Positions 1 through 64,000 of a stretch of 64,000 nt of DNA are shown here, piece by piece. Both the position numbers and the translations under genes were made by a program. This DNA is from an uncultured Chloroflexia bacterium (GTDB taxonomy: Bacteria > Chloroflexota > Chloroflexia > Thermomicrobiales > UBA6265). Position 1 is the stretch's first letter. The number at the start of each line of letters is the position of its first letter. The DNA is taken from positions 90,304 to 154,303 of the forward strand of contig CAVRUC010000010.1 in assembly GCA_963724295.1 (NCBI GenBank), given 5' to 3'. The notes below the pieces were generated by a model. That model saw only the letters and a list, made by a program, of their open reading frames with translations. It was not told where the DNA came from and did no database searches.

Positions 1-1
1 G

Positions 2-1753
2 GGTCAGTCCGGATCGAACCGCGCCTCGCTGATGGCACTGGTGGACAAGGGTATTGTCGAGGAAGTGGAGCGAATCCAGGGTCTGCACGTGCCCGTGCCG
101 GACCGCGGTCAGGACAGAGTTCCGGAGCTGACTCCGGCACAGTCCGTCGCCTGGAACGCGATCGAACGCGCCCTCCACACCCGGGACAGCACTCCCTTCC
201 TGCTCTACGGCGTCACCGGCAGCGGGAAAACCGAGCTCTATCTGCGCGCCGCCGCCTGGTGCCTTCGCCACGGAAAATCAGCGCTGGTGCTCGTGCCGGA
301 GATCGCCCTGTCGTCGCAGGTCGCCGATCGGTTCGCTTCCCGCTTCGGCGACCGGGTGGCGGTGCTCCACTCCGGTCTTTCCGACGGGGAGCGCTACGCC
401 GCCTGGCAAGGAATCGCCGCCGGGCGCTATCCAGTGGTGGTCGGACCTCGCTCCGCGCTCTTCGCCCCGGCCCCGAACGTGGGATTGATCGTCCTCGATG
501 AAGAGCACGACCCGGCCTACAAGCAGGATTCCGTGCCTCGCTACCACGCGCGATCGGTTGCCGAGCACCTGGCGCAGTCGCTGGGTGCGGTGCTGATCCT
601 GGGCAGCGCGACACCGTCCGTCGAGACCTTCTGGCGGTCCCAGCAGGGCGACGTCTGTTTGCTCGCGTTACCAGAGCGGGTCGGACCCGAGCTGCTGGCA
701 ACGGACGGGTCGCGCGAAAGCACCGCCCTGGAGCTGCCTCGGGTCGACGTCGTCGACATGCGCCTGGAGCTGCACCGTGGCAACACGTCATTGTTGAGCG
801 TACCGCTGCAGGAGTTACTGGCCGGCACATTGCGGCGCAACGAGCAGGCGATTCTGCTCCTCAACCGGCGCGGTCTGGCGACGGTCGTTCTCTGCCGCGC
901 CTGCGGCACGGTGCTGCAGTGTCCGTATTGCGATATTCCACTCGTCTATCACCAGGACCGAGAGCGGCTCGTCTGTCATCGCTGCGACTACCGGGAGGCG
1001 CCGCGGCGCGCCTGCCCCACCTGCGGTGGACCACTCGATTATTTCGGAGCGGGAACGCAACGCGTCGAGAGTGAGGTCCGCCGGCTCTTCCCGTCGGCGC
1101 GCGTGCTGCGCTGGGATCAGGATGCCGTCCGCCGCGCCGGCGGTTCGGAAGGATTGCTGCGTCAGGTCGAGCGCGGCGAGATCGACGTGGTGGTCGGCAC
1201 GCAGATGGTCTCCAAGGGGTTCGATCTCCCCCGCGTGACCGCCATCGGAGTCGTCAACGCGGACACGGGGCTTCACCTCCCGGATTTCCGCTCCGGAGAG
1301 CGCACCTTCAGCCTCCTGACCCAGGTGGCTGGTCGAGCCGGCCGGCGCGGACCCGGATCACGCGTGGTCGTGCAGAGCTACACGCCGGAGCACTACGCGA
1401 TCCAGGCCGCCTCGCGACACGACTATGATGGCTTTTTCACCGAAGAGATCGATTTCCGACGCCAGCATCGATACCCGCCATTCGTGCGGCTGGCGCGCTA
1501 TCTCTACCGCAACCGCAACGACGCCGCGTGCGCCAGGGCCGCCGACCAGATGGCGCGCAAGCTCGCTCGTCACGCTCGGGAGCGGGGCGTGTCCATGGAC
1601 CTGCTCGGTCCCGCCCCCGCCTTCGCTTCGCGCGTCCGCGGCGACTACCAGTGGCAGGTCGTTCTCCGCTCCTCAGATCTCGAGGCGCTACTGGATGGAA
1701 TCCCGGTCGATCCGGGCTGGACAGTTGACATCGACCCGCAGAGCCTGCTCTAA
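2..1753 (+). CDS. priA: primosomal protein N' (PriA replication-restart helicase), 5' end outside window
   Basis: Frame of ORF 32..1753 stays open to the window edge. Walker A GVTGSGKTE and DEEH box are present. Paired Cys motifs CRACGTVLQCPYCD and CHRCDY..CPTCGG are typical of the PriA zinc-binding insertion. Confidence 0.9.
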   Translation, partial: GQSGSNRASLMALVDKGIVEEVERIQGLHVPVPDRGQDRVPELTPAQSVAWNAIERALHTRDSTPFLLYGVTGSGKTELYLRAAAWCLRHGKSALVLVPEIALSSQVADRFASRFGDRVAVLHSGLSDGERYAAWQGIAAGRYPVVVGPRSALFAPAPNVGLIVLDEEHDPAYKQDSVPRYHARSVAEHLAQSLGAVLILGSATPSVETFWRSQQGDVCLLALPERVGPELLATDGSRESTALELPRVDVVDMRLELHRGNTSLLSVPLQELLAGTLRRNEQAILLLNRRGLATVVLCRACGTVLQCPYCDIPLVYHQDRERLVCHRCDYREAPRRACPTCGGPLDYFGAGTQRVESEVRRLFPSARVLRWDQDAVRRAGGSEGLLRQVERGEIDVVVGTQMVSKGFDLPRVTAIGVVNADTGLHLPDFRSGERTFSLLTQVAGRAGRRGPGSRVVVQSYTPEHYAIQAASRHDYDGFFTEEIDFRRQHRYPPFVRLARYLYRNRNDAACARAADQMARKLARHARERGVSMDLLGPAPAFASRVRGDYQWQVVLRSSDLEALLDGIPVDPGWTVDIDPQSLL

Positions 1754-1859
1754 CCGGGTGGCACGAAATCCGCTTGATGAAGAACGTCAGTTGCGCAGTT
1801 AATGGGAGTGTCGGCGTATGCCGGCGAACGGGCAGGCGAAAACGGAGGGTTTTGTGATC

Positions 1860-2303
1860 ATGGCGCGACGCCGTGGAGCGTGGACGTTCAGCCGTGGAGC
1901 GGCAATCGCGCTCATTGCCCTGGGTCTGGTGGCCTGCGGCGAGACTGTGGCTCCAACTGATCCCGGCGAGGAAATCACGCCGCCTGTGCCGTTGTCACCC
2001 ACCGCCGGAGAAATCCCGGAAGATACATTCCAGGCTATGGCCACCATCACCGATGAGGGTCTGGACCCGGATCGATTCGCCGGCGAGGTCGGGACGGCAT
2101 TCCAGCTCGTGGTGCAGAGCGACGGCAGTGAGCACACCCTGGAGATCCAGGAGCTTGTGGCCCCAACGACCATCGCAGCGGAGGGGCAGACGACGATCGA
2201 CTTCACGGTCGTCGGAGACTCCGGTGAGCTGGACATCCTGCTTGATGGCGAGACTGTCGGCACGTTCGAGCGGCAGGGTGCCGGTGGCATCACGGATAGT
2301 TAG
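1860..2303 (+). CDS. small secreted lipoprotein, function unknown (beta-rich, possibly cupredoxin-like)
   Basis: GGAGG lies 11 nt upstream of ATG 1860. The signal peptide ends in lipobox LVAC. No catalytic motif recognised. Confidence 0.6.
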   Translation: MARRRGAWTFSRGAAIALIALGLVACGETVAPTDPGEEITPPVPLSPTAGEIPEDTFQAMATITDEGLDPDRFAGEVGTAFQLVVQSDGSEHTLEIQELVAPTTIAAEGQTTIDFTVVGDSGELDILLDGETVGTFERQGAGGITDS

Positions 2304-2439
2304 CCACCGCAGCCTCAGAGCGGCGATCGGTCCCCTCCAGACTATCGCGGTCAACAGTTGAGACGACGCCCCGCACTGGCCGATACTCTCCCTAACTGGC
2401 GGTCATCGCCGATGCTTGCAAGTGGAGCTCGGTCAATTC

Positions 2440-2970
2440 ATGGCGCTTCTCGAAATACTGCTCGAAGGTGACCCGCGACTGCGACAGAAGGCGCTGCGGA
2501 TTCGAAACGTGGATGACAGCCTGCGCCGTCTCGCCGAAGACATGTACGAGACCATGCTGGCCGCGCCTGGAGTGGGGCTGGCGGCGCCACAGATCGGGGT
2601 ATTGCGGCGGTTGATCTGGGTCCACGTGCCGGAGAACTTCCACGACGAAGGCGGTCCGGAACTCTCCATTCCGCTGGTCAACCCCGAGATCGTCAAGGCC
2701 AGCGGTCGGATCCTCGGTTATGAGGGGTGCCTGAGCATTCCCGGCTGGACCGGCGAGGTGCCGCGCGCCGAAGCAGTGACGGTCAAGGGGATGGGGCTCG
2801 ACAACCGGCCGGTGCGCATCAAGGCTCGCGGCTGGGGGGCGCGCGTCCTCCAACACGAGATCGACCATCTCGACGGCATCCTGTTCATCGATCGCGTCGA
2901 AGATACATCGACCATCGTCCAGGTTCCCGACGATGAGCCGGTCGAGGGTCCAGTCGAGGCGGCTGACTGA
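2440..2970 (+). CDS. def: peptide deformylase
   Basis: All three Def motifs are present: GVGLAAPQIG, EGCLSIPG, QHEIDHLDG. Start is placed at MALLEILLEGDP, which matches the usual Def N-terminus. Confidence 0.9.
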   Translation: MALLEILLEGDPRLRQKALRIRNVDDSLRRLAEDMYETMLAAPGVGLAAPQIGVLRRLIWVHVPENFHDEGGPELSIPLVNPEIVKASGRILGYEGCLSIPGWTGEVPRAEAVTVKGMGLDNRPVRIKARGWGARVLQHEIDHLDGILFIDRVEDTSTIVQVPDDEPVEGPVEAAD

Positions 2971-2978
2971 ACGCCATG

Positions 2979-3644
2979 CTAGAGGTGAATCTCCGCCTGG
3001 TTCGTGCGGCACGACTCGGCGCGGACGATGGCGGCAATCTCATTCAATGCGGCTTCGAGCCGGTCCTGCTTGTTGAAGACCACGTAGTCGAAGCTGGGCG
3101 CGGAGGCTAGCTCTCGCGTGGCGGTCGCAAACCGGGTCATCAGCTCCGTCGGATCGTCGGTCTTACGATGCTTGAGCCGCTGCAGCAGCGTCGGCGCCGA
3201 CTCGGGCGCCAGGAAGATTGAGACCGCGTCCGGCACGATGCGCTCGATCTCGGCGGCGCCCTGGACATCGACCTTGACGAAGACATCCTGGCCTCGCGCC
3301 AGCGCCGCGCGTACGGGACCCTTCAACACGCCGTAGAGATTGCCGTAGACGGTGGCTGACTCGAGAAACTCCCCCTCGGCGAGCCGCTCACGGAAGTCGC
3401 CCTCGCTGAGAAAAAAGTAGTGAACGCCGTCGATCTCACCAGGGCGGCGCTCCCGGGTCGTGGCCGTAACCGCGAAGAAGGCCTCCGGGAAACGTTCCCG
3501 GAGCTGCTCGATGACGGCATCCTTGCCAACCCCGGATGGCCCGGAGATGATAAAAACCCGCGGGCGGCGGAGCGCTCGCAGGTCACCGATCAGATCGTCG
3601 GCGTCCTCACCAAGATGATCGCCCGCGACCGGCTTTACGTTCAT
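2979..3644 (-). CDS. gmk: guanylate kinase
   Basis: P-loop ISGPSGVGKDAV and overall Gmk-like sequence. Start is placed at Met33 of ORF 2979..3740; the exact start is uncertain. Confidence 0.85.
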   Translation of the reverse strand: MNVKPVAGDHLGEDADDLIGDLRALRRPRVFIISGPSGVGKDAVIEQLRERFPEAFFAVTATTRERRPGEIDGVHYFFLSEGDFRERLAEGEFLESATVYGNLYGVLKGPVRAALARGQDVFVKVDVQGAAEIERIVPDAVSIFLAPESAPTLLQRLKHRKTDDPTELMTRFATATRELASAPSFDYVVFNKQDRLEAALNEIAAIVRAESCRTNQAEIHL

Positions 3645-3789
3645 GCTCGCGACCTGGTGGTCCGGTCCCGAGTCGCTGCCGGCTCGCTCACCCGGTTCCA
3701 GCTCGACGACGGCGCTAGCTTCAGACCCGGTCTTCGTCACGCGCGTCCACTTTCCGGGCCACGGGGGCCGATTCGCGAAAGGTTGTTCT

Positions 3790-5671
3790 GTGCCCGATCC
3801 CTACGATGTCCTCACCGTCGCGGCAATCGCCGACGAGCTGAGCGCGACCATCGGCAACGGCCGTATCCAGCGCATCGGCTTGCTCGATCCGCGCACGATT
3901 GGCGCCGAGATCTATGCGGGCGGGCAACGTCATCACCTGATTGCCAGCGCTAACGACCGCCAGCCGCGACTTCGGCTCGCGCCTGACATGCCATCGCTGG
4001 ACTCAGCTCTGGTCACCCCGTTCGGACTCCTCCTCCGCAAGCACACCCGCGGCGGGATCATCCTTGGCATCGACCAACCGCCGCTGGAACGGTTGGTGCG
4101 CCTCAGTATAGCCAAGCGTCAGGCGCCCCTCAAAACAGGGCGGAGCGCCTCGCGGCCCGATGAGACCGAGATCGAAGTTGATGAACTTGATGAACTTGAT
4201 GAACTTGATGAACATCATGAATCCCGGGAGGGAGTAGCGCTGAACCATGTCGCCCTCTACATCGAGCTGATGGGGCGGCGCTCGAACCTGATCCTGGTCG
4301 ACGACGGCGGGCGGATCATGGAGAGCGCCAAGCGGGTGACAGGAGCAATGAGCCGCGTGCGGCCGGTACTCCCTCGCCTGCCCTATGTTCCACCGCCGCC
4401 GCCGGATCGACTCGATCCCCGGAGCATCACTCCGGCCTCCGCCGCGCAGCTTCTCGCATCGTTATCACCGGATGCCGGGCTGGCGCGCGCACTCGTCAGC
4501 GCCTATCACGGCCTCAGTCCGATCATGGCCGATGAGATCGTGTTCCGAGCCACGGGTTCGAGCGAGACCCGTGCCGGCGATGTGAACGCGGAGAGCGCGG
4601 AGTCGCTGGCACGCAATACATTGGCGTTGCTGGAGCCGTTGCGGACAACGGCCTGGAGCCCTCACATCTATCGCGAGCGGGGGCAAGCCGATCCGGGCGA
4701 GGTTGTCGCGTGCTCCCCGATCCTGATGACCCACCTCGCCGCGGAACACGACGTCAGCCCGGTCGAGAGCATGTCGGGAGCGCTGGCGACTGGCGGAGAG
4801 CGCCGCCGACCGCCCCAGCCCGGCGCGGCACGCCCAGCGCCGGCAGCGTCTGCTGGACTCGGTGGCAGCGGCGCGTGAGAAGGCAGAACGCCGGTTGGCG
4901 GCGCTGGCGACCGAATCGACACGAGCGGCCGAGGCCGAGCGGCTCAAGACCGCGGGCGAGCTGATCTACGCTCATCTCTGGCAGATCGAACCGGGTCAGA
5001 CATCGCTGGAGATCGACGGCGCATCGATTCCGCTCGATCCGGGTCTGACCGCGAACGAGAACGCCCAGAACTACTTCGAGCGCTACCGCAAGGCGCAGAG
5101 CGCGGAGACACAACTGCCGGGCCTGGTCGAGGAGAGCCGGGCGGAGATCGCCTATCTCGACCAACTGGCGACATTGATCGCACAGGCGCCGGGATTCTCC
5201 GAGCTGGAGGCTCTAGCCGCGGAGTTGGCGGAGCTAGCGCCGCCGGATCCTGCATCGCGGCCAAGAAAGTCGACCGCTCCGCGGCGGCCGCGGGCGCTCG
5301 TCGACACAAACGGGAATAGCGTCTACGTTGGCCGCAGTGGCCTCCAAAACGAGCTCGTCACCTTCGACATCGCCGGTCCGGACGACACCTGGCTGCACGC
5401 GCGCGGCGTCGGCGGCTCACACGTGGTGATCCGCTGGCGATCCCCTGACAGCCCCGAAGCCCCTGAGACCGTCGAAGCGGCGGCCGCCCTAGCCGCCTGG
5501 TACAGCGCGGCACGAGAGAGCGGCCGCGTCGAGGTCGACGTCGCGCCACGGCGCCACGTGCGTAAGATCAAAGGCGCCCGACCCGGGATGGTCACCTACC
5601 GCAACGAGCGGACGATCCGCGTTCAGCCCACGCCGGAAGAGCGCCTGCGCCACATCCTGTCAGACCGCTGA
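3790..5671 (+). pseudogene. rqcH: NFACT-family ribosome quality control protein (RqcH/FbpA-like), reading frame interrupted
   Basis: The N-terminus is NFACT-N-like (DVLTVAAIADELSATIGNGRIQRI). The C-terminus is NFACT-R/DUF814-like (VYVGRSGLQNELVTF..HARGVGGSHVVIRW). The two halves lie in frames 1 and 2. Frame 2 is open from 4730 and frame 1 stops at 4878, so the shift lies at about 4790-4830. Confidence 0.75.
4177..4212 (+). repeat. in-frame 9-bp tandem repeat (CTTGATGAA x4) inside rqcH, encoding VDELDELDELDE
   Basis: Read directly from the sequence. It forms a local AT-rich island in a GC-rich gene. Confidence 0.95.
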
Positions 5672-7054
5672 CTCAGAGCTGTTCGACGAATTATCCGCGT
5701 CCGTCGTCACCAGCACCCGGTCGACCCGGCGGCCATCCATGTCGACGACCTCGAAGCGATGCCCGCTCCAATCGGTGGTGTCGCCGACGTCAGGGATCCG
5801 CTCCAGACGCGACATCAGGAAACCACCCAGGGTCTCATAGTCCCCGTTCTCTTCACCCGGGAGTGGGTCGTCGATCTCGAGCACGTCGCGCACTTCGTGC
5901 ACCGGCAGCGCACCGTCGAGCAACCAGGAGCCGTCGTCCCGGCGCACGACTTCTCCACTCCGCTCCTGGGAGACCGCCAGGTCACCGGTGATGGCTTCCA
6001 TGAGATCATGCAGGGAGATCAGCCCCTGGATACCGCCATATTCGTCGACGACCATCGCCGCGTTGCTGGCTCGGTCGCGGAAGCGCTGCAGCACCTCCAG
6101 CGCCGGCATCGACTCGGGAACGATCAGGGCTGGCTCGGTCAACGCGCGCAGATCGATGGGGTCGCCGCTGAGCGAGGCGGCCCACAGTGACTTGACCGGC
6201 GCCATCCCCACCAGCCGATCGAGATCGCCCTCATAGACGGGGAAGATCTGATGCGGCGAAGCGGCCATCTTGCGGAAGCTCTCGTCCAGAGGATCGTCAA
6301 CGTCGAGGGCGACCAGTCGATACCGCGGAGTCATCAACTCGCGAGCTTCGCGGTCCCCAAGGTCGAAGATCCCTTCGACCATCTCATGCTCGGCTGGAGC
6401 AAACACTCCCGCCGCCGCCCCCTCCTGAAGCAGGATCTCGATCTCTTCTTCTGTGATGGGCGGGTCGCCGGCGTGTCGCACTCCAAGGAGGCGCAGGATG
6501 AGGTCCGAGGAAGCGCCGAGGAATGTGACGAGAGGAGCCGCGACCTTGGAGAGGAGATTCATCGGCTGAGCGACCGCCATGGCGAGCCGCTCCGGGTTCT
6601 GCAGTGCCAGGCGCTTCGGCACCAGCTCGCCGACGAGGAGCGAGAGGTAGGTGACGAGCCCGACGACGAGGACCACCGCGATCGTCTGGCTGTACGGGGC
6701 GATGGCCGGAACACGTGCCAGATACCGCGCCACCGGCTCGGAAAGCGTCGCGCCGCCGTAGAAGCCTGTGATGATGCCGATGAGCGTGATACCGATCTGG
6801 ACGGTCGACAGAAATCGGTTTGGATGCTCGGCCAGCCGCAGCGCCGCCGCGGCGCGTTCGTCGCCTTCTTCAGCCCATTGCTGCAGCCGTGTCTTGCGCG
6901 CCGAGGCGACAGCCAGCTCGGACATGGCAAACACGCCATTGAGCAGAAAGAGGATGAAAAGCAGGATGATATCCAACGCCACCTTAGGTTCCCTGACCGG
7001 TGCCAAACGCACGTCCGGCGCGCCAGAACCTGGCGCGCCGGAGGTCATGCACAA
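5660..7054 (-). CDS. HlyC/CorC (CNNM) family transporter: DUF21 membrane domain + CBS pair + CorC_HlyC domain
   Basis: The N-terminal TM region (LNGVFAMSELAVASARKTRL), tandem CBS-like region and C-terminal CorC-type domain are recognisable. Start is uncertain. Confidence 0.85.
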   Translation of the reverse strand: MCMTSGAPGSGAPDVRLAPVREPKVALDIILLFILFLLNGVFAMSELAVASARKTRLQQWAEEGDERAAAALRLAEHPNRFLSTVQIGITLIGIITGFYGGATLSEPVARYLARVPAIAPYSQTIAVVLVVGLVTYLSLLVGELVPKRLALQNPERLAMAVAQPMNLLSKVAAPLVTFLGASSDLILRLLGVRHAGDPPITEEEIEILLQEGAAAGVFAPAEHEMVEGIFDLGDREARELMTPRYRLVALDVDDPLDESFRKMAASPHQIFPVYEGDLDRLVGMAPVKSLWAASLSGDPIDLRALTEPALIVPESMPALEVLQRFRDRASNAAMVVDEYGGIQGLISLHDLMEAITGDLAVSQERSGEVVRRDDGSWLLDGALPVHEVRDVLEIDDPLPGEENGDYETLGGFLMSRLERIPDVGDTTDWSGHRFEVVDMDGRRVDRVLVTTDADNSSNSSESAV

Positions 7055-7069
7055 TCGATGCGAGCGGTT

Positions 7070-7900
7070 TCAACTGGTAGCCGGACTCTCCACCGGTTGG
7101 CGAGCGAACAGCCGGGCGATAATGATGCCGGCCTCATAGAGCAGGTACAACGGAAAGAAGACGATCGCCATATTGAACGGGTCGGTCGACGGCGTAATCA
7201 CTGCCGACAGGATGAGCAGGATCAGGATCGCGTATTTGCGGAAGGAGCGCATCTTCGCCGGGCTCGCCACGCCGAGCTTGGCCAGAATGAACATCACCAC
7301 CGGCAGCTGGAACGCCAGTCCCAACCCCAACATCAGCGTCAGGAAGAAGGTGATGACAGAGCTGCCCTCCGGACTCCACTCGAACAGGTCATTCATGAAG
7401 CCAGAGAGAAACGTCAACGCCCGCGGCGCGGCAAAGAAGAAGGCATACGCCACGCCGAGCAGGAATAGCAGGACGACAAACGGCATCGAGAGATAGAGCA
7501 GCCGCTTTTCCTTCTTCGTCAGCCCAGGTACCAGGAACCCCACCAACTGCCACATCAACACCGGCAGTGCGATGCCGATCGCGATGTAGAGGGCGATCTT
7601 GAAATAGAGCGTGATCGGATCGGTCGGACTGACGACGTCGAAGCCCCCGATGGCGTTGGCTTCGATCTGGAGCCGCTTGAGGAGTGGACCCGCCAGGAAG
7701 ATACCAGCGACGAATGCGACGCCAATCGCAATCACGCTCTTGACGATCCGGTCGCGCAGCTCCTCCATGTGCTCGAGGAGCGTCATCTCCTCGAAAACGT
7801 CGGGCTCGTTGGGATCCGGCAACCGCGGTCGCGACGGCAGTCTGGCCGGAAGCTTGATCGGGATCTTCTTCAGTTTTGGCGGTTTCAGTGCGCGGGCCAT
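7070..7900 (-). CDS. tatC: twin-arginine translocase subunit TatC
   Basis: MTLLEHMEELRDRIVKS N-terminal motif followed by six hydrophobic segments typical of TatC. Confidence 0.9.
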   Translation of the reverse strand: MARALKPPKLKKIPIKLPARLPSRPRLPDPNEPDVFEEMTLLEHMEELRDRIVKSVIAIGVAFVAGIFLAGPLLKRLQIEANAIGGFDVVSPTDPITLYFKIALYIAIGIALPVLMWQLVGFLVPGLTKKEKRLLYLSMPFVVLLFLLGVAYAFFFAAPRALTFLSGFMNDLFEWSPEGSSVITFFLTLMLGLGLAFQLPVVMFILAKLGVASPAKMRSFRKYAILILLILSAVITPSTDPFNMAIVFFPLYLLYEAGIIIARLFARQPVESPATS

Positions 7901-8023
7901 GAGTGGCTCTCTCCAGTCGGTGTGCGGGTGCCGGGCGTGATCGCCGGGGGAGCGGAACGGACGAAGTCGTGCCCCCGCTCGGCCGAGATATGCGGCTACC
8001 CGCGTCTCACCGCGGACCGCACG

Positions 8024-8260
8024 CTACCCGCTGTGCTCGTCGATATATTGCACCGCATCCGAGACGGTGCGGATATTTTCGGCATCCTCGTCCTTGATCT
8101 CGAGGTCGAACTCCTGCTCCATCGCCATGATGACTTCGACCAGGTCGAGCGAATCGGCGTTGAGATCGCCGATGAACTCGGAGTCCATCGCTACTTTGTC
8201 TTCGTCGACGCCGAGCCTGTCGGCGACGATCACACGAACGCGCTCAAACGTCGTAGCCAC
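8024..8260 (-). CDS. acpP: acyl carrier protein
   Basis: Phosphopantetheine attachment motif [15 protein letters not shown] start at 8260 is preceded by GGGGAGGA 6 nt upstream. Length is 78 aa. Confidence 0.9.
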
Positions 8261-8468
8261 CCTCGATCCTCCCCACCATACGCCGCACGACACGGACGCG
8301 TTGGTTCAACGGAGACCCTTCCCCAGGTCTTGCACGTGCAGCAGGTTCCGCGGTACAGCCGCCATCGGCAAAAACCGCGATCGGGCGCGCCTTCAGCCGT
8401 TCGGACCTGACCGCGGCGATGATACACCCTCCCCTGCATGCCGACCATGCGAGTCCCCTCATCCCCAA

Positions 8469-8497
8469 CCCTTCTCCCCTCGGAGCGGGGAGAAGGG
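8469..8497 (-). other. perfect 11-bp-stem hairpin (CCCTTCTCCCC-TCGGAGC-GGGGAGAAGGG) between nusB stop and acpP
   Basis: Read directly from the sequence. No clear U-tract follows, so a terminator role is only a possibility. Confidence 0.35.
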
Positions 8498-8578
8498 AGC
8501 ACGATCCCGGACACGAGTGGCGCCCCTCTCCAAGCGCACTGGGCCGGGTACCCTCTGGGTGGCGGTTGGGGTGAGGGA

Positions 8579-9093
8579 CTATTGCTTCGCCGCTGACGTT
8601 TCATTCGCGCGGGGGTGCGCTTCGAGAATCGTGCGCAGCACGCCGTTGATAAACCGTCCGGAGTTCTCCCCCCGAAACTCTTGGCGAGCTCGACGCCCTC
8701 ATTGATGACGACTTTCGGCGGCACGTTCGGGGCATGCAGCAGCTCATATGCCGCCAGTCGCAAGACGTTGCGCTCGATGGCGGCTTGCTCGGCGAGATCG
8801 CGCGCCGGCGCCGCTCCGGCGATGACCGGATCGAGCGATGTGCGATGCTGGCCGACGCCCCGCACGAGTGTTTGCACATGCGCGACCACGTCAGGGGTGA
8901 CAGGCTCATGCTCCGCGAACGCCCGCGCCATGGCTTCTTCCGGATCGTGGTCTGTCAGGTCGATCTCGTAGAGCACCTGCAGAGCAAGCATTCGCCCCTG
9001 GTGGCGGCGCGCCGCGACATCGGCCGAGGATCCCCGACTTCGTCCTCCACGCCGTGCGGGTTTCGATACGACGTGCTCCTCTTCGGTCGTCAC
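8579..9093 (-). pseudogene. nusB: transcription antitermination factor NusB, frame broken at a G6 (plus-strand C6) run
   Basis: The NusB core is present (RMLALQVLYEIDL.., ERNVLRLAAYELL, VVINEGVELAKSFGG). After the C-run at 8668-8673 the canonical C-terminus ENSGRFINGVLRTILEAHPRANETSAAKQ-stop continues in the adjacent frame and ends at 8579. GTG start at 9093 has a GAGGAG RBS. Confidence 0.85.
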
Positions 9094-9148
9094 CGCTGCT
9101 CCTCGGATTCCATCGTTTGCGCGTTTGCCTGAGTGCGTGGACCCGAGA

Positions 9149-10561
9149 TCAGACCTCGGCCAGGACGGCTTCGTCATTGGCGTCCGGACTCGTCATGACC
9201 TGCTGCCGGGCCACGGCGCGCGAGATGAACCCGGTGTCATACGTCCCCGCGCGAAACTCGTCGTCCGCGACAATGCTCCGCAAGAACGATACCGTCTGTG
9301 GCACCCCGGTGATCACCGTCTCGGTCAAGGCGCGCTCCATCCGCGCCGCCGCCTCGTCGCGGTCCCGACCCCAGGCAATGATCTTCCCCAGCAGCGAATC
9401 GTAGTACGGCGGCACGCTGTACCCGGCGTAGAGGTGAGAATCGACCCGGACACCGGGTCCGCCGGGCGCCACGTAGGTCTCGACCGTGCCGATGCTCGGT
9501 GCAAAGTCGTTTGTCGCATCTTCGGCGGTGATCCGGCATTCGATCGCGTGCCCACGCGGCTCGCGGTCACGTTCGGTCAGCGTGAGGCGAGCTCCGGCGG
9601 CAATGCGGATCTGCCACGCCACGAGATCGAGCCCGGTGGTCATCTCCGTGACCGGGTGCTCGACCTGGATCCGCGTGTTCATCTCCATGAAGTAGTAATT
9701 GCCGTTGGTATCGACCAGGAATTCGAGCGTTCCCGCGTTGGTGTAGCGCGCCGCTTTGGCGCCTTTCACGGCTGCGCTGAGGAGGGCGTCACGGGTCTTC
9801 CGCGCCAGGTTTGGCGCGGGGGCTTCTTCGATCAATTTCTGATGTCGACGCTGGATCGAGCAATCGCGCTCGCCGACGGCCAGCACGTTGCCGGTGTTGT
9901 CGGCCAGCACCTGAACCTCGACATGGCGGGGGCGGTCGATAAATCGCTCCAGGTAGACATCCCCGTTGCCAAATGCCGCCTCGGCTTCCGCCTGGGCCAG
10001 GGGCAGCGCACGCGTCAGATCAGTCTCATCTCGCACGGTCCGCATCCCGCGGCCACCTCCGCCGGCGACCGCCTTGACCAGCAGCGGATACCCAATACGG
10101 CGCGCGATCTGACGGGCCTCGCCCAGGTTTTGCAGCGGACCGTCACTGCCGGGCACGATGGGAACGCCCGCCTTTTTCATCATCTTGCGGGCCTCAGCCT
10201 TGTTCCCCATCAGTTCGATGACTTCCGGACGCGGACCAATGAAGGTCACCCCGACCTGCCCGCAGACCTCGGCCAGATAGGGATTCTCGGCGAGAAACCC
10301 GTAGCCCGGATGAATGGCGTCGCACCCGGTGATCAGCGCCGCGCTGACGATCGCCGGGATGTTGTTATAGGAGCGCGCTGCCTGCGCCGGACCGATACAG
10401 ACCGCTTCATCCGCGAGCCGGACCGGAAGTGAGTCGCGGTCGGCGTCGCTGTACGCGACCACGGCGCGCAAACCCAGGTCGTGGCAGGCGCGCAGGATGC
10501 GCAGCGCGATCTCGCCGCGATTGGCGATCAGGATCTTTCGGAATAGCGGTTGATCAGACAT
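9149..10561 (-). CDS. accC: acetyl-CoA carboxylase, biotin carboxylase subunit
   Basis: KILIANRGEIALRILRAC N-terminus and ATP-grasp region. Full-length similarity to AccC is obvious. Confidence 0.95.
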   Translation of the reverse strand: MSDQPLFRKILIANRGEIALRILRACHDLGLRAVVAYSDADRDSLPVRLADEAVCIGPAQAARSYNNIPAIVSAALITGCDAIHPGYGFLAENPYLAEVCGQVGVTFIGPRPEVIELMGNKAEARKMMKKAGVPIVPGSDGPLQNLGEARQIARRIGYPLLVKAVAGGGGRGMRTVRDETDLTRALPLAQAEAEAAFGNGDVYLERFIDRPRHVEVQVLADNTGNVLAVGERDCSIQRRHQKLIEEAPAPNLARKTRDALLSAAVKGAKAARYTNAGTLEFLVDTNGNYYFMEMNTRIQVEHPVTEMTTGLDLVAWQIRIAAGARLTLTERDREPRGHAIECRITAEDATNDFAPSIGTVETYVAPGGPGVRVDSHLYAGYSVPPYYDSLLGKIIAWGRDRDEAAARMERALTETVITGVPQTVSFLRSIVADDEFRAGTYDTGFISRAVARQQVMTSPDANDEAVLAEV

Positions 10562-10664
10562 CGGCGTGCGGCGTGGGATACCCTCTCGCGTCGCTTACGG
10601 CCCGGACGGCAAGCATAGTCCAGAGGCGACTTGCGTCATCACGGAGCCGTTGCGCCGCATGCGA

Positions 10665-11171
10665 TCACCCGCCCTGAGCCTCGCGATCGTCGGCCATGGC
10701 CTGCTCGCGTGATCCGGCATGCCAGTCGCCGATGCGCTGGGCAAGCGCGGGATCTGCCACGCCCAGAATCTTCGCCGCCGCCAGCGCCGCGGCCTCCGGC
10801 TCCAGCACGAGCATTGGCGCCACTCCGCCCGGCATACGCACCGTCGAGAGGAGATCCATGCCAGCGAAACGCTCCCCGTAGGGCGGGCAAGCGATGACGG
10901 GGTGGCGCGAGTTGGCATCGACGACGCCCGAGAGCGCGTTGGAGCGGCCGGCGACCGTGACGTACACGTGAGGCTGACCATCCTGTTCATAGGCGTCGAG
11001 GAGGTCGAGGAGATATCGCGTCACCCTGTGTGCAGAAGCGATCCGCGTTTCGTGAGTGACCCCGAAGCGGTCAAGCCCGCGCGCGATCGCCGCGCGATGC
11101 TCCATGTCGGACCTTGATCCGAGCAGGATGATAACCTGTGGTCCCAGTGTGCTCCCCGAACCGTCCATCAA
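10665..11171 (-). CDS. purE: PurE, class II-type (AIR carboxylase-like signature)
   Basis: SAHR loop plus VAGRSNALSG and PVIACPP. These resemble the AGRSNGLGP / PVISCPP signatures of class II PurE (as in the PAICS AIRc domain) rather than the class I AGGAAHLPG. Confidence 0.8.
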   Translation of the reverse strand: MMDGSGSTLGPQVIILLGSRSDMEHRAAIARGLDRFGVTHETRIASAHRVTRYLLDLLDAYEQDGQPHVYVTVAGRSNALSGVVDANSRHPVIACPPYGERFAGMDLLSTVRMPGGVAPMLVLEPEAAALAAAKILGVADPALAQRIGDWHAGSREQAMADDREAQGG

Positions 11172-11175
11172 CCCC

Positions 11176-11856
11176 CTACCTCTCTACGTTCGTCGCCGAA
11201 ACCGCCGCTAGCGCCATGGCGACTCCACGGGGCAGGAGCCGGTGCTCGACGGACTTGATCCGCTCATGCAGCCCGTCCTCGTCGTCGCCAGGCAGAATCG
11301 GCACTTCCTCACGCAGGATGACCGGACCGCAGTCCACGACGTTCGTCACGTAGTGGACCGTCGCTCCGGTAGCCGGCAGCCGTTGCCTGAGCGCATCTCG
11401 CACTGTGCGGGGACCGCGTAACGCTGGCAGGCGCCCGTGGCTGGTGAGCACCTCAACGCCATCGCCATCCGGGAGGAGTGCCGGGTGCACGTTGACGATC
11501 CGCCCCGGAAACGCATTCAGGAACCACGGGCTGAGGATCAGCATCCAACCGGCAAGGACGATCAGATCGGGCTCGAAGGCGCCCGTCACCGCGGCCAGCC
11601 GGCGGTCATAGGCTTCACGCACGCCCGGATCGCGGCGATCGGCGAGCGGCAGCAAGACCGTGGCCACCCCAGCGGCCGCCGCTCGCCGCAAAGCGCCGGC
11701 ATCGACACGGTTGCTGACGACCACGGCCACCTCGGCCTCGAGCGTGCCGCATGCGGTGGCGTCGAGCAGCGCTTGCAGGTTCGTCCCGGAGCCAGAGGCG
11801 AGCACCGCGATCCGGGGCGAGGGCAAGCGCGCGTACTCGTTCACGGTCGAGCTCAC
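11176..11856 (-). CDS. purN: phosphoribosylglycinamide formyltransferase
   Basis: RIAVLASGSGTNLQALLDA and NVHPALLP motifs. The proposed GTG start at 11856 overlaps the purD TGA stop in a GTGA arrangement. Confidence 0.8.
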   Translation of the reverse strand: MSSTVNEYARLPSPRIAVLASGSGTNLQALLDATACGTLEAEVAVVVSNRVDAGALRRAAAAGVATVLLPLADRRDPGVREAYDRRLAAVTGAFEPDLIVLAGWMLILSPWFLNAFPGRIVNVHPALLPDGDGVEVLTSHGRLPALRGPRTVRDALRQRLPATGATVHYVTNVVDCGPVILREEVPILPGDDEDGLHERIKSVEHRLLPRGVAMALAAVSATNVER

Positions 11857-13158
11857 GCCGGTAGGGATACCAGGGACATCGCGACGTCGCGGCGTAGCTG
11901 CATGCCGTCGAACTGGATCATATCCGCCGCCGCGTACGCACGCTCCGCCGCAGTGGGCTAGATCGGCCCCCGTGCCGACGACCGACAGAACTCGACCACC
12001 GCTTGTGACGAGCCGCCCGTTGCGCTCGCCGGTTCCAGCGTGGAAGACGCGCGCTCCGCTCTGGAGCGCGGCTTCGATGCCATGGATTGGATCCCCCGCA
12101 CGCGGCCGCTCAGGGTACCCGTCCGCCGCGAGGACGACGCACACGGCGGCGCCGGGGTGCGTCGCGATGGTCTCGGTCGCGAGCCGTCCCTCGGCGCAGG
12201 CTAGCAATAACTCCCCCAGGTCGAGATCGAGCAGGGGCACGATGACCTGCGTCTCCGGATCGCCGAAGCGGCAGTTGAACTCGAGCGCCATCGGCCCCGC
12301 GGAGGTCAGCATCAGCCCGGCATAGAGCGCGCCGCGATAGGGCCGCCCCTCGGCCCGTAGCCCGGCGACGGCCGGCTCGAGTACGCACTGGCGCACACGA
12401 GCCAGGAGGTCCGGATCGAGATCATTCACCGGCGCGTAACTACCCATGCCTCCGGTGTTCGGACCCAGGTCGCCGTCCCGCAGCCGCTTGTAGTCCCGCG
12501 CCGGGGGCAGCATCGCGATCCGCTCGCCGTCGACGACGGCGATCACGCTCAGCTCCTCCCCTTCGAGGAACGCTTCGATCACGACCCGGTCGCCGGCCGC
12601 CTGAAACGCCCGATCAACCAGCATCGAGTGGACCGCGTCCTCGGCCTCGGCCTGGGTCGCGCAGATCAACACACCTTTGCCAGCCGCCAGACCGTCGGCC
12701 TTCACCACCAGGGGCGCGCCGGCCGTCCGGATGAAGTCGACGGCCGTTTCCAGCTCGGTGAATACGCCATACGGCGCCGTCGGAATACCGTGCCGGCGCA
12801 TGAAGTCCTTGGCAAAAGCCTTCGACCACTCCAACTCCGCGGCGGCACGACTGGGACCGAACACGGGGATGCCACGCGCATCGAGATGATCGGCCAGCCC
12901 CAGCGCCAGCGGCGCCTCCGGACCGACGATGACCAAGCCCATGTCATGGGTCTCGGCCCAATCGGCGATAACTTCCACATCCGTGATGGGAAGATCCACT
13001 GTTCGCGCCACTGTCGCGATCCCAGGATTCCCGGGCGCCGCCCAGACTCCTCCTACCGACGGCGAGCGCGCAAGCGCCCACACCAAGGCGTGCTCTCTGG
13101 CGCCCGCGCCCACGACGAGCACGGGAAATGGCCCGGTCCGGACGGATTGAGTCATCAT
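11853..13158 (-). pseudogene. purD: phosphoribosylamine-glycine ligase PurD, last ~35 codons out of frame (extra base in a short C run)
   Basis: PurD is recognisable from VLVVGAGAREHAL through VVGTGADLA. The canonical C-terminus TAAERAYAAADMIQFDGMQLRRDVAMSLVSLPA-stop is encoded in the +1 frame from about 11954 and ends at 11853. As given, the frame instead reads through into purN, producing a 660-aa ORF. Confidence 0.85.
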
Positions 13159-15386
13159 CGGGCAGCCGTTCCCAACTTCAGCGTGCTCGAAGCGGCGGGA
13201 TCAGCCTCCAGCGCATCTTTGGCCGACGCCGTATCGACCGAAACTGGATAGCGACCCGTGAGGCACCCGAGGCATCGATTCCGCTCCCCCGCCGCGCGCA
13301 GCAGCCCCTCGAGACTGAGATAGCCGAGGGTATCGGCCCCGAGATGGCGGCGAATCTCCTCCAGATCGCGGCCATGGGCAATCAGACTCTCACGAAGCCC
13401 CATGTCGATCCCGAAGTGACAGGTGTGGGCGATCGGCGGCGCCGAGATGCGGAGGTGGATCGCCGTGGCGCCGCCCCGCCGCAGCAGATCGACGATCTGC
13501 GGCATGGTGTTGCCACGAACGATGCTGTCGTCGACGATCACCACCCGCTTGTCCTTCACCGCACCTCGTAGGGGGTTGAACTTGAGCCGGATCCCGGATT
13601 GGCGCGAGTGCTGGTCGGGCTGGATAAAGGTGCGGCCGACATAGCGGTTCTTCACCAACCCCTCGCTCAGGGGCAGGTCCATCTCCTGGGCATAGCCGAT
13701 AGCCGCCGGTACGCCGGAATCAGGGACTCCGATGACCAGGTCCGCCTGCGCCGGATGCTCCCTGGCCAGCTCGCGGCCCATCGCCACTCGCGCCTCGAAG
13801 GCCGTCTGACCGTCGAGCACGCTGTCGGGCCGGGCAAAGTAGATCTGCTCGAAGACACACAGCGCTGGTCGCGGCGGGTTCTCCATTAGGTCGGAACGGA
13901 GGCCGGCATCGTCGAGCCGGAGAATCTCGCCCGGCTGCACATCGCGCACCAGCTCGGCCCCGACGGTGTCGAGCGCGCAGCTCTCGGAGGCGACCAGCCA
14001 GTGGTCGTCGCGCCAACCGAGGCACAGCGGGCGCAGGCCGTGTGGGTCGCGAACGGCGAAAAGCGCGTCGTTGGTGAGGATGGTGAGTGAGTACGCCCCG
14101 GAGGCCAGCTCCATCATGCGTCGGATGCGCTCTTCCCAGGTTCCCTGCCCGTGCAGGATCAAGAGTGCCAGCAGCTCGCTGTCGGAACCAGTCACCGGCT
14201 CGACGCCACGCTCCCGCACCAACCGGCGCAGCTCCAGAGCATTGACGATGTTGCCGTTGTGTCCCAGCGCCAGCGCCTGACCATCCGACTCGACCAGGAT
14301 CGGTTGCGCGTTCTCGATGCGCGAGCTGCCGGTCGTGGAGTACCGCGTGTGGCCGATGGCGCCGATACCGGTCAGGGCGTCGACCTCATCAGGGCGGAAG
14401 ATCTGGTCGACCCGGCCCATGCCGAGCGACACCGCGATCCGGCCGTCCTGCAGCACGGCGACACCCGCACTCTCCTGCCCCCGGTGCTGCAATGCCATCA
14501 GCCCGATCAACGTCGTGCGCCCGACATCAGTCCCTTCGGCCCATATGCCGAAGACCCCGCAGGCCTCACGCGGCTTGTCGTCGCCAGGGTCAGACGCGGG
14601 CGCCAGCGCATTGGCAAACTCGTCGCTGAGGGCCGCGACTTGCTGATACTTGGTCAGGACGCCGCGCAGTGCCTCGTCGGTCACCTCGGTCGTGTCGCGG
14701 TAGACCTGCTTGTCGAGCATGGCCTCCTTCCGCCCACCCGGCCAGATGCGCCAGGAGTCGTTATCGATCACGTCGGCCACAAGCAACTTGCCTGCGACGT
14801 CTCGTCCGAACTCGATCTTGAGGTCGACGAGTTGCACATCCTGCTTCGCCCAGGCGGCCTCTAGCGTCTGGAAAACCTGCCGGCCAATGTCGGTGAGGCG
14901 GTCGATCTCGTCCGCCGTCGCCACGCCATGGGCCACGATCCAGTCCGCGTCGACGAGTGGGTCGTGATTGGCGTCATCCTTGAAGAAGAGCTCGACCACC
15001 GTCGGGTCGAATCGGGTGCCTTCCGGCACGTCGTTGCGCTTCAGATAAGAACCGGTGGCGATGCGTCGCATCACCACCTCGAGCGGAATCATGTCGCAGC
15101 GGCGAACGATCATCTCGTCAGCGGCGGGGGCGTCGATGAAATGGGTCGGGATGCCGGACGCGCGAAGATGCCGGAAGACGTTGCTCGTGGTCCGTCCACT
15201 GAGCGCGCCTTTGCCCGGCAACTGATCGCGGCGAGCGCCGTCTCCGGCCGTAATGTCGTCCTTGTGGACGATGACTGCCTGCGCCGGATTCGCGGGGTCG
15301 GCGTAGACGACTTTGGTCTTCCCTTCGGCCAGGCGCTGTCCGCGCGCGACCTCGCGTTCGCCACCCATTCGCACCTCCACCCTCAT
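13155..15386 (-). CDS. purC-purF: in-frame fusion of SAICAR synthetase (PurC, N-terminal ~255 aa) and amidophosphoribosyltransferase (PurF)
   Basis: PurC region: LAEGKTKVVYADP..KDDITAGDG..GKG. PurF region starts at CGVFGIW and continues with the PRTase motif VVIVDDSIVRGNT. There is no stop and no ATG/GTG/TTG between the two domains. ATGA overlaps occur at both gene ends. Confidence 0.8.
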   Translation of the reverse strand: MRVEVRMGGEREVARGQRLAEGKTKVVYADPANPAQAVIVHKDDITAGDGARRDQLPGKGALSGRTTSNVFRHLRASGIPTHFIDAPAADEMIVRRCDMIPLEVVMRRIATGSYLKRNDVPEGTRFDPTVVELFFKDDANHDPLVDADWIVAHGVATADEIDRLTDIGRQVFQTLEAAWAKQDVQLVDLKIEFGRDVAGKLLVADVIDNDSWRIWPGGRKEAMLDKQVYRDTTEVTDEALRGVLTKYQQVAALSDEFANALAPASDPGDDKPREACGVFGIWAEGTDVGRTTLIGLMALQHRGQESAGVAVLQDGRIAVSLGMGRVDQIFRPDEVDALTGIGAIGHTRYSTTGSSRIENAQPILVESDGQALALGHNGNIVNALELRRLVRERGVEPVTGSDSELLALLILHGQGTWEERIRRMMELASGAYSLTILTNDALFAVRDPHGLRPLCLGWRDDHWLVASESCALDTVGAELVRDVQPGEILRLDDAGLRSDLMENPPRPALCVFEQIYFARPDSVLDGQTAFEARVAMGRELAREHPAQADLVIGVPDSGVPAAIGYAQEMDLPLSEGLVKNRYVGRTFIQPDQHSRQSGIRLKFNPLRGAVKDKRVVIVDDSIVRGNTMPQIVDLLRRGGATAIHLRISAPPIAHTCHFGIDMGLRESLIAHGRDLEEIRRHLGADTLGYLSLEGLLRAAGERNRCLGCLTGRYPVSVDTASAKDALEADPAASSTLKLGTAAR

Positions 15387-16405
15387 GCTGCCAGCCCCAG
15401 CAAGCGCACCGCGGCATCATCGCGGCGCGGAACGACCTCTCCAATGACGACCGCCTCGGGCACGACCCCGGTTACCTCCTCGACGTGCCGCGCTGGTACG
15501 ATCCCGACCAGACCAATCCCCATGTTGAATACCCGGTACATCTCGTCCGGGAGGACGGCCCCCTCACGAGCGATGCGCCTGAAAATGGCGGGAGGATGCC
15601 ACGTCGTGGTGTCGATCTCGGCCGTGAGATCGCCGGGTACGACGCGAGCGACATTCTCCGGGAACCCTCCGCCGGTGATGTGGGCGAAGCCGCGCGCGCC
15701 AACGCCGATGAGCCGCTGGATCTCAGCCAGGTACGAGCGATGTGGGGCAAGTAACGCGTCGCCGACCGTCGTGTTCAGCTCCGGATCGAAGTCACCCCAT
15801 GTTGCCGGTGGCAACGCGCGTCGGGCAAGGCTGTAGCCATTGGTGTGCAAACCGGTCGACGGCAGGCCGATCAGCATGTCACCCGCGGCCGGCGCACCGT
15901 TGGCGCCAATCGTGGCGCGGTCCATGACACCGACCACGAACCCGGCCAGATCGAACTCGCCGGGCGGGTAGACATCGGGCATCTCGGCCGTTTCCCCGCC
16001 CAACAGTGAGCAACCGGCCGCTGCGCAGGCGTCCGCGACACCCGCGACAATGGCCGTGACCAGGTCCGGATCGGCTCGGTGCTGCGCCAGGTAATCGAGG
16101 AAAAAGAGCGGTCGCGCCCCCTGGACCGCGATATCGTTGACGCAGTGGTTGACGATGTCCGTGCCGAGCGAGTCGTAGCGACCGAGCGCCGCGGCGATCT
16201 TGACCTTGGTGCCGATGCCATCGGTGGAGGCCACGAGCACCGGGTCGCGGAATTCGCCGGCCGCGCCGAGGCGGAACATGCCGCCGAAGGCCCCCACGTC
16301 GGCCAGCACCCCAACCCCACGCGCCCGCGCGACGATCTCCTCCAGGCGCTCGGTCGTCCGCCGCGCGTCGTCCAGATGAATGCCGATCTCCGCGTAGGTG
16401 GCCAT
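15383..16405 (-). CDS. purM: phosphoribosylformylglycinamidine cyclo-ligase (AIR synthetase)
   Basis: DGIGTKVKIA, NHCVNDIAVQGARPLFFLDY and other PurM motifs. Confidence 0.95.
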   Translation of the reverse strand: MATYAEIGIHLDDARRTTERLEEIVARARGVGVLADVGAFGGMFRLGAAGEFRDPVLVASTDGIGTKVKIAAALGRYDSLGTDIVNHCVNDIAVQGARPLFFLDYLAQHRADPDLVTAIVAGVADACAAAGCSLLGGETAEMPDVYPPGEFDLAGFVVGVMDRATIGANGAPAAGDMLIGLPSTGLHTNGYSLARRALPPATWGDFDPELNTTVGDALLAPHRSYLAEIQRLIGVGARGFAHITGGGFPENVARVVPGDLTAEIDTTTWHPPAIFRRIAREGAVLPDEMYRVFNMGIGLVGIVPARHVEEVTGVVPEAVVIGEVVPRRDDAAVRLLGLAA

Positions 16406-16408
16406 CGC

Positions 16409-17191
16409 TCAGCCTCGCGCCATGCGCACGGCATTGGTGAATATCGTGAGCCCCGCGCCGTCCTGTCGTCCCGCCGGCGCTTGACCGGTCGAGACATTGC
16501 GCTCCGGGTGCGGCATCAGTCCCAGCACGTTGCCCGCCGCATTGGTCAGCGCGGCGACCGCCGCATCAGAGCCGTTTGGGTTGACCGGATAACCGCCAGG
16601 ATTTCCATCCGCGTCGCAATAGACGAGGCCGAGCTCACCGCGCGCTTCCAGCCCCGCCAGGCTGGCCGGGTCCTTGGCGACGAAGCGTCCTTCGCCATGC
16701 CCGATCGGCATCGCGATGCGATCGATGCCGTCAACGAGGGGGCTCCGCGCGTTATCCGGGCGCCGCGTCCAGATCCAACGACATTCGAAGTGACCCGAGG
16801 CATTCGGGGCGAGCCCACCACCAGTGAGCAGCCCCAGCCGGAGCAGCGCCTGGAAGCCGTTGCAGATACCAAGCACCGGCCGGCCACTTGCGACGAACCG
16901 GTCGAGCGCATCACGCACGGCCTCCAGGCGGTGTGCCCAGAGCGTGCCCGCACCGAGATGGTCACCGAACGAGAAGCCGCCAGGAAGCACGACCAAGCCA
17001 AAATCGTCGAGATCGCGCGCGGCCGCCAGCAAGCGCTCCAGGTGCACCGATTCGACGTCGGCGCCGGCCAGCTCCAGCGCGATGACAGTCTCGCGGTCGC
17101 AGTTCGTGCCGGGCGCACGCATCACCAAAGCGCGCGGGCGCGATCGCAAGCGGGTCGAGCCTGCTCGGGGACGGTTGGCAACCGCGCTCAT
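16409..17191 (-). CDS. purQ: FGAM synthase glutaminase subunit PurQ
   Basis: APGTNCDRE..LPGGFSFGD..ICNGFQ (catalytic Cys)..HPE triad pattern. Confidence 0.9.
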   Translation of the reverse strand: MSAVANRPRAGSTRLRSRPRALVMRAPGTNCDRETVIALELAGADVESVHLERLLAAARDLDDFGLVVLPGGFSFGDHLGAGTLWAHRLEAVRDALDRFVASGRPVLGICNGFQALLRLGLLTGGGLAPNASGHFECRWIWTRRPDNARSPLVDGIDRIAMPIGHGEGRFVAKDPASLAGLEARGELGLVYCDADGNPGGYPVNPNGSDAAVAALTNAAGNVLGLMPHPERNVSTGQAPAGRQDGAGLTIFTNAVRMARG

Positions 17192-20094
17192 TTGGCGACC
17201 TCCGACAACGGCGCCTGCCAGCGCGAGCGCAGCGCGTCGATATGCGCGTCGATTGCCGCTCCGCCGTCTCCCAGGACTTGAAGTCGAGGCGAGTCGAGCA
17301 CCCGTCCGATCCTCGCGTGTGGTATCCGCCCCAGCAGTGTCTCCAGCGCCGGAGCATCGGCCGGGGTGACCTCGATGAGGAACCGGGTCGGTGACTCGGC
17401 AAAGAGTCTCGTGCTGGCGGCGAGTCCGGGTTCGGCCACCGGGACATCTCGCACGTCGATTTCCAACCCATGGCCGCCCGCAATCGCCATCTCAGCCGCG
17501 GCGACCGCAAGTCCGCCTTCGCTCAGGTCATGACAGGCCTGGATGAGCCCCTTGCGATTGGCACGGTAGATCGCACTGAAGACGCGCCGCGCGGAGGAGA
17601 GATGCACGACCGGCGCTCTGCCTTCCTGTTGGCCGATCAGGCGCTGCGCGAGGGAGCCGCCGAGATCATCACCGGTGAGTCCGACGAGGTAGACAAGGTT
17701 CCCAGGTCGTTTGAGATACATCGACGAGACGCGGCGCGTATCGGGCACGATGCCGATGGCGGAGATGAGGAGCGTCCCGGGGATTGGCCGAGAGCTTCCG
17801 TCCGCCAGCCGGTACTCGTTGAAGAGGGAGTCCTTCCCCGAGATGAACGGCAGGCGGAGGGCTATCGCGGCATCGTGACACCCCTGTGCGGCCCGCACGA
17901 GACCGCCGAGGCGATCGGGCAGATTCGGGTTGCCCCAGCAGAAGTTGTCGAGGATGGCCGTCCGCGCCGGATCCGCTCCGACGGCGACGACGTTGCGCAG
18001 CGCCTCGTCGACGGCGAGCAGCGCCATCGCGTAGGGATCGATCTCGCCATACCAGGGATTGATGCCGCAGCCGACAGCCACCCCACGCCACGAGCGCGCC
18101 ACCGGTCGCAGCACCGCGGCATCGGCAGGACCGATGTCTTCAGGCCCGACGAACGGTTTGCCGACGGTTCGGCCCTGCACCTCATGGTCGTACTGGCGGA
18201 CGATCGGCTCTTTGGAAGCGACATTGGCCTCGGCCAGGGCTCGCTCCAGCAACTCGCCCGGGTCGATTCCGGTCGGGAGCCCCGGTGACGGTTCGACGAA
18301 CCGCGGCGCCCAGAAGCTCTCCAGTTCACGCGACGGCATGCCATCGTGGAGGAACGCGCAATCGAGATCGGCGACCACGACGCCGTCGTAGCGGACCCGC
18401 AGCCGGCCGTCGCCCGTGAAGCGACCGATCGCCGTGGCCTCGACACCTTCGCCGGCAAAGATCTCCCGCAACGCTGGCCAGCTCTCGGGCGGCACCGCGA
18501 GCACCATTCGCTCCTGAGATTCGGAGAGCCAGATCTCCCACGGTCTCAGACCGTCGTACTTGAGGGGGACACACGCCAGCTCGACGTCGGCCCCCAGCTC
18601 GCTCGCCATCTCACCGACCGCCGACGAGAGCCCGCCCGCCCCGCAATCGGTGATCGCGCTGTAGAGCCCGAGATCCCGCGCGCGCGGCAAGGCGTCGGCC
18701 AGGCGCTTTTCGACGATGGGATCGCCAATCTGGACGACACTGCCAAGCTCCGCGTGACTGGCCCCCAGCACGTCGGACGAGAACGTCGCGCCGTGGATGC
18801 CATCACGCCCGGCGCGCCCCCCCGCGACGACAATCAGGTCCCCAGCTCGCGGCTGCGTGGGGCGGCGACCGCGCGGCGCCAGACCGACCGTGCCACAGAA
18901 GACGAGCGGATTCGCCACGTAGCCCTGGTCGAACAAGGTCGCGCCGTTGACGGTCGGGATACCCATCTTGTTGCCGTAGTCGGCGATGCCAGCCACTACA
19001 CCCGCGTAGACGCGCTCCGGTGGCAGGGTTCCCGGAGGGAGTGTGTCAGCCGGTGTATCGAGCGGGCCGAAACAAAGGACATCGGTGTTGGCGATCGGCT
19101 CGGCTGAGACCCCGAGCACGTCGCGCACTACCCCACCCACCCCGGTATTCGCGCCGCCGAACGGCTCCAGGGCGCTGGGATGATTGTGGGTCTCGACCTT
19201 GAAGGAGATCTCGTGGTCGCGATCGAAGGCGATGACACCGGCATTGTCGCGAAACGCCGAGAGCACCCAGGACCGGTTCACTTCGTCGGTGGCCGCCATG
19301 ATCGTACTCTTCAGGAGACCGGGGATCTGGAGCTCCCGCACGCCTGGCTCGCGGTGCCGGATCGTCGCCTTGAATGTCCGGTGCGCGCAGTGCTCCGACC
19401 AGGTCTGGGCGATCATCTCCAACTCGACGTCAGTCGGGTCGCGCTTCTGCGTCGCATAGTGGTCGCGCACAGCCTCCAGATCCTGCAACGGGAGGGAGAG
19501 CAGCTTCCGCGCGCCGAGGTCCTGGAGCGCGGCGGCATCGAGTCCTCGTAATGGGATCGTCTCGACCGTGGGATCGGGTGACGCATCCGGCATGAAGGCC
19601 CCGCTCCACCAGTCGAGGTCGGCCGGACACGACGCGGGTCGCCAGGCCACGCTCTCGACCACGGCGTGCGCGAGCCGGCGTGCCGCGGCAGCGACAGCGG
19701 CCGGCTCGACAACGCCGTAGAGGTGATAGCGGTGCCCGGCTCTGGCGCGCAGTTCCGGAAATCCATCACGGGCGAGCGCCTCGGCCAGACTATCGCCCTC
19801 GGCGTCGGTCACTCCAGGGTGAGGGAGAATCTCGATCAGCCAGTGGTATTCATCATCTGGATGTGGAAAAGAGACGCCTCTGGGTTCGGCGATTACCGGG
19901 TCGACGCAGAGATCGCGCACAACCGCGTGCAGTCGTGGAGATTGCGGACCGGCGACGAGGTAGAGGCGGCCATGGGTCACACCGGCTGGGTGCGTCCCGA
20001 GGTCGCACAGGATCTGCCGGAGTACGCGGGCGTGAGGATCGACGTCCTGGTCCTGGGGAACGACCTCAAGCGCCCAGACCGCGTCCGCAGACAT
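17188..20094 (-). CDS. purL: FGAM synthase subunit PurL with N-terminal tandem PurS-like domains (PurS-PurS-PurL)
   Basis: At 968 aa it is longer than the ~740 aa of a small PurL. The first ~225 aa contain two PurS-like halves (..GVTDAEGDSLAEALARDGFPELRARAGHRYHL..). The remainder is typical PurL (ETHNHPSALEPFGGA). An ATGA overlap links it to purQ. Confidence 0.9.
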   Translation of the reverse strand: MSADAVWALEVVPQDQDVDPHARVLRQILCDLGTHPAGVTHGRLYLVAGPQSPRLHAVVRDLCVDPVIAEPRGVSFPHPDDEYHWLIEILPHPGVTDAEGDSLAEALARDGFPELRARAGHRYHLYGVVEPAAVAAAARRLAHAVVESVAWRPASCPADLDWWSGAFMPDASPDPTVETIPLRGLDAAALQDLGARKLLSLPLQDLEAVRDHYATQKRDPTDVELEMIAQTWSEHCAHRTFKATIRHREPGVRELQIPGLLKSTIMAATDEVNRSWVLSAFRDNAGVIAFDRDHEISFKVETHNHPSALEPFGGANTGVGGVVRDVLGVSAEPIANTDVLCFGPLDTPADTLPPGTLPPERVYAGVVAGIADYGNKMGIPTVNGATLFDQGYVANPLVFCGTVGLAPRGRRPTQPRAGDLIVVAGGRAGRDGIHGATFSSDVLGASHAELGSVVQIGDPIVEKRLADALPRARDLGLYSAITDCGAGGLSSAVGEMASELGADVELACVPLKYDGLRPWEIWLSESQERMVLAVPPESWPALREIFAGEGVEATAIGRFTGDGRLRVRYDGVVVADLDCAFLHDGMPSRELESFWAPRFVEPSPGLPTGIDPGELLERALAEANVASKEPIVRQYDHEVQGRTVGKPFVGPEDIGPADAAVLRPVARSWRGVAVGCGINPWYGEIDPYAMALLAVDEALRNVVAVGADPARTAILDNFCWGNPNLPDRLGGLVRAAQGCHDAAIALRLPFISGKDSLFNEYRLADGSSRPIPGTLLISAIGIVPDTRRVSSMYLKRPGNLVYLVGLTGDDLGGSLAQRLIGQQEGRAPVVHLSSARRVFSAIYRANRKGLIQACHDLSEGGLAVAAAEMAIAGGHGLEIDVRDVPVAEPGLAASTRLFAESPTRFLIEVTPADAPALETLLGRIPHARIGRVLDSPRLQVLGDGGAAIDAHIDALRSRWQAPLSEVAK

Positions 20095-20366
20095 GTCCCC
20101 CCTTGTAATCGGGGCCGCTGCGCGGGGCCACCGGATCCACGCGGCAAGCGACCGCGAGGCGAGTGACTGGCGGACCGTTCACTCCTGGAATCGGTCACCC
20201 GGTGTCGCCACCCAGCCTAGCGGAGATCGTACGTACAGTGCAAGGCTCAGCGGTCCATTCCCACTCAATGTAGGACTCTCGGCGGGGCAACGAGCAGAGT
20301 CGGGCCATCCCGGCGTGGGGAACAGATCCAACCGACGGTGCGGCGATTCACCGTTGAGGATTCAGC

Positions 20367-21374
20367 CTACCGGAACGCCTCTATGAGGGCGCGGATCTCC
20401 TGAGGACGGGTTCCGCAGCAGCCGCCGATGATCTGGAACCCTTCCTCCCTCCACCTGCGAGCGTGGGTGACAAACGCATCGGTCCCCGGTACGGTCGACC
20501 AGTCCCACTCGTAGCGCAGGTACGTCCCCCAATTCGGGTACGCGCCGAGCGGGAGGGCGGTGTACTGCCGCAGCCAGGACGCGACGCCATGGACGAGGTC
20601 CGGGGGCAGGCAATTGACGAGGACGGCGCTGGCGCCCATCTCCTCGAAGCGGTGGGCAGCGCGACCGAAGCGGTCGCCATCGTCAAGAATGGTCTCCCCG
20701 TCGACCCCAACGATCTTGCCGACCGTGCGCCGGTAGGAGATCCAGAGGGGAATCCCCGTATCGAGGAAGAGCTGGTAGTCGGGAAACTCGAGATCCTCCG
20801 GGATCTCCTTCTGAATCTCCATCAGGACCACGTCGGGGGTGTGCTCGGCGTCGGCGGTGGCAAGAACCTCGGCCAGGGGTTTCAGATACCGCTCGAGGTC
20901 GAGCGGCACATAGGTCCCAACGTAGTCGCGCGCTTCCTCTTGCTGCGCGGGCGGCCAGTCCTGCGTCCGACACGCGAAGGCGACGATGGCGTCACTGCGG
21001 CCGGCTAGGGCAGCGCCTTCACGCACGAGGCGGACGGAATCGAGCGCCATCCGTTTCCACTCGTCCTGCGGCAGGTCAAGGCGGCCGTCCGCAATTGCCG
21101 CGAAGATGCGATTGAGGGCGAAGGTGTGGGTTTCCAGGACATCGGCCCCGGTGGCCGCGTACCGGCGGTGGACCTCGACGAGCTTCTCCGGCGCCTCGCG
21201 AATGGCCAGCGAACCCCACGTGTAGTTGTTCGGGCGGTCGGCCACCTGCTCCGGATAGCCGACCTGTTGCAGCTCAGAGCCAATGCCGCCGTCGAGGACG
21301 ACTACCCCACCGGCCCGCAATCGTTCGTCAACCCGGCGATAGGCCGCGGTCATGGCGCTCGTGGCCGCCTGCAT
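20367..21374 (-). CDS. homocysteine S-methyltransferase family protein
   Basis: LDGGIGSEL N-terminus, Zn-ligand pattern VNC ... GGCCGT, and overall S-methyl_trans-like sequence. Confidence 0.85.
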   Translation of the reverse strand: MQAATSAMTAAYRRVDERLRAGGVVVLDGGIGSELQQVGYPEQVADRPNNYTWGSLAIREAPEKLVEVHRRYAATGADVLETHTFALNRIFAAIADGRLDLPQDEWKRMALDSVRLVREGAALAGRSDAIVAFACRTQDWPPAQQEEARDYVGTYVPLDLERYLKPLAEVLATADAEHTPDVVLMEIQKEIPEDLEFPDYQLFLDTGIPLWISYRRTVGKIVGVDGETILDDGDRFGRAAHRFEEMGASAVLVNCLPPDLVHGVASWLRQYTALPLGAYPNWGTYLRYEWDWSTVPGTDAFVTHARRWREEGFQIIGGCCGTRPQEIRALIEAFR

Positions 21375-21521
21375 GGCACATCCCTTCTCGACGGCGATCC
21401 GCGTTTCACGCCAGAGCCAGCGTCCCAGCGAGCGCCCATGGTATCAGGCCTGTCATTCCCGCAGGTTGAAAGCACTGGCGAGTCCTCGGTGACGGTTTCC
21501 CGGCCTTGCCGATGAAGGGGA

Positions 21522-22286
21522 TCACGGCATGAAGAGACCGCCGTCGACGGTGAGGGTATGTCCGGTGATGAAGCCGGCGTCCGGGCCAATCAGAAACGCG
21601 ACCGCGCCGGCGACATCCTCCGGGGTGCCGAATCTGTTCAGCGGCGTCCGCTCCAGGATCGTCGCTTTGGTGTCATCGGGGAGACCAGCCGTCATGCGCG
21701 TGTCGATGAACCCGGGGGCGATGGCGTTGACCGTGATGCCGCGCGAGCCGACCTCTTTGGCCAGCGACTTGGTGAACCCGATCAGGCCGGCTTTTGCCGC
21801 CGCGTAGTTCGCCTGTCCGGCATTGCCGACCTGCCCGACGACGGAGGAGATGTTGACGATGCGACCAGATCGCTGCCGCAGCATCGGCCGGATCGCCGCC
21901 TTGGAGGTCAGAAACGCCCCTTTGAGGTTGGTCGTGAGGACGTCGTCCCAATCCTCGTCGTTCATGCGCATGAGCAGCGTGTCACGGGTGATACCCGCGT
22001 TGTTGACCAGCACGTCGAGACGGCCCAGCTGCTGCATCGCCGCTTCGATGGCCGCCCCCGCGCCGTCGGCAGTCGAGATATCGGCCGCGATAGCCTCCAC
22101 CTGACGATCGCTACCGGACAACTCGCTCTTCGCCGCCTCGGCCGCCTCTGCATCACCCTTGTAGGTGAGCAACACGTCATAGCCGTCCGCGACGAGCCGC
22201 CTGGCGACGGCCAGACCGATCCCGCGCGTGCCACCGGTGATGACCGCCACTCCCGCTCGCTGGTCTCCGCTCGCCTCGCCCATCAT
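21522..22286 (-). CDS. fabG: 3-oxoacyl-ACP reductase
   Basis: TGGTRGIG cofactor motif and NISSVVG..YAAAK catalytic pattern. It lies next to fabD and fabH. Confidence 0.9.
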   Translation of the reverse strand: MMGEASGDQRAGVAVITGGTRGIGLAVARRLVADGYDVLLTYKGDAEAAEAAKSELSGSDRQVEAIAADISTADGAGAAIEAAMQQLGRLDVLVNNAGITRDTLLMRMNDEDWDDVLTTNLKGAFLTSKAAIRPMLRQRSGRIVNISSVVGQVGNAGQANYAAAKAGLIGFTKSLAKEVGSRGITVNAIAPGFIDTRMTAGLPDDTKATILERTPLNRFGTPEDVAGAVAFLIGPDAGFITGHTLTVDGGLFMP

Positions 22287-22356
22287 TCGAATCTCCTCTT
22301 TCGCGCTCCAGTTTCGTACGTCGATGGACGTCAGGAGGGCCCGGAGACCGACGGCC

Positions 22357-22476
22357 GTAGGGGCGACGCCCGCGTCGCCCGCGGTCCCGACCGGCTGGTA
22401 GCCGGATGTGGAACATGTCGCTACAACGCTAACGTACCTGGCGAATCGACACGGGCGACGCAGGCGTCGCCCCTAC
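22357..22476. repeat. pair of REP-like palindromes in inverted orientation (GTAGGGGCGACGCccGCGTCGCCC ... GGGCGACGCagGCGTCGCCCCTAC)
   Basis: Read directly from the sequence: 22357-22380 and 22453-22476. A third copy identical to the second lies at 32120-32143. Confidence 0.7.
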
Positions 22477-22518
22477 AAGCGTTGTACTCGGACACGCCGC
22501 CGTCCCCTCAGCATCGAC

Positions 22519-23442
22519 TCACGCGGGCGTGGCCGCGTCCGCCACTATGCGCTCGGCGGTGAAGACCGTCACCTCGGGAGTGCAGCGGCCGATCAGACCG
22601 GCCAGCACCTGTCCCGGCCCAATTTCATAGAACGTCGTCACTCCGGCGCCAACGAGCGCGTCCACGACGTCGACCCAACGCACCGACCCGCAGATCTGAT
22701 CGACCAGCTCATGCCGGAGATCGGCGGGCTCGCGCAGGAATCTCGCGTCAACGTCGGCCACAAGGGGCACCCGGCCGACCTGCATCGTGGTCTGGTCGAT
22801 CAAGGGGCGCATCGCCTCCGCCACCGGCGCCATCAGCGTCGAGTGGAAAGCGCCGCTGACCGGGAGCAGCAAGGCCCGTTTCGCGCCGCGCTCCCTGGCC
22901 AAGGCGACGGCTCGCTCCACCGCCTCCACTCTGCCGGAGACCGTCGTCTGAACGGGCGTGTTGAAGTTGGCCACTTCGACTCCCGCGTCCCGGGCGATCG
23001 CGGCGACGTCCCCGGCCGCCAACCCCAGGATCGCGGCCATGGCCCCGGCGCCGTGCTCCTGCATCAGCTCGCCACGGCGGCGGACTAACCGCAAGGCATC
23101 CTTAAAGTCGAGCGACCCGGCGGCAACCATCGCAGCGTATTCACCGAGGCTGTGACCCGCGACGTAGCCGGCGTCAGGCAACAAACCGCGATTGCGCAGC
23201 ACATGTAGATAGGCAATGCTGGTCAGCAGGATGGCGGGCTGCTGGACTGGTGTCTCCTGGAGTGCCGCTTCCGGGCCGTTGAAGATGATGTCGCTGAGAG
23301 CGAAACCGAGCGTGTCGTCAGCCGCGGCGTAGAGCGTGGTTAGCTCCGGATCCAACTGAATCAGCTCGCGGCCCATGCCGACCCGCTGTGAACCCTGACC
23401 AGGGAATACCCAGGCCACCTTTTCCTGATTCGGATCAGCCAC
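22519..23442 (-). CDS. fabD: malonyl CoA-ACP transacylase
   Basis: VFPGQGSQ and GHSLGEY motifs. GTG start at 23442 is chosen to give about 307 aa; the longer ORF overlaps fabH. Confidence 0.9.
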   Translation of the reverse strand: MADPNQEKVAWVFPGQGSQRVGMGRELIQLDPELTTLYAAADDTLGFALSDIIFNGPEAALQETPVQQPAILLTSIAYLHVLRNRGLLPDAGYVAGHSLGEYAAMVAAGSLDFKDALRLVRRRGELMQEHGAGAMAAILGLAAGDVAAIARDAGVEVANFNTPVQTTVSGRVEAVERAVALARERGAKRALLLPVSGAFHSTLMAPVAEAMRPLIDQTTMQVGRVPLVADVDARFLREPADLRHELVDQICGSVRWVDVVDALVGAGVTTFYEIGPGQVLAGLIGRCTPEVTVFTAERIVADAATPA

Positions 23443-24541
23443 CGGCGAGCGTCGTGGCTGCCTGTGATTCGGAATCGGACGCCTGGGCCACGGGAACGTG
23501 CCTGGATTCGACACCGACCTTCGCGGACTTGCGACACTCCGCATCGCGACAGACGCCGGCCGTTCCCCAACGCACCATGCCGGCCGCCCAGGCCAAACCG
23601 CCGCCGAAGGCCACGAGGACCACGTTGTTCCCCTCCTCCAGCTTCCCGGCCTCCGCGGCTTCGAACAGCGCAATCGGGATCGAGGCTGCCGAGGTGTTGC
23701 CGTAGCGGTCGAGATTGACCCAGACCTTTTCTCGCGGCAGGGCAAGACGGCGCGCGGCGGCGTCGATAATGCGCATATTGGCCTGATGCGGGATCATCAT
23801 GTCGACGTCGTCGAAGGTCAAATTCGCCTTTTCTACCGCTTCCACGGCGGCATCGCCCATGACCCGCACCGCGAAGCGAAAGACCTCCTGCCCGTTCATG
23901 TGCAGGTATGGCCGGTACTCGGGAAAGAGCTCGGCGGACTCCGGAACGAAGGCCCCCCAGCCGGGGATGTAAAGGTGCTTGTACCCGGCGCCGTCCGCGC
24001 CGAGGACCGTCGAGAGCAGACCGCGCGGCTCGTCGGTGGCCTCCAGCACGACCGCCCCCGCGCCGTCACCAAAGAGGATGCAGGTCGAGCGATCGGTGTA
24101 ATCGACAAAGCGGGTCAGGGTGTCGACGCCGATGACCATGACCCGGTCGTGCAGACCGGTCTGCACGAACTGCGAGCCAACGGCCAGCGCGTAGACGAAC
24201 CCGGAACAGGCCGCGCCGAGATCGAAGGCTCCTGCGGTACCGCCCAGCTCAGCCTGGACGAGACAGGCCTGTGAGACCAGGAACTGATCGGGGGTGCAGG
24301 TGGCGACCACGATGAGGTCGATATCGTCGGCGGTGAGCCCGGCGGTTTCGAGCGCCTGACGGGCCGCGGTGACGGACAGCGAGGTGGTGCTGTCCTCCGG
24401 ACCGACGATGCGCCGCTCCTTGATGCCGGTGCGGCTGGTGATCCACTCGTCCGAGGTTTCGACCATCCGCTCCAGATCGGCGTTGGTCAGCACCCGCTCC
24501 GGGACAGCCATGCCCCAGCCGGTGATCGCCGCGTTGCGCAT
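23435..24541 (-). CDS. fabH: 3-oxoacyl-ACP synthase III, with ~45-aa C-terminal tail beyond the usual ..VRW end
   Basis: AITGWGMAVPERVLTN, active-site ACSGF, and HQAN / GNTSAAS motifs. Start is placed at MRNAAITG. Confidence 0.9.
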   Translation of the reverse strand: MRNAAITGWGMAVPERVLTNADLERMVETSDEWITSRTGIKERRIVGPEDSTTSLSVTAARQALETAGLTADDIDLIVVATCTPDQFLVSQACLVQAELGGTAGAFDLGAACSGFVYALAVGSQFVQTGLHDRVMVIGVDTLTRFVDYTDRSTCILFGDGAGAVVLEATDEPRGLLSTVLGADGAGYKHLYIPGWGAFVPESAELFPEYRPYLHMNGQEVFRFAVRVMGDAAVEAVEKANLTFDDVDMMIPHQANMRIIDAAARRLALPREKVWVNLDRYGNTSAASIPIALFEAAEAGKLEEGNNVVLVAFGGGLAWAAGMVRWGTAGVCRDAECRKSAKVGVESRHVPVAQASDSESQAATTLAGG

Positions 24542-24779
24542 GGTCGTTCCTCGTGTCACCGGTCTCGGCGGGAGAGATTCCATCACCGGCGCCCCCATGC
24601 AGGTGTGTGCGCTGCCAGCAGGATGCCGGAGTGTGACTCGAAACGGTCACGTCGTGCAATCTGCCCTGCTCGCATGCCGGGATCCGAAAAGAGTGAAGGG
24701 CAGGCGCTGCGGCCTACCCTCCCAACCCTGGCACGTGCACGCTCCCGTTCAGCCAACGCGGAGCCTGACCGGCCCGGGA

Positions 24780-24983
24780 TTATTCGGCACGCCGCCGGCG
24801 CTCCTCGATGACGATCACCTGACGGCCACGGTAGTACCCACACGTCGGGCAGACGTGATGCACCACGTGCTGCTCGCCGCAGGTATTGCACGCCACCAGC
24901 ACCGGTACGTTCTTGAGGAAATCATGGCGCCGCCGATTACCCTGCCGGTGGCGGGTGACGCGCTGCTTTGGAAGTGCTCCCAT
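24780..24983 (-). CDS. rpmF: 50S ribosomal protein L32
   Basis: PKQRVTRHRQGNRRRH N-terminus and CxxC..CxxC zinc ribbon. Confidence 0.95.
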   Translation of the reverse strand: MGALPKQRVTRHRQGNRRRHDFLKNVPVLVACNTCGEQHVVHHVCPTCGYYRGRQVIVIEERRRRAE

Positions 24984-25034
24984 TATCGCTCTCCTACGCT
25001 CAATTCTGGCGCTGGCCTCTCACCCGGGCCACGC

Positions 25035-25649
25035 TCATTGCCGCTCTCTCTCGGTCACCTGGTCATCGGGAAGCAAGCTCGCCAATGCCGCCAGGCGTTC
25101 ATCAACAGGTTCATCGCCGGCATCATCTTCGCCGCCGACCTCGAGCAGATCCGGCCCCGGGCAGTCCGCGCCACAATCCGGACGCATCGGGAGAGCTACC
25201 AGGATCTCCTGCCGCAACGGCTCCCGCAGATCGAGCTCGTGATTCTCGTCGATACGCGAGATGAGATCCTCATCCGCCGGCTCGCCGCCGAGGCCGAATC
25301 CGGTGTGCACATCGACAGTCTGCCGGTATTCCTCGTCGAACTCGACCTCGAATGGCTGATCGTACTCTCGCAGGCAACGAGCGCAGATCATCGGCGCGAC
25401 ACCCGCGGCAGAGACGCGCGCGATTATTGCGTCGCGCAATCTGGTCAGGCGGACATCGCCGTCGATGTCGCGGACGATGATTTCATCATCCGCCTCGAAG
25501 GTGTCGAGCAGGAGGTGATACGACCGGGTGGCGCCTGTTTGCCCTTTGAGCAGGCCTACGACGTTGACCGCGGTGTCGTTCCGCAATTCCCGCTGCTGAC
25601 CGCCGTCGGTCGCCATTACCGGAGTGTTCCTACCAGCCAACAGACACAC
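25035..25649 (-). CDS. yceD: DUF177 / YceD-family protein
   Basis: CARCL motif and acidic C-terminus. It holds the conserved position immediately upstream of rpmF. Start is uncertain. Confidence 0.8.
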   Translation of the reverse strand: MCLLAGRNTPVMATDGGQQRELRNDTAVNVVGLLKGQTGATRSYHLLLDTFEADDEIIVRDIDGDVRLTRLRDAIIARVSAAGVAPMICARCLREYDQPFEVEFDEEYRQTVDVHTGFGLGGEPADEDLISRIDENHELDLREPLRQEILVALPMRPDCGADCPGPDLLEVGGEDDAGDEPVDERLAALASLLPDDQVTERERQ

Positions 25650-25729
25650 AAAGCTGCACCGGCTGCATGCGCCGGCACAACCGGAGCAGTCTACTCCGCC
25701 GGGATTCTGGCGTCAATTCAGGGAATTGC

Positions 25730-26260
25730 CTATTTACCCACGTGCCGCTTGGCCTGCTCCAGGTTCGTCGATGCCTCGCGCAAGGCGTCCATGACGAGCG
25801 TCAATCCGTCCTGGACCGCTTCTTCGACGCGGCCAATCTGCTGCAGCGCGTACTCGTCGATCTGGCCGATCGAGCGCCGCTGCTCCATCTCCACCTGCCG
25901 CAGGTACTCCTCGCCGCGCTGCCGCGCCTCGTTCATCATGCCTTGCTCCGAGATGATGTACTCGGCCTGGGTTCGGGCATGGTCGAGAATCTTGGCAGCC
26001 TCATGCTGGGCGGAAGTGATGATGTCGGCGCGTTCCTCGACCACGCGCTGGGCGTGCCGGATCTCGCGCGGCACCGCGGCCCGAATCTGATCCAGAAGGC
26101 CGAGAAACTCTTCTTCCTCGACCATCACCCGGGTGCTGAACGGCATCCGCCGTCCGACACCGACCAGCTCCTCGAGCCGATCGAGCAAGGCGAGGACGTC
26201 GTCCGGGTCTTCCTCGGTAACGTCAGGTTCCAACAGGTCTGGCGGTGTTTCGTCGGTCAT
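25730..26260 (-). CDS. hypothetical acidic coiled-coil protein (ATPase b/E-subunit-like heptads)
   Basis: Start is placed at MTDETPP, Met57 of ORF 25730..26428, because the upstream part overlaps coaD. Composition is protein-like. No catalytic motif recognised. Confidence 0.55.
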   Translation of the reverse strand: MTDETPPDLLEPDVTEEDPDDVLALLDRLEELVGVGRRMPFSTRVMVEEEEFLGLLDQIRAAVPREIRHAQRVVEERADIITSAQHEAAKILDHARTQAEYIISEQGMMNEARQRGEEYLRQVEMEQRRSIGQIDEYALQQIGRVEEAVQDGLTLVMDALREASTNLEQAKRHVGK

Positions 26261-26286
26261 GGTCCGCCGCTCCAGTCGTAGTGGCC

Positions 26287-26787
26287 TCAGAAACGAACGG
26301 CGAGCTTGGCGCGCAGCGCATCGCCCACGACTGCGGGTACCAACCCGTCGACATCGCCCCCGAGCGCCGCGACCTCCCTGATCAGGCTCGAGCTGATGAA
26401 CGAGTGCCCGGACGAGGTCATCAGGCAAACCACTTCGATGCCCGGCGCGAGATGGGCGTTCATGTGCGCGAGCTTGAACTCGTACTCGAAGTCGGAAACC
26501 GCGCGCAACCCGCGCACGATAACACCGGCATCCTGGGAGCGGGCGTAATCTACGGTCAGCCCGGAAAAACTGTCAACGCGGATATTCGGCTCGAGCGCCG
26601 TCGACACAACGTCACGGGCCAGCCCGATGCGCTCCTCGGTGGAAAAGAAGGCTCCGGGCTTTTCCTGTCCCTCGTAGACCGCGACGATGACTTCGTCGAA
26701 CAGCCGCGCGGCGCGGCGAGCGACATCGACATGGCCCAGCGTAATGGGATCGAAACTCCCCGGGTAGATCGCGCGTCGCGAGTTCAT
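26287..26787 (-). CDS. coaD: phosphopantetheine adenylyltransferase
   Basis: YPGSFDPITLGHVD motif. ATG at 26787 overlaps the rsmD stop in an ATGA arrangement. Confidence 0.9.
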   Translation of the reverse strand: MNSRRAIYPGSFDPITLGHVDVARRAARLFDEVIVAVYEGQEKPGAFFSTEERIGLARDVVSTALEPNIRVDSFSGLTVDYARSQDAGVIVRGLRAVSDFEYEFKLAHMNAHLAPGIEVVCLMTSSGHSFISSSLIREVAALGGDVDGLVPAVVGDALRAKLAVRF

Positions 26788-27407
26788 GACACTCCTACGC
26801 CGAGCTCGGCCGCGGTCCCCACCTCGACCTCGTCCATGTCCGCGTGCACGTGCAAGTAGATCGAAAAGCAACTATCACCGTAGCACCGCTCTCGGAGCCG
26901 CCGCAGCCGCCCGGCGTGCTGGGGCAGCGTCACTCGGGGCGAGTGTCCGATGACCAGCGTGGCGTCCGATTCTACCAACGGCGAGCGCCCGACTCGCTCC
27001 AGCGTGGCAACCAGCTCGGGATCGGCATAGGGTGGATCCATGAAGATCAGGTCGTAGGGTGCGATTTCGGTCTGGTTACGCTCGGCCCGGGCGAGGAATG
27101 CGGAGACCGGTTCCTGATAGACCCGCGTGACGTCGGCGTAGCGGGTGTGGGCCAGGTTGGCGCGGACCACGGCGGCGGCGGCGGCGTTCCGTTCGACGAA
27201 GTCGGCCGACTCGGCGCCCCGCGAGAGGGCTTCGATGCCGATGCCGCCGGTTCCGGCATAGAGATCGAGCACTCGTTCTGGCTCGACCCCGAGCGAGGCC
27301 AGCGTGGAGAAGAGCGCCTCGCGGACCCGGTCAGCCATCGGTCGGGTGAACTTCCCCGCCGGGCCCTTCAATTGAAATCCACGCCGATCGCCCGCAATGA
27401 CTCGCAT
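26784..27407 (-). CDS. rsmD: 16S rRNA (guanine966-N2)-methyltransferase RsmD
   Basis: MRVIAGDRRG, DLYAGTGGIGIEALSRGA and FMDPPY motifs. Confidence 0.85.
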   Translation of the reverse strand: MRVIAGDRRGFQLKGPAGKFTRPMADRVREALFSTLASLGVEPERVLDLYAGTGGIGIEALSRGAESADFVERNAAAAAVVRANLAHTRYADVTRVYQEPVSAFLARAERNQTEIAPYDLIFMDPPYADPELVATLERVGRSPLVESDATLVIGHSPRVTLPQHAGRLRRLRERCYGDSCFSIYLHVHADMDEVEVGTAAELGVGVS

Positions 27408-27428
27408 GTGGGGAGTATGGCCTGTGAG

Positions 27429-27540
27429 AGTCGGCAAGTCGTAAAGTCGGTAAGTGAATTGGTCGAGTGAGGCATACGACCTCCGCGGAATTCGCTGCCC
27501 TACTTTCTCCTTACCGACTTCCGACTGACCGACTTCGTAC
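27429..27540. repeat. forward AGTCGGNA x3.5 (27429-27456) and inverted NNACCGAC x4 (27511-27540) octamer arrays
   Basis: Read directly from the sequence. The arrays lie between the hypothetical gene and the rsmD start. Confidence 0.9.
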
Positions 27541-27591
27541 AAACACGAACCCGGCCTCGAGGGCCGGGCACGTGCGGGAAGGGGAAGGGGT
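27539..27591 (-). terminator. conserved 53-nt cassette; on the minus strand CCCGGCC-CTCGA-GGCCGGG hairpin followed by TTCGTGTTTGT
   Basis: 51/53 nt identical to 59892-59944. It lies about 70 nt downstream of the stop of the minus-strand gene 27662..28096. Confidence 0.6.
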
Positions 27592-27661
27592 GGAACGCTC
27601 TCGCGTTCCCTGGGTTCTGGGAGGGCGTCGAGGTGTAGGGGACGACGCTCTCTGCTGGTTT

Positions 27662-28096
27662 TTACGTCGCCGCCCGCGGTCCGGATTCATGCCCTGGCCC
27701 GTTGGAGCCCGGTGCATTCGGATCGGCAATTGCCGCACCGGTAGCCGCGTCGATCCATTTGCGCCGTAATCCATCGTAGTAATAGGGCCGGTCGAGGGGA
27801 GGAGCCGGCGTGGATGCGACCGGCCGGTCACGCCGGCTGAGGCCGATGCGCCGCGCGCCGGGCATGTACCAGACGCTGAACTCCGCATCCACGAGCTCGT
27901 CGAGAACTCGGCCGACCAGCCACCAGCCATCGCGACCAACGCGGGGCGGCAAGGTGATCCCCGTTACCCGCTCCGCAATCGCCGCCGTTGTCAGCCTGGT
28001 GTGGGTTGGATCGGCGCGATGGCGGGCACGCCGCGCCGCGACGGCCTTGACGACCGCGATGGCGCTCTCCTCGATCGTCGGATAGGGATCGCTCAT
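27662..28096 (-). CDS. hypothetical protein
   Basis: 144-aa ORF with protein-like composition, bracketed by repeat loci. No recognisable motif. Confidence 0.45.
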   Translation of the reverse strand: MSDPYPTIEESAIAVVKAVAARRARHRADPTHTRLTTAAIAERVTGITLPPRVGRDGWWLVGRVLDELVDAEFSVWYMPGARRIGLSRRDRPVASTPAPPLDRPYYYDGLRRKWIDAATGAAIADPNAPGSNGPGHESGPRAAT

Positions 28097-28230
28097 GACT
28101 GGGACCTCCCGGCGGCCACATCACGGCCACCATGCTTGACGGCCCCTGCCGGTCAGCACTCCGGCGCTCCGGGACAGATTAGATCATATGTTCTATTTCC
28201 TGAGAGGTCAATCCCTGGGACGGGATGACG

Positions 28231-28343
28231 GGGTCGCAGGGTCGCAGGGTCGCGGGGTGACAGGGAGAACGATCCCCCGCCACCCTGCCACCACGAGCGG
28301 AGCGAGTAACGACCCCGCCACCCTCGTCTGACTTCCGACTCAG
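28231..28343. repeat. mosaic repeat locus: GGGTCGCR x4, 32-nt module GCCACCCTGCCACCACGAGCGGAGCGAGTAAC, GCCACCCTCGTCT, TCCGACT units
   Basis: Read directly from the sequence. The module at 28279-28310 is identical to the reverse complement of 50410-50441, and 29 nt of it recur at 57671-57699. Confidence 0.9.
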
Positions 28344-29617
28344 AACGTCACTGGCAGCTGGGTCAGACCGCGCAGGAACGTGGCATCGCGCCAGCGCACC
28401 TCGTGGCGGGGTATGGCCAGCGCGAGATCTGGCATGCGTGACAACAGGGTGGCAAACGCGATCTGCCCTTCCAGCCGCGCCAGCGTCGCGCCGAGACAGG
28501 AGTGGATACCGGTGCCGAACGCGATGTGACGGTTCGGCTCGCGCGTGACGTCAAATCTCTCTGGATAGGGAAACTGCACATCATCGTGATTGGCGGAGGC
28601 CAGCAGCGCCACGATCTGCTCGCCGCGTCGCAAGCGCTGGCCGCCAAGCTCGGTATCCTGGCGGACCCAGCGGGGGAGACTCACTTCGACCGGCCCATAG
28701 TAGCGGAGCATCTCCTCGATCGCGGACTTGAGGAGACCCGGGTTCTGGTGCAGCCGGGCACGCTGCTCCGGGTGCTCGAACAGCGCCAATGTCCCATTGC
28801 CAATCAGGTTCACGGTCGTCTCGTGTCCCGCGACAATCAGCAGGAAGATCATCGAGAGCAGCTCGTTCTCCGAGAGCTTGTCTCCCTCGGCCTCGGCCAG
28901 CACCAGCCCGCTCAGCAGATCGTCGCCGGGATTGGCATGCTTTTCGGCGACCAGGCGGCGCAGGTAGGCGATGAACTCGATCAGCTTCGCGGTGACCGCC
29001 GGGTTCGCCCGGTCCGCCGGGGTGAAGGAGACGGCTGCCTGAGACCATTCGCGGAATTTGTCCCGGTCCGCCAGCGGAATTCCCAGCATTTCGGAGATCA
29101 CCGTCAATGGCAGGGGATAGGCGAAGTCGCTGATGAGCTCCATCTCGCGGCGGCCCGTCTCATCAGCTCGCGCCTGGACCGCATCGAGCAGCGTATCCGC
29201 AACCGCCTGCACGCGCGGCCGCAATCCTTCGATGAATTTTGGCGTGAACGGAATTGCCACGAGGCGGCGCAATCGGGAGTGATCGGGCGGATCGACGCGC
29301 AGGAGGTGCTGCCTCAGGATTTCGTCGATTTGCACCTCCATTTCCTGTTGCTCGGGGCTGAGATGCTCCGTGGCCTGCTGGAACAGTAGGGCATATTCCT
29401 CGTCTGTCAGCGCGCTGGATGGATCATTGGCAAATCGCTCATCGTCCTTGAGCATTGCCAGCACCTCCGCATACCGGGTCACGAACCAGATCGGTTCGCC
29501 GGTCGGCAACGTGACGCTGCTAACCGGTCCTTTCTCACGCATCGCCGTGTAGATCGGGAATGCCCGCTCCTTGAATTCCGCGCTGAACATCGCCGTGCCC
29601 GATTCCTGCTCTACCAT
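28340..29617 (-). CDS. cytochrome P450
   Basis: Heme-binding loop FGTGIHSCLG, EEMLR (ExxR), and AGHETT I-helix motif. Confidence 0.9.
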   Translation of the reverse strand: MVEQESGTAMFSAEFKERAFPIYTAMREKGPVSSVTLPTGEPIWFVTRYAEVLAMLKDDERFANDPSSALTDEEYALLFQQATEHLSPEQQEMEVQIDEILRQHLLRVDPPDHSRLRRLVAIPFTPKFIEGLRPRVQAVADTLLDAVQARADETGRREMELISDFAYPLPLTVISEMLGIPLADRDKFREWSQAAVSFTPADRANPAVTAKLIEFIAYLRRLVAEKHANPGDDLLSGLVLAEAEGDKLSENELLSMIFLLIVAGHETTVNLIGNGTLALFEHPEQRARLHQNPGLLKSAIEEMLRYYGPVEVSLPRWVRQDTELGGQRLRRGEQIVALLASANHDDVQFPYPERFDVTREPNRHIAFGTGIHSCLGATLARLEGQIAFATLLSRMPDLALAIPRHEVRWRDATFLRGLTQLPVTF

Positions 29618-29674
29618 TGGTCACTCCTCGTGTGATGTCGCTCGGCTGCTCATTCAGGACGAGACGCGCCGCGG

Positions 29675-31054
29675 TTGGGCAACGCTGAGTCTCCGCGTGC
29701 GGCACAATCGGCGCCGATGAGCGCTCGCCAGCCTACCGCCCAACCGCCGCCGCGTCACGAGCGCCCCTTCCGCGTGCTGCGCTACCGCGATTTCCGCCTC
29801 ATCTGGAGCGCGGAGGTTTTCTCTCAGACGGGAACCCAGATCCAGCGTGTGGCGGTCACATGGCAAGTATTCGAGCTCACGGGCGACCCCTTTCACCTTG
29901 GACTGCTTGGGCTGGTGCGATTCGTGCCGCTCTTTCTCTTTGGCCTGGTCGGCGGCGTCGTCGCGGATCGCTACGATCGTCGCCAGACACTCATCCTGTC
30001 GCAACTGGCGCTCCTGGTCGTGACCGGCGCGTTAGCCGGACTGACCGCGAACGGCAGTATTACCCTGGCATGGATATACGGGCTGACCGCGCTTTCGGCG
30101 CTGTTCAGCGCGGTTGCCGCCCCGACCCGCCATGCGTTGATCCCGACACTGGTGCCCACGGCGTCGATTCCATCCGCAATGAGCATGGGCGTGCTCGCGT
30201 TCCAGTCTGCCGGGATGGCAGGACCCGCCATCGGCGGTGTGTTGGTAGCTTCGGTCGGAATCGCCGCATCGTACGCGGTCGATGCCGCGACCTTCGGACT
30301 CGTCGCGCTGTCGGCGTTCGCGCTGCACTCGCGTCCGACACGGGCGGCGTCGATCATCAGCGGGCGCGCGGCCGCAATTGAGGGATTGCGATTCTTGCGG
30401 GAATCGCCGGTGCTGCTGGCAACGATGTCCCTGGACTTCCTGGCGAATTTTTTCGGGGCGATCACCACACTCATGCCGATCTTCGCCTCCGAGATCCTCG
30501 GCGGTGGACCGCAAACGCTCGGCTGGCTGCTGACGGCGCCGGCCGCCGGCGCCGTAGTCGGCGCCACGATCATGGCAAGCCGGCCCCCACTGACGCGCCC
30601 CGGGGTCGGGATCGTGGTCGCGATCGTCGTCTTCGGGCTCAGCATTACCGCGTTTGCGCTCAGCCGCAATCTTTGGCTCTCTCTGGCCTTCCTGGCTGTC
30701 AGCGGCGCGGCGGACTCGGTCAGCGTCTCCCAGCGGCACACGCTGCGCAACCTGCTGACGCCGGACCGGCTGCGGGGCCGGGTCGCGGCCGCGCATTCGA
30801 CGTTCGCCGCCGGTGGCCCCCAGCTCGGGGACCTCAGGTCGGGAATCGTCGCCTCGTTGACGAGCGCGCCCGTGGCGGTTGCCATCGGAGGGTTGGCCGC
30901 CGCGCTCAGCGCGCTGCTCGTCGCGCGTCAAGTGCCAGGGATCGCGGGCTTTCGGTGGGAGGCTGACGAAGCCTCCGCCGAGTTCAGCGATATTGAGAAA
31001 TCCGGTGGTAAAGGGATCAAACGTATTGACGAAAGAGGCTCCGGGTCGATATGA
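29675..31054 (+). CDS. MFS transporter (EntS/MFS_3-like)
   Basis: About 12 hydrophobic segments and FRLIWSAEVFSQTGTQ..GGVVADRYDRR motifs. Start may be the downstream Met at 29717. Confidence 0.85.
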   Translation: MGNAESPRAAQSAPMSARQPTAQPPPRHERPFRVLRYRDFRLIWSAEVFSQTGTQIQRVAVTWQVFELTGDPFHLGLLGLVRFVPLFLFGLVGGVVADRYDRRQTLILSQLALLVVTGALAGLTANGSITLAWIYGLTALSALFSAVAAPTRHALIPTLVPTASIPSAMSMGVLAFQSAGMAGPAIGGVLVASVGIAASYAVDAATFGLVALSAFALHSRPTRAASIISGRAAAIEGLRFLRESPVLLATMSLDFLANFFGAITTLMPIFASEILGGGPQTLGWLLTAPAAGAVVGATIMASRPPLTRPGVGIVVAIVVFGLSITAFALSRNLWLSLAFLAVSGAADSVSVSQRHTLRNLLTPDRLRGRVAAAHSTFAAGGPQLGDLRSGIVASLTSAPVAVAIGGLAAALSALLVARQVPGIAGFRWEADEASAEFSDIEKSGGKGIKRIDERGSGSI

Positions 31055-31405
31055 TGCGACCGAGTGTCCCGGGCAACCGTTTCTCCGGCGCTTAGCCGGA
31101 GAAAGCGCGCGGACGAGGGCACTGTCAGGCGGTTCGCCGCTTGGCCGCGTGGTTCTGGGAGGGCTGGGTTTTCTGGGTGGGGCGCAGGGGTGAGACGCGA
31201 CGGCTGACGCGGCTTTTTCCATCGACTTGCCGAAGAAATCCGTGAGCGCGGGCTCCGTCGGCTCGTAGCTCTAAACCGCTCCTGGTAAAGGCCCTGCGGC
31301 CGCGAGCTTCAGGCGTAGGGGACCTGAGGTTCGTCGCGCACGGCGCTCCGGCGCCGACGGTTGGTCCAAAGTTCAGCCAGTGTGCGAAGGGGAGGAGCGT
31401 CTCAA

Positions 31406-31945
31406 GTGAAACTCTCTCGAGTGGTTCTGGGTTCGGCAGTTGCGGTCTCGCTCGTTGGCGGTGGCCTGATGGCGATGCCGGTCGCCGCGCAGGATGAATG
31501 CGGTGTCGCCATCTATGGTGGCGACGTGTTGAACGAGACCGTCATCGATCTCAATGCGAACGGCGGCACCGGCATTGCCGATGCCAGCGGCGGCAGCGGC
31601 AACGTTGCCGAGACTGGTGGCGGCGGGGCTGAGGACATCGATACCGCGGCCTCCGGCAACGGTGGCGTGGCAAGCGCCGCGGCCAATGGTGGCGCGATCT
31701 CGACCGGCGACATCAACTCCGGCGGTAATGTCGGCAACGCGATCAGCGTCGGCGACACCACCTGCTTCCCGGTCTTTGAGGACAAGAAGGCCGACGTCGA
31801 CGACAAGGCCCACAAGGACGTCGGCGGTGAAGAAGTCGTCGCCCTGCCGGATACCGGCGTTGGTATCGGCGATGCGTCAGCGCTCTTCGCGCTGATCAGC
31901 TCGGCTGGCGCCGCGGCCGCATCCCTCGGGCTGCGCCGCCGCTAA
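31406..31945 (+). CDS. secreted Gly/Asn-rich protein with LPXTG-type cell-wall sorting signal
   Basis: GGGGAGGAG lies upstream of GTG 31406. The signal peptide ends ..AMPVAAQ. The C-terminus is LPDTG, then a hydrophobic stretch, then RRR. Confidence 0.7.
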   Translation: MKLSRVVLGSAVAVSLVGGGLMAMPVAAQDECGVAIYGGDVLNETVIDLNANGGTGIADASGGSGNVAETGGGGAEDIDTAASGNGGVASAAANGGAISTGDINSGGNVGNAISVGDTTCFPVFEDKKADVDDKAHKDVGGEEVVALPDTGVGIGDASALFALISSAGAAAASLGLRRR

Positions 31946-32014
31946 GTCGATTTCGCGCAATCCTGGACGGAGACGGCGTTTGTAACTGTCTCCATCCAGA
32001 GGCACGAACGACCC

Positions 32015-32052
32015 GAAGCCGCCGCGTCTCGAGACGCGGCGGCTTCTTTTTA
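32015..32052 (+). terminator. rho-independent terminator (perfect 32-nt palindrome GAAGCCGCCGCGTCTC/GAGACGCGGCGGCTTC + TTTTTA)
   Basis: Read directly from the sequence. It lies 70 nt downstream of the LPXTG-protein stop. Confidence 0.85.
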
Positions 32053-32119
32053 TGAGCCCGAACTGATTCCGGCAGACACGATCCGGGCGTCAGGAAGTCA
32101 GCAGGCAAATTGGCAACGC

Positions 32120-32176
32120 GGGCGACGCAGGCGTCGCCCCTACTCGCCGTCTGGCCGTCTCGCCGTCTTGCCGTCT
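32120..32176. repeat. REP-like palindrome GGGCGACGCAGGCGTCGCCCCTAC followed by (NGCCGTCT) x4 octamer array
   Basis: Read directly from the sequence. The array ends 3 nt from the recG stop codon. Confidence 0.9.
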
Positions 32177-32179
32177 CGT

Positions 32180-34750
32180 TCAGACCGCTTTCTCTGGAGC
32201 GGCGCGTTCCCAGAAATCCACGAATCGTCTGTGAAGTCGTTGGTGGTCAGGCGCGGTGAGCTCCGGGTCCGCGGCGAGGAGCGCCTCCGCCGCGCGCCGA
32301 GCGCGATCGAGCAGGCGAGTATCGAAGACCCCATCAAGCCACTGCATCTCCGGTAGCCCGCTTTGGCGCGTGCCGATGAAGTCGCCTGGCCCCCGCAGCT
32401 CGAGATCCTTTTCGGCGAGCAAGAAGCCGTCGTCGCTGGCGACCATCGTCTCCAGGCGCTGCTCGCCGTCCGGACTTCCTTCTTCCGCGAGCAGCAAGCA
32501 GTACGACAGCGCTCCCCCTCTTCCGACGCGCCCTCGAAACTGATGGAGTTGAGCCAGCCCGAAGCGGTCCGCCCCCTCGATAAGCATCACGGTCGCGTTC
32601 GGGACGTCGATACCGACTTCGATCACGGAGGTGGAGACGAGCACGTCGTAGCGCCGATCCCGGAAGTCGGTCATGACGGCATCCTTGTCCCGTGATTTCA
32701 TGCGACCGTGCAAGGTCGCGATGCGTAGCTCGGGAAAGACCTCCTGGCTGAGTCGTTCCGCTTCTTCCACCGCCGCCTTCGCCTCGATCGCGTCCGAGGC
32801 CTCGACCAGCGGGCAGATGACGAAGACCTGATGCCCTTTGGCGACTTCTTCGCGCACCAGGGCGTAGGCAGCCTCCCGCTCCGCGCCGATGTACCGCCGC
32901 GTTTCAATGGGGATGCGCCCCGGCGGGCGATGGGTCAGGACCGAGACGTCGAGGTCGCCGTGGATCACCAGGTTGAGCGTGCGCGGGATCGGGGTGGCGG
33001 TCATCGCCAGCTGGTGGGGGAGCCGCCCCTCGGTCTTCCCAGGGAGCGCCGCACGCTGCCGGACGCCGAACCGGTGCTGCTCATCGACGACGGTGAGCGC
33101 CAGCCGCGGCAGATCGATGCCATCCTGGATGAGGGCATGCGTGCCGATCAAGATATCGATCTCGCCAGCGCCCGCTGCTTCGAGAATCTCGCGCCGATCG
33201 GTCGCCCGTGTCGATCCGGTGAGCAACCGCACCCGCGGCCTCTCCCCATCCGGCAAACGGGCGTAAAGCATGCCCAGACCTTGCAGGTGCTGCTCGGCAA
33301 GGATCTCGGTCGGCGCCATCAGGGCGGACTGAAAGCCGTTGGCCGTCGCGGCGAGCATGGCCGCGGCGGCCACCGCGGTCTTGCCGGAGCCGACGTCGCC
33401 TTGCAGCAGCCTGGCCATTGGCTTCTGCTGGCTCATGTCTTCGAGAATCTCGACCAGGACCGATTGTTGCGTGCCCGTGAGCCGGAACGGCAATGACTCT
33501 GCCCACCGCCTGAGCAACTCCTCGTCGGTTTGGATCGGGATGCCGTCGTAGGCCTTGCGCTCGCGCTTGCGCAGCACCAGCCCCAGTTGCAAGAGGAAGA
33601 GGTCGTCAAACGCCAGCCGCTCCTTCGCCGCCTGGAGTGATGCCTCGTCGTCGGGGTAGTGAACCTGAGCAATAGCCTCCCGTAGGGGTGGCAACGCTCC
33701 ATCGGACGTCAGCCGCACCTCATCCGGCAAGTACTCCTCGACCGATTCCAGGGCGAGCTCGAGCGCCTGTCGGGAAAAGCCGCGCATCGACTTCTGGGCG
33801 AGTCCGGCAGTGAGTGGGTAAACCGGTACGATGCGTCCGGTTGAGACTCCACCACTCGTTTCTGAACTGACACGCTCCCACTCCGGTCCGGTGAAGGAGA
33901 GTGGTCCGTATCCTGACTCCAGCGCGCCGCTCACCGCGATTTCGTCGCCGACGTGGAGCACGCTGGCCAGGTACTGGTTGAACCAGGTAACCCGCACCCA
34001 CCCGGAGACATCGGCGAGCTTGATCGTGACCCGCGGCGCGCCGGGCCCTCGATGCAGCTGGACATCGGTCACGCGCCCACGCACCGTCACGTCGCTGCCC
34101 GGCCGCAGGTTCAGCGCCTCGCCGATGCGGATCGTGCGCGAGTAGTCGATGTGCCGTCGCGGCGCCAGGTGCAGCAAGTCGCCGACCGTCTGCACTCCGA
34201 GCCGGGCCAGTTTCTTGCTGGTTGCACCGCCCGCGCCTTTGAGCGCGGTGACCGGGTCATCGAGTGTGAGACGGGGCTTGGGTACGACTGGAGATGCCGG
34301 TGACGCGACGCGGTCTGACTCGACGCGCGGCCGATCGTTGGACTTGCGTGCCGGTCGCCGCGCGCTGTCCATGACGTTCATGGGACGAGCGGGCGCCTCG
34401 AGCCTGGCGACCTCAGGGATCAGCCGCTTGATCGCGGCGGCGATCTCCGTGAGCGCGGCCGGACGCCGCTCGCGGGGAAGCGTCGTGTAGGCGTCGAGAT
34501 CGGCGATCACGCGGCTCAGATCATCCGCGATCTGCTCGCTCGCCGCGGCTGGCCGCAGCCGGCGCACGCTACCGAGAGCCGTCTGATAGGCCATGCCCGC
34601 GGAGCAGCCGTCGCGCCACTCCCGGCGCAGCAACTCGACCGCCATCTCGAGTCGGGACCGGGCGTCCCCGGGTGGAAGCGTGGTCATTTCCGCATGGTTG
34701 GCGATGAGCGATCGATCCTGGTTCACGCCCGTATTGGGAGCAACTGCCAT
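32180..34750 (-). CDS. recG: ATP-dependent DNA helicase RecG with ~165-aa N-terminal extension
   Basis: Walker A GDVGSGKT, VVDEQHRFG box, and wedge/OB region preceded by LKGAGGATSKKLARLGVQTVGDLL. Confidence 0.9.
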   Translation of the reverse strand: MAVAPNTGVNQDRSLIANHAEMTTLPPGDARSRLEMAVELLRREWRDGCSAGMAYQTALGSVRRLRPAAASEQIADDLSRVIADLDAYTTLPRERRPAALTEIAAAIKRLIPEVARLEAPARPMNVMDSARRPARKSNDRPRVESDRVASPASPVVPKPRLTLDDPVTALKGAGGATSKKLARLGVQTVGDLLHLAPRRHIDYSRTIRIGEALNLRPGSDVTVRGRVTDVQLHRGPGAPRVTIKLADVSGWVRVTWFNQYLASVLHVGDEIAVSGALESGYGPLSFTGPEWERVSSETSGGVSTGRIVPVYPLTAGLAQKSMRGFSRQALELALESVEEYLPDEVRLTSDGALPPLREAIAQVHYPDDEASLQAAKERLAFDDLFLLQLGLVLRKRERKAYDGIPIQTDEELLRRWAESLPFRLTGTQQSVLVEILEDMSQQKPMARLLQGDVGSGKTAVAAAAMLAATANGFQSALMAPTEILAEQHLQGLGMLYARLPDGERPRVRLLTGSTRATDRREILEAAGAGEIDILIGTHALIQDGIDLPRLALTVVDEQHRFGVRQRAALPGKTEGRLPHQLAMTATPIPRTLNLVIHGDLDVSVLTHRPPGRIPIETRRYIGAEREAAYALVREEVAKGHQVFVICPLVEASDAIEAKAAVEEAERLSQEVFPELRIATLHGRMKSRDKDAVMTDFRDRRYDVLVSTSVIEVGIDVPNATVMLIEGADRFGLAQLHQFRGRVGRGGALSYCLLLAEEGSPDGEQRLETMVASDDGFLLAEKDLELRGPGDFIGTRQSGLPEMQWLDGVFDTRLLDRARRAAEALLAADPELTAPDHQRLHRRFVDFWERAAPEKAV

Positions 34751-34816
34751 CTGCTCCAGTGCCGGGGCGGTTGCAAGTCTAGCGCAGGGCGATGGGCTGC
34801 CCGGGCACCCCGTAGC

Positions 34817-35638
34817 CTACGCGACGTCTGCCTCGACGACCGCGACACCGAGAGCGCCGGGGCCGACCTGGGCCGCCACCGCCGGCCCGATCTGATGCAC
34901 GGCGAGACGGTGTGACGGAAGTCCCGTGCCGCCAGCAATTGTCCGGAGCAAGCGGTCCCCGTCAGTCTCACTGGTGGCGTAGAGCACCGCGCAGCGTTCC
35001 ACCGCGGGGAGCTCGCACACGAACTCGGCAAGCTCGTGGATCGCGCGGTGACGAGTACGTGCTCGCTCGTACGGGATAATCTGTCCTTCGTCGATGCGCA
35101 ACAACGGCTTGAGCTGAAGTGCCTCGGCGATCATCGCGGCGGAGCGTCCGATCTGCCCGTTTTCGCGCAGGTGTTCGACGCTCTCCACCGAAAAGACGAC
35201 GTGGTAGCGGTGAATCGCCGCCCGCAGGGTCGCCGCAATCTCGACGGCGCTCATTCCCTGCTGAGCCAGCTCGGCGCCATGCATGACCTGAAAGCCGAGT
35301 CCGAGGGAGGCGGAGCGGGAATCGACGACTTCGATAGCGATGACCTTCGCCAATCGGTCTCGCGCCTGGAGCGCCGCATCCACTATGCCCCCGAGCCGGC
35401 TGGAGAGGAGAACCGCGACAACCGCGTCGTGGTCATTCGCCAGCTCGGTGAATGTCGCCGCAAACGTATCGACCAGCGCTGGCCGCGGTGCTTTCGGGTG
35501 TCCCTCGACGTCGCGGGCCATTGCGGCGCGGCCCGGAACGGCAGCGACCGGCGCCGGGACGACCGTGATCCGTCCACCCGCTCGCATTTCGGGAGTGAGA
35601 TCGGCGCTGCTATCAGTGACGATCGCTATGCGTGCCAT
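34817..35638 (-). CDS. DegV family fatty-acid-binding protein
   Basis: IAIVTDSSADL N-terminus. Start is placed at MARIAIV. It holds a conserved position between recG and rpmB. Confidence 0.8.
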   Translation of the reverse strand: MARIAIVTDSSADLTPEMRAGGRITVVPAPVAAVPGRAAMARDVEGHPKAPRPALVDTFAATFTELANDHDAVVAVLLSSRLGGIVDAALQARDRLAKVIAIEVVDSRSASLGLGFQVMHGAELAQQGMSAVEIAATLRAAIHRYHVVFSVESVEHLRENGQIGRSAAMIAEALQLKPLLRIDEGQIIPYERARTRHRAIHELAEFVCELPAVERCAVLYATSETDGDRLLRTIAGGTGLPSHRLAVHQIGPAVAAQVGPGALGVAVVEADVA

Positions 35639-35816
35639 GCAAGGAAGCCCGAAACGAGGAGAATCTGCGCCGTTGCCCGCATTTCCAGGGATATGGTAGG
35701 CTTTCTGGTCGCGCGAGTGCTGTCCAGGCCCGAATCTCTGGGCTCCCATATTGGGCCTCGGCTCGCGTCGTGAGCGAAGCATAGTTCAGGGACACCAGAG
35801 CGGAAGGATTCTCGAC

Positions 35817-36002
35817 GTGGCCGGCAAGTGTGAGGTGTGTGGTAAGACGACGAAGTTTGGCCACAATGTGAGCTTCTCCAAGCGGCGGACGAACCGCATG
35901 TTCAAACCGAATATTCAGTCCAGAGTACTGGTCATCGACGGCGTGGCGAAGCGGAGGAGCGTCTGCACGGGGTGCCTGCGGACGATGGTCAAGACCTCCT
36001 GA
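35817..36002 (+). CDS. rpmB: 50S ribosomal protein L28
   Basis: [36 protein letters not shown] start at 35817. Confidence 0.9.
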
Positions 36003-36032
36003 GACCACGTCCCGCCGTGCATGCGGAAATCA

Positions 36033-36063
36033 AAGCCCCCGGGTCGTAATCACCCGGGGGCTT
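36033..36063 (+). terminator. hairpin AAGCCCCCGGGT-CGTAATC-ACCCGGGGGCTT downstream of rpmB
   Basis: 12-bp perfect stem read directly from the sequence. The tail is weak (CCTTG). Confidence 0.55.
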
Positions 36064-36094
36064 CCTTGACCTCGGATTCGGGATCCCGCGTTCC

Positions 36095-37408
36095 ATGTCT
36101 GTCACACGTCGAGCGGAGCTCATGCGTCAGTCCAGGCAAAGGAGACAGCGCATGACACCGCGACGGAGCCGGCCCGAGCGCAGCACCCCCGTCGTCCTTC
36201 CCGCTCGACCCGGCGATGAGACCGAAACGGTCGTCGAGCGGATAGTCCCAGGTGGCTTCGGGCTCGGCTTCGGCGGTGGCCGCACCCTCTTCGTTTCACG
36301 CGCCGCGCCGGGCGATCGGTTGCGGGTCCGCGTCGACCGCGAGCACGGGCGCGTCGCGCACGCCTCGATCGTCGATGTCCTCGAACCCGGTCCTGACCGC
36401 GTTGAGGAGCCGTATCCCCTCCTCTCCCGTTGCGGCGCGGATTTTCAGCATCTGCGGTATGACGCCCAGCTGGCCGCCAAGAGCGGCATGATCGGCGATA
36501 GCCTGCGTCGTATCGGCGGGATCGATCTGGCTGATCCGGTTCCGGTCGCGCCATCACCTGTGGTCTGGGGGTACCGCGCCCGGGCTGAATGGCGACACGA
36601 TCCAAATCAACCGGCCCTCGGCTACTTCGATGCGGGGACGCGCCGGGTTGTCGATCTCGCGGAGGACCCGTTCGTCGTCCCCGCGCTTGCCGATCGGTAT
36701 GAGCAATTGCGCGAGAAGCTGATGGCCGGACGGCTGCCGGAGTGGGCCACCGAGCTACGGGCGGCGGCCGGCGACGATGGCATCTCGTTCGCGCCGCCAT
36801 TGGAGCTCCCGCAGCCGCTGCCGGTCCACGCGACGGTCGCCGGAGAGCGATACGAGTACGACGCCGACTGCTTCTTTCAGGTCAATCCATTCGTGCTCGA
36901 CGATCTGATGGCGGAGGCGCTCCGCCACACCCCTGAGATCGGGGCGGCGCCGTCACCGGCATCTCGTCTGGCCATTGACCTCTACTGCGGGGTCGGGTTG
37001 TTCACCGTTCCGCTCGCGCGCCGCTTCAGCCAGGTCATCGGGGTCGAAGGCCAGCCGCGCGCCGCCGAGTTTGCGTCACGCAACGTTGCCGCTGCCGGTC
37101 TCACGCACGCGCGCATTCGCACTGAGTCGGTAGAGCGTTGGCTGGAAGGCGCCTATCGTAGCCATGGACGGACACCGTTCGTGCTGCTTGACCCACCGCG
37201 CACCGGGCTGCCAGCGCATGGCCTTCGCGTGCTGCCGCGCCTGCGGGCATCGCGCGTGACCTACGTCGCATGCGATCCGTCGACGCTGGCGCGCGATCTG
37301 AAGGGCCTCCTCGCGTCAGGCTACGAACTGACCTCGGTCACCGGCTTCGACATGTTTCCGCAAACGCATCACGTCGAGATCGTGGCGCACTTGCGGAGGA
37401 CGAGCTGA
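36095..37408 (+). CDS. TRAM-domain class I SAM-dependent RNA (uracil-5) methyltransferase, RlmD/TrmA family
   Basis: DLYCGVGLF SAM motif and YVACDPSTLARDL catalytic region. Start is uncertain. Confidence 0.8.
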   Translation: MSVTRRAELMRQSRQRRQRMTPRRSRPERSTPVVLPARPGDETETVVERIVPGGFGLGFGGGRTLFVSRAAPGDRLRVRVDREHGRVAHASIVDVLEPGPDRVEEPYPLLSRCGADFQHLRYDAQLAAKSGMIGDSLRRIGGIDLADPVPVAPSPVVWGYRARAEWRHDPNQPALGYFDAGTRRVVDLAEDPFVVPALADRYEQLREKLMAGRLPEWATELRAAAGDDGISFAPPLELPQPLPVHATVAGERYEYDADCFFQVNPFVLDDLMAEALRHTPEIGAAPSPASRLAIDLYCGVGLFTVPLARRFSQVIGVEGQPRAAEFASRNVAAAGLTHARIRTESVERWLEGAYRSHGRTPFVLLDPPRTGLPAHGLRVLPRLRASRVTYVACDPSTLARDLKGLLASGYELTSVTGFDMFPQTHHVEIVAHLRRTS

Positions 37409-37415
37409 GACGGGC

Positions 37416-37493
37416 AGTCGGTAAGTCGGTAAGAACGAATATAGTCCGATACCCGATGGCCTACGTCCGACTTCCGACCCCCGACCTCCGACT
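37416..37493. repeat. forward AGTCGGTA x2 (37416-37431) and inverted TCCGACY x4 (37465-37493) arrays between convergent genes
   Basis: Read directly from the sequence. The arrays fill nearly the whole 91-nt gap between stop codons at 37408 and 37500. Confidence 0.9.
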
Positions 37494-37499
37494 CCAACC

Positions 37500-37898
37500 T
37501 CACGCCCAGGGATCGTCGCCCTCCGGCAACCGCCCGCCGAAGCGCCCTGATTCACCACGATCGGCCTCGGCCAGGCCGACGAGGGTGTCGAGGAACGGTT
37601 CCAGACCGGTATCCGGCTGGTGGAACCGGAAGCGGCCGAGCTCGTAGAGCACGCGTTGGTCGGGAAGGAACTCCTCACCCTGTCCCGCCAGTCGTTGCAA
37701 GTCGAGCAGCCGGGGGTCGTCGGCGGGAAGCGTCAACACATGAGCGGCAAGCTCCTCGAGCGCGGCCGCGGTGCGGAGATTCCGCTCATCGCGGTCGTAC
37801 TCTTCCGCCTTGCGCCGGCGCCAGGCAGCGGTCGAGCGGCAGAACTCCGCCAGCGAGAGCTGGAACCGGGACGGACCCGAGTCCATGCTACGTGTCAT
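37500..37898 (-). CDS. hypothetical protein (132 aa)
   Basis: Start is placed at MTRSMDSG. Composition is protein-like. It overlaps the upstream small gene by 11 nt. No motif recognised. Confidence 0.45.
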   Translation of the reverse strand: MTRSMDSGPSRFQLSLAEFCRSTAAWRRRKAEEYDRDERNLRTAAALEELAAHVLTLPADDPRLLDLQRLAGQGEEFLPDQRVLYELGRFRFHQPDTGLEPFLDTLVGLAEADRGESGRFGGRLPEGDDPWA

Positions 37899-38112
37899 TC
37901 CCGGTGAATACCCCGCGGTCGAGCAGATACCGGGCGATGTAGGCGTTATTGGCGTCCAGCAGTTTGATCGCATAGGAGGAGGCTGCCCGCGCCGCGGCAA
38001 ACCCGGCCGATTCGAGCTCCTCCTCAACGGTCGTCCCGCGTGCCGCGGCGGCTTCGGCGGCTTCCTCGGTCAGGAGCACCTCGAGATAGGCGTGCATCTC
38101 TTCCGCCGTCAT
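37888..38112 (-). CDS. hypothetical small acidic protein (74 aa)
   Basis: Start is placed at MTAEEMHAY. The longer ORF would run into the ferredoxin gene on the other strand. Confidence 0.4.
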   Translation of the reverse strand: MTAEEMHAYLEVLLTEEAAEAAAARGTTVEEELESAGFAAARAASSYAIKLLDANNAYIARYLLDRGVFTGNDT

Positions 38113-38353
38113 CCCGATCGTGTCACGCGCCCCCGTTGCTGCCTCTCCCACGATGACCTCCCGCCTCGCCAAGCGTCCGTGCCGGGCGATGGTAGCACCC
38201 GACCGCGCCGCGTTTGTGCCACGGGTCCAAGGGGCGCTTGCTATACTCGCGACGCCCGCGAGTTCGTCGACGACGAGCGCATGTGCGGTCCGCAGCGGGT
38301 CCGTAGCGCACCCACTCTCACGACCCGGAAAATCGGGTGAGGAGCGATGTGCC

Positions 38354-38599
38354 GTGGCGTATGTGATCGCCCAGCCATGCATCGGCGTCAAGGACAATAG
38401 CTGTGTCGAGGTCTGTCCTGTCGACTGCATCCATTCGACGGACGACGCCGATCAGTACTTCATCAACCCGGACGAGTGCATCGACTGCGGTGTCTGCGCC
38501 GAGGTCTGCCCGGTCGAGGCCATCTTCTTCGAGGATGACCTGCCCGAGCAGTGGGCATCATTCACGCTTGTCAACGCCGAGTTCTTCAAGAACCGCTAG
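38354..38599 (+). CDS. ferredoxin (7Fe-type, [3Fe-4S][4Fe-4S] pattern)
   Basis: AYVIAQPCIGVKDNSCVEVCP and CIDCGVCAEVCP cluster motifs. GTG start at 38354 follows a GGAG. Confidence 0.85.
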   Translation: MAYVIAQPCIGVKDNSCVEVCPVDCIHSTDDADQYFINPDECIDCGVCAEVCPVEAIFFEDDLPEQWASFTLVNAEFFKNR

Positions 38600-38725
38600 C
38601 GAATTCACTTCGAAACGTCGCGCCCTGGGATTGCGATTGCGGTCCACGCGAATTTGCTCCTCCAGGGAGCGCGATCCCGAGAATAGTGGGACTCCGGACC
38701 GGAGACCTTCTGTCTCGCCCGTAGA

Positions 38726-39574
38726 ATGCGGGACCGTGCCACTCGCGCTACGCCTGAGAGTCGGGAGACGGGCATAGACGGGCCGCGATTGAGCGACGTC
38801 GCGCGCCAATTCGCCAATGTCTTCGCGGCGATCTTCCAGGTCTATGCGTCGTACACCGTCGGATCCTCTGTTGGCGCCATCGCCCAGGAATACCGCTCCT
38901 CGATCCTCCCCGCCACGTACGCCTTCGCCATCTGGGGACCGATCTTCATCCTCTGCGGAATCTACGCGGTGTACCAGGCGCTTCCCGCACAGCGGGAGAA
39001 CCCGATTTTCCGCGCGATCGGCTGGTGGACGGCGGGCGCATTTCTTGCCAATGGCGCATGGAGCTACGCGTACACCAGCCGTCAATTCCTGCTGGCCCAG
39101 GCGATCATCGTTGCCGGCGTGGTCCTGGCCGGGGGCGCGTATTTCCACGTTGTGGGCGGGGTGCCCGCCGCCCGCCTGACACATATCGACAATTGGCTCG
39201 TCGGGCCTACACTCGGACTGCTGTTTGGGTGGCTTACCGCCGCCAGTGCCGTCGGTCTGGCGGGGACGCTCATCGCCAGGGGTTTTGCCGCGAGCGGTCA
39301 GGGTGCGGAAATCCGGGACGCGGCTCTCCTGCTCCTGAGCGGTGCGGTGGCCTTCCTTGTCATCCGTGCGTCCCGGCAGGGACCGTACGGCGCCTGGGTG
39401 TCCTTTAGCGCGGCAGTGCTCTGGGCTCTTGTGGCCATCATCGTCGAGCAGCGGTCGACCTCGATCATCACGACCGCAACGGCGGTCGTCATCGCGGTCA
39501 TCGTGCTGTTCGCGGCATTCGGAGCCCGGGGAACGCCTACCCGGCCGCCTGGGCGGTCCGCGCCAGCAGTCTAG
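38726..39574 (+). CDS. integral membrane protein, function unknown (weak TspO/MBR-like Trp-rich segments)
   Basis: Seven to eight hydrophobic segments. Start is uncertain. Confidence 0.55.
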   Translation: MRDRATRATPESRETGIDGPRLSDVARQFANVFAAIFQVYASYTVGSSVGAIAQEYRSSILPATYAFAIWGPIFILCGIYAVYQALPAQRENPIFRAIGWWTAGAFLANGAWSYAYTSRQFLLAQAIIVAGVVLAGGAYFHVVGGVPAARLTHIDNWLVGPTLGLLFGWLTAASAVGLAGTLIARGFAASGQGAEIRDAALLLLSGAVAFLVIRASRQGPYGAWVSFSAAVLWALVAIIVEQRSTSIITTATAVVIAVIVLFAAFGARGTPTRPPGRSAPAV

Positions 39575-41835
39575 AGCTCGTCCACGGGCATGGTTGCCCG
39601 CCAGATTTCCTCGCCGGATACCCAGTAGACGGTCCCGTTCAGCTCGTCAATCGCCAGGTCTTCCGCACTGGCGAGCGTCACCGCCGCGGCATGGCCCACC
39701 AGATCACCCGGCAACGGCGCCGGCGTGAGATATTGCCGGGCTTCGCCCGAGGCATCAATCCGGACGATGCGGCCCGCGTTCTCCCCAATCGTCCCGTTGC
39801 GATCCACGATGTAGAAGTCATTGGCAAACGGGGCATCCGCCAGAAATGCCACATCGCCCAGGGAAGGCACGACGAAGGGGGAGACCGTGCCCGCGAGTGC
39901 TCCCCGCGAGAAGGTCAGCATCCGGCCATCGTCGAGGAGCACGTGAATCCGCCCGTCGATGGCGAAGTCGCGGGCATTCTCCAGATCGGGAACGTCCTCG
40001 ACAGCCGCCCAGACGTCCACCCGCGAGCCATTGGCCGCTTGATCGAAGCGGATGAGGTTTCCGTCCCGGGAAAGACCATAGGCTGCGTCACCCCAGGTGA
40101 TCACCGGCGCATCGGGCCGCAGTTCGTCGCCCTCGGTCATCGCGAGCGGCCGGCGCTGCCATCGACCTAGTTCGTCGCGCATATAGGTCGCGGCGCCGTC
40201 GGAGGCGACGACCTGGCCGCCGTCGATGGAGACATGGCGGATATCGCCGGCGGATCCGCCGCCGACGGCATCTCCATGCGCCAACAGGGTAACGAGTCGT
40301 CCCTCTTCCGAATCGAGCTCGTAGAGATTCCCCGCCGCGAGGTACAGCGTCTCGCCCGCGAGGGCCAGCCGCACCGACCCTTCGCGGGCTTCAGCCGGCA
40401 GTGCGCCCACCCGCTCGACGTCGCCCAGGCGCAGGAGGCGCCACACGTCGTCGCGCATGCTTGCCAGTTCCTGCTCCCGGCGCACCAGATCATCGCCAGC
40501 CGCACCCGCGTCGCGCGCCGCACTGACGGCGACTTCAGCCTCGGCAATCGATGTCATCGCCGTGCCGGGGTTATCCCGCGCCCACATCAAGGCCGTGTCG
40601 ACTGCCACCAGCGCGGCGCCGGCTCGCGCCTCACGCTCCCGCTGTTGCTCGAGTGCGACACCCGTGCCGCCAATAGCAACGAACAGAAACAACGTGACCG
40701 CGAGGAGTCGCGCGGGGACGTGAATGCCGGGCCCCCGGGGCAAATTCGCTCGCCACTCGGCCGGCAACCCGGACGATTCGCGATACCGGCGAACGCTCAT
40801 CGCTCCGGGCGCGGCCAGTGCCGTTCGACGCGCGACAGAGGCGGTTGCACGCTGCTGGCGGCTTCCCGAGAATAGCTCGGCCAGGTCGATGACCCAGTCA
40901 CGTAGCCCTTCGAACATCGGTGGCCGCTCTTCGAAAGCCGGCGGCATCACCGCTGGTCTTTCGGCGCTTGCGGCGGCCGCGATGACGGTGTCGGTCTGGG
41001 CCAGCGTAGACAGCTGCGCGGCACTCCCTGCCGCGGAAGATGACGTCGCCCTCGTCGCTCCGCGAGCAAATCGCGGCTGCAAGCGCGGGCGCAGGCGCGA
41101 GCGGCCCGGCAGTCGGGAGATGGAGGCCACGATGGCAAATGCGTCGGCCACGTCGTGCGCTGTCAGGAGGCGTTCCAGGCGATCGGCCGAGCCTTCGAGA
41201 TCTCGAGTCAGGAGCTCCCCGCCAAAGAGGTCGACGACGGCCTGCTCGTCACGAGCCAACGCTCGCCCCAGACTCGTGGCACAGAGCACGATGAGGTCAC
41301 CGGGCGCCGCCTCGGAATGGTAGAGCCGCGGTGTTGGCTCGTCGCCAAACCCGAGCGGATGCGATTCGGAGACTGACGCATCGGGTGCGTAGTCGCCTCG
41401 CCACGAGGCAACGTCGGGGAAGGCATAGACCTGGCCATCTTGAACGAGGATCGCCTGCGATGGCGACGCTTGAGCGACGACAACCTCCCGGCCAGCCAGC
41501 GCAACCGCGGTTGCACCGACGTAAATACGACGCTCCCAGCGCCCGGTCGCAAGCGGGCGATTCTGGGCCATGACCGCCGCGTTGGCCGCGGCGAAGGCTG
41601 CGGCGAGCGCTTCAGCAGCAGTTCCCGCTGTCGCGGCAAAGGTCTCGCGGATCGCACGCAGGGCAACCGCGGCGAGCTCCATGCCGCGCGGCGACAATTC
41701 GATCGGCTCGACACAGGCAAGCAGAACCCGGCCAAACCGATCTGGAACCGGGGCGACAGAGGCGACCCCGGCGGTGTCTGCCGCCGATCCATCAGACAGT
41801 GCGAAACCGACCGCGGTCACGCTGGCGCGGCCCAT
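39571..41835 (-). CDS. membrane-anchored protein: degenerate PP2C/SpoIIE-like N-domain, one TM, coiled coil, C-terminal beta-propeller-like repeats
   Basis: Domain order is inferred from sequence character (..GDLIVLCATSLGRAL.., TM LLAVTLFLFVAIGG, repeated G-D/hydrophobic strands). No confident family assignment. Confidence 0.55.
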   Translation of the reverse strand: MGRASVTAVGFALSDGSAADTAGVASVAPVPDRFGRVLLACVEPIELSPRGMELAAVALRAIRETFAATAGTAAEALAAAFAAANAAVMAQNRPLATGRWERRIYVGATAVALAGREVVVAQASPSQAILVQDGQVYAFPDVASWRGDYAPDASVSESHPLGFGDEPTPRLYHSEAAPGDLIVLCATSLGRALARDEQAVVDLFGGELLTRDLEGSADRLERLLTAHDVADAFAIVASISRLPGRSRLRPRLQPRFARGATRATSSSAAGSAAQLSTLAQTDTVIAAAASAERPAVMPPAFEERPPMFEGLRDWVIDLAELFSGSRQQRATASVARRTALAAPGAMSVRRYRESSGLPAEWRANLPRGPGIHVPARLLAVTLFLFVAIGGTGVALEQQREREARAGAALVAVDTALMWARDNPGTAMTSIAEAEVAVSAARDAGAAGDDLVRREQELASMRDDVWRLLRLGDVERVGALPAEAREGSVRLALAGETLYLAAGNLYELDSEEGRLVTLLAHGDAVGGGSAGDIRHVSIDGGQVVASDGAATYMRDELGRWQRRPLAMTEGDELRPDAPVITWGDAAYGLSRDGNLIRFDQAANGSRVDVWAAVEDVPDLENARDFAIDGRIHVLLDDGRMLTFSRGALAGTVSPFVVPSLGDVAFLADAPFANDFYIVDRNGTIGENAGRIVRIDASGEARQYLTPAPLPGDLVGHAAAVTLASAEDLAIDELNGTVYWVSGEEIWRATMPVDEL

Positions 41836-41989
41836 TGGCCTTCACCTCCCCGGCCACAACCGGGGCGACGGACTATGCGGCGAAGCGATGACCGGAAGGG
41901 GGCATCCGGGATCCTCGCGCGCGGAGTTGGGACGGTGCTGTCGGGTGCCACCGAGTGTAGCAGCAGCTTGTACGTACGTCTATGGTTGG

Positions 41990-42037
41990 AGTCGGTAAGT
42001 CGGTGAGTCGGTGAGTCGGTGAGTCGGTAAGTCGGAT
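41990..42037. repeat. (AGTCGGTR) x6 perfect-register octamer array
   Basis: Read directly from the sequence. It is intergenic, between the TPR gene stop and the downstream gene start. Confidence 0.95.
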
Positions 42038-42102
42038 GCGCGGCGGTTCTAGCTCCCCTCGCATGGAGTTAGGAAAGCGAGTCTGGAGCGGGACAGTCTT
42101 CG

Positions 42103-44280
42103 CTAGAGCGGAGGGAGGGTCGTCTCCCGGAACACCGCGTCGCCGGAGCTCTCTGACCCGCTTTCGGTTGGGGGCGGCTCCGCCTCGGTCACCTCGGTGC
42201 CTGGTTCGACGCGAGGTTCCCGCTGGCCCACTGCCTCGCGGCGATGGGAAGGGCTGACGGTGGCTGGCCGGGACGGCTCCAGTGGACCGATTCCGGCCAG
42301 CAGGTCGTCGGCCCGTCGCGCCAGACTCGCCCCCCGGGCGCCCATGCGGCGAGCGGCGGCGCTGGCTTCGTGGAGCATCTGGCTTCCTTCGACCCGGGCT
42401 CCCTGACTGATCAGCATCTGGCCGAGACCGAGGGCGGCCTGCGCTTCACCGGCTGGATCGCTCCCGGCTCGCGCCTGGTTCAGCGCGCGGCGATACGTCA
42501 CCGCGGCGGCAGGATCCTTGAGCGCGGCCTGCGCACCCGCCAGAGCGGAGAGTGCCTGTGCCTGAACCGCGGGCTGCCCCATGGTCTCAGCCAGCGCGAC
42601 ACCCCTCGTGAAGTGGTCCAGCGCGGCTGTCGTGTCGCCCCGGCTCATCGCCAGTCGACCCAACCGGATACGCAATCGCGTCTCGGTGAGACGATCGTTT
42701 CCCATCGCGGCCAGTTGCAGCGCTTGTTCGCCAAAAGCGATCGCGGCTGGAAGCTGACCGGTCTCCGCGGCCAGCGCCGACAGGAGATTGAGCAAATCGA
42801 TCTGCTCTTCAGTTTGGCCGAGGCGCCGGTTGAGCCCGTAGGCGTGCGTGTAGCACTCCTTGGCGCGGGCTGTCTGCCCGCCTCCAGCGTACATCCGCCC
42901 CAGCTGCGTCAGGATGTTCGCCTGCAACCCGAAATCTTCCACGCGCTGCGCCGCGGCCAGCGCATCGGAGAGGGCGCGCATCGCCTCTTGCGGTTGCTCG
43001 AATCGCCACAAGACCTGGCCAAGGGTTGCCAGCCAGCGTGCCTCGTGACGGCGATCACGCGCCGCCCGGGCCAGATCGAGCGCACGCATCAGATGTTCGA
43101 GGCTCTCCGAACGGCGCCCGGCCCGGGCGTAGGCCATTCCGATCCCGCCCAGTGTCCGCTGTTCGAGCGAGACATCGCCCGCGGCGGTGGCCAGCTCCAG
43201 CCCGCGGCCGAAGGCATCCAGCGCGGCGGGAACGTCATCCAGATCGAGCAGCGAGGTTCCCATGCGAATCGCCCATTCGGCCGCCGCGGCCCGGTTGCCG
43301 CGCCGGTCCTCGAGCGTGGCCAGATCTCGCTCGTGCCCGGCCGCGGCCGCGATCCGGCCCCGGGAGTGCTCGATCTCCGCCAGCGTAGTGAGGCAGCGGC
43401 CCTCCATCGCCAGGTCGCCGATCTGGCGACTGACCGTCAGACCCTCCTCGAGTTGGGTAACCGCTTCCGGGATCTTGCCGTTGCGGCGCAGAGTCTCGGC
43501 CAGACTGATCACGATCCGGCTTTGCAGACCGAGATCGGCCGTGCGACGCGCGGCTTCTGACGCCTGCCGTTGCAATGCGGCCATCGTCTCGAGATCGGTG
43601 TTGCGAGGCAGCATCTCGATCTGCCGCACGAGCGCTTCCGCGATACCGTGCTGGTAGTCGAGTCGTTGCGCGCCGCGGCCGGCGCGGCGGAAGAGCGCCT
43701 GGGCCTCGGTGCGCTCTCCCTCCTTGCGCAGGAGATCGCCGAGGGCGAGCGCGGCATTGACCTCGGCGATGTCATCGTCTTCCTCATCGCCAAGCTCGAG
43801 CTGTTGCCGCAGCAAGGCGCGCGCGCGCTCCGTATCGCCCGCGTCGAGCGCGCGCAGACCGAGCCGGCTCAGCGCGGCGCGACCACCCTCGACGTATCCC
43901 GCCCGCTGCGCGACCGCGTAGGCGTCCCGCAGCAGTCGCTCACGTTCATGGCTGGGATCGTCACCGGGAAGAAGGGTATCGAGTCGCAGCGCGGCATCGA
44001 CGATCTGGTCATCGAAGCCCTTGGCGCGCGCCGCGGCATAGGTCAGTCGCGCCAGCACGACGGCATACTCGCGGTCCTCATCGGCCTGCTCTTCGATCAC
44101 CAGATCGAGTCCTTCGAAATCCTCAGCCGAGAGGCGATCGAGCACGGCGGGATCCCGGATCTCCGCCAGACCACCCTGAACCGATCGCTGGCGGTCAGTG
44201 ACCTCCCGCGCGATGAGGAGCACCGTGTCGCCCGCGCTGTCCCGGCGCCGAAATCCCAGCCAGTCTCGCAATGACGTCAC
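42103..44280 (-). CDS. tetratricopeptide repeat protein
   Basis: Numerous TPR-like A/L/G-rich helical repeats. The GTG start overlaps the upstream gene stop in a GTGA arrangement. Confidence 0.8.
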   Translation of the reverse strand: MTSLRDWLGFRRRDSAGDTVLLIAREVTDRQRSVQGGLAEIRDPAVLDRLSAEDFEGLDLVIEEQADEDREYAVVLARLTYAAARAKGFDDQIVDAALRLDTLLPGDDPSHERERLLRDAYAVAQRAGYVEGGRAALSRLGLRALDAGDTERARALLRQQLELGDEEDDDIAEVNAALALGDLLRKEGERTEAQALFRRAGRGAQRLDYQHGIAEALVRQIEMLPRNTDLETMAALQRQASEAARRTADLGLQSRIVISLAETLRRNGKIPEAVTQLEEGLTVSRQIGDLAMEGRCLTTLAEIEHSRGRIAAAAGHERDLATLEDRRGNRAAAAEWAIRMGTSLLDLDDVPAALDAFGRGLELATAAGDVSLEQRTLGGIGMAYARAGRRSESLEHLMRALDLARAARDRRHEARWLATLGQVLWRFEQPQEAMRALSDALAAAQRVEDFGLQANILTQLGRMYAGGGQTARAKECYTHAYGLNRRLGQTEEQIDLLNLLSALAAETGQLPAAIAFGEQALQLAAMGNDRLTETRLRIRLGRLAMSRGDTTAALDHFTRGVALAETMGQPAVQAQALSALAGAQAALKDPAAAVTYRRALNQARAGSDPAGEAQAALGLGQMLISQGARVEGSQMLHEASAAARRMGARGASLARRADDLLAGIGPLEPSRPATVSPSHRREAVGQREPRVEPGTEVTEAEPPPTESGSESSGDAVFRETTLPPL

Positions 44281-45401
44281 CAGGCATGCTCCATCGCGAG
44301 CGTCTCCGCCAAGGCGTCGAGGGTAAGATTTCCCCCCGATACGACAATGCCAACCTTCTGACCCGCTAATTCCTCCCGCATGGCGTATGCCGCGGCGAGG
44401 GCGGCCGCGCCGGCTCCCTCGGCGAGCACCCGCGCCGTCTCGAGCAGGGTCAGGATGCCGCGGCGCATTTCCGCGTCCGAGACGAGTCGAAAATCATCCA
44501 AACGCTGCCAGAGGATCTGAGCCGGGAGGCTGAACGCGACCCGCGTGGCCAGCCCCTCCGCGAACGTATCCGCCCGCTCGATCTCTTGCAGCTGACCGCT
44601 ACGCCAGGTCTCATAGACGACCGGGGCGCCGGCTGCCTGCACGCCAATGACACGCAGCTGAGGCAAGAGAGTCTTGCCGGCAAGGCAGGCGCCGGACAGC
44701 CCGGAACCGCCGCCGGCGGGGACGATCAGCACATCCAGATCTGGCACAGCCTCCAGCATCTCTACGGTATACGTCGCGACACCCGCAATCAGACGCCAAT
44801 CATTTGCTGGCGGGACAAGGTGCGCGCCGCGCGCCGTCGCATCGCGCTCGGCCTCGGCTCGGCTCTCGTCGAAATCCCGGCCGGCGAAACGCACCTCAGC
44901 CCCGAGTCGACGCATCGAGGCGACTTTCAATGGGTTCGCCTCATCGGGCATCCAGACGGTCGCCGGCACACCGAACTCGCGCGCCGCGTATGCGATCGAC
45001 TGCCCGTGGTTGCCGGTCGACGCGGTAACGATTCCTCGTGCCCGCTCTTCCGCCGGCAGCTCGCTCAGAAGGAAGAGACCGCCGCGGACCTTGAACGCAC
45101 CCATGGGTTGCAGATTCTCGCACTTGAGAAACGCCTGAAACCCAAGCAACGCGTCGAGCGCCGGGGTCGCGAGCAGGGGCGTCGGTTGCAGGTAGCGAGC
45201 GATGACCTCGCGCGCCCGGGTGACGTCGTCCATCGTCGGCAGTCGCACACCCGACAGCGGATCGACCTCCGGTAGCGGGAGCGGCGACGCGACCGAGCTA
45301 TTCGATTTTCTCGTCGCCAGCGGCGTCACTCCGGCGTCCCCCACGGCGGTCTCTTGCCAGCCGCCATCCCGCGCCTTGACGCGGTAGTCCCTCACATCCA
45401 T
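44277..45401 (-). CDS. PLP-dependent threonine dehydratase/ammonia-lyase family enzyme
   Basis: PLP-lysine motif GAFKVRG, plus STGNHGQS and GGGSGLSG loops. Start may lie downstream of 45401. Confidence 0.85.
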   Translation of the reverse strand: MDVRDYRVKARDGGWQETAVGDAGVTPLATRKSNSSVASPLPLPEVDPLSGVRLPTMDDVTRAREVIARYLQPTPLLATPALDALLGFQAFLKCENLQPMGAFKVRGGLFLLSELPAEERARGIVTASTGNHGQSIAYAAREFGVPATVWMPDEANPLKVASMRRLGAEVRFAGRDFDESRAEAERDATARGAHLVPPANDWRLIAGVATYTVEMLEAVPDLDVLIVPAGGGSGLSGACLAGKTLLPQLRVIGVQAAGAPVVYETWRSGQLQEIERADTFAEGLATRVAFSLPAQILWQRLDDFRLVSDAEMRRGILTLLETARVLAEGAGAAALAAAYAMREELAGQKVGIVVSGGNLTLDALAETLAMEHAW

Positions 45402-45528
45402 GCTAGCACCGGGTTCAATGGCGGCTCTGTCACAGCGACGACGAGTGTACGTACACTATGAAGGCCGGAACGGCCCGGATCGTGACGGCATGGCAATATG
45501 CGCCGGCGCGTGAGGGGCGGAGTGATCG

Positions 45529-46404
45529 GTGAAGAGCGAGGCGGCCGTTTCCAGGGCGTTCGGCGACCGGTTGACTGAGATGGCGCGCGCCAACGACAGC
45601 CTGCTCTGCGTCGGACTCGATCCGGTCCGGTCGCGGTTGCCAGGTCCGCTGGACGCTGAACCGGACGTAACCCGCGCCATCGTCAGTTTCAACACCGGTG
45701 TCATCGCGGCCACATCCGATCTCGTCTGCGCCTACAAGCCGAACCTGGGCTTCTATCTCGCCTATGGCGCCGCCGGTGTCGCCGCGCTGGAAGAGACCCG
45801 GCGACTCATTCCCGCGCACATTCCCGTCATCCTCGACGCCAAAGTCGGCGACATTGGCACCACCGCCGAAGCCTATGCTACCGGATACTTCGACACCTGG
45901 GGTTTTGACGCCGTCACTGTCAACCCCTATCTGGGCGAGGACTCGCTGGCGCCCTTCCTTTCGCGCGGTGACCGGGGTGTGATCGTCGTCTGTAAGACGA
46001 GCAACCCCGGCTCGGCTGATTTGCAGAACCTCTGGCTTGACGCGAGCTCCAATCGGCAGCCGCTCTACCTCACGGTCGCCGACCGCGTCGCCGCCTGGGC
46101 AGAGCGCTGGCCGGGGACACTTGGTCTCGTGGTCGGCGCGACGTACCCGGCCGAGCTCGCCGAGGTGCGCCGCCGCTGCCCTGACGCACCGATCTTGCTC
46201 CCGGGCATCGGCGCCCAGGCCGGCGATCTGGAGGCGTCGCTGCATGCCGGGCTCGACAGTCGAGGTCTGGGTCTGATCGTCTCCTCTTCCCGGTCAGTCA
46301 TCTATGCCGGCAAGGACCACGGGGGTGGCTGGACGGCGGCCGTGCGGGCCGCTGCCCTGGAGCTTCGCGAGGCCATCAACAGCGTCCGGGCTGCTCGAGG
46401 CTGA
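45529..46404 (+). CDS. pyrF: orotidine 5'-phosphate decarboxylase (long, type 2)
   Basis: LCVGLDP and ILDAKVGDIGTT motifs. Confidence 0.9.
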   Translation: MKSEAAVSRAFGDRLTEMARANDSLLCVGLDPVRSRLPGPLDAEPDVTRAIVSFNTGVIAATSDLVCAYKPNLGFYLAYGAAGVAALEETRRLIPAHIPVILDAKVGDIGTTAEAYATGYFDTWGFDAVTVNPYLGEDSLAPFLSRGDRGVIVVCKTSNPGSADLQNLWLDASSNRQPLYLTVADRVAAWAERWPGTLGLVVGATYPAELAEVRRRCPDAPILLPGIGAQAGDLEASLHAGLDSRGLGLIVSSSRSVIYAGKDHGGGWTAAVRAAALELREAINSVRAARG

Positions 46405-46633
46405 TCGACTATGCCCTGGCGGCGCGCTACGCGCCTGGAGCAAGCAGCCCTTCCCGCATCACCAGATCTACGGCCAGGGTGCGGTACCCGACAGAATCGA
46501 AGTTGCAGCGTGATGTCGCCGGAACTGACAAGCACAGCCAACTTTGCGCATGACCCCGGGGTTGGGCGAGCGCCACCGCTTTGCGGTGAACGAGGCTTGC
46601 GCGCAGAATGGGGCCGCGCGGGTGTGATGTCGG

Positions 46634-47680
46634 GTGGGGCAGGGGCTAGCGGCTGCTGGCGCCATCTCGTGGGGAGCGGGGCAGATGGCCGTATCGGGAC
46701 GCGATCACTCAGCCGAAAGAGCCACCGTCGCAGGCAGACGAGAGCGACCGCGGCGCGACCTCAACCCCGTTTTTCGCGCCGGGATTCTCGCTGTCACCAG
46801 CAATCCGCTCGTGTCGCGCGGGGTGCGGCGCTACGGCATGCGTCTGGGCGCATCACGCTTCGTCGCCGGCGAGACATTCGCCGAGGCGATTCTTGTCCTG
46901 CGATCGCTGAATCAGAGCGGTCTGCGCACCAACACCACCCTGCTCGGCGAAGGAGTCAAGGACCCAGCCACCACCCAGGCCGTCGTCGACGAGTACAAAG
47001 CGGATCTCGACCGCATCGCGGCGGAGGGGCTGCAGACCAATATCGCACTCAAGTTGACGCATCTTGGTCTCGATCTCGATCCCGAGCTCGCCTATCGCAA
47101 CGTTGCCGACGTCGTCGCGCACGCCGCGACGCACGGCAACTTCATCCGCATCGACATGGAGGAATCGGCCCGCGTCGACGACACCCTGCGCATCTATCGC
47201 CGCCTCCGCGGCGACGGACATGACAACGTCGGGACCGTTTTGCAGTCGTACCTCTATCGCACCCCGGCCGATCTGGAGAGTCTCTTGCCGCTGTCGCCCA
47301 ATCTCCGCCTGGTAAAAGGCGCCTATCTGGAGCCGGCGAGCATCGCCTACCCGCGTAAGGCAGACGTCGACCGCGCCTACATCGAACTGGCGGAGCGCAT
47401 GCTGATTGACAGCGCCTTCACCGCGATCGCGACGCATGACGAACGGATCATCGATCACGTTATCGCGTTCACTCAGCGCCATGGCATTGGCACCGACCGC
47501 TTCGAGTTTCAGATGCTCTACGGCGTGCGGCCGCAGTTTCAGCTCGACCTCGCGCGGGCCGGTCACCGTGTCCTCATCGCCACGCCCTACGGTCCGCACT
47601 GGTACCACTATCTCATGCGCCGCCTCGCGGAACGTCCCGCGAACCTGGTCTGGTTCGCGACGAACATGGTGAGGCGGTAG
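46634..47680 (+). CDS. proline dehydrogenase
   Basis: FVAGET, LKLTHLG, IRIDMEES, LVKGAY, ATHDE and FQMLYG motifs. Start is uncertain. Confidence 0.85.
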   Translation: MGQGLAAAGAISWGAGQMAVSGRDHSAERATVAGRRERPRRDLNPVFRAGILAVTSNPLVSRGVRRYGMRLGASRFVAGETFAEAILVLRSLNQSGLRTNTTLLGEGVKDPATTQAVVDEYKADLDRIAAEGLQTNIALKLTHLGLDLDPELAYRNVADVVAHAATHGNFIRIDMEESARVDDTLRIYRRLRGDGHDNVGTVLQSYLYRTPADLESLLPLSPNLRLVKGAYLEPASIAYPRKADVDRAYIELAERMLIDSAFTAIATHDERIIDHVIAFTQRHGIGTDRFEFQMLYGVRPQFQLDLARAGHRVLIATPYGPHWYHYLMRRLAERPANLVWFATNMVRR

Positions 47681-47687
47681 CGCGCGA

Positions 47688-47719
47688 AGTCGGTAAGTCG
47701 GTCAGTCGGTAAGTCGGCA
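47688..47719. repeat. (AGTCGGNN) x4 octamer array starting 8 nt after the proline dehydrogenase stop
   Basis: Read directly from the sequence. Confidence 0.95.
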
Positions 47720-47780
47720 AGGAAGAGCGCAGATGAGGGGTCGAGAAGAACTCGCGTCCAATCCCCCTCTTCCCCCGGGA

Positions 47781-47834
47781 GCGTAGCGACCCCCCTCAGC
47801 GCAGCGCCCCCCTGAGCGGAGCGGCACCCCCTCC
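47781..47834. repeat. three tandem 17-19-nt units (GCGNAGCGNCCCCCCTNA-like)
   Basis: Read directly from the sequence: GCGTAGCGACCCCCCTCA / GCGCAGCGCCCCCCTGA / GCGGAGCGGCACCCCCTCC. Confidence 0.8.
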
Positions 47835-47860
47835 GTCCGTACGCGCGTGCTACTATCGCC

Positions 47861-50358
<2,498 letters not shown>

Positions 50359-50376
50359 TTGCTCCCTGCGGTCGCG

Positions 50377-50506
50377 GTGGTTGTTCGCTGCGCTCACGGT
50401 GACAGGGTGGTTACTCGCTCCGCTCGTGGTGGCAGGGTGGCAAGGTATTGGGTCACGGTTCTCCCTGCCACCCTGCCACCCTGCCACCCTGCCACCCTGC
50501 CACCCT
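50377..50506. repeat. mosaic repeat locus: 30-nt tandem units x2.3, inverted copy of the 32-nt module, then (CCCTGCCA) x5
   Basis: Read directly from the sequence. GGTGGCAGGGTGGCA (50429-50443) is complementary to TGCCACCCTGCCACC (50466-50480), giving a long hairpin after guaB. Confidence 0.9.
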
Positions 50507-50541
50507 CGTCTCACCCAGGACCGTTGACTCTGAGTCTCATA

Positions 50542-50570
50542 TAGTCAAGCGCGCGATCACTCGATACAAT
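50542..50570 (+). promoter_or_regulatory. candidate sigma-70-type promoter TAGTCA-17 nt-TACAAT
   Basis: Read directly from the sequence. It lies about 50 nt upstream of the ATG at 50622 in an AT-richer patch. Confidence 0.35.
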
Positions 50571-50621
50571 GAATATGAGGCCGGAGCGGAGGGTCCGGCT
50601 GTGTGAAGGGGACAGGGATCG

Positions 50622-51350
50622 ATGCGGCTTCGAAGTCTACTCGTGTCTGCGTTGAGCGTGCTCATCGTACTCACCGGTGCTGGACTACCCATCGACGCCG
50701 TTTCCGCTCGCTCAGTCGATGCGGACTCCGCCTTCGTCGAGGTCCCGATCTACGTCCAGCAACGCAATCTCAGTTGCGAGTACGCCTCGCTGGTCATCGC
50801 CCTGGGCGCGTACGACACCTGGGTCTCGGAATGGACCTTCGACGAACTGGTGCCCGCGTCCGATAACCCACACTGGGGATATCGTGGCGACATCAACGGC
50901 GCCTGGGGCAACACTGTCGACTACGGTGTCTATCCCGAGCCGCTGGTTGGACCACTCGCGGAGCTCGGTTTCCGGGGCGAGGTGTTCTACGCCCAGGGTG
51001 ACGCGAGCTCCCTGCAGCGTTATCTCGCCAACGGGGTGCCGGTCATCCTCTGGCTCGGCATGTGGGGCGACCAGAGTTACTACGAATATGCCGACGACGG
51101 CACGCCCTACAAGATCAATCCGGGCTACCACGTCGTCGTCGCATACGGCTATGACGAGTCCGGAGTCTATGCGGTCGATCCGGCCACAGGGAACACCGTC
51201 TCCTGGTCGTGGGGCGACTTCATGTGGATGTGGGACGCCATGGACGGCATGTCGCTTGCGGTCTGGCCGCTGGCACGGGTGGAGACCACAGCAACCGATC
51301 CTCCAGCCGAAGTGACTGCAAGCGACTCCACCACCGGCGTCTGCTGCTGA
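50622..51350 (+). CDS. secreted peptidase C39-like (Peptidase_C39_2-type) protein
   Basis: A signal peptide is present. Candidate nucleophile is in QQRNLSCEYASL and candidate His in GYHVVVAYGYD. Confidence 0.65.
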   Translation: MRLRSLLVSALSVLIVLTGAGLPIDAVSARSVDADSAFVEVPIYVQQRNLSCEYASLVIALGAYDTWVSEWTFDELVPASDNPHWGYRGDINGAWGNTVDYGVYPEPLVGPLAELGFRGEVFYAQGDASSLQRYLANGVPVILWLGMWGDQSYYEYADDGTPYKINPGYHVVVAYGYDESGVYAVDPATGNTVSWSWGDFMWMWDAMDGMSLAVWPLARVETTATDPPAEVTASDSTTGVCC

Positions 51351-51383
51351 GCTTTTCTTCCAAACGATCTTCGGCCATCCCCG

Positions 51384-52280
51384 CTATGCGCGTACGGGGC
51401 TGGACCGACCGATCACTTCGTCAAGCAACAGATTGAGGCTGGCCCGGTCGACAACTCCGGAGATGTAGTGATCGATCCCCATGCCAGCGAGCTGCTCCAG
51501 GAACGCGGGCAGCGCTTCCGGTAGCATCGCCATCGGGTGAGACTCTCGCAGGGCTGCCGGACCGAGCACCGTCTTCTCGATGGCTTCGTACGAACGTCCT
51601 TCCGCGTCGCAGTGCGCGCGCAGGACATCGAGCTTGTGCTGAAGCAGCGCGATCCCCTCGTCACCCGGCCTGGCGAAGAGGTTGCACGCGTCGGCATAGC
51701 GGGCCACGAGGCGGAGCGTCTTCTGCTCACCAGAACCGCCGACCATGATGCGCGGATGCGGCCTGGAAATCGGCATCGGCTGACAGAGCGTCTCCGCAAG
51801 CCGGTAGTGCTTGCCAGCAAATGCGCCGGCTTCACCGGACCACATCTGGCTAGCGATCTGTAACGTCTCCTCCAGGCGCTCGAAGCGCTCGCCGACGGGC
51901 GGGAACGCCACACCGAGGGCAAGATGTTCGCGTTCGTACCAGCCAGCGCCAATCCCGAGCCAGGCCCGGCCACCGGAGAGCACGTCGAGCGTTGTTACCG
52001 TCTTGACCAGGACTCCGGGATGGCGATACGTCACGCCCGTGACCAGTGTGCCGAGCGAGATGCGCTCGCTGATACCGGCGGCGAAGGCCAGTGCCGAGTA
52101 CCCCTCGAGCATCGGCTCATCGGCTTCCCCGATCGACGGAATCTGGAAGAAGTGATCCATCACCCACAACGAATCCAGCCCGCCCTGGTCGGCGTCGCGG
52201 ACCATTCCCGCAAACTCGGACGCGATGGCGGCGTCCCCTCCTGGTGTGACAAAACGCGGAATGGTTATGCCAAACTTCAT
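51384..52280 (-). CDS. LLM-class (luciferase-like) flavin/F420-dependent oxidoreductase
   Basis: MKFGITIP start, DSLWVMDHF, and overall luciferase-like monooxygenase pattern. Confidence 0.85.
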   Translation of the reverse strand: MKFGITIPRFVTPGGDAAIASEFAGMVRDADQGGLDSLWVMDHFFQIPSIGEADEPMLEGYSALAFAAGISERISLGTLVTGVTYRHPGVLVKTVTTLDVLSGGRAWLGIGAGWYEREHLALGVAFPPVGERFERLEETLQIASQMWSGEAGAFAGKHYRLAETLCQPMPISRPHPRIMVGGSGEQKTLRLVARYADACNLFARPGDEGIALLQHKLDVLRAHCDAEGRSYEAIEKTVLGPAALRESHPMAMLPEALPAFLEQLAGMGIDHYISGVVDRASLNLLLDEVIGRSSPVRA

Positions 52281-52315
52281 CGAGACTCGTTCCTCTCCGT
52301 AGCACACCCCGGACC

Positions 52316-52378
52316 GTCAACAATTGTTGACTTGTCGTACGATAGACGCGGCGTGCGGATTTGTCAACGATTGTTGAC
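52316..52378. promoter_or_regulatory. two 16-bp palindromic operator candidates GTCAACAATTGTTGAC (52316-52331) and GTCAACGATTGTTGAC (52363-52378)
   Basis: Read directly from the sequence. Both sit in the divergent region between the LLM oxidoreductase and the TetR gene. Confidence 0.6.
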
Positions 52379-52407
52379 TAACGGTGTTTCAAGGTCGGAG
52401 ATTCGGG

Positions 52408-53007
52408 GTGAATGGGCACGACTGCAGCCAGGCAACCGAAGGAGCCTGTCCTCCGCCACGCGGGCGTAACGCAGCCGCCACCCGGCAGGCGATTCTCGAT
52501 TCGGCGCGCTGGTGCTTCTCCCATGACGGCTACGACCAGGTCGGCGTACGCGACATCGCGGCGCGAGCAGGCGCAGATCCCGCGCTCGTCAATCGGTACT
52601 TCGGGTCCAAAGAAGCGCTCTTCGCCGAAGCGGTCAGCGCCAAGTTCGATCTGAGCGAGCTTTTCGCCGGAGATCGCGCGACACTCGGCGGGCGTCTGGC
52701 GAGCTACGTCTTGCAGAAGAAGACGTCGTCCAATGGCTATGATCCGCTCATCGCGCTGCTGCGCTCGTCGTCAAGCGAGGTGGCCGGCGGCATGCTGCGC
52801 GATGCGCTCGTTGACAGGTTCGTGCGGCCGCTGGCAGCCCGCCTGGATGGCCCTGACGCGATGCCGCGAGCCGAGCTTGTGGGGTCGATCCTGCTCGGAT
52901 TACTGGTCTACCGCACGATTGTCGGTGGCACCATGACGCAGAGTAACGAGCGGTTGATGGCATCGGTCACCCGGACACTGCAGACGCTGATCGATGGCGC
53001 TGCATAG
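52408..53007 (+). CDS. TetR/AcrR family transcriptional regulator
   Basis: HTH region TRQAILDSARWCFSHDGYDQVGVRDIAARAGADPALVNRYFGSKEALF. GTG start at 52408 follows a GGAG; the alternative start is 52384. Confidence 0.85.
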   Translation: MNGHDCSQATEGACPPPRGRNAAATRQAILDSARWCFSHDGYDQVGVRDIAARAGADPALVNRYFGSKEALFAEAVSAKFDLSELFAGDRATLGGRLASYVLQKKTSSNGYDPLIALLRSSSSEVAGGMLRDALVDRFVRPLAARLDGPDAMPRAELVGSILLGLLVYRTIVGGTMTQSNERLMASVTRTLQTLIDGAA

Positions 53008-53034
53008 CACTCGACCACTGGCAGGGGAGGACGC

Positions 53035-53814
53035 ATGGAACCGTTGGCGGGCCGGGCGGCCCTGGTAACCGGCGCCGGCATTGGCATTGGTGAAGGAATC
53101 GCCCGCGAGCTGGCGCGACAGGGGGCTCGCGTGGCGCTTCATTACGCTGGCAGCAGCGTTGGCGCCCACGCGGCCATGGCGGAGATCACCGCGGCCGGCG
53201 GTGAGGCGATCGCGGTGCAGGGCGATCTGCGGTACGTCGACGACTGCGAACGCGTGGTCGCGGAGGCAACTGACGCATTCGGGGGATTGGACATCCTCGT
53301 CAACAACGCGGGTGTCACCCGGGCTGGCACGATCGAGGAGACGACCGAAGCCCTCTACGACGAGATGTTCGACCTGAACATGAAGGGCTACTTCTTTTGC
53401 GCTCGCGCCGCGCTTCCCACGTTGGAACGCTCCGGACACGGCTCCATCATCAACATCACCTCGATCCATGGCGGCGCGGGATTCCCGAACCATGCCGCCT
53501 ACGCGGGGACCAAAGGCGCCGTCATCGGATTCACGCGATCACTTGCCATCGAGCTGGCGCCCAGGCACGTGCGGGTGAACGCTATCGGTCCCGGTGTCAT
53601 CGAAGTGCCTCGCTACTTCGACATGCCGGGCTACACGACCGAGTTCGGCAACACGCTGATCCCGTGGGGGCGCGTCGGGCACCCGAGCGACATTGCCCCA
53701 GCCGTCGCGTTTCTGGCAGGCGATGGCGCCGACTTCATTACCGGGCAAACGCTCTACGTGGATGGCGGCACGAACGCGCGCATGGGTCTTTTCTGGGAGA
53801 GCCCGGCCCAGTAG
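53035..53814 (+). CDS. SDR family oxidoreductase
   Basis: TGAGIGIG cofactor motif, NNAG, and YAGTK catalytic pattern. Confidence 0.9.
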   Translation: MEPLAGRAALVTGAGIGIGEGIARELARQGARVALHYAGSSVGAHAAMAEITAAGGEAIAVQGDLRYVDDCERVVAEATDAFGGLDILVNNAGVTRAGTIEETTEALYDEMFDLNMKGYFFCARAALPTLERSGHGSIINITSIHGGAGFPNHAAYAGTKGAVIGFTRSLAIELAPRHVRVNAIGPGVIEVPRYFDMPGYTTEFGNTLIPWGRVGHPSDIAPAVAFLAGDGADFITGQTLYVDGGTNARMGLFWESPAQ

Positions 53815-53851
53815 CCGTACGGACCCTGTGCGGGGTGTCCTGGACCCCACG

Positions 53852-54430
53852 ATGATCCCCGGCGAGACGATCAATCTGCGCGCGGTCGAACGTCACGATG
53901 TGCCTCTGCTCCACGGTTGGTTCAATGATCCAGCCCTGATGGACGGCTGGGGCTGGAGTGCTCCAGCTCGCTCGATCCAGCATGTGGCGGAGCAGGTCGA
54001 GGACTGGCTGGCGCGGGAGGCGGCGTTCGATCGGCCGGAGGCGCTCATCGCCGAATCGCTCGCGGGCGACCCCATCGGTCTGGTCGTCGCACGCGTCGAC
54101 CGGCCAGAAGCCCGCTCCGTCGAGCTCTCGCTTCTGGTCGACGCCGGCTACTGGAGTCAAGGATTCGGAATGGACATGATGCAGACCATTCTCGACGCTT
54201 GCTTCGCCGGGTGGGGAGTCCACCGGATCGGCGTTCGTGTCGAAGAAGGCAATGAGCGCGCCCTGGCTCTCTACCGCCGCCTTGGCTTCAAGAAGGAGGG
54301 CCGCTTACGCCAGGCCGCGTTTCGGGATGGCCGGCACCAGGACGTGCTCCTGCTGGGGCAACTTGCCGCGGAATGGGCCGCCCGTGAGGATCGAGCACGT
54401 TCACCACGGTTCACTGAGCGGGATCGATAA
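53852..54430 (+). CDS. GNAT family N-acetyltransferase (RimJ/RimL-like)
   Basis: WSQGFGMDMMQTIL..NERALALYRRLGFKKEG acetyl-CoA binding region. Start is placed at MIPGETINLR. Confidence 0.8.
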   Translation: MIPGETINLRAVERHDVPLLHGWFNDPALMDGWGWSAPARSIQHVAEQVEDWLAREAAFDRPEALIAESLAGDPIGLVVARVDRPEARSVELSLLVDAGYWSQGFGMDMMQTILDACFAGWGVHRIGVRVEEGNERALALYRRLGFKKEGRLRQAAFRDGRHQDVLLLGQLAAEWAAREDRARSPRFTERDR

Positions 54431-54731
54431 GACCCTTGCCGGCAACGGGCTCGAGCGTGAACCGTTCTCCGAACCCGGCGATCAGCGGCCTGGCGCGGGC
54501 GATGACGGCTTTCACGTCATCACCGGCCAGCGAGGCGGCGTGATCCGCTTCGCTGCGCCAGACCTCGGTGACCCAGATCCCATCCGGGTCGTCCGGCATC
54601 GTGTTTACGATCCAGACCTCGCAACCAGGCAGGTCCGCGACGAGATCAGCGGCCTCCAGGAGAATCTCGAGTAGCGCCTCCCGCTGCCCCGGCTGCGCCT
54701 TCATGATTCCGCAAAGCCCGTATCGACTCAC
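54411..54731 (-). CDS. antibiotic-biosynthesis-monooxygenase (ABM) domain protein
   Basis: Size and pattern (..EVWIVN....WVTEVWRSEADHAASL..) are typical of ABM/quinol monooxygenase-like proteins. Confidence 0.7.
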   Translation of the reverse strand: MSRYGLCGIMKAQPGQREALLEILLEAADLVADLPGCEVWIVNTMPDDPDGIWVTEVWRSEADHAASLAGDDVKAVIARARPLIAGFGERFTLEPVAGKGLIDPAQ

Positions 54732-54770
54732 TGCTCCCCTCCTGATGCCGCTCGCTGCCCGGCCCGGTAT

Positions 54771-55091
54771 TCACGCCGCCGGTCGCATGACTCGTGGATT
54801 GAGCTGGATGCTGAGCCCGAGTATCAGGCCAAAGACGATCCAGCAGAGCACGACCAGCAGCGCCACGCCGGCGATCTGGATCAGCGCGGTCTTCAGGGCT
54901 TGAGCGGTATCGTAAGTCTCCGGAATCGTCCGCCGGTCGATATAGACTGCGCTCATGCCGGCCCCGACGAACGGGATGAGCGCCAGCAGCGCCCCGAATA
55001 CCAGCGTCTTCCACGCCGGTCGGGGGCGCTCGGGCGGGAGATAGGGACCCGTGGTGAAACCGAACTCCGTCGGTGTGCGCAATCGATCCAT
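54771..55091 (-). CDS. small membrane protein (2 TM), function unknown
   Basis: Two clear hydrophobic segments. No motif recognised. Confidence 0.45.
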   Translation of the reverse strand: MDRLRTPTEFGFTTGPYLPPERPRPAWKTLVFGALLALIPFVGAGMSAVYIDRRTIPETYDTAQALKTALIQIAGVALLVVLCWIVFGLILGLSIQLNPRVMRPAA

Positions 55092-55190
55092 GTCGCCTCC
55101 GGTGGCATGCGCGGAGCCGCGCGGGGCGCCGCGTCCGCGATGCTACCCGACACACGCCCAGCAAGGACGATCACGACGGAAACCAGTCGT

Positions 55191-55868
55191 ATGACAACCA
55201 GCGTGCAACCGCAACTCGCCCAGGACCCCGGCGAGCCTTTCGACGTCATCACCGCCGCCGGCAAGCCCACCGGCCGGGTGAAATCACGTGCCGAGGTGCA
55301 CCGCGACGGTGACTGGCACCGAGCGATCCACGTCTGGGTGGCCGGAGTGGACGAGCACGGCGTGTCGTTTCTGACGGTGCAGCGCCGCTCGCCCGACAAG
55401 GACACCTGGCCGGGTCACTTCGACGCCACCGTGGGCGGCCACTACCGCGCGGGCGAAACGCTGGCCGAGACCCTGCGCGAGGTCGAAGAGGAGATAGGCG
55501 TTACCCCCAACCTGCAGGATCTGCGACCCCTTGGCGTCCGCGTCTGCGCCAACGAAGCCCAGCCGGGAATCGTCGACCGGGAGATCCAGGACGTGTTCCT
55601 CTTGCGCGACGATCGGCCCTTGGAAAACTTCCGGCCTAACCCCGCCGAATTGGCCGCTCTCGTCCGTTTCCCGCTGGAGACCCTGGTGCCATTCCTCGCC
55701 GGCGAGAGTTCCGAGATCGGCGGCCAGTCACGAACGCCGGCGGCTACCCGAGCCGAACCCATCACCGCCCGGACCGACGATTTCATCCCCACTGTCGATC
55801 GCTACTTCCTGCGCATCGCCATCGCGGCCCAGCAGGTGTTGCGCGGGGAGCGCTACGTCGCCGTCTGA
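55191..55868 (+). CDS. NUDIX hydrolase (IPP-isomerase-like subgroup)
   Basis: Nudix box GGHYRAGETLAETLREVEEEIGV. Start is placed at MTTSVQP. Confidence 0.8.
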   Translation: MTTSVQPQLAQDPGEPFDVITAAGKPTGRVKSRAEVHRDGDWHRAIHVWVAGVDEHGVSFLTVQRRSPDKDTWPGHFDATVGGHYRAGETLAETLREVEEEIGVTPNLQDLRPLGVRVCANEAQPGIVDREIQDVFLLRDDRPLENFRPNPAELAALVRFPLETLVPFLAGESSEIGGQSRTPAATRAEPITARTDDFIPTVDRYFLRIAIAAQQVLRGERYVAV

Positions 55869-55959
55869 ATCACCCCCGATCTTCTCCGCGACATGTCGGG
55901 GTATCCTCCAAGCTGGCCGGTGCATCGCCGTGCGGAGCACGGGAGTCGAAGGTGGCGGC

Positions 55960-57105
55960 ATGGCAATTTCCCAGGAAGACCTGACGACGCTGACTGCCGA
56001 CCTCGTGGCAATCGATTCGACCAACCCTGATCTGGTCCCAGGCGGCGCCGGCGAAGCGGAAATCGCGCGGTTCGTCGCCGGCTGGCTCGAGCGCGCGGGA
56101 CTCGACGTCGACGTGTACGAGCTCGGTCCCAGCCGCGCCAATGTGATCGCGATTGCCCGCGGCAGCGGCGGCGGCCGATCGCTCATGCTCAACGCGCACA
56201 TGGACGTCGTCGGCGCGGGTGGCATGGCCGAGCCCTGGACGCCGCGTATCGACGGCACGCGACTCTACGGACGCGGCGCCTACGACATGAAGGCCAGCCT
56301 CGCCGCGATCATGCTCGCTGGCCGCGAAGCAACCAGACTCCAGCTGCGCGGCGACGTGATCGTCACCGCCGTCGCCGACGAAGAGTTCGCCTCGATCGGC
56401 GTTCAGGACGTCGTCCGCCACAAGCGGGCGGATGCGGCGATCGTCACCGAACCGACCGGGCTCGATCTTTGCGTAGCCCATAAGGGATTCGTCTGGCTGG
56501 AGGTGGAAACACACGGCGTGGCATCACACGGATCGCTCCCGGAAGAAGGCGTCGACGCCATCGCCAAGATGGGTCCGGTGCTGACCGGACTCGCTGACCT
56601 CGATCGCGAACTGAGGTCGCGGCCGGGTCACGCCTTGCTGGGACCGGCCTCGATCCATGCCTCGCTCATCCAGGGCGGTCAGGAGCTTTCCACCTACCCG
56701 GCCCACTGTCTGCTCTCGATCGAGCGGCGCACGATTCCCGGGGAAACGATCGCCGAGATCGAAAGGCAGATCGCGGACATGCTCGCCCATGCCGCCGCGG
56801 CTGATTCCTCATTCCAGGCTGAGCAGCGCACCCTTCTCGTACGCGCCCTCTTCGGCGTGGGTCTGGATCAACCGATTGTCGACCTCGCGCAACGGCACCT
56901 CGCGCGCGCAATCGGCCGGGAACCGGAGATCGTGGGAGCCGGCGGGTGGATGGATTCAGCGTTCCTTGCCGCCGCGGACATCCCGACGGTGATCTTCGGA
57001 CCGGACGGCGAGGGCGCTCACGCCGACGTCGAGTGGGTCGATCTGGTGAGCGCAGCGCGCACCGCGGACGCGCTCCTCGGCATCATTATGGAGTTCTGTG
57101 CGTGA
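55960..57105 (+). CDS. M20 family metallopeptidase / ArgE-DapE-type deacylase
   Basis: NAHMDVV, GRGAYDMK and ADEEF metal-ligand motifs. Start is placed at MAISQEDL. Confidence 0.85.
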   Translation: MAISQEDLTTLTADLVAIDSTNPDLVPGGAGEAEIARFVAGWLERAGLDVDVYELGPSRANVIAIARGSGGGRSLMLNAHMDVVGAGGMAEPWTPRIDGTRLYGRGAYDMKASLAAIMLAGREATRLQLRGDVIVTAVADEEFASIGVQDVVRHKRADAAIVTEPTGLDLCVAHKGFVWLEVETHGVASHGSLPEEGVDAIAKMGPVLTGLADLDRELRSRPGHALLGPASIHASLIQGGQELSTYPAHCLLSIERRTIPGETIAEIERQIADMLAHAAAADSSFQAEQRTLLVRALFGVGLDQPIVDLAQRHLARAIGREPEIVGAGGWMDSAFLAAADIPTVIFGPDGEGAHADVEWVDLVSAARTADALLGIIMEFCA

Positions 57106-57133
57106 GGAACGCGATCGAGCGCCAGGGCATCGT

Positions 57134-57646
57134 ATGAGCGAATTGCGCGATCCCTATGAACCGATGGCAACCGAGGCAAACGGACTCGGCCCCGCGGACG
57201 TGATTGCCCGCGCTCGCGAGGCGCTGGCGCCGGTACGCAACGCGTTGGAGCGGGCGGGGTTCTATGCCTACGGCACTATTGACGACGAGAATCGCTGGGT
57301 CATCAGCGCCGACGACGAGGCCGGACACGTCGACGTCCGGGTCGGTCCGGACGGGTATCAACTCGAGCTCTGGAGCACCGTCCCGGGTCTCTTCAGCGAA
57401 GAGGAGAATGACTTCCGCCGGCGCGCGATGGAGCGCCTCGCCCGCATGAGCATCCCCGCCGTGCGGCAGGGATTCCTGGCGCCAAACCAATCCGCCTGGT
57501 GGGACGAGACCGAAGGCGGCCCCGGCGCTCGCATCGCTTACGATCTGCCATTCACCGCCGCCGACCAGGTCGGGATATTCGCTCGAGAGCGCCTGCCGGA
57601 GCTGGAGAAGCTCCTTGACTTCATCGCGACGCAAGTCGCGACGTAG
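57134..57646 (+). CDS. hypothetical protein
   Basis: 170-aa ORF with protein-like composition. Start is placed at MSELRD. No motif recognised. Confidence 0.45.
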   Translation: MSELRDPYEPMATEANGLGPADVIARAREALAPVRNALERAGFYAYGTIDDENRWVISADDEAGHVDVRVGPDGYQLELWSTVPGLFSEEENDFRRRAMERLARMSIPAVRQGFLAPNQSAWWDETEGGPGARIAYDLPFTAADQVGIFARERLPELEKLLDFIATQVAT

Positions 57647-57716
57647 GGTGACGGGGTCATCGTTCTCCCTGCCACCCTGCCACCACGAGCGGAGCGAGTC
57701 ATCACCCATCACCCAA
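57647..57716. repeat. mosaic repeat locus: GGGTGAC.., 29 nt of the GCCACCCTGCCACCACGAGCGGAGCGAGT module, then CATCACC x2
   Basis: Read directly from the sequence. It fills the gap between convergent stops at 57646 and 57709. Confidence 0.9.
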
Positions 57717-59688
57717 CGTGAATTGCCGGCCGGGTCTTGGGGTTGGGCTCGGTCTGACGCAGGATCTCGCGGGTCACGGGAGCGATGTCTCCCTCGCCGA
57801 AGATGACGAAGCGGGCCAGGTACTTCAGCGGGTTCCCCTCGGTCCAGCCGAAGTAGGCGTGCGGTTTCTTCCCCGTCCGGTCCCGGATGGCCAGCAGCGT
57901 AGCCGCCAGCCCGTTGGGGACGGACGCGCTCTCGACCTGGAGCACCCGGAACCCCGAAATCTCTTCCCCACTTACCTTGACGTTCGAGGCGAAGTCCGAG
58001 GCATCTTTCACCGTCACCTCGAGGAAGAGCACGGAATCGCCTGCCGGGATGTGGCTCGCCTCGCGCTCCTCCCGCTCCTTGACCAGGTACTCCCGGGTAT
58101 TTCGCTCGTCCGGGTGATTGGCGATCAAACGCAAGGAGCCGCGCTTGGCCGCCTCCCGGATGAATCGATCGGCGGTCTCGTCCAACTCGACCTCGGTGGC
58201 GCGTAGCTCCGTCGCGCGCACGACCCGGGAGACCAGCGAGATGATGACGATCATGGCAAAGAAGATCGCCGCCATCTTCAGACCACTTGGATTCTCGAAG
58301 ATCGTGTTGAGAAACGCGTAGATGAAAATCACCATGAAGGCGCCGAACCAGATGATCGGTCCCCGCTCCTTCTTGCGCCATTCCGAGAGGAAAACCGCGA
58401 CCGAGGCCGAGGTAATCACCGCCAGGACGCCGGTCGCATACGGCCCGGCCTGGGCGTTGATATCGGCTTGAAAGAGGATCGTCACCGCGAAACAGAGGAC
58501 CGTGTAGAGGATGACCAGCGGTCGCGTGGCTCGCGTCCAATCGGGCGCCATGCCGTAGCGCGGGAGGTAGCGGGGCACGATGTTGAGCAGGCCGGCCATC
58601 GCCGAGGCGCCGGCAAACCAGAGGATCAGGATCGTCGAGGCATCGTAGAGCGTGCCGAAGACATCGCCGAGATATTCGTGCGCGAGAAAGGCCAGTGCGC
58701 GGCCATTCGCCTCGCCACCTTCTTCAAAGGCCTCATGCGGGATGAGCAGTGTCGAAACCAGACTGCTGGAGATGAGCATCACGCTCATGATCGAGGCGGC
58801 GACCGTGAGCAGCTTACCCGTGTTCCGGATGCGGCACTCCGGCCACCGCGGATCGTCAGTTGCGCAGCCCTTGACCAGCGGCATGACCACGACACCGGTT
58901 TCGAATCCGGATAGACCAAGCGCCAGGCGCGGAAACAGAAAAATCGCGGTCAGGGCCATAGCGACCGGACTGCTGTATTCGAGCTGAAGTGAAGCGCGCC
59001 AGTTGCCGAGAAGTTCTGGGTGCAACCCGATCTCCCAATAGGCACGAGCGAGCACCACGACGTTGAGGGAGAGGTAGAGCGCCACGATGCCGACGGCCAG
59101 ACCGATGGCTTCCGAGAACCCGCGCAGGAAGAAGATACCGAGCAACAAGATCAGGCCGAGGGTGATCGGGATCTCATGACCCACGAGGAAGTGGCCGAAC
59201 GGGTTTTCGATGATATGAGCCGCGGCGTCAGAGGCGGAGATCGTGATCGTCACTACGAACGCGGTCAGCACGAAGCTGATCAGCACCAGAACCAGGATCT
59301 TGCCCTGCCACCAGGAGAGCAGCCGCTCCAGCATCGAGATCGATCCGTCGCCATGGGGGCTCTCCGCGGCGACGCGCCGGTACATGGGCAGCGCGCCGAG
59401 GAGGGTCACGAGCACCAGGACCAGGGTCGCTATCGGGGCCAGGGATGCGGCGGCGAGTGCGGCGATGCCCGGCTGGTACCCGAGAGTCGAGAAGTAATCG
59501 ACGCCGGTCAAGCACATCACCTGCCACCAGGAGTGCTTGTGTGCTCCCTGCTCCGATGTGTGCGGACCCTCCAGATCTTCGGGTTGACCGTGGAGCATCC
59601 ACCGGCGCACGCCACCGTTTGCTGGGATCGACTTTTGTGGTCCGACCCGGACGGTTGTACTGGCGTCGACTGACACGCTGTCCCCCAC
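57709..59688 (-). CDS. APC-superfamily-like permease with C-terminal cytoplasmic domain
   Basis: About 12 hydrophobic segments (..CLTGVDYFSTLGYQPGIA..) followed by a soluble domain of about 190 aa. Start is uncertain. Confidence 0.7.
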   Translation of the reverse strand: MGDSVSVDASTTVRVGPQKSIPANGGVRRWMLHGQPEDLEGPHTSEQGAHKHSWWQVMCLTGVDYFSTLGYQPGIAALAAASLAPIATLVLVLVTLLGALPMYRRVAAESPHGDGSISMLERLLSWWQGKILVLVLISFVLTAFVVTITISASDAAAHIIENPFGHFLVGHEIPITLGLILLLGIFFLRGFSEAIGLAVGIVALYLSLNVVVLARAYWEIGLHPELLGNWRASLQLEYSSPVAMALTAIFLFPRLALGLSGFETGVVVMPLVKGCATDDPRWPECRIRNTGKLLTVAASIMSVMLISSSLVSTLLIPHEAFEEGGEANGRALAFLAHEYLGDVFGTLYDASTILILWFAGASAMAGLLNIVPRYLPRYGMAPDWTRATRPLVILYTVLCFAVTILFQADINAQAGPYATGVLAVITSASVAVFLSEWRKKERGPIIWFGAFMVIFIYAFLNTIFENPSGLKMAAIFFAMIVIISLVSRVVRATELRATEVELDETADRFIREAAKRGSLRLIANHPDERNTREYLVKEREEREASHIPAGDSVLFLEVTVKDASDFASNVKVSGEEISGFRVLQVESASVPNGLAATLLAIRDRTGKKPHAYFGWTEGNPLKYLARFVIFGEGDIAPVTREILRQTEPNPKTRPAIHVG

Positions 59689-59752
59689 GACGAGCCTTGA
59701 CTGCGCCGCGCGGAATTAGGCATCAGGCTTCGCGGATGTGCAAGCCGACGGG

Positions 59753-59888
59753 GGTGATGGGTGATCGGGCTATTGGCTGTTGGCTGTTGGCTGTTGGCTG
59801 TTGGCTCACGACCGATGACTCACAATTCACGACGAGCCGTCTTGCCATTTCGCCATCTACTTGCCGACTCACCGACTGACCGACTCAC
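59753..59888. repeat. GGTGATS x2, (TTGGCTG) x5 heptamer array (59773-59807), inverted NNACCGAC x3.5 (59861-59888)
   Basis: Read directly from the sequence. Confidence 0.9.
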
Positions 59889-59891
59889 GCC

Positions 59892-59944
59892 ACAAACACG
59901 AACCCGGCCTCTTGGGCCGGGCACGTGCGGGAAGGGGAAGGGGT
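59892..59944 (-). terminator. second copy of the conserved 53-nt hairpin/G-rich cassette
   Basis: ACAAACACGAACCCGGCCTCTTGGGCCGGGCACGTGCGGGAAGGGGAAGGGGT. On the minus strand the GC hairpin is followed by TTCGTGTTTGT. It lies 80 nt downstream of the stop of 60024..61745. Confidence 0.6.
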
Positions 59945-60023
59945 TTGGGTTCGAGAAGCGGTGGGTCTGGGGAGGACTCGCCGGCTTCTTGACCCTATCT
60001 ACGTCGCCTTCTCGAGATCGGAT

Positions 60024-61745
60024 TCACTTTCTCTCCCGCGCGGCGTCAGGTTCGCTGGTGCCATAGACCGTTTGCCTCCTCACGCTAACCAAATCGTCGG
60101 TCTCGCCTGAATTGATCCCCTGCCAGCCCAGCACCTGGCGCACGAACTCGAGACCCGCCTCGAACTCCGGCTGGACCACTTCGTCAGCTCCCCTCGCGGA
60201 GAGCCCGCTGACGTCCCCTGCGCCGGGAGCGCGGACGATGACATGGATGGCAGGGTTCAGCGCACGCGCGTTCCGGATCACCGCCTCAGTGGCCAGGAGG
60301 TCGGGGGTCGTGACCGCGACCGTACGCGCCGTTGGCACTCCCGCGCTCTCCAGCTCGGCGCGCGAGGCCGCATCTCCGTAGAGCGCGTCGATGCCCCGCT
60401 CGCGCAAGTCGCGCACGATCGCCGGATTGAGCTCGATGACGCTGTACGCCTGATCCCAGTGATCGAGCGCCGCGCCGATCTCGGCGCCCACCCGGCCAAA
60501 CCCGCAGATGACCACATGGTCACCAGCCGGCGCCACGGGCGGAGGAGGTCCGGCCGCCAGCCGCTCCTGCCGCTCCACACCAGGCAGGTGCTCGGCGATG
60601 CGGACAAGACGAGGCGAGATGGCCACCAGGATCGGCATGGCCAGAATCGAGCAGAGCGCGACCGAGAGGATCGTGCCGTACTCGCCGATGTCGATCAGTC
60701 CGTGCTCGAGCCCTGAGCCAGCCAGGACGAAGCTGAATTCACCCATCTGCGCCATGAAGACCGCCGCCAGCGTCGATGTCCGGTGATCGACACCCGCGGC
60801 CAGCAGCGCGCCTCCGGTGATCAGCAACTTGCCGGCGACGAGCACGAACGCGAACCCCAACACGAGCTGCCACTGGGCGATCAGCGCGAACGGGTCGATC
60901 AACATGCCCACGGCAACGAAGAACAGGGTGGCGAAGATATCCCGGATTGGGATGATGTCGGCCAGCACTTGCTCTTCGAAATCCGTCTCGGAGACGACGA
61001 TCCCGGCCAGGAATGCTCCCAGACCCAGCGACAACCCGGCCGCATGCGTCGCCAACGCGACACCGAGGGCGATGGCCACGATGGTGAGCATGAAGAGCTC
61101 TCGCGAGCCGGAACGCGCGACGATGCGAAGCAGCGGAGGCACGAGCCGGGTGCCGAGGAGAAACGCCCCGATCAGGACCACCGCGGAGATCAGCAGCGAC
61201 TCCGCAATGCCGAACCCCCCGCCGCGCTGGCCGGCGATGACCGGGAGGAGCGCGAGCATCGGCGCCAGGCTGAAATCCTGGACGATGCCGAGACCGAGCG
61301 CCACCCGGGCATGCGGGCTCTCCATCTCTCCCCGGCCCATGAGCGTCTTGAGCGCGACGATCGAGCTGGAGATGGCGAACGCGCCACCGAGCAGGAGCGC
61401 CGCACCCAATGTCCAGCCACCAGCTAACCCCGCCGCTGTCCCCAGGAGCACGGTCAGCGGGATCTGGAGTGCCCCACCCAGCAGCGCGGCGCGGCGGACC
61501 CGGATCACTTCGCTGAGGGAGAATTCGACGCCAAGCCCGAACATCAGCAGCGCGACGCCGAGATTCGCCAGCAGCTGCACTCGATCCACGTCCGCCACCA
61601 GACCAGGCGTATTCGGCCCCACGGCGAGGCCCGCGAGGATGTACCCGATCAACGCGGGTAGTCCCAGGCGCTGCGCGATAAGTCCGCCGATCGCCGCCGC
61701 GCCTAGCGCAAGCACGATGTCGACGATGAGGCCAACATCCTCCAT
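60024..61745 (-). CDS. CPA2 cation:proton antiporter (Kef-type) with C-terminal TrkA-N/RCK domain
   Basis: Na+/H+ exchanger-like TM domain plus Rossmann motif VVICGFGRVG. Confidence 0.85.
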   Translation of the reverse strand: MEDVGLIVDIVLALGAAAIGGLIAQRLGLPALIGYILAGLAVGPNTPGLVADVDRVQLLANLGVALLMFGLGVEFSLSEVIRVRRAALLGGALQIPLTVLLGTAAGLAGGWTLGAALLLGGAFAISSSIVALKTLMGRGEMESPHARVALGLGIVQDFSLAPMLALLPVIAGQRGGGFGIAESLLISAVVLIGAFLLGTRLVPPLLRIVARSGSRELFMLTIVAIALGVALATHAAGLSLGLGAFLAGIVVSETDFEEQVLADIIPIRDIFATLFFVAVGMLIDPFALIAQWQLVLGFAFVLVAGKLLITGGALLAAGVDHRTSTLAAVFMAQMGEFSFVLAGSGLEHGLIDIGEYGTILSVALCSILAMPILVAISPRLVRIAEHLPGVERQERLAAGPPPPVAPAGDHVVICGFGRVGAEIGAALDHWDQAYSVIELNPAIVRDLRERGIDALYGDAASRAELESAGVPTARTVAVTTPDLLATEAVIRNARALNPAIHVIVRAPGAGDVSGLSARGADEVVQPEFEAGLEFVRQVLGWQGINSGETDDLVSVRRQTVYGTSEPDAARERK

Positions 61746-61929
61746 GAATTGCTCCGGTCGGACTCGGCCGACGTCATCTGGTCTGGTGCGCTATGCGTAT
61801 TGAAGCAGCAATGCGGCACTTGGCGAATCTGCTCGCGCCTGAACGCGAGCCGGGGGACGACCAGGGCCTCGCGACACACCCCGGTCGATTCATACCTGGC
61901 AGGCTCGTTCGCGACTCCCCGCTTCCGGC

Positions 61930-63297
61930 TCAGGCGCGGAAGAAAACGATGAGCGTCACGGCCAGGAGCAGACCGAGCAGGACCGGCCAATAGGCCAGCA
62001 CCGGGACCAGGTTGTGCCGGAACGCGATGAGCCTCACCTTCACCGGCGAGGCAAGCAGGATGGCGTTCAGGACGACGACGATGATGATCCCGTACAGGAC
62101 GATGGGGATCGTCTCGATGTAGCTGAGACCCTGCGTGTCAACACCGCTGCGTATCTGGTTGTGTTTCAGGATGACCGCGAACAGGAGACCGCTCGCGGCA
62201 GTGAGCACCCCCGCGGTGCTGAGCTGGAAGCGGCTCTTCAGGTTTTCGTCGTCCGTCGTGAGCGCCAGGAGTCCGAAGAGCAGGAATGCCACGGCGATGG
62301 CAAAGACGAAAATGTCGAAGAATGGCCCGGCGAAATTGCGATCGAGGATGAGATTGAAATAGAGGTCGGGAAGATCGGGGTATTGGCCAGCGACGCCGAT
62401 GCCAAATGAGGAGTCGTACTGCTGTGCCGAAAAACTGAACCCGGAATAGACAGGCGACCATCCACTGTAGACGAATTCGCTCTCGACTCCCGGCATCGAT
62501 GTCGGACGCATCGTGGTGTACGAGGAGAAATCGGGCACCAGGACGATGTCACGAGAAAAATCGCGCGGCCAGATGCGAACCCAGAGATCCTGTTCGTCGA
62601 ACGGATACTCCGCGTACTCAAAGGGCTGGCGCAGCGTTGCCGCGAAATACCAGCCTATGGTCTCGATGCCACCCTCTTCGTATCGGTACGCTTCCTTGGC
62701 ATCGTAAGCCTCCTTGACCCCCTCCGCGAGCACCACGCCTCGGTCGATATCGTCCGGCACGTCGGGACCGAACCGCTGCCAGATGTACCCGGTGACCTCA
62801 ACGTTATCGCCCGTCAAGAATTCCATTGACTGGATCATGACACCCGTCGGGATGCGAATGGCGTCGATCCCCGCCGGAATGTGCTGTGCGAGATACGCAT
62901 CCGTCTCGGCTATTGTAGTAACCGGGGTTCCATGCCATCGATCCTGAAGTTCGGACCTTGCAATCGCCGCCCAGGCGAGAACAAGGCCCACCAGGAGCGC
63001 TATCGACCAGGCAACGGACGTCGCCACCAGCGCCGCCAAAGTACCCCGTTCTGGCCGGAAAACCAGAACGGCCAGCGCCATGATCGCAACGACGGCCAGA
63101 ACAATTGTGGCGCCGATCAGGGGCGTGTCCGGTGCGGCCACAATCGAGCCATAGATCTGCAAATAGCGAGACAGCGCCCAGATCGACCCGGCCGCCGCAA
63201 GGACCAGCAGCACCGCGGCAGCCGGTCGTACCCACGACGGGCCAACGGAACGCCGTGCCGCCTCGGCCGCGGCGTCCGCACCCTCTTTCGGTGCCAT
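61930..63297 (-). CDS. pentameric ligand-gated ion channel (pLGIC/Cys-loop superfamily) homologue with three extra N-terminal TM helices
   Basis: The extracellular-domain signature EYPFDEQDLWVRIW corresponds to the FPFDxQ core of the Cys-loop region. NVEVTGYIWQRF matches the beta1-beta2 pattern. Four TM segments follow the ..LILDRNF.. pre-M1. Start is placed at MAPKEG (63297); the upstream part of the 639-aa ORF looks non-coding. Confidence 0.65.
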   Translation of the reverse strand: MAPKEGADAAAEAARRSVGPSWVRPAAAVLLVLAAAGSIWALSRYLQIYGSIVAAPDTPLIGATIVLAVVAIMALAVLVFRPERGTLAALVATSVAWSIALLVGLVLAWAAIARSELQDRWHGTPVTTIAETDAYLAQHIPAGIDAIRIPTGVMIQSMEFLTGDNVEVTGYIWQRFGPDVPDDIDRGVVLAEGVKEAYDAKEAYRYEEGGIETIGWYFAATLRQPFEYAEYPFDEQDLWVRIWPRDFSRDIVLVPDFSSYTTMRPTSMPGVESEFVYSGWSPVYSGFSFSAQQYDSSFGIGVAGQYPDLPDLYFNLILDRNFAGPFFDIFVFAIAVAFLLFGLLALTTDDENLKSRFQLSTAGVLTAASGLLFAVILKHNQIRSGVDTQGLSYIETIPIVLYGIIIVVVLNAILLASPVKVRLIAFRHNLVPVLAYWPVLLGLLLAVTLIVFFRA

Positions 63298-63510
63298 ATC
63301 CGGTTCTGTGGAAATCGGCGCTACGCCCACGATCGCCTCTGAGGAGAGTGGCCAGTCTCGCCACCCATGAGATGCGCCCACGGCCAGGATAGTGCAAAGA
63401 GCACGGTAGAGAGAGTGCCAGAGCCGGTTCGCGGCGGGCCAATGGCATGCTCCAGGCCGGCCTCTATACTCCGCCAATCTCGCAAGTGACCATTTCTGGG
63501 AGGAGCGCCC

Positions 63511-64000
63511 ATGCCCGACCCGGCGACCAGCTTCGACGCGACCGCTTGGCGGCGGCGGCTGCGCGTCGCTCAAGGACTGGAACCCGCCGATCTCGTCCTT
63601 GCCGGCGGCACGGTCGTCGACGTGCTCTCGGGTGACACGTACGACGCCGACATCGCCATTGCCGGCGGTGTCATCGCCGGAGTGGGGGCCTATCCTCGGG
63701 CCCGGGAACGGCTCGATGTTACCGGCGCGTGGGTCTGCCCGTCGTTCATCGACGCGCACGTCCACACCGAGAGCGCGCTGGTCTGGCTGCCGGAGTTCGC
63801 CCGTGCGGTCGTTCCGCACGGCACCGGCGCAGTCGTGACCGATCCTCACGAGATCGCCAACGTCGCCGGGTTGTCGGGCATGGAGGCGATGCGCGCCGCC
63901 GCACGCGGATTGCCGCTCGACATCTATTTCACGGTGCCGTCCTGCGTACCGGCGAGTCCGTGGGAGTCAGCGGGGGCGGAGTTTGGACCGGCCGAGATGG
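63511..64000 (+). CDS. ade: adenine deaminase, 3' end outside window
   Basis: It is absent from the ORF track because no stop occurs before the window edge. GGGAGGAG RBS precedes ATG 63511. Translation contains FIDAHVHTES and VVTDPHEIANVAG. Confidence 0.85.
   Translation, partial: MPDPATSFDATAWRRRLRVAQGLEPADLVLAGGTVVDVLSGDTYDADIAIAGGVIAGVGAYPRARERLDVTGAWVCPSFIDAHVHTESALVWLPEFARAVVPHGTGAVVTDPHEIANVAGLSGMEAMRAAARGLPLDIYFTVPSCVPASPWESAGAEFGPAEM

Follow-up and report, generated by a model that had tools for sequence, protein, structure and literature searches.

The window analysed here, i.e., the whole 64-kb stretch of DNA, has a G+C content of 66% and, according to a gene model based on codon usage, contains 59 genes that leave 11.5% of its length intergenic. 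A tRNA scan detected no tRNA genes in the window, and no Rfam family matched it at gathering score; one protein of the window, looked up by exact sequence, had no record. In five of the spacers we found tandem arrays of an octamer unit, AGTCGGTN, whose neighbors are ordinary housekeeping genes: RsmD-like methyltransferase, TPR protein, proline dehydrogenase and ParA-like ATPase. Homologues of the proline dehydrogenase (46811-47680) reach 93% identity, and the named ones originate from Thermomicrobiales or Chloroflexota. The arrays and the elements belonging to them are as follows.

27429-27456, plus strand: left hairpin arm, AGTCGGTN x3.5 (AGTCGGCA AGTCGTAA AGTCGGTA AGTG), from the dimer search, Tandem Repeats Finder and folding
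27457-27510, no strand assigned: loop of 54 nt between the inverted arms, without similarity to other loops in sequence comparison
27511-27540, minus strand: right hairpin arm, NACCGACT x3.5, from the dimer search and folding
37416-37431, plus strand: AGTCGGTA x2, from the dimer search, serving as left arm; the hairpin is weak and the genes around it converge
37465-37493, minus strand: degenerate 7-nt array TCCGACY x4, right arm, ending 6 nt before the stop codon of a minus-strand gene
41990-42037, plus strand: largest array, AGTCGGTR x6, solo and unstructured
47688-47719, plus strand: solo array of AAGTCGGT x4 that starts 7 nt beyond the stop codon of proline dehydrogenase
47720-47833, plus strand: rest of a cassette of about 150 nt, with a purine/pyrimidine hairpin (GGAAGAG...CTCTTCC), then a 17-mer x3 (AGCGCAGCGCCCCCCTS)
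59861-59888, minus strand: NACCGACT x3.5 (AGTCGGTN on the minus strand), adjoining the second of two terminator-like modules

The original prediction that AGTCGGTR forms a genuine repeat family was borne out by a search for its tandem dimers, which with up to two mismatches gave 13 matches in the 64-kb window against 0.13 expected, a number attained in none of 100 shuffles. These matches correspond to the AGTCGGTN arrays of the five spacers and none falls in a gene. Tandem Repeats Finder delimited period-8 arrays at 41989-42035 (5.9 copies), 47687-47721 (4.4), 27429-27455 (3.4), 37416-37433 (2.2) and, in reverse complement, 59864-59888 (3.1), and a period-7 array of TCCGACC at 37466-37501. The seven AGTCGGTN-type arrays contain no coding base under the codon-usage gene model, and genes hold 22 single AGTCGG/CCGACT hexamers and not one tandem dimer, in line with the claim that every array is intergenic. 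As had been noted, the unit does vary in its last base and the arrays in copy number; the largest array, for instance, reads AGTCGGTA AGTCGGTG x3 AGTCGGTA AGTCGG. As for the reverse-complement copies listed earlier, those at 27511-27540 and 59861-59888 hold, while 37465-37493 proved to be the degenerate heptamer array and 28330-28343, with about 1.5 units, is no array.

We determined that the arrays are mostly placed 3' of genes, with start codons 79-211 nt away. Their reported proximity to stop codons was likewise recovered: the gap is 7 nt both at 37416, downstream of a tRNA U5-methyltransferase-like gene, and at 47688, and when all repeat families are considered, several window arrays lie 1-7 nt from a stop codon. 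The largest array is located 65 nt downstream of the TPR gene stop and 154 nt upstream of the start of the next gene, both genes being on the minus strand. In general, the arrays occupy unconstrained DNA that extends from a stop codon or terminator to the upstream region of the next gene.

Several identities were considered for the arrays and dismissed. A CRISPR array is ruled out, the units being 8 nt long and joined head-to-tail without spacers, whereas CRISPRs have repeats of 24-48 nt and unique spacers of similar length. Phase-variation (contingency) repeats lie within an ORF or between promoter hexamers, and all the arrays found here are outside ORFs. Stop codons in all frames do occur when N of the unit is A, G or T; we abandoned this as a property of the unit because the orthologous units AAGGCGGC and AAGACGGC of relatives contain no stop. 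Similarly, the likeness of AGTCGGTA to the tRNA D-loop and to anti-Shine-Dalgarno pairing was judged coincidental since the unit is not conserved between relatives.

The AGTCGGTN family is one of several 7-8 nt tandem families in the window, a fact absent from the original prediction. Among the 42 spacers of at least 30 nt, nine hold a 7-8 nt array. The further families comprise GGGTCGCA, CCCTGCCA/GGTGGCAG, CTCGCCGT and GGCTGTT, in addition to the 17-mer array, and are listed below with the two terminator-like modules.

27539-27591, minus strand: module of 53 nt abutting an array; on the minus strand it has a GC hairpin of terminator type and a T-run
28215-28330, minus strand: (GGGTCGCA)n...(CCCYGCCA)n hairpin, z = -6.1, containing the conserved core CACGAGCGGAGCGAGTAAC
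32143-32178, plus strand: CTCGCCGT x4.5, ending 1 nt from a stop codon, beside a REP-like palindrome
50395-50512, plus strand: (GGTGGCAG)n...(CCCTGCCA)x5.5 hairpin, z = -5.7
57647-57708, plus strand: CCCTGCCA x2 with the same conserved core as in 28215-28330, between convergent stop codons
59768-59806, plus strand: GGCTGTT x5.6 heptamer array, sharing a spacer with 59861-59888
59892-59944, minus strand: second copy of the 53-nt terminator-like module, 96% identical to 27539-27591

The conserved core of 30-50 nt, CCCTGCCACCACGAGCGGAGCGAGTAAC, is found at 28272-28322, 50398-50448 (reverse) and 57667-57707, with 88-97% identity, embedded in CCCTGCCA/GGGTGRCA octamer arrays of three spacers. It recalls the very small dispersed repeats reported inside cyanobacterial tandem repeats. 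In turn, the 53-nt module, which looks like a terminator judging by its sequence, consists of CCCCTTCCCCTTCCCGCACGTG, the GC hairpin and then TTCGTGTTTGT on the minus strand; in both copies it is directly followed by a AGTCGGTN array, and it was not found in the fetched loci of relatives. Between two repeat modules lies a 144-aa ORF (27662-28096, minus strand) with no Pfam match and a weak codon score, for which a promoter-like TTGACC-17-TATGAT is present at 28211-28183. A GTAG-tagged palindrome, GTAGGGGCGACGCnnGCGTCGCCC, REP-like in appearance, occurs at 22357-22381 and 22452-22476 as an inverted pair and again at 32119-32143, where it abuts the CTCGCCGT array. The pair (22344-22489) gives a REPIN-like fold of -92.7 kcal/mol (z = -8.1). 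The same palindrome was detected in loci L119 (15448-15473) and L090 (2122-2147), in the latter within the loop between inverted AGTCGGTN arrays.

Folding separates the AGTCGGTN arrays into two forms, inverted pairs of the type (AGTCGGTN)n-loop-(NACCGACT)n and unstructured solo arrays; the forward/reverse pairing had not been noticed previously. Paired arrays fold into stems of about 25-30 bp. The strongest one is formed by the arms at 27429-27540, the region 27425-27545 reaching -53.7 kcal/mol on the minus strand (z = -5.25). The pair at 37416-37493 folds weakly (37409-37499; z = -1.7 on the plus and -0.7 on the minus strand), and at the solo arrays 41990, 47688 and 59861, i.e., in three of the five AGTCGGTN spacers, the long stem is absent (z = +1.4, +1.2 and 0.1). 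At 59861-59888 the partner array across the spacer is the unrelated GGCTGTT. The hairpin loops of the window share no sequence with one another or with the PF05635 gene cassettes described below. Since hairpin stability does not consistently favor the transcribed strand, DNA-level and RNA-level selection are not separable, and the latter is putative at most.

Comparison with relatives, for which five syntenic loci were used, demonstrated that the arrays are gained and lost as indels. The closest relative, L117, aligns with 87% nucleotide identity over 19 kb, and this aligned stretch of L117 is devoid of 7-8 nt arrays. The only window-specific internal indels of at least 12 nt relative to L117 are 42019-42092, 47682-47829, 50362-50518 and 57651-57699, all of which are repeat regions; the last is an indel of 49 nt in the region 57647-57708. 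The hairpin 50395-50512 is specific to the window with respect to both L117 and L151, and the largest AGTCGGTN array, 41990-42037, is also absent from these two relatives. A 1.9-kb segment of L117 (7866-9813, corresponding to about 46501 in the window) is missing from the window; its content, fragments of a RecQ-like helicase and small ORFs, makes this an indel unrelated to the arrays.

At orthologous sites where arrays are present, the unit differs. Directly 3' of the proline dehydrogenase stop codon the window carries (AAGTCGGT)4, L151 (AAGGCGGC)4-5 and L152 (AAGACGGC)4, while L117 has nothing. The three arrays align in register and the remainder of the cassette of about 150 nt is alignable, with a copy number of the 17-mer that differs in L151 and L152. 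Because these independent assemblies have an in-register array at the same site, the arrays are not an assembly artefact, one of the conditions under which the original prediction was to fail; the last base is moreover heterogeneous within arrays and their flanks are well aligned, which makes an error of sequencing or assembly at repeats or contig joins exceedingly improbable. At the convergent tRNA-methyltransferase site, (AGTCGGTA)2...(TCCGACY)4 of the window is matched in L119 by a (GGGTGAT)3...(ATCACCC) hairpin, and at the site of the IMP dehydrogenase and C39 peptidase genes, occupied in the window by the hairpin 50395-50512, L118 has a hairpin of a different unit. Elsewhere, L118 possesses a (AGTCGAA)4...(TTCGACT)4 hairpin. 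Thus, concerted evolution replaces the unit but leaves the array in place, and with it the complementarity of the arms at sites that have two; what persists in orthologous comparisons is the array/hairpin architecture and not the unit sequence. Immediately after the variable hairpin, and still ahead of the C39 peptidase gene, we observed a palindromic motif, TTGACTCTGAGTCTCATATAGTCAAG, kept across relatives (window 50522-50547, L117 13582-13607, and the same place in L151 and L118), which is probably an operator or promoter.

The retention of hairpins could be taken to mean that paired arrays are host-selected 3'-end structures, i.e., (bidirectional) terminators or mRNA-stabilising stem-loops comparable to REP/BIME. 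Several arrays abut stop codons, the hairpin is kept in spite of the changed unit both at the convergent-gene site (L119) and at the IMP dehydrogenase/C39 peptidase site (L118), and the 28215-28330 hairpin is situated between a stop codon and a promoter-like site. Nevertheless, the stems are not followed by U-tracts, the arrays 27511-27540 and 59861-59888 each follow a distinct hairpin that is itself terminator-like and has a T-run, L117 has none of them at the same sites, and solo arrays cannot act in this manner. A terminator or stabiliser role selected by the host is possible and not required, and as an explanation of the arrays we consider it rather unlikely.

The same comparisons bear on the proposal that AGTCGGT is a binding site of a regulatory protein or RNA, as suggested for the TAACTGA repeats of Beggiatoaceae. 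The preservation of the array/hairpin architecture under changing units at orthologous sites argues against a sequence-specific site. The unit is, admittedly, common to several loci of one genome, and AGTCGGT recurs at several loci within unrelated genomes of Saprospiraceae, Planctomycetota and Chloroflexia MAGs. However, the orientation of solo arrays relative to transcription differs (41990 is antisense, 47688 and 59861 are sense), and the distance of the arrays to start codons is not fixed. The unit also shows no excess over control octamers: in viral contigs it was found at 8 loci, compared to 17 and 6 for two composition-matched controls. When one genome of each species was scanned for three tandem units, more than 116 loci were retrieved from many phyla, several genomes being matched repeatedly. 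The matched loci contain mostly homogeneous arrays and are rich in unrelated 7- and 8-nt arrays. Given this homogeneity, the richness in other arrays and the comparable frequency of controls in viral contigs, AGTCGGT is not a special cross-phylum motif. The earlier suggestion of a recruited protein- or RNA-binding repeat was therefore not upheld; a sequence-specific binding role is unlikely, and as an account of the arrays it is very improbable indeed.

The convergent arrangement recurs in Saprospiraceae, Spirosoma, Hyphomicrobiales, Gemmatimonadetes, Pirellulaceae and Chloroflexia, and convergent inverted pairs outside the window were recorded in loci L005, L014, L045, L054, L061, L074, L090 and L107. 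Solo arrays made of 15-35 perfect AGTCGGTG copies (up to 280 nt), at several loci of one genome, were also observed in the long-read MAGs OZ251456.1 and OZ241326.1. These long arrays are L025 6125-6404, L072 2256-2535, L012 3139-3258 and L079 1324-1467; GTAG-tagged palindromes are found nearby and no inverted partner was seen.

We found that inverted AGTCGGTN arrays may enclose a gene, which the original prediction did not foresee. The ORFs bracketed in this way in L092 (Chloroflexota) and L042 (Planctomycetota) encode proteins of the PF05635 or 23S rRNA intervening-sequence protein family (E = 1.8e-31 and 2.2e-39, respectively), and L106 and L094 provide further PF05635 cases. In L106 (5597-6111, an Akkermansia MAG) the gene lies between direct AGTCGGTG arrays, the only direct case encountered. 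In related Chloroflexota and Thermomicrobiales the units AGTCGGTN, AGTCGGCN and AGGCGGCN form one family of inverted arms around the PF05635 gene. Six-frame ORFs of the 64-kb window revealed neither a PF05635 gene nor a remnant, so the link between the arrays and such cassettes rests on other genomes of the same phylum and not on the present one.

Loci L235, L234 and L233 were fetched as Thermomicrobiales homologues of the L092 PF05635 protein. L092, L235 and L234 carry the PF05635 gene at one and the same junction, between an AP_endonuc_2 gene and a GFO_IDH_MocA gene, with arms of (AGTCGGTN)3 / (NACCGACT)4 in L092, (GAGTCGGC)4 / (TGCCGACT)4 in L235 and (GAGTCGAG, AAGGCGAG)6 / (CTCCTCGA, CTTCTCGA)4 in L234. 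In L233 the cassette is at another site and its arms, (AGGCGGCN)4 / (NGCCGCCT)4, correspond to the L151 unit. The AP_endonuc_2/GFO_IDH_MocA junction is empty in L236 and L237-L246, where it measures 17-31 nt, so that in the filled genomes a stop codon precedes the PF05635 cassette and the next Shine-Dalgarno sequence follows it. Presence/absence polymorphism is thus seen twice, between the window and L117 and between the filled (L092, L234, L235) and empty (L236, L237-L246) junctions. Neither a target-site duplication nor any other sign of transposition was evident when filled and empty PF05635 sites were compared.

Metagenomes searched with a PF05635 alignment yielded 80 loci (L153-L232), picked by similarity to two array-found proteins, a selection that may be biased towards one subfamily. 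In 63 of these 80 loci, 7-8 nt arrays are present within 250 nt of the gene, and arrays are concentrated there (91 in 37 kb near the gene vs. 24 in 137 kb farther off). When only the 66 loci with adequate flanks are considered, a 6-9 nt array occurs within 250 nt in 55 of them. Where arrays are present on both sides (16 loci), they are invariably inverted copies of one unit, with at most one mismatch in 15 cases, and in 43 of 65 loci the pairing of the flanks exceeds that of shuffles. Most of the sampled genes, annotated as "four helix bundle protein", are bracketed by tandem 7-8 nt arrays, the unit varying among loci. In many cases the 5'-arm unit starts with AG or AGT (AGTACCA, AGTTTCG, AGTGATT, AGCGTAT, AGGCAAT).

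Taken together, we regard it as probable that the AGTCGGTN arrays are the form taken in this genome by the tandem-repeat arms that belong to small intergenic hairpin cassettes. The window copies would then be ORF-less relatives of the PF05635 cassettes, either deletion derivatives or bare arms, and slipped-strand mispairing and gene conversion would account for the expansion, contraction and homogenisation of the arrays. The slipped-strand behavior invoked in the original prediction fits the data. The nucleotide sequence of the unit would not itself be recognised. Paired copies, when transcribed, may give rise to long double-stranded RNA stems that could be processed by RNase III or serve as 3'-end structures, by analogy with 23S rRNA intervening sequences, so that RNase III processing of the window stems would be expected from that resemblance. 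Solo arrays are presumably leftovers with little or no function.

Another reading is that the arrays are long-unit microsatellites evolving neutrally, products of slippage in unconstrained DNA that are functionless and unrelated to PF05635 cassettes. The restriction of arrays to hypervariable spacers, the lack of structure in solo arrays, the many unrelated 7-8 nt units within the same genomes and the frequency of control octamers in viral contigs are all compatible with it. Yet, it leaves unexplained the presence of one unit in five spacers within 64 kb, the consistent convergent pairing of forward and reverse arrays, the joint change of both arms at one orthologous site and the inverted same-unit copies at every two-sided PF05635 locus. 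We consider purely neutral slippage improbable as the whole explanation.

For the hairpin-cassette reading, a broader extension can be put forward tentatively, and we deem it possible though distinctly less probable than its application to the window: inverted 7-8 nt arrays might be the defining ends of very widespread, largely undescribed selfish hairpin cassettes, the gene in the ORF-bearing form being PF05635 (S23p/Avd-like). Classical intervening sequences of 23S rRNA would represent a special case residing in rRNA, and many orphan heptamer/octamer families, including the STRR-like ones and AGTCGGTN, would be derivatives lacking the ORF. The repeat arms might be a target of the PF05635 pentamer. 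Should the link to PF05635 be general, it would give these intergenic repeats a concrete origin in cassettes resembling intervening sequences, make RNase III processing of operon transcripts a testable consequence and provide a genomic context for the very common "four helix bundle protein" genes. As for annotation, caution is advisable in calling such arrays regulatory sites or CRISPR-like features.

Reports of intergenic heptamer and octamer repeats have appeared piecemeal over more than 30 years, with no agreed origin or function. STRR heptamers of heterocystous cyanobacteria are short tandem units scattered over intergenic DNA, one genome having several such families. The analogy with them drawn at the outset is apt, as the window has dispersed tandem intergenic arrays of several families; the differences concern the period (8 nt instead of a heptamer such as CCCCAGT), the unit, AGTCGGTN, and the host, which is of Thermomicrobiales/Chloroflexota instead of cyanobacterial origin. 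The original prediction knew of no description of the repeat. In the literature that we searched, the coverage of which is incomplete, the AGTCGGTN unit strings are indeed absent and a general link between PF05635 and arrays is not stated, but repeats of this kind have been described (PMC4692102; PMC4679880; PMC4990558). What is new is the octamer unit and its Thermomicrobiales host; intergenic long-unit tandem repeats as such were already known.

Considerable similarity exists with the GGGAATC arrays of Xanthomonas, treated alongside the GGGGAYT repeats of Nostoc. The Xanthomonas arrays are intergenic in 89-93% of cases, follow the upstream ORF at a distance of about 28 nt, include 70-75 convergent pairs able to adopt stem-loops and vary between close relatives (Rehm et al., 2015; PMC4692102). 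The window arrays are likewise tandem, intergenic and near the end of the upstream ORF, comprise the convergent pairs 27429/27511 and 37416/37465 and vary in length and sequence among close relatives. In contrast, the Xanthomonas/Nostoc unit is 7 nt long, G-rich and G-quadruplex-capable and belongs to Gammaproteobacteria/Cyanobacteria, whereas the present unit has 8 nt, no G-runs and a Thermomicrobiales host; the PF05635 cassette link seen here was not reported for those repeats (PMC4692102). The TAACTGA arrays of Beggiatoaceae, Cyanobacteria and Bacteroidetes, proposed as the site of a translational regulator, are mostly direct and forward and positioned just upstream of start codons, with one inverted case (MacGregor, 2015; PMC4679880). 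They resemble AGTCGGTN in that one unit forms tandem intergenic arrays at many loci of distant phyla, but AGTCGGTN arrays are near stop codons, often inverted and without fixed orientation.

An architectural parallel to the gene-bearing cassettes is the intervening sequence of Coxiella 23S rRNA, in which a 28-bp stem of terminal inverted repeats carries an S23p (PF05635) ORF in its loop, and tandem GACAGAT heptamers of strain-variable number are placed 5'-terminally in the element, immediately before the ORF; RNase III cuts it at the first repeat (Warrier et al., 2016; PMC4990558). The architecture of the Coxiella/Leptospira elements is that of the cassettes in L092, L235, L234, L233 and L042, which have the PF05635 ORF in the loop, and in 16 metagenomic loci. 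However, those elements reside inside rRNA helices, while the present cassettes are between protein-coding genes and the window copies lack an ORF. Like REP/REPIN and BIME, the arrays are short, intergenic, palindromic, often beside gene ends, combined with other motifs into mosaics and strain-variable. REPs are, though, single imperfect palindromes with a GTAG or CGTC tag and not tandem arrays (PMC3733652), and REP/REPIN identity was rejected for these untagged tandem octamers, next to which a separate REP-like family exists at 22357-22489 and 32119-32143. MITE identity was rejected too, the loops being unrelated and the filled/empty sites free of target-site duplication.

Apart from the intergenic families, GAACTTGAT x5.3 is present at 4174-4221 of the window with a 9-nt period and 92% matches. 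This array is located either within the 5' part of ORF 3643-4878, where it would encode (ELD)n, or upstream of a shorter gene that starts with ATG at 4247 and is preceded by GGGAGGGAG.

Follow-up and report, generated by a model that had tools for sequence, protein, structure and literature searches.

A previously undescribed family of predicted C-rich RNAs with an invariant, terminator-like 3' end in soil Chloroflexota

The window, by which we mean the whole 64-kb stretch of DNA that was analysed, contains two copies of a 53-nt block, ACAAACACGAACCCGGCCTC[NN]GGGCCGGGCACGTGCGGGAAGGGGAAGGGGT, at positions 27539-27591 and 59892-59944 of the + strand. As the preliminary description had reported, the two copies are 51/53 identical and both differing bases (GA vs TT) lie in the loop of a CCCGGCC/GGCCGGG hairpin; no match to the block was obtained in 100 shuffles. 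Each copy follows a gene of the minus strand. The gene upstream of copy B (60024..61745, minus strand) encodes a Na+/H+ exchanger with a TrkA_N domain (Pfam PF00999, 6e-59; PF02254, 6e-23). The gene upstream of copy A (27662..28096, minus strand) encodes a conserved 144-aa protein with no Pfam match, which shows a coding-type substitution pattern in an 8-locus alignment and is preceded by a predicted canonical sigma-70 promoter (TTGACC-17-TATGAT). Their stop codons are 71 nt (27662-27664) and 80 nt (60024-60026) away from the block, in agreement with the distance of 70-80 nt given earlier. The flanks of copies A and B are unrelated to each other, so the two copies are not part of a segmental duplication.

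Alignment of relatives showed that the block is one end of a larger unit. Conservation runs away from the neighbouring ACCGAC repeats, through variable hairpins, up to CTACGTCG-N13-GGATTCA on the + strand, a motif that overlaps the stop codon of the upstream gene in both window copies. In minus-strand orientation, the whole element measures about 135-151 nt (27539-27689 in copy A, 59892-60026 in copy B) and its parts are ordered as TGAATCC-N13-CGACGTAGA, hairpin P3, hairpin P2 in some subtypes, ACCCCUUCCCCUUCCC, hairpin P1 and the tail UUCGUGUUU. The block itself had been placed exactly in the preliminary description, but the extent and make-up of the element had to be redrawn. Its remark that conservation goes beyond what a terminator needs was well founded.

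In copy B, TGAATCC (60020..60026, minus strand, as all features of the element) provides with its TGA the stop codon of the antiporter gene, and is 96% identical in the family alignment. Exactly 13 nt past it lies CGACGTAGA (59998..60006), a candidate -10-like element of a non-sigma-70 promoter. The long imperfect hairpin P3, with loop UCCUCCCCAGA, occupies 59947..59995; it is present in the MFE and centroid folds (z = -3.36) and the covariance model aligns it with P3 of copy A. The CU-rich tract ACCCCUUCCCCUUCCC (59929..59944) is unpaired in the fold and invariant in the family, including copies outside the search pattern. Next comes the extended hairpin P1 (59897..59927), in which a 2x2 internal loop separates the outer helix CACG/CGUG from the inner helix CCCGGCC/GGCCGGG, the latter closed by a variable loop. 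The U-rich tail ends at 59892..59896; past the inner stem, the full tail reads UUCGUGUUUGU, and a terminator-like call was obtained for P1 plus this tail on the minus strand only. In copy A, TGAATCC is found at 27683..27689 and CGACGTAAA at 27661..27669, the TAA of the latter being the stop codon of the 144-aa gene. P3 (GAGAGCGUCG / CGACGCCCUC, loop UCCCCUACACCU) lies at 27621..27652 and P2 (GGAACGC / GCGUUCC) at 27592..27609. The invariant tract ACCCCUUCCCCUUCCC follows at 27576..27591, supported by the fold and the covariance model, and the element closes at 27539..27574 with P1 (27544-27574) and the U-rich tail (27539-27543), for which the terminator call, the fold and the model coincide. 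Copy A, which has P2, belongs to type A, and copy B, from which P2 is missing, to type B. When the covariance model was run over the whole window with filters off, exactly two full-length matches were obtained, both on the minus strand, at 27536-27691 (181 bits) and 59889-60028 (96.9 bits). Neither this search nor nhmmer detected further diverged copies in the 64-kb window.

The preliminary description had also considered the ACCGAC units next to the block as fused to it. About three 8-mers of the CCGACT type do precede each copy, as CCGACTCA x3 at 59864..59888 and CCGACTT x3 at 27514..27536. We do not include them in the element, because tandem arrays of the same type fill many cassette-free intergenic gaps of the window and many family members lack ACCGAC units. 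Within the window, 7-8-nt arrays without a cassette are found at 37416-37501, 41989-42035, 47687-47721, 32143-32178 and 50463-50506. The two arrays beside copies A and B are of this generic intergenic kind and lie outside the element.

Beyond the window, an exact scan with 42 nt of the core over metagenome-assembled genomes (MAGs), one genome per species, returned 10 loci, mostly from Thermomicrobiales or Chloroflexota. Three of the carrier bins are labelled Actinomycetota, Acidobacteriota and Gemmatimonadales, labels that may reflect mis-binning. A 21-nt exact scan of metagenome contigs gave 96 stretches, about 65 of them true relatives and the remainder chance matches inside a coding gene. 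The scan of viral contigs for the core gave no match. From 32 P2-containing members we built a covariance model, R1. With it, 85 members, complete or partial, were recognised among the loci retrieved (designated by L numbers below). Altogether, soil MAGs and metagenome contigs, for the most part from Thermomicrobiales/Chloroflexota, yielded over 80 related copies. Outside the window there is also a third frequent subtype, type C, together with some less common ones. The element is multicopy: two copies are present in the 64-kb window, tandem copies in L092, and pairs flanking one gene in L074 and L021. Related MAGs carry the same subtype at the same gene junction although the flanking coding sequence has diverged. 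The preliminary description had considered that only the two window copies might exist, within a segmental duplication; with more than 80 copies elsewhere and unrelated flanks, this possibility is discarded. Rfam 15 gave no match over the whole window at the gathering threshold (6C, RF01066, and RsaE, RF01820, included), and at E <= 10 only chance-level matches to unrelated eukaryotic families were returned for copy A, copy B and L015. We found no description of a Thermomicrobiales or Chloroflexi RNA of such kind in the literature searched. The element family is a previously undescribed family of predicted RNAs, probably of a known functional kind, and the 53-nt blocks are its invariant 3' ends.

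The architecture of an RNA family is apparent in the alignment. Of the cells in the minus-strand alignment, 94.8% pair, and compensatory changes affect 8 pairs, a number reached by 0 of 500 shuffles. P2 covaries at 5 of its 7 pairs, with 98.6% of cells paired, and P3 at 3 pairs, with a conserved A.C mismatch on the minus strand. The one or two variable, covarying hairpins display UCCCC loops. The small RNA mentioned as an option in the preliminary description is supported. A small ORF on either strand was rejected, given that subtype indels are not multiples of three (P2 is a 20-nt insertion) and that the base before TGAATCC can be A, G, T or C, which leaves no conserved start codon; a short peptide MNPxxxxRRR* is not conserved between copies A and B. 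Signatures of attC or REP sequences are not present.

Because any copy retrieved with our search patterns had to contain the 3' half of the stem and the tract beside it, the invariance of the core is in part a selection artefact. Three copies without the exact 21-mer were recovered by the model (L074:962-1107, L021:2-129 and L092:2885-3017), and they differ from the core solely at two bases, UG being replaced by CU or AA. Both bases form the 5' strand of the 2x2 internal loop predicted between CACG/CGUG and the inner 7-bp GC helix. UUCGUG lay outside every search pattern, yet it is 99.5% identical among the 32 P2-containing members. As unselected copies differ at the internal loop alone, we conclude that stem, CU-rich tract and UUCGUG are genuinely invariant. 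The same copies led us to discard the CACGTG palindrome (E-box) as a DNA site, as they vary at its two central bases and retain CACG...CGUG. The invariant sequence of the terminator stem is accounted for neither by a plain terminator nor by a base-pairing seed. As it falls outside the small RNA model, it suggests an additional, sequence-specific partner for the terminator hairpin.

The preliminary description had taken the minus-strand sequence, a GC stem and then TTCGTGTTTGT, for a likely intrinsic terminator, and the consensus scan scored it as terminator-like in the two copies. In each, the call comprises eight stem pairs, 7 of them G-C, a loop of 5 nt and then TCGTGTTTGT, all on the minus strand. 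P1 with its U-rich tail is a predicted intrinsic terminator, with a weak U-tail that is broken by CGUG. The gene abutting the TGAATCC end is co-oriented with the element in 30 of 33 scorable loci according to a GC3-based gene call, which overlooked the type A 144-aa gene, also co-oriented and real. Upstream genes are diverse (Na+/H+ antiporter, ABC permease, small membrane protein, aldolase, GNAT and others), and their stop codon is often inside the motif, either as TGA of TGAATCC or as TAG of CGACGTAG. A stand-alone subtype, represented by L015/L087/L090 and L020/L078, has a divergent neighbour instead of a co-oriented upstream gene. In L015 and L078, the C-rich strand has a TTGACA-17-TATAGT sequence (11/12 to sigma-70) at 110-115 nt before the terminator, and the stand-alone lineages have kept identical promoter hexamers with diverged spacers. 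The L015-type layout is that of a putative free-standing small RNA gene of about 135 nt, this being also the distance between the predicted sigma-70 promoter and the terminator in L015 and L078. We chose the minus strand because the terminator call, the co-oriented upstream gene and the stand-alone promoters all agree, and we consider it likely that the element specifies an RNA module on this strand, with a terminator at its end.

The bipartite motif at the 5' end is a candidate promoter. In the family alignment, identity is 84% for CGACGTAGA and 52% for the N13 spacer between it and TGAATCC. The spacing is 13 nt in 11 of the 12 first copies, and 16 nt in L007. Conservation sets in abruptly at TGAATCC, both in copies with the upstream stop codon inside the motif and in those where it is as much as 100 nt away. 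Moreover, main-type copies with a divergent upstream gene retain the motif without a sigma-70-like site; the divergent neighbour encodes an ABC substrate-binding protein in L067/L071 and a membrane protein in L021/L074b. A fixed spacing with a free spacer is probably the signature of an alternative (ECF-like) sigma promoter, which is what we suspect in this motif. A housekeeping promoter is not expected here, because a canonical sigma-70 promoter, TTGACC-17-TATGAT, exists in the same organism. ECF promoters combine a GAAC-like -35 element and a CGT-containing -10 element. As a lead, the motif resembles the ECF-type promoter of Bacillus subtilis sigma-W (TGAAAC-N16-CGTA). No instance of the motif without the element was found in the 570 kb scanned, so no regulon was seen, and no cognate sigma factor was identified for the motif. 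We give the motif a nearly even chance of being a promoter. In favour of a C-terminal coding constraint on N13, GAA-TCC...ACG-TAG reads in frame and L007 carries a +3 insertion; the idea was discarded, as the stops of upstream genes fall in three different frames or ahead of the motif.

The predicted RNAs are 96-120 nt long, with 42% C and 25% G. They contain 3.8 UCCC motifs each, compared with 1.3 in shuffles, about three of them unpaired. Hairpin P3 contributes UCCC sites through its loop (UCCUCCCCAGA or UCCCCUACACCU) and through CCCUCCC on its 3' strand, and the invariant tract ACCCCUUCCCCUUCCC ahead of the terminator supplies others; both loops and the tract are unpaired in the predicted folds. 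The Shine-Dalgarno regions of the window are G-rich (GGGAGG, AAGGGG, GGGGAGGAC). The last of these, upstream of the 53035 gene, is the exact complement of the copy B loop, a complementarity that is generic for C-rich RNAs.

These features can be assembled into a model in which each copy would be a gene, or a 3'-end module, for a C-rich small RNA of about 100-120 nt encoded on the minus strand. As most copies begin at or after a stop codon of the same strand, the RNA would be made at least as the tail of the upstream mRNA. It is probably also made alone from TGAATCC-N13-CGACGTAGA, by an alternative (ECF-like) sigma factor. Its variable hairpins would expose UCCCC loops, followed by the unpaired ACCCCUUCCCCUUCCC, and the invariant extended GC hairpin with UUCGUGUUU would end transcription. 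The exposed CU-rich tracts would most likely pair with G-rich Shine-Dalgarno sequences (GGGAGG or AAGGGG), blocking translation of the target mRNAs. In this model we infer minus-strand transcription, the motif as promoter, the anti-Shine-Dalgarno mechanism and the targets from the DNA. The anti-Shine-Dalgarno mechanism is plausible, at somewhat less than even chances. For the family as a whole, we lean slightly towards sibling C-rich small RNAs (or 3'-end modules) that end in a terminator and probably pair with Shine-Dalgarno sites.

The design of the element matches that of LhrC and RoxS/RsaE, and this likeness together with the multiple copies is the reason to propose a family of sibling C-rich small RNAs. 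In Listeria monocytogenes, LhrC binds G-rich Shine-Dalgarno sequences and is induced by envelope stress (PMC4132741). The LhrC family (LhrC1-5, Rli22, Rli33-1) and the present one both consist of multicopy sibling RNAs of about 100 nt, G-poor and in part tandem, with redundant UCCC/CU-rich motifs in a hairpin loop and in the single strand before the terminator; the response of LhrC to envelope stress has a possible counterpart in the envelope-stress-type (ECF-like) promoter suspected here. However, there is no sequence or Rfam-level homology between them, and the present host is a Chloroflexota bacterium of 66% GC. Unlike LhrC, the present family has a variable, non-C-rich terminator loop and a sequence-invariant terminator stem and flank, and most of its copies abut a stop codon. 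RoxS/RsaE contain several C-rich regions, in loops and single strands, that pair with G-rich Shine-Dalgarno sequences (PMC5419742, PMC8216469, PMC6158497). RoxS of B. subtilis and RsaE of Staphylococcus aureus (RF01820) share with our elements the exposed C-rich regions and the intrinsic terminator at the end, a predicted one in our case. Their Rfam model, however, gives no match at E <= 10 either, the two groups are unlike in architecture and in the invariant 3' module, and RoxS/RsaE is single-copy whereas the present family is multicopy with subtypes.

The 6C RNA of Actinobacteria (RF01066) and the CcsR or 'cuckoo' RNAs of Alphaproteobacteria also come from high-GC bacteria and, like the present family, have C-rich or CCUCC-type loops. 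Cuckoo RNAs are multicopy, often tandem, and co-transcribed with the upstream gene. In contrast to the present elements, which have no Rfam match to them, these RNAs adopt another fold, and the C-rich part of our family is mostly an unpaired tract by the terminator. A further parallel is MicL of Escherichia coli, a 3'UTR-derived, sigma-E-dependent RNA whose promoter is inside the end of the upstream coding sequence and which shares the terminator of the mRNA. In MicL-like RNAs and in the present family a promoter-like motif extends over the last part of the preceding coding sequence and the terminator is that of the mRNA, the promoter being a putative one in our case. Unlike the MicL type, the present family also has free-standing members with a predicted sigma-70 promoter.

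Several observations are compatible with other readings. If the element were purely a cis-acting 3'-UTR module, its terminator and structured C-rich tail would stabilise the mRNA of the upstream gene or fold back on its own Shine-Dalgarno site, and no independent small RNA would be made. There is a precedent in the icaR 3'UTR of S. aureus, in which a UCCCCUG motif folds back on the Shine-Dalgarno site of its own mRNA. The position directly after a co-oriented gene in 30/33 scorable loci, the stop codons within the motif (TGA of TGAATCC, TAG of CGACGTAG) and the fact that P1 is the first terminator-like structure past the upstream genes of the window are all in line with this reading. However, some copies have no co-oriented upstream gene, with L067 and L021/L074b adjoining a divergent gene and the L015 type having its own predicted sigma-70 promoter; copies are in tandem in L092, and the 5' edge of conservation stays sharp at TGAATCC at any distance from the stop codon (0-100 nt). 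We hold a purely cis-acting module to be unlikely, while granting it some weight. Alternatively, the functional RNA could be the G-rich plus strand, with GGA/GGGG in loops and single strands, acting as a CsrA-type sponge or a G-quadruplex former and convergent with the neighbouring gene. The plus-strand MFE is indeed the lower one in 68/68 sequences, P3 forms continuous helices with G.U pairs on this strand (P3 mismatches flanked by Watson-Crick pairs are of the G.U type on plus in 69 cases vs 5), and every P3 loop contains GGA, as does the GGGAAGGGGAAGGGG tract. Yet once composition is controlled for, the plus strand does not fold better (z of -3.3 and -1.3 in the two copies, vs -3.4 and -4.9 for minus). 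Strand assignment by G.U counts alone was abandoned for the same reason, as P3 favoured plus and P2 favoured minus and the signal was gone after composition control. Further points against a plus-strand RNA are that the common P2 variant is G.U on the minus strand (10 sequences) and A.C on plus, that no promoter-like or terminator-like site was found on the plus strand, that the conserved promoters of stand-alone variants face the opposite way, and that the transcript would run antisense into the 3' end of the neighbouring gene. A G-quadruplex was rejected, as one G-tract is missing from L003 and type A has three clean tracts only. We regard a functional plus-strand RNA as improbable.

Dispersed, multicopy sequences with near-identical cores beside unrelated genes, and the flanking or tandem pairs, would also be expected of a non-autonomous mobile or repeat element (MITE-, REP- or Correia-like) that inserts at gene 3' ends and brings a terminator with it. 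Nevertheless, terminal inverted repeats are absent, the ends ACAAACACG... and ...GGATTCA sharing only a weak GAA(C/T)CC likeness, and there are no target-site duplications at the sharp boundaries. The window has only two copies in 64 kb and no degenerate ones, many MAGs share a subtype at a given gene junction despite divergence of the flanking coding sequence, the internal helices covary, and viral contigs gave no match. The MITE-like reading of the preliminary description is abandoned on these grounds, and mobility in any form appears quite improbable. In both window copies the promoter-like motif, the structured RNA and the terminator precede a co-oriented gene, an arrangement also expected of a transcription attenuator or riboswitch-like leader governing read-through. 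Type B loci with enough downstream sequence have a co-oriented ORF of about 2.0 kb (2001-2013 nt) after the terminator, the size of the 659-aa gene at 57709-59688, a match in length only; such an ORF is also found in L103, where the upstream gene encodes an ABC permease and not the antiporter. Against a leader, the downstream neighbour is convergent in many loci (S8 peptidase in L023, ABC permease in L070, a cupin-like gene in type C), downstream genes are diverse and have no common function, the most conserved part is the terminator with its flank and not an aptamer-like domain, and no Rfam riboswitch was matched. An attenuator is very improbable. As for an ordinary intrinsic terminator, with copies made similar by chance or by recent gene conversion, it would explain the terminator-like call, but hardly the lack of chance matches, the more than 80 copies in other genomes and the conserved parts 100 nt from the stem, and we give it almost no credence.

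Returning to the minus-strand small RNA family, the partner suggested by the terminator hairpin invites a broader proposal. The 3' module, that is, the CU-rich tract and the 13-bp extended hairpin with its 2x2 internal loop, is conserved at every base in paralogous subtypes and in many different MAGs. It might be a platform for a dedicated RNA-binding protein or, as an anti-Shine-Dalgarno mimic, for the ribosome, within a phylum-specific post-transcriptional Chloroflexota regulon driven by an ECF sigma factor through TGAATCC-N13-CGACGTAGA. We consider this a rather unlikely, speculative extension of the model. If it held, it would represent a small RNA system with its own chaperone in Chloroflexota, a lineage for which we know of no small RNA chaperone.

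Chloroflexota are a phylum abundant in soils, and to our knowledge almost nothing is known about RNA-based regulation in Chloroflexota/Thermomicrobiales. The family is recognisable from sequence alone, and covariance model R1 now exists. For annotation, caution is advisable, as the stop codons of several genes fall within a conserved non-coding motif. If its members are sibling small RNAs that target Shine-Dalgarno sites, they would give a first access to the post-transcriptional control of Chloroflexota, which may have a link with envelope stress. They would also yield annotated terminators and 3' ends for the annotation of MAGs, and would be an example of a terminator hairpin that is itself under selection at the sequence level.

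The 21-mer GGCCGGGCACGTGCGGGAAGG, a core sequence with which metagenome contigs were scanned for relatives of the C-rich putative small RNAs, was found also within conserved coding sequence of unrelated high-GC organisms, in the context ...GT GGCCGGGCACGTGCGGGAAGG CGATGTCG... The loci concerned (L011, L012, L043, L045, L065, L066, L069, L082-L084, L096, L099 and L106) were rejected as family members, being chance matches inside such coding sequences. Three contigs with family elements carry labels outside Thermomicrobiales: L002 (CAVWXS010000020.1, Actinomycetota), L007 (CAWCZP010000021.1, Acidobacteriota) and L004 (JBJMPB010000674.1, Gemmatimonadales). Their elements and flanking genes are almost identical to those of Thermomicrobiales MAGs, and the off-lineage labels are likely due to mis-binning or mislabelling.

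Some family members occur in pairs. At loci L074 (83-227 and 962-1107) and L021 (2-129 and 874-1019) the two copies lie on the same strand, on either side of an oppositely oriented membrane-protein gene, and at L092 (2507-2647 and 2885-3017) they are in tandem, with about 240 nt between them. In L015 (7020-7090), a member of the divergent stand-alone variant, a 9-bp inverted repeat, AGGATTTGA ... TCAAATCCT, lies on both sides of the predicted sigma-70 promoter, its place being taken in L020 and L078 by a hairpin, CAAAUCC-UAUA-GGAUUUG, at the predicted transcript start. Possible roles are those of an operator or of a stem-loop at the 5' end.

Most intergenic gaps of the window longer than about 150 nt contain tandem arrays with a 7-8-nt period (27429-27455, 28221-28265, 32143-32178, 37416-37501, 41989-42035, 47687-47721, 50354-50506, 57667-57715 and 59768-59806). 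Their units are GAGTCGGT, AAGTCGGT, GGGTCGCA, CTCGCCGT, CCCTGCCA and GGCTGTT, in both orientations relative to the flanking genes, and comparable arrays are present in intergenic DNA of related MAG loci. In the short intergenic region at 52308-52383, between the divergent genes at 51384-52307 (minus) and 52384-53007 (plus), there is a pair of 16-bp palindromes, GTCAACAATTGTTGAC and GTCAACGATTGTTGAC, nearly identical to each other and resembling operators of a dimeric repressor.

The 144-aa gene upstream of one window copy of the family is preceded, at 28097-28215 (minus strand), by a predicted near-canonical promoter, TTGACC-17-TATGAT (28211-28183, minus), and a leader of about 80 nt, CCCGGAGCGCCGGAGUGCUGACCGGCAGGGGCCGUCAAGCAUGGUGGCCG...GGGAGG, between promoter and gene. 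No Rfam match was found for the leader, which over eight loci is far more conserved than the adjoining spacer. Possibly it is a cis-regulatory element, not described before, that controls the gene of this conserved protein.
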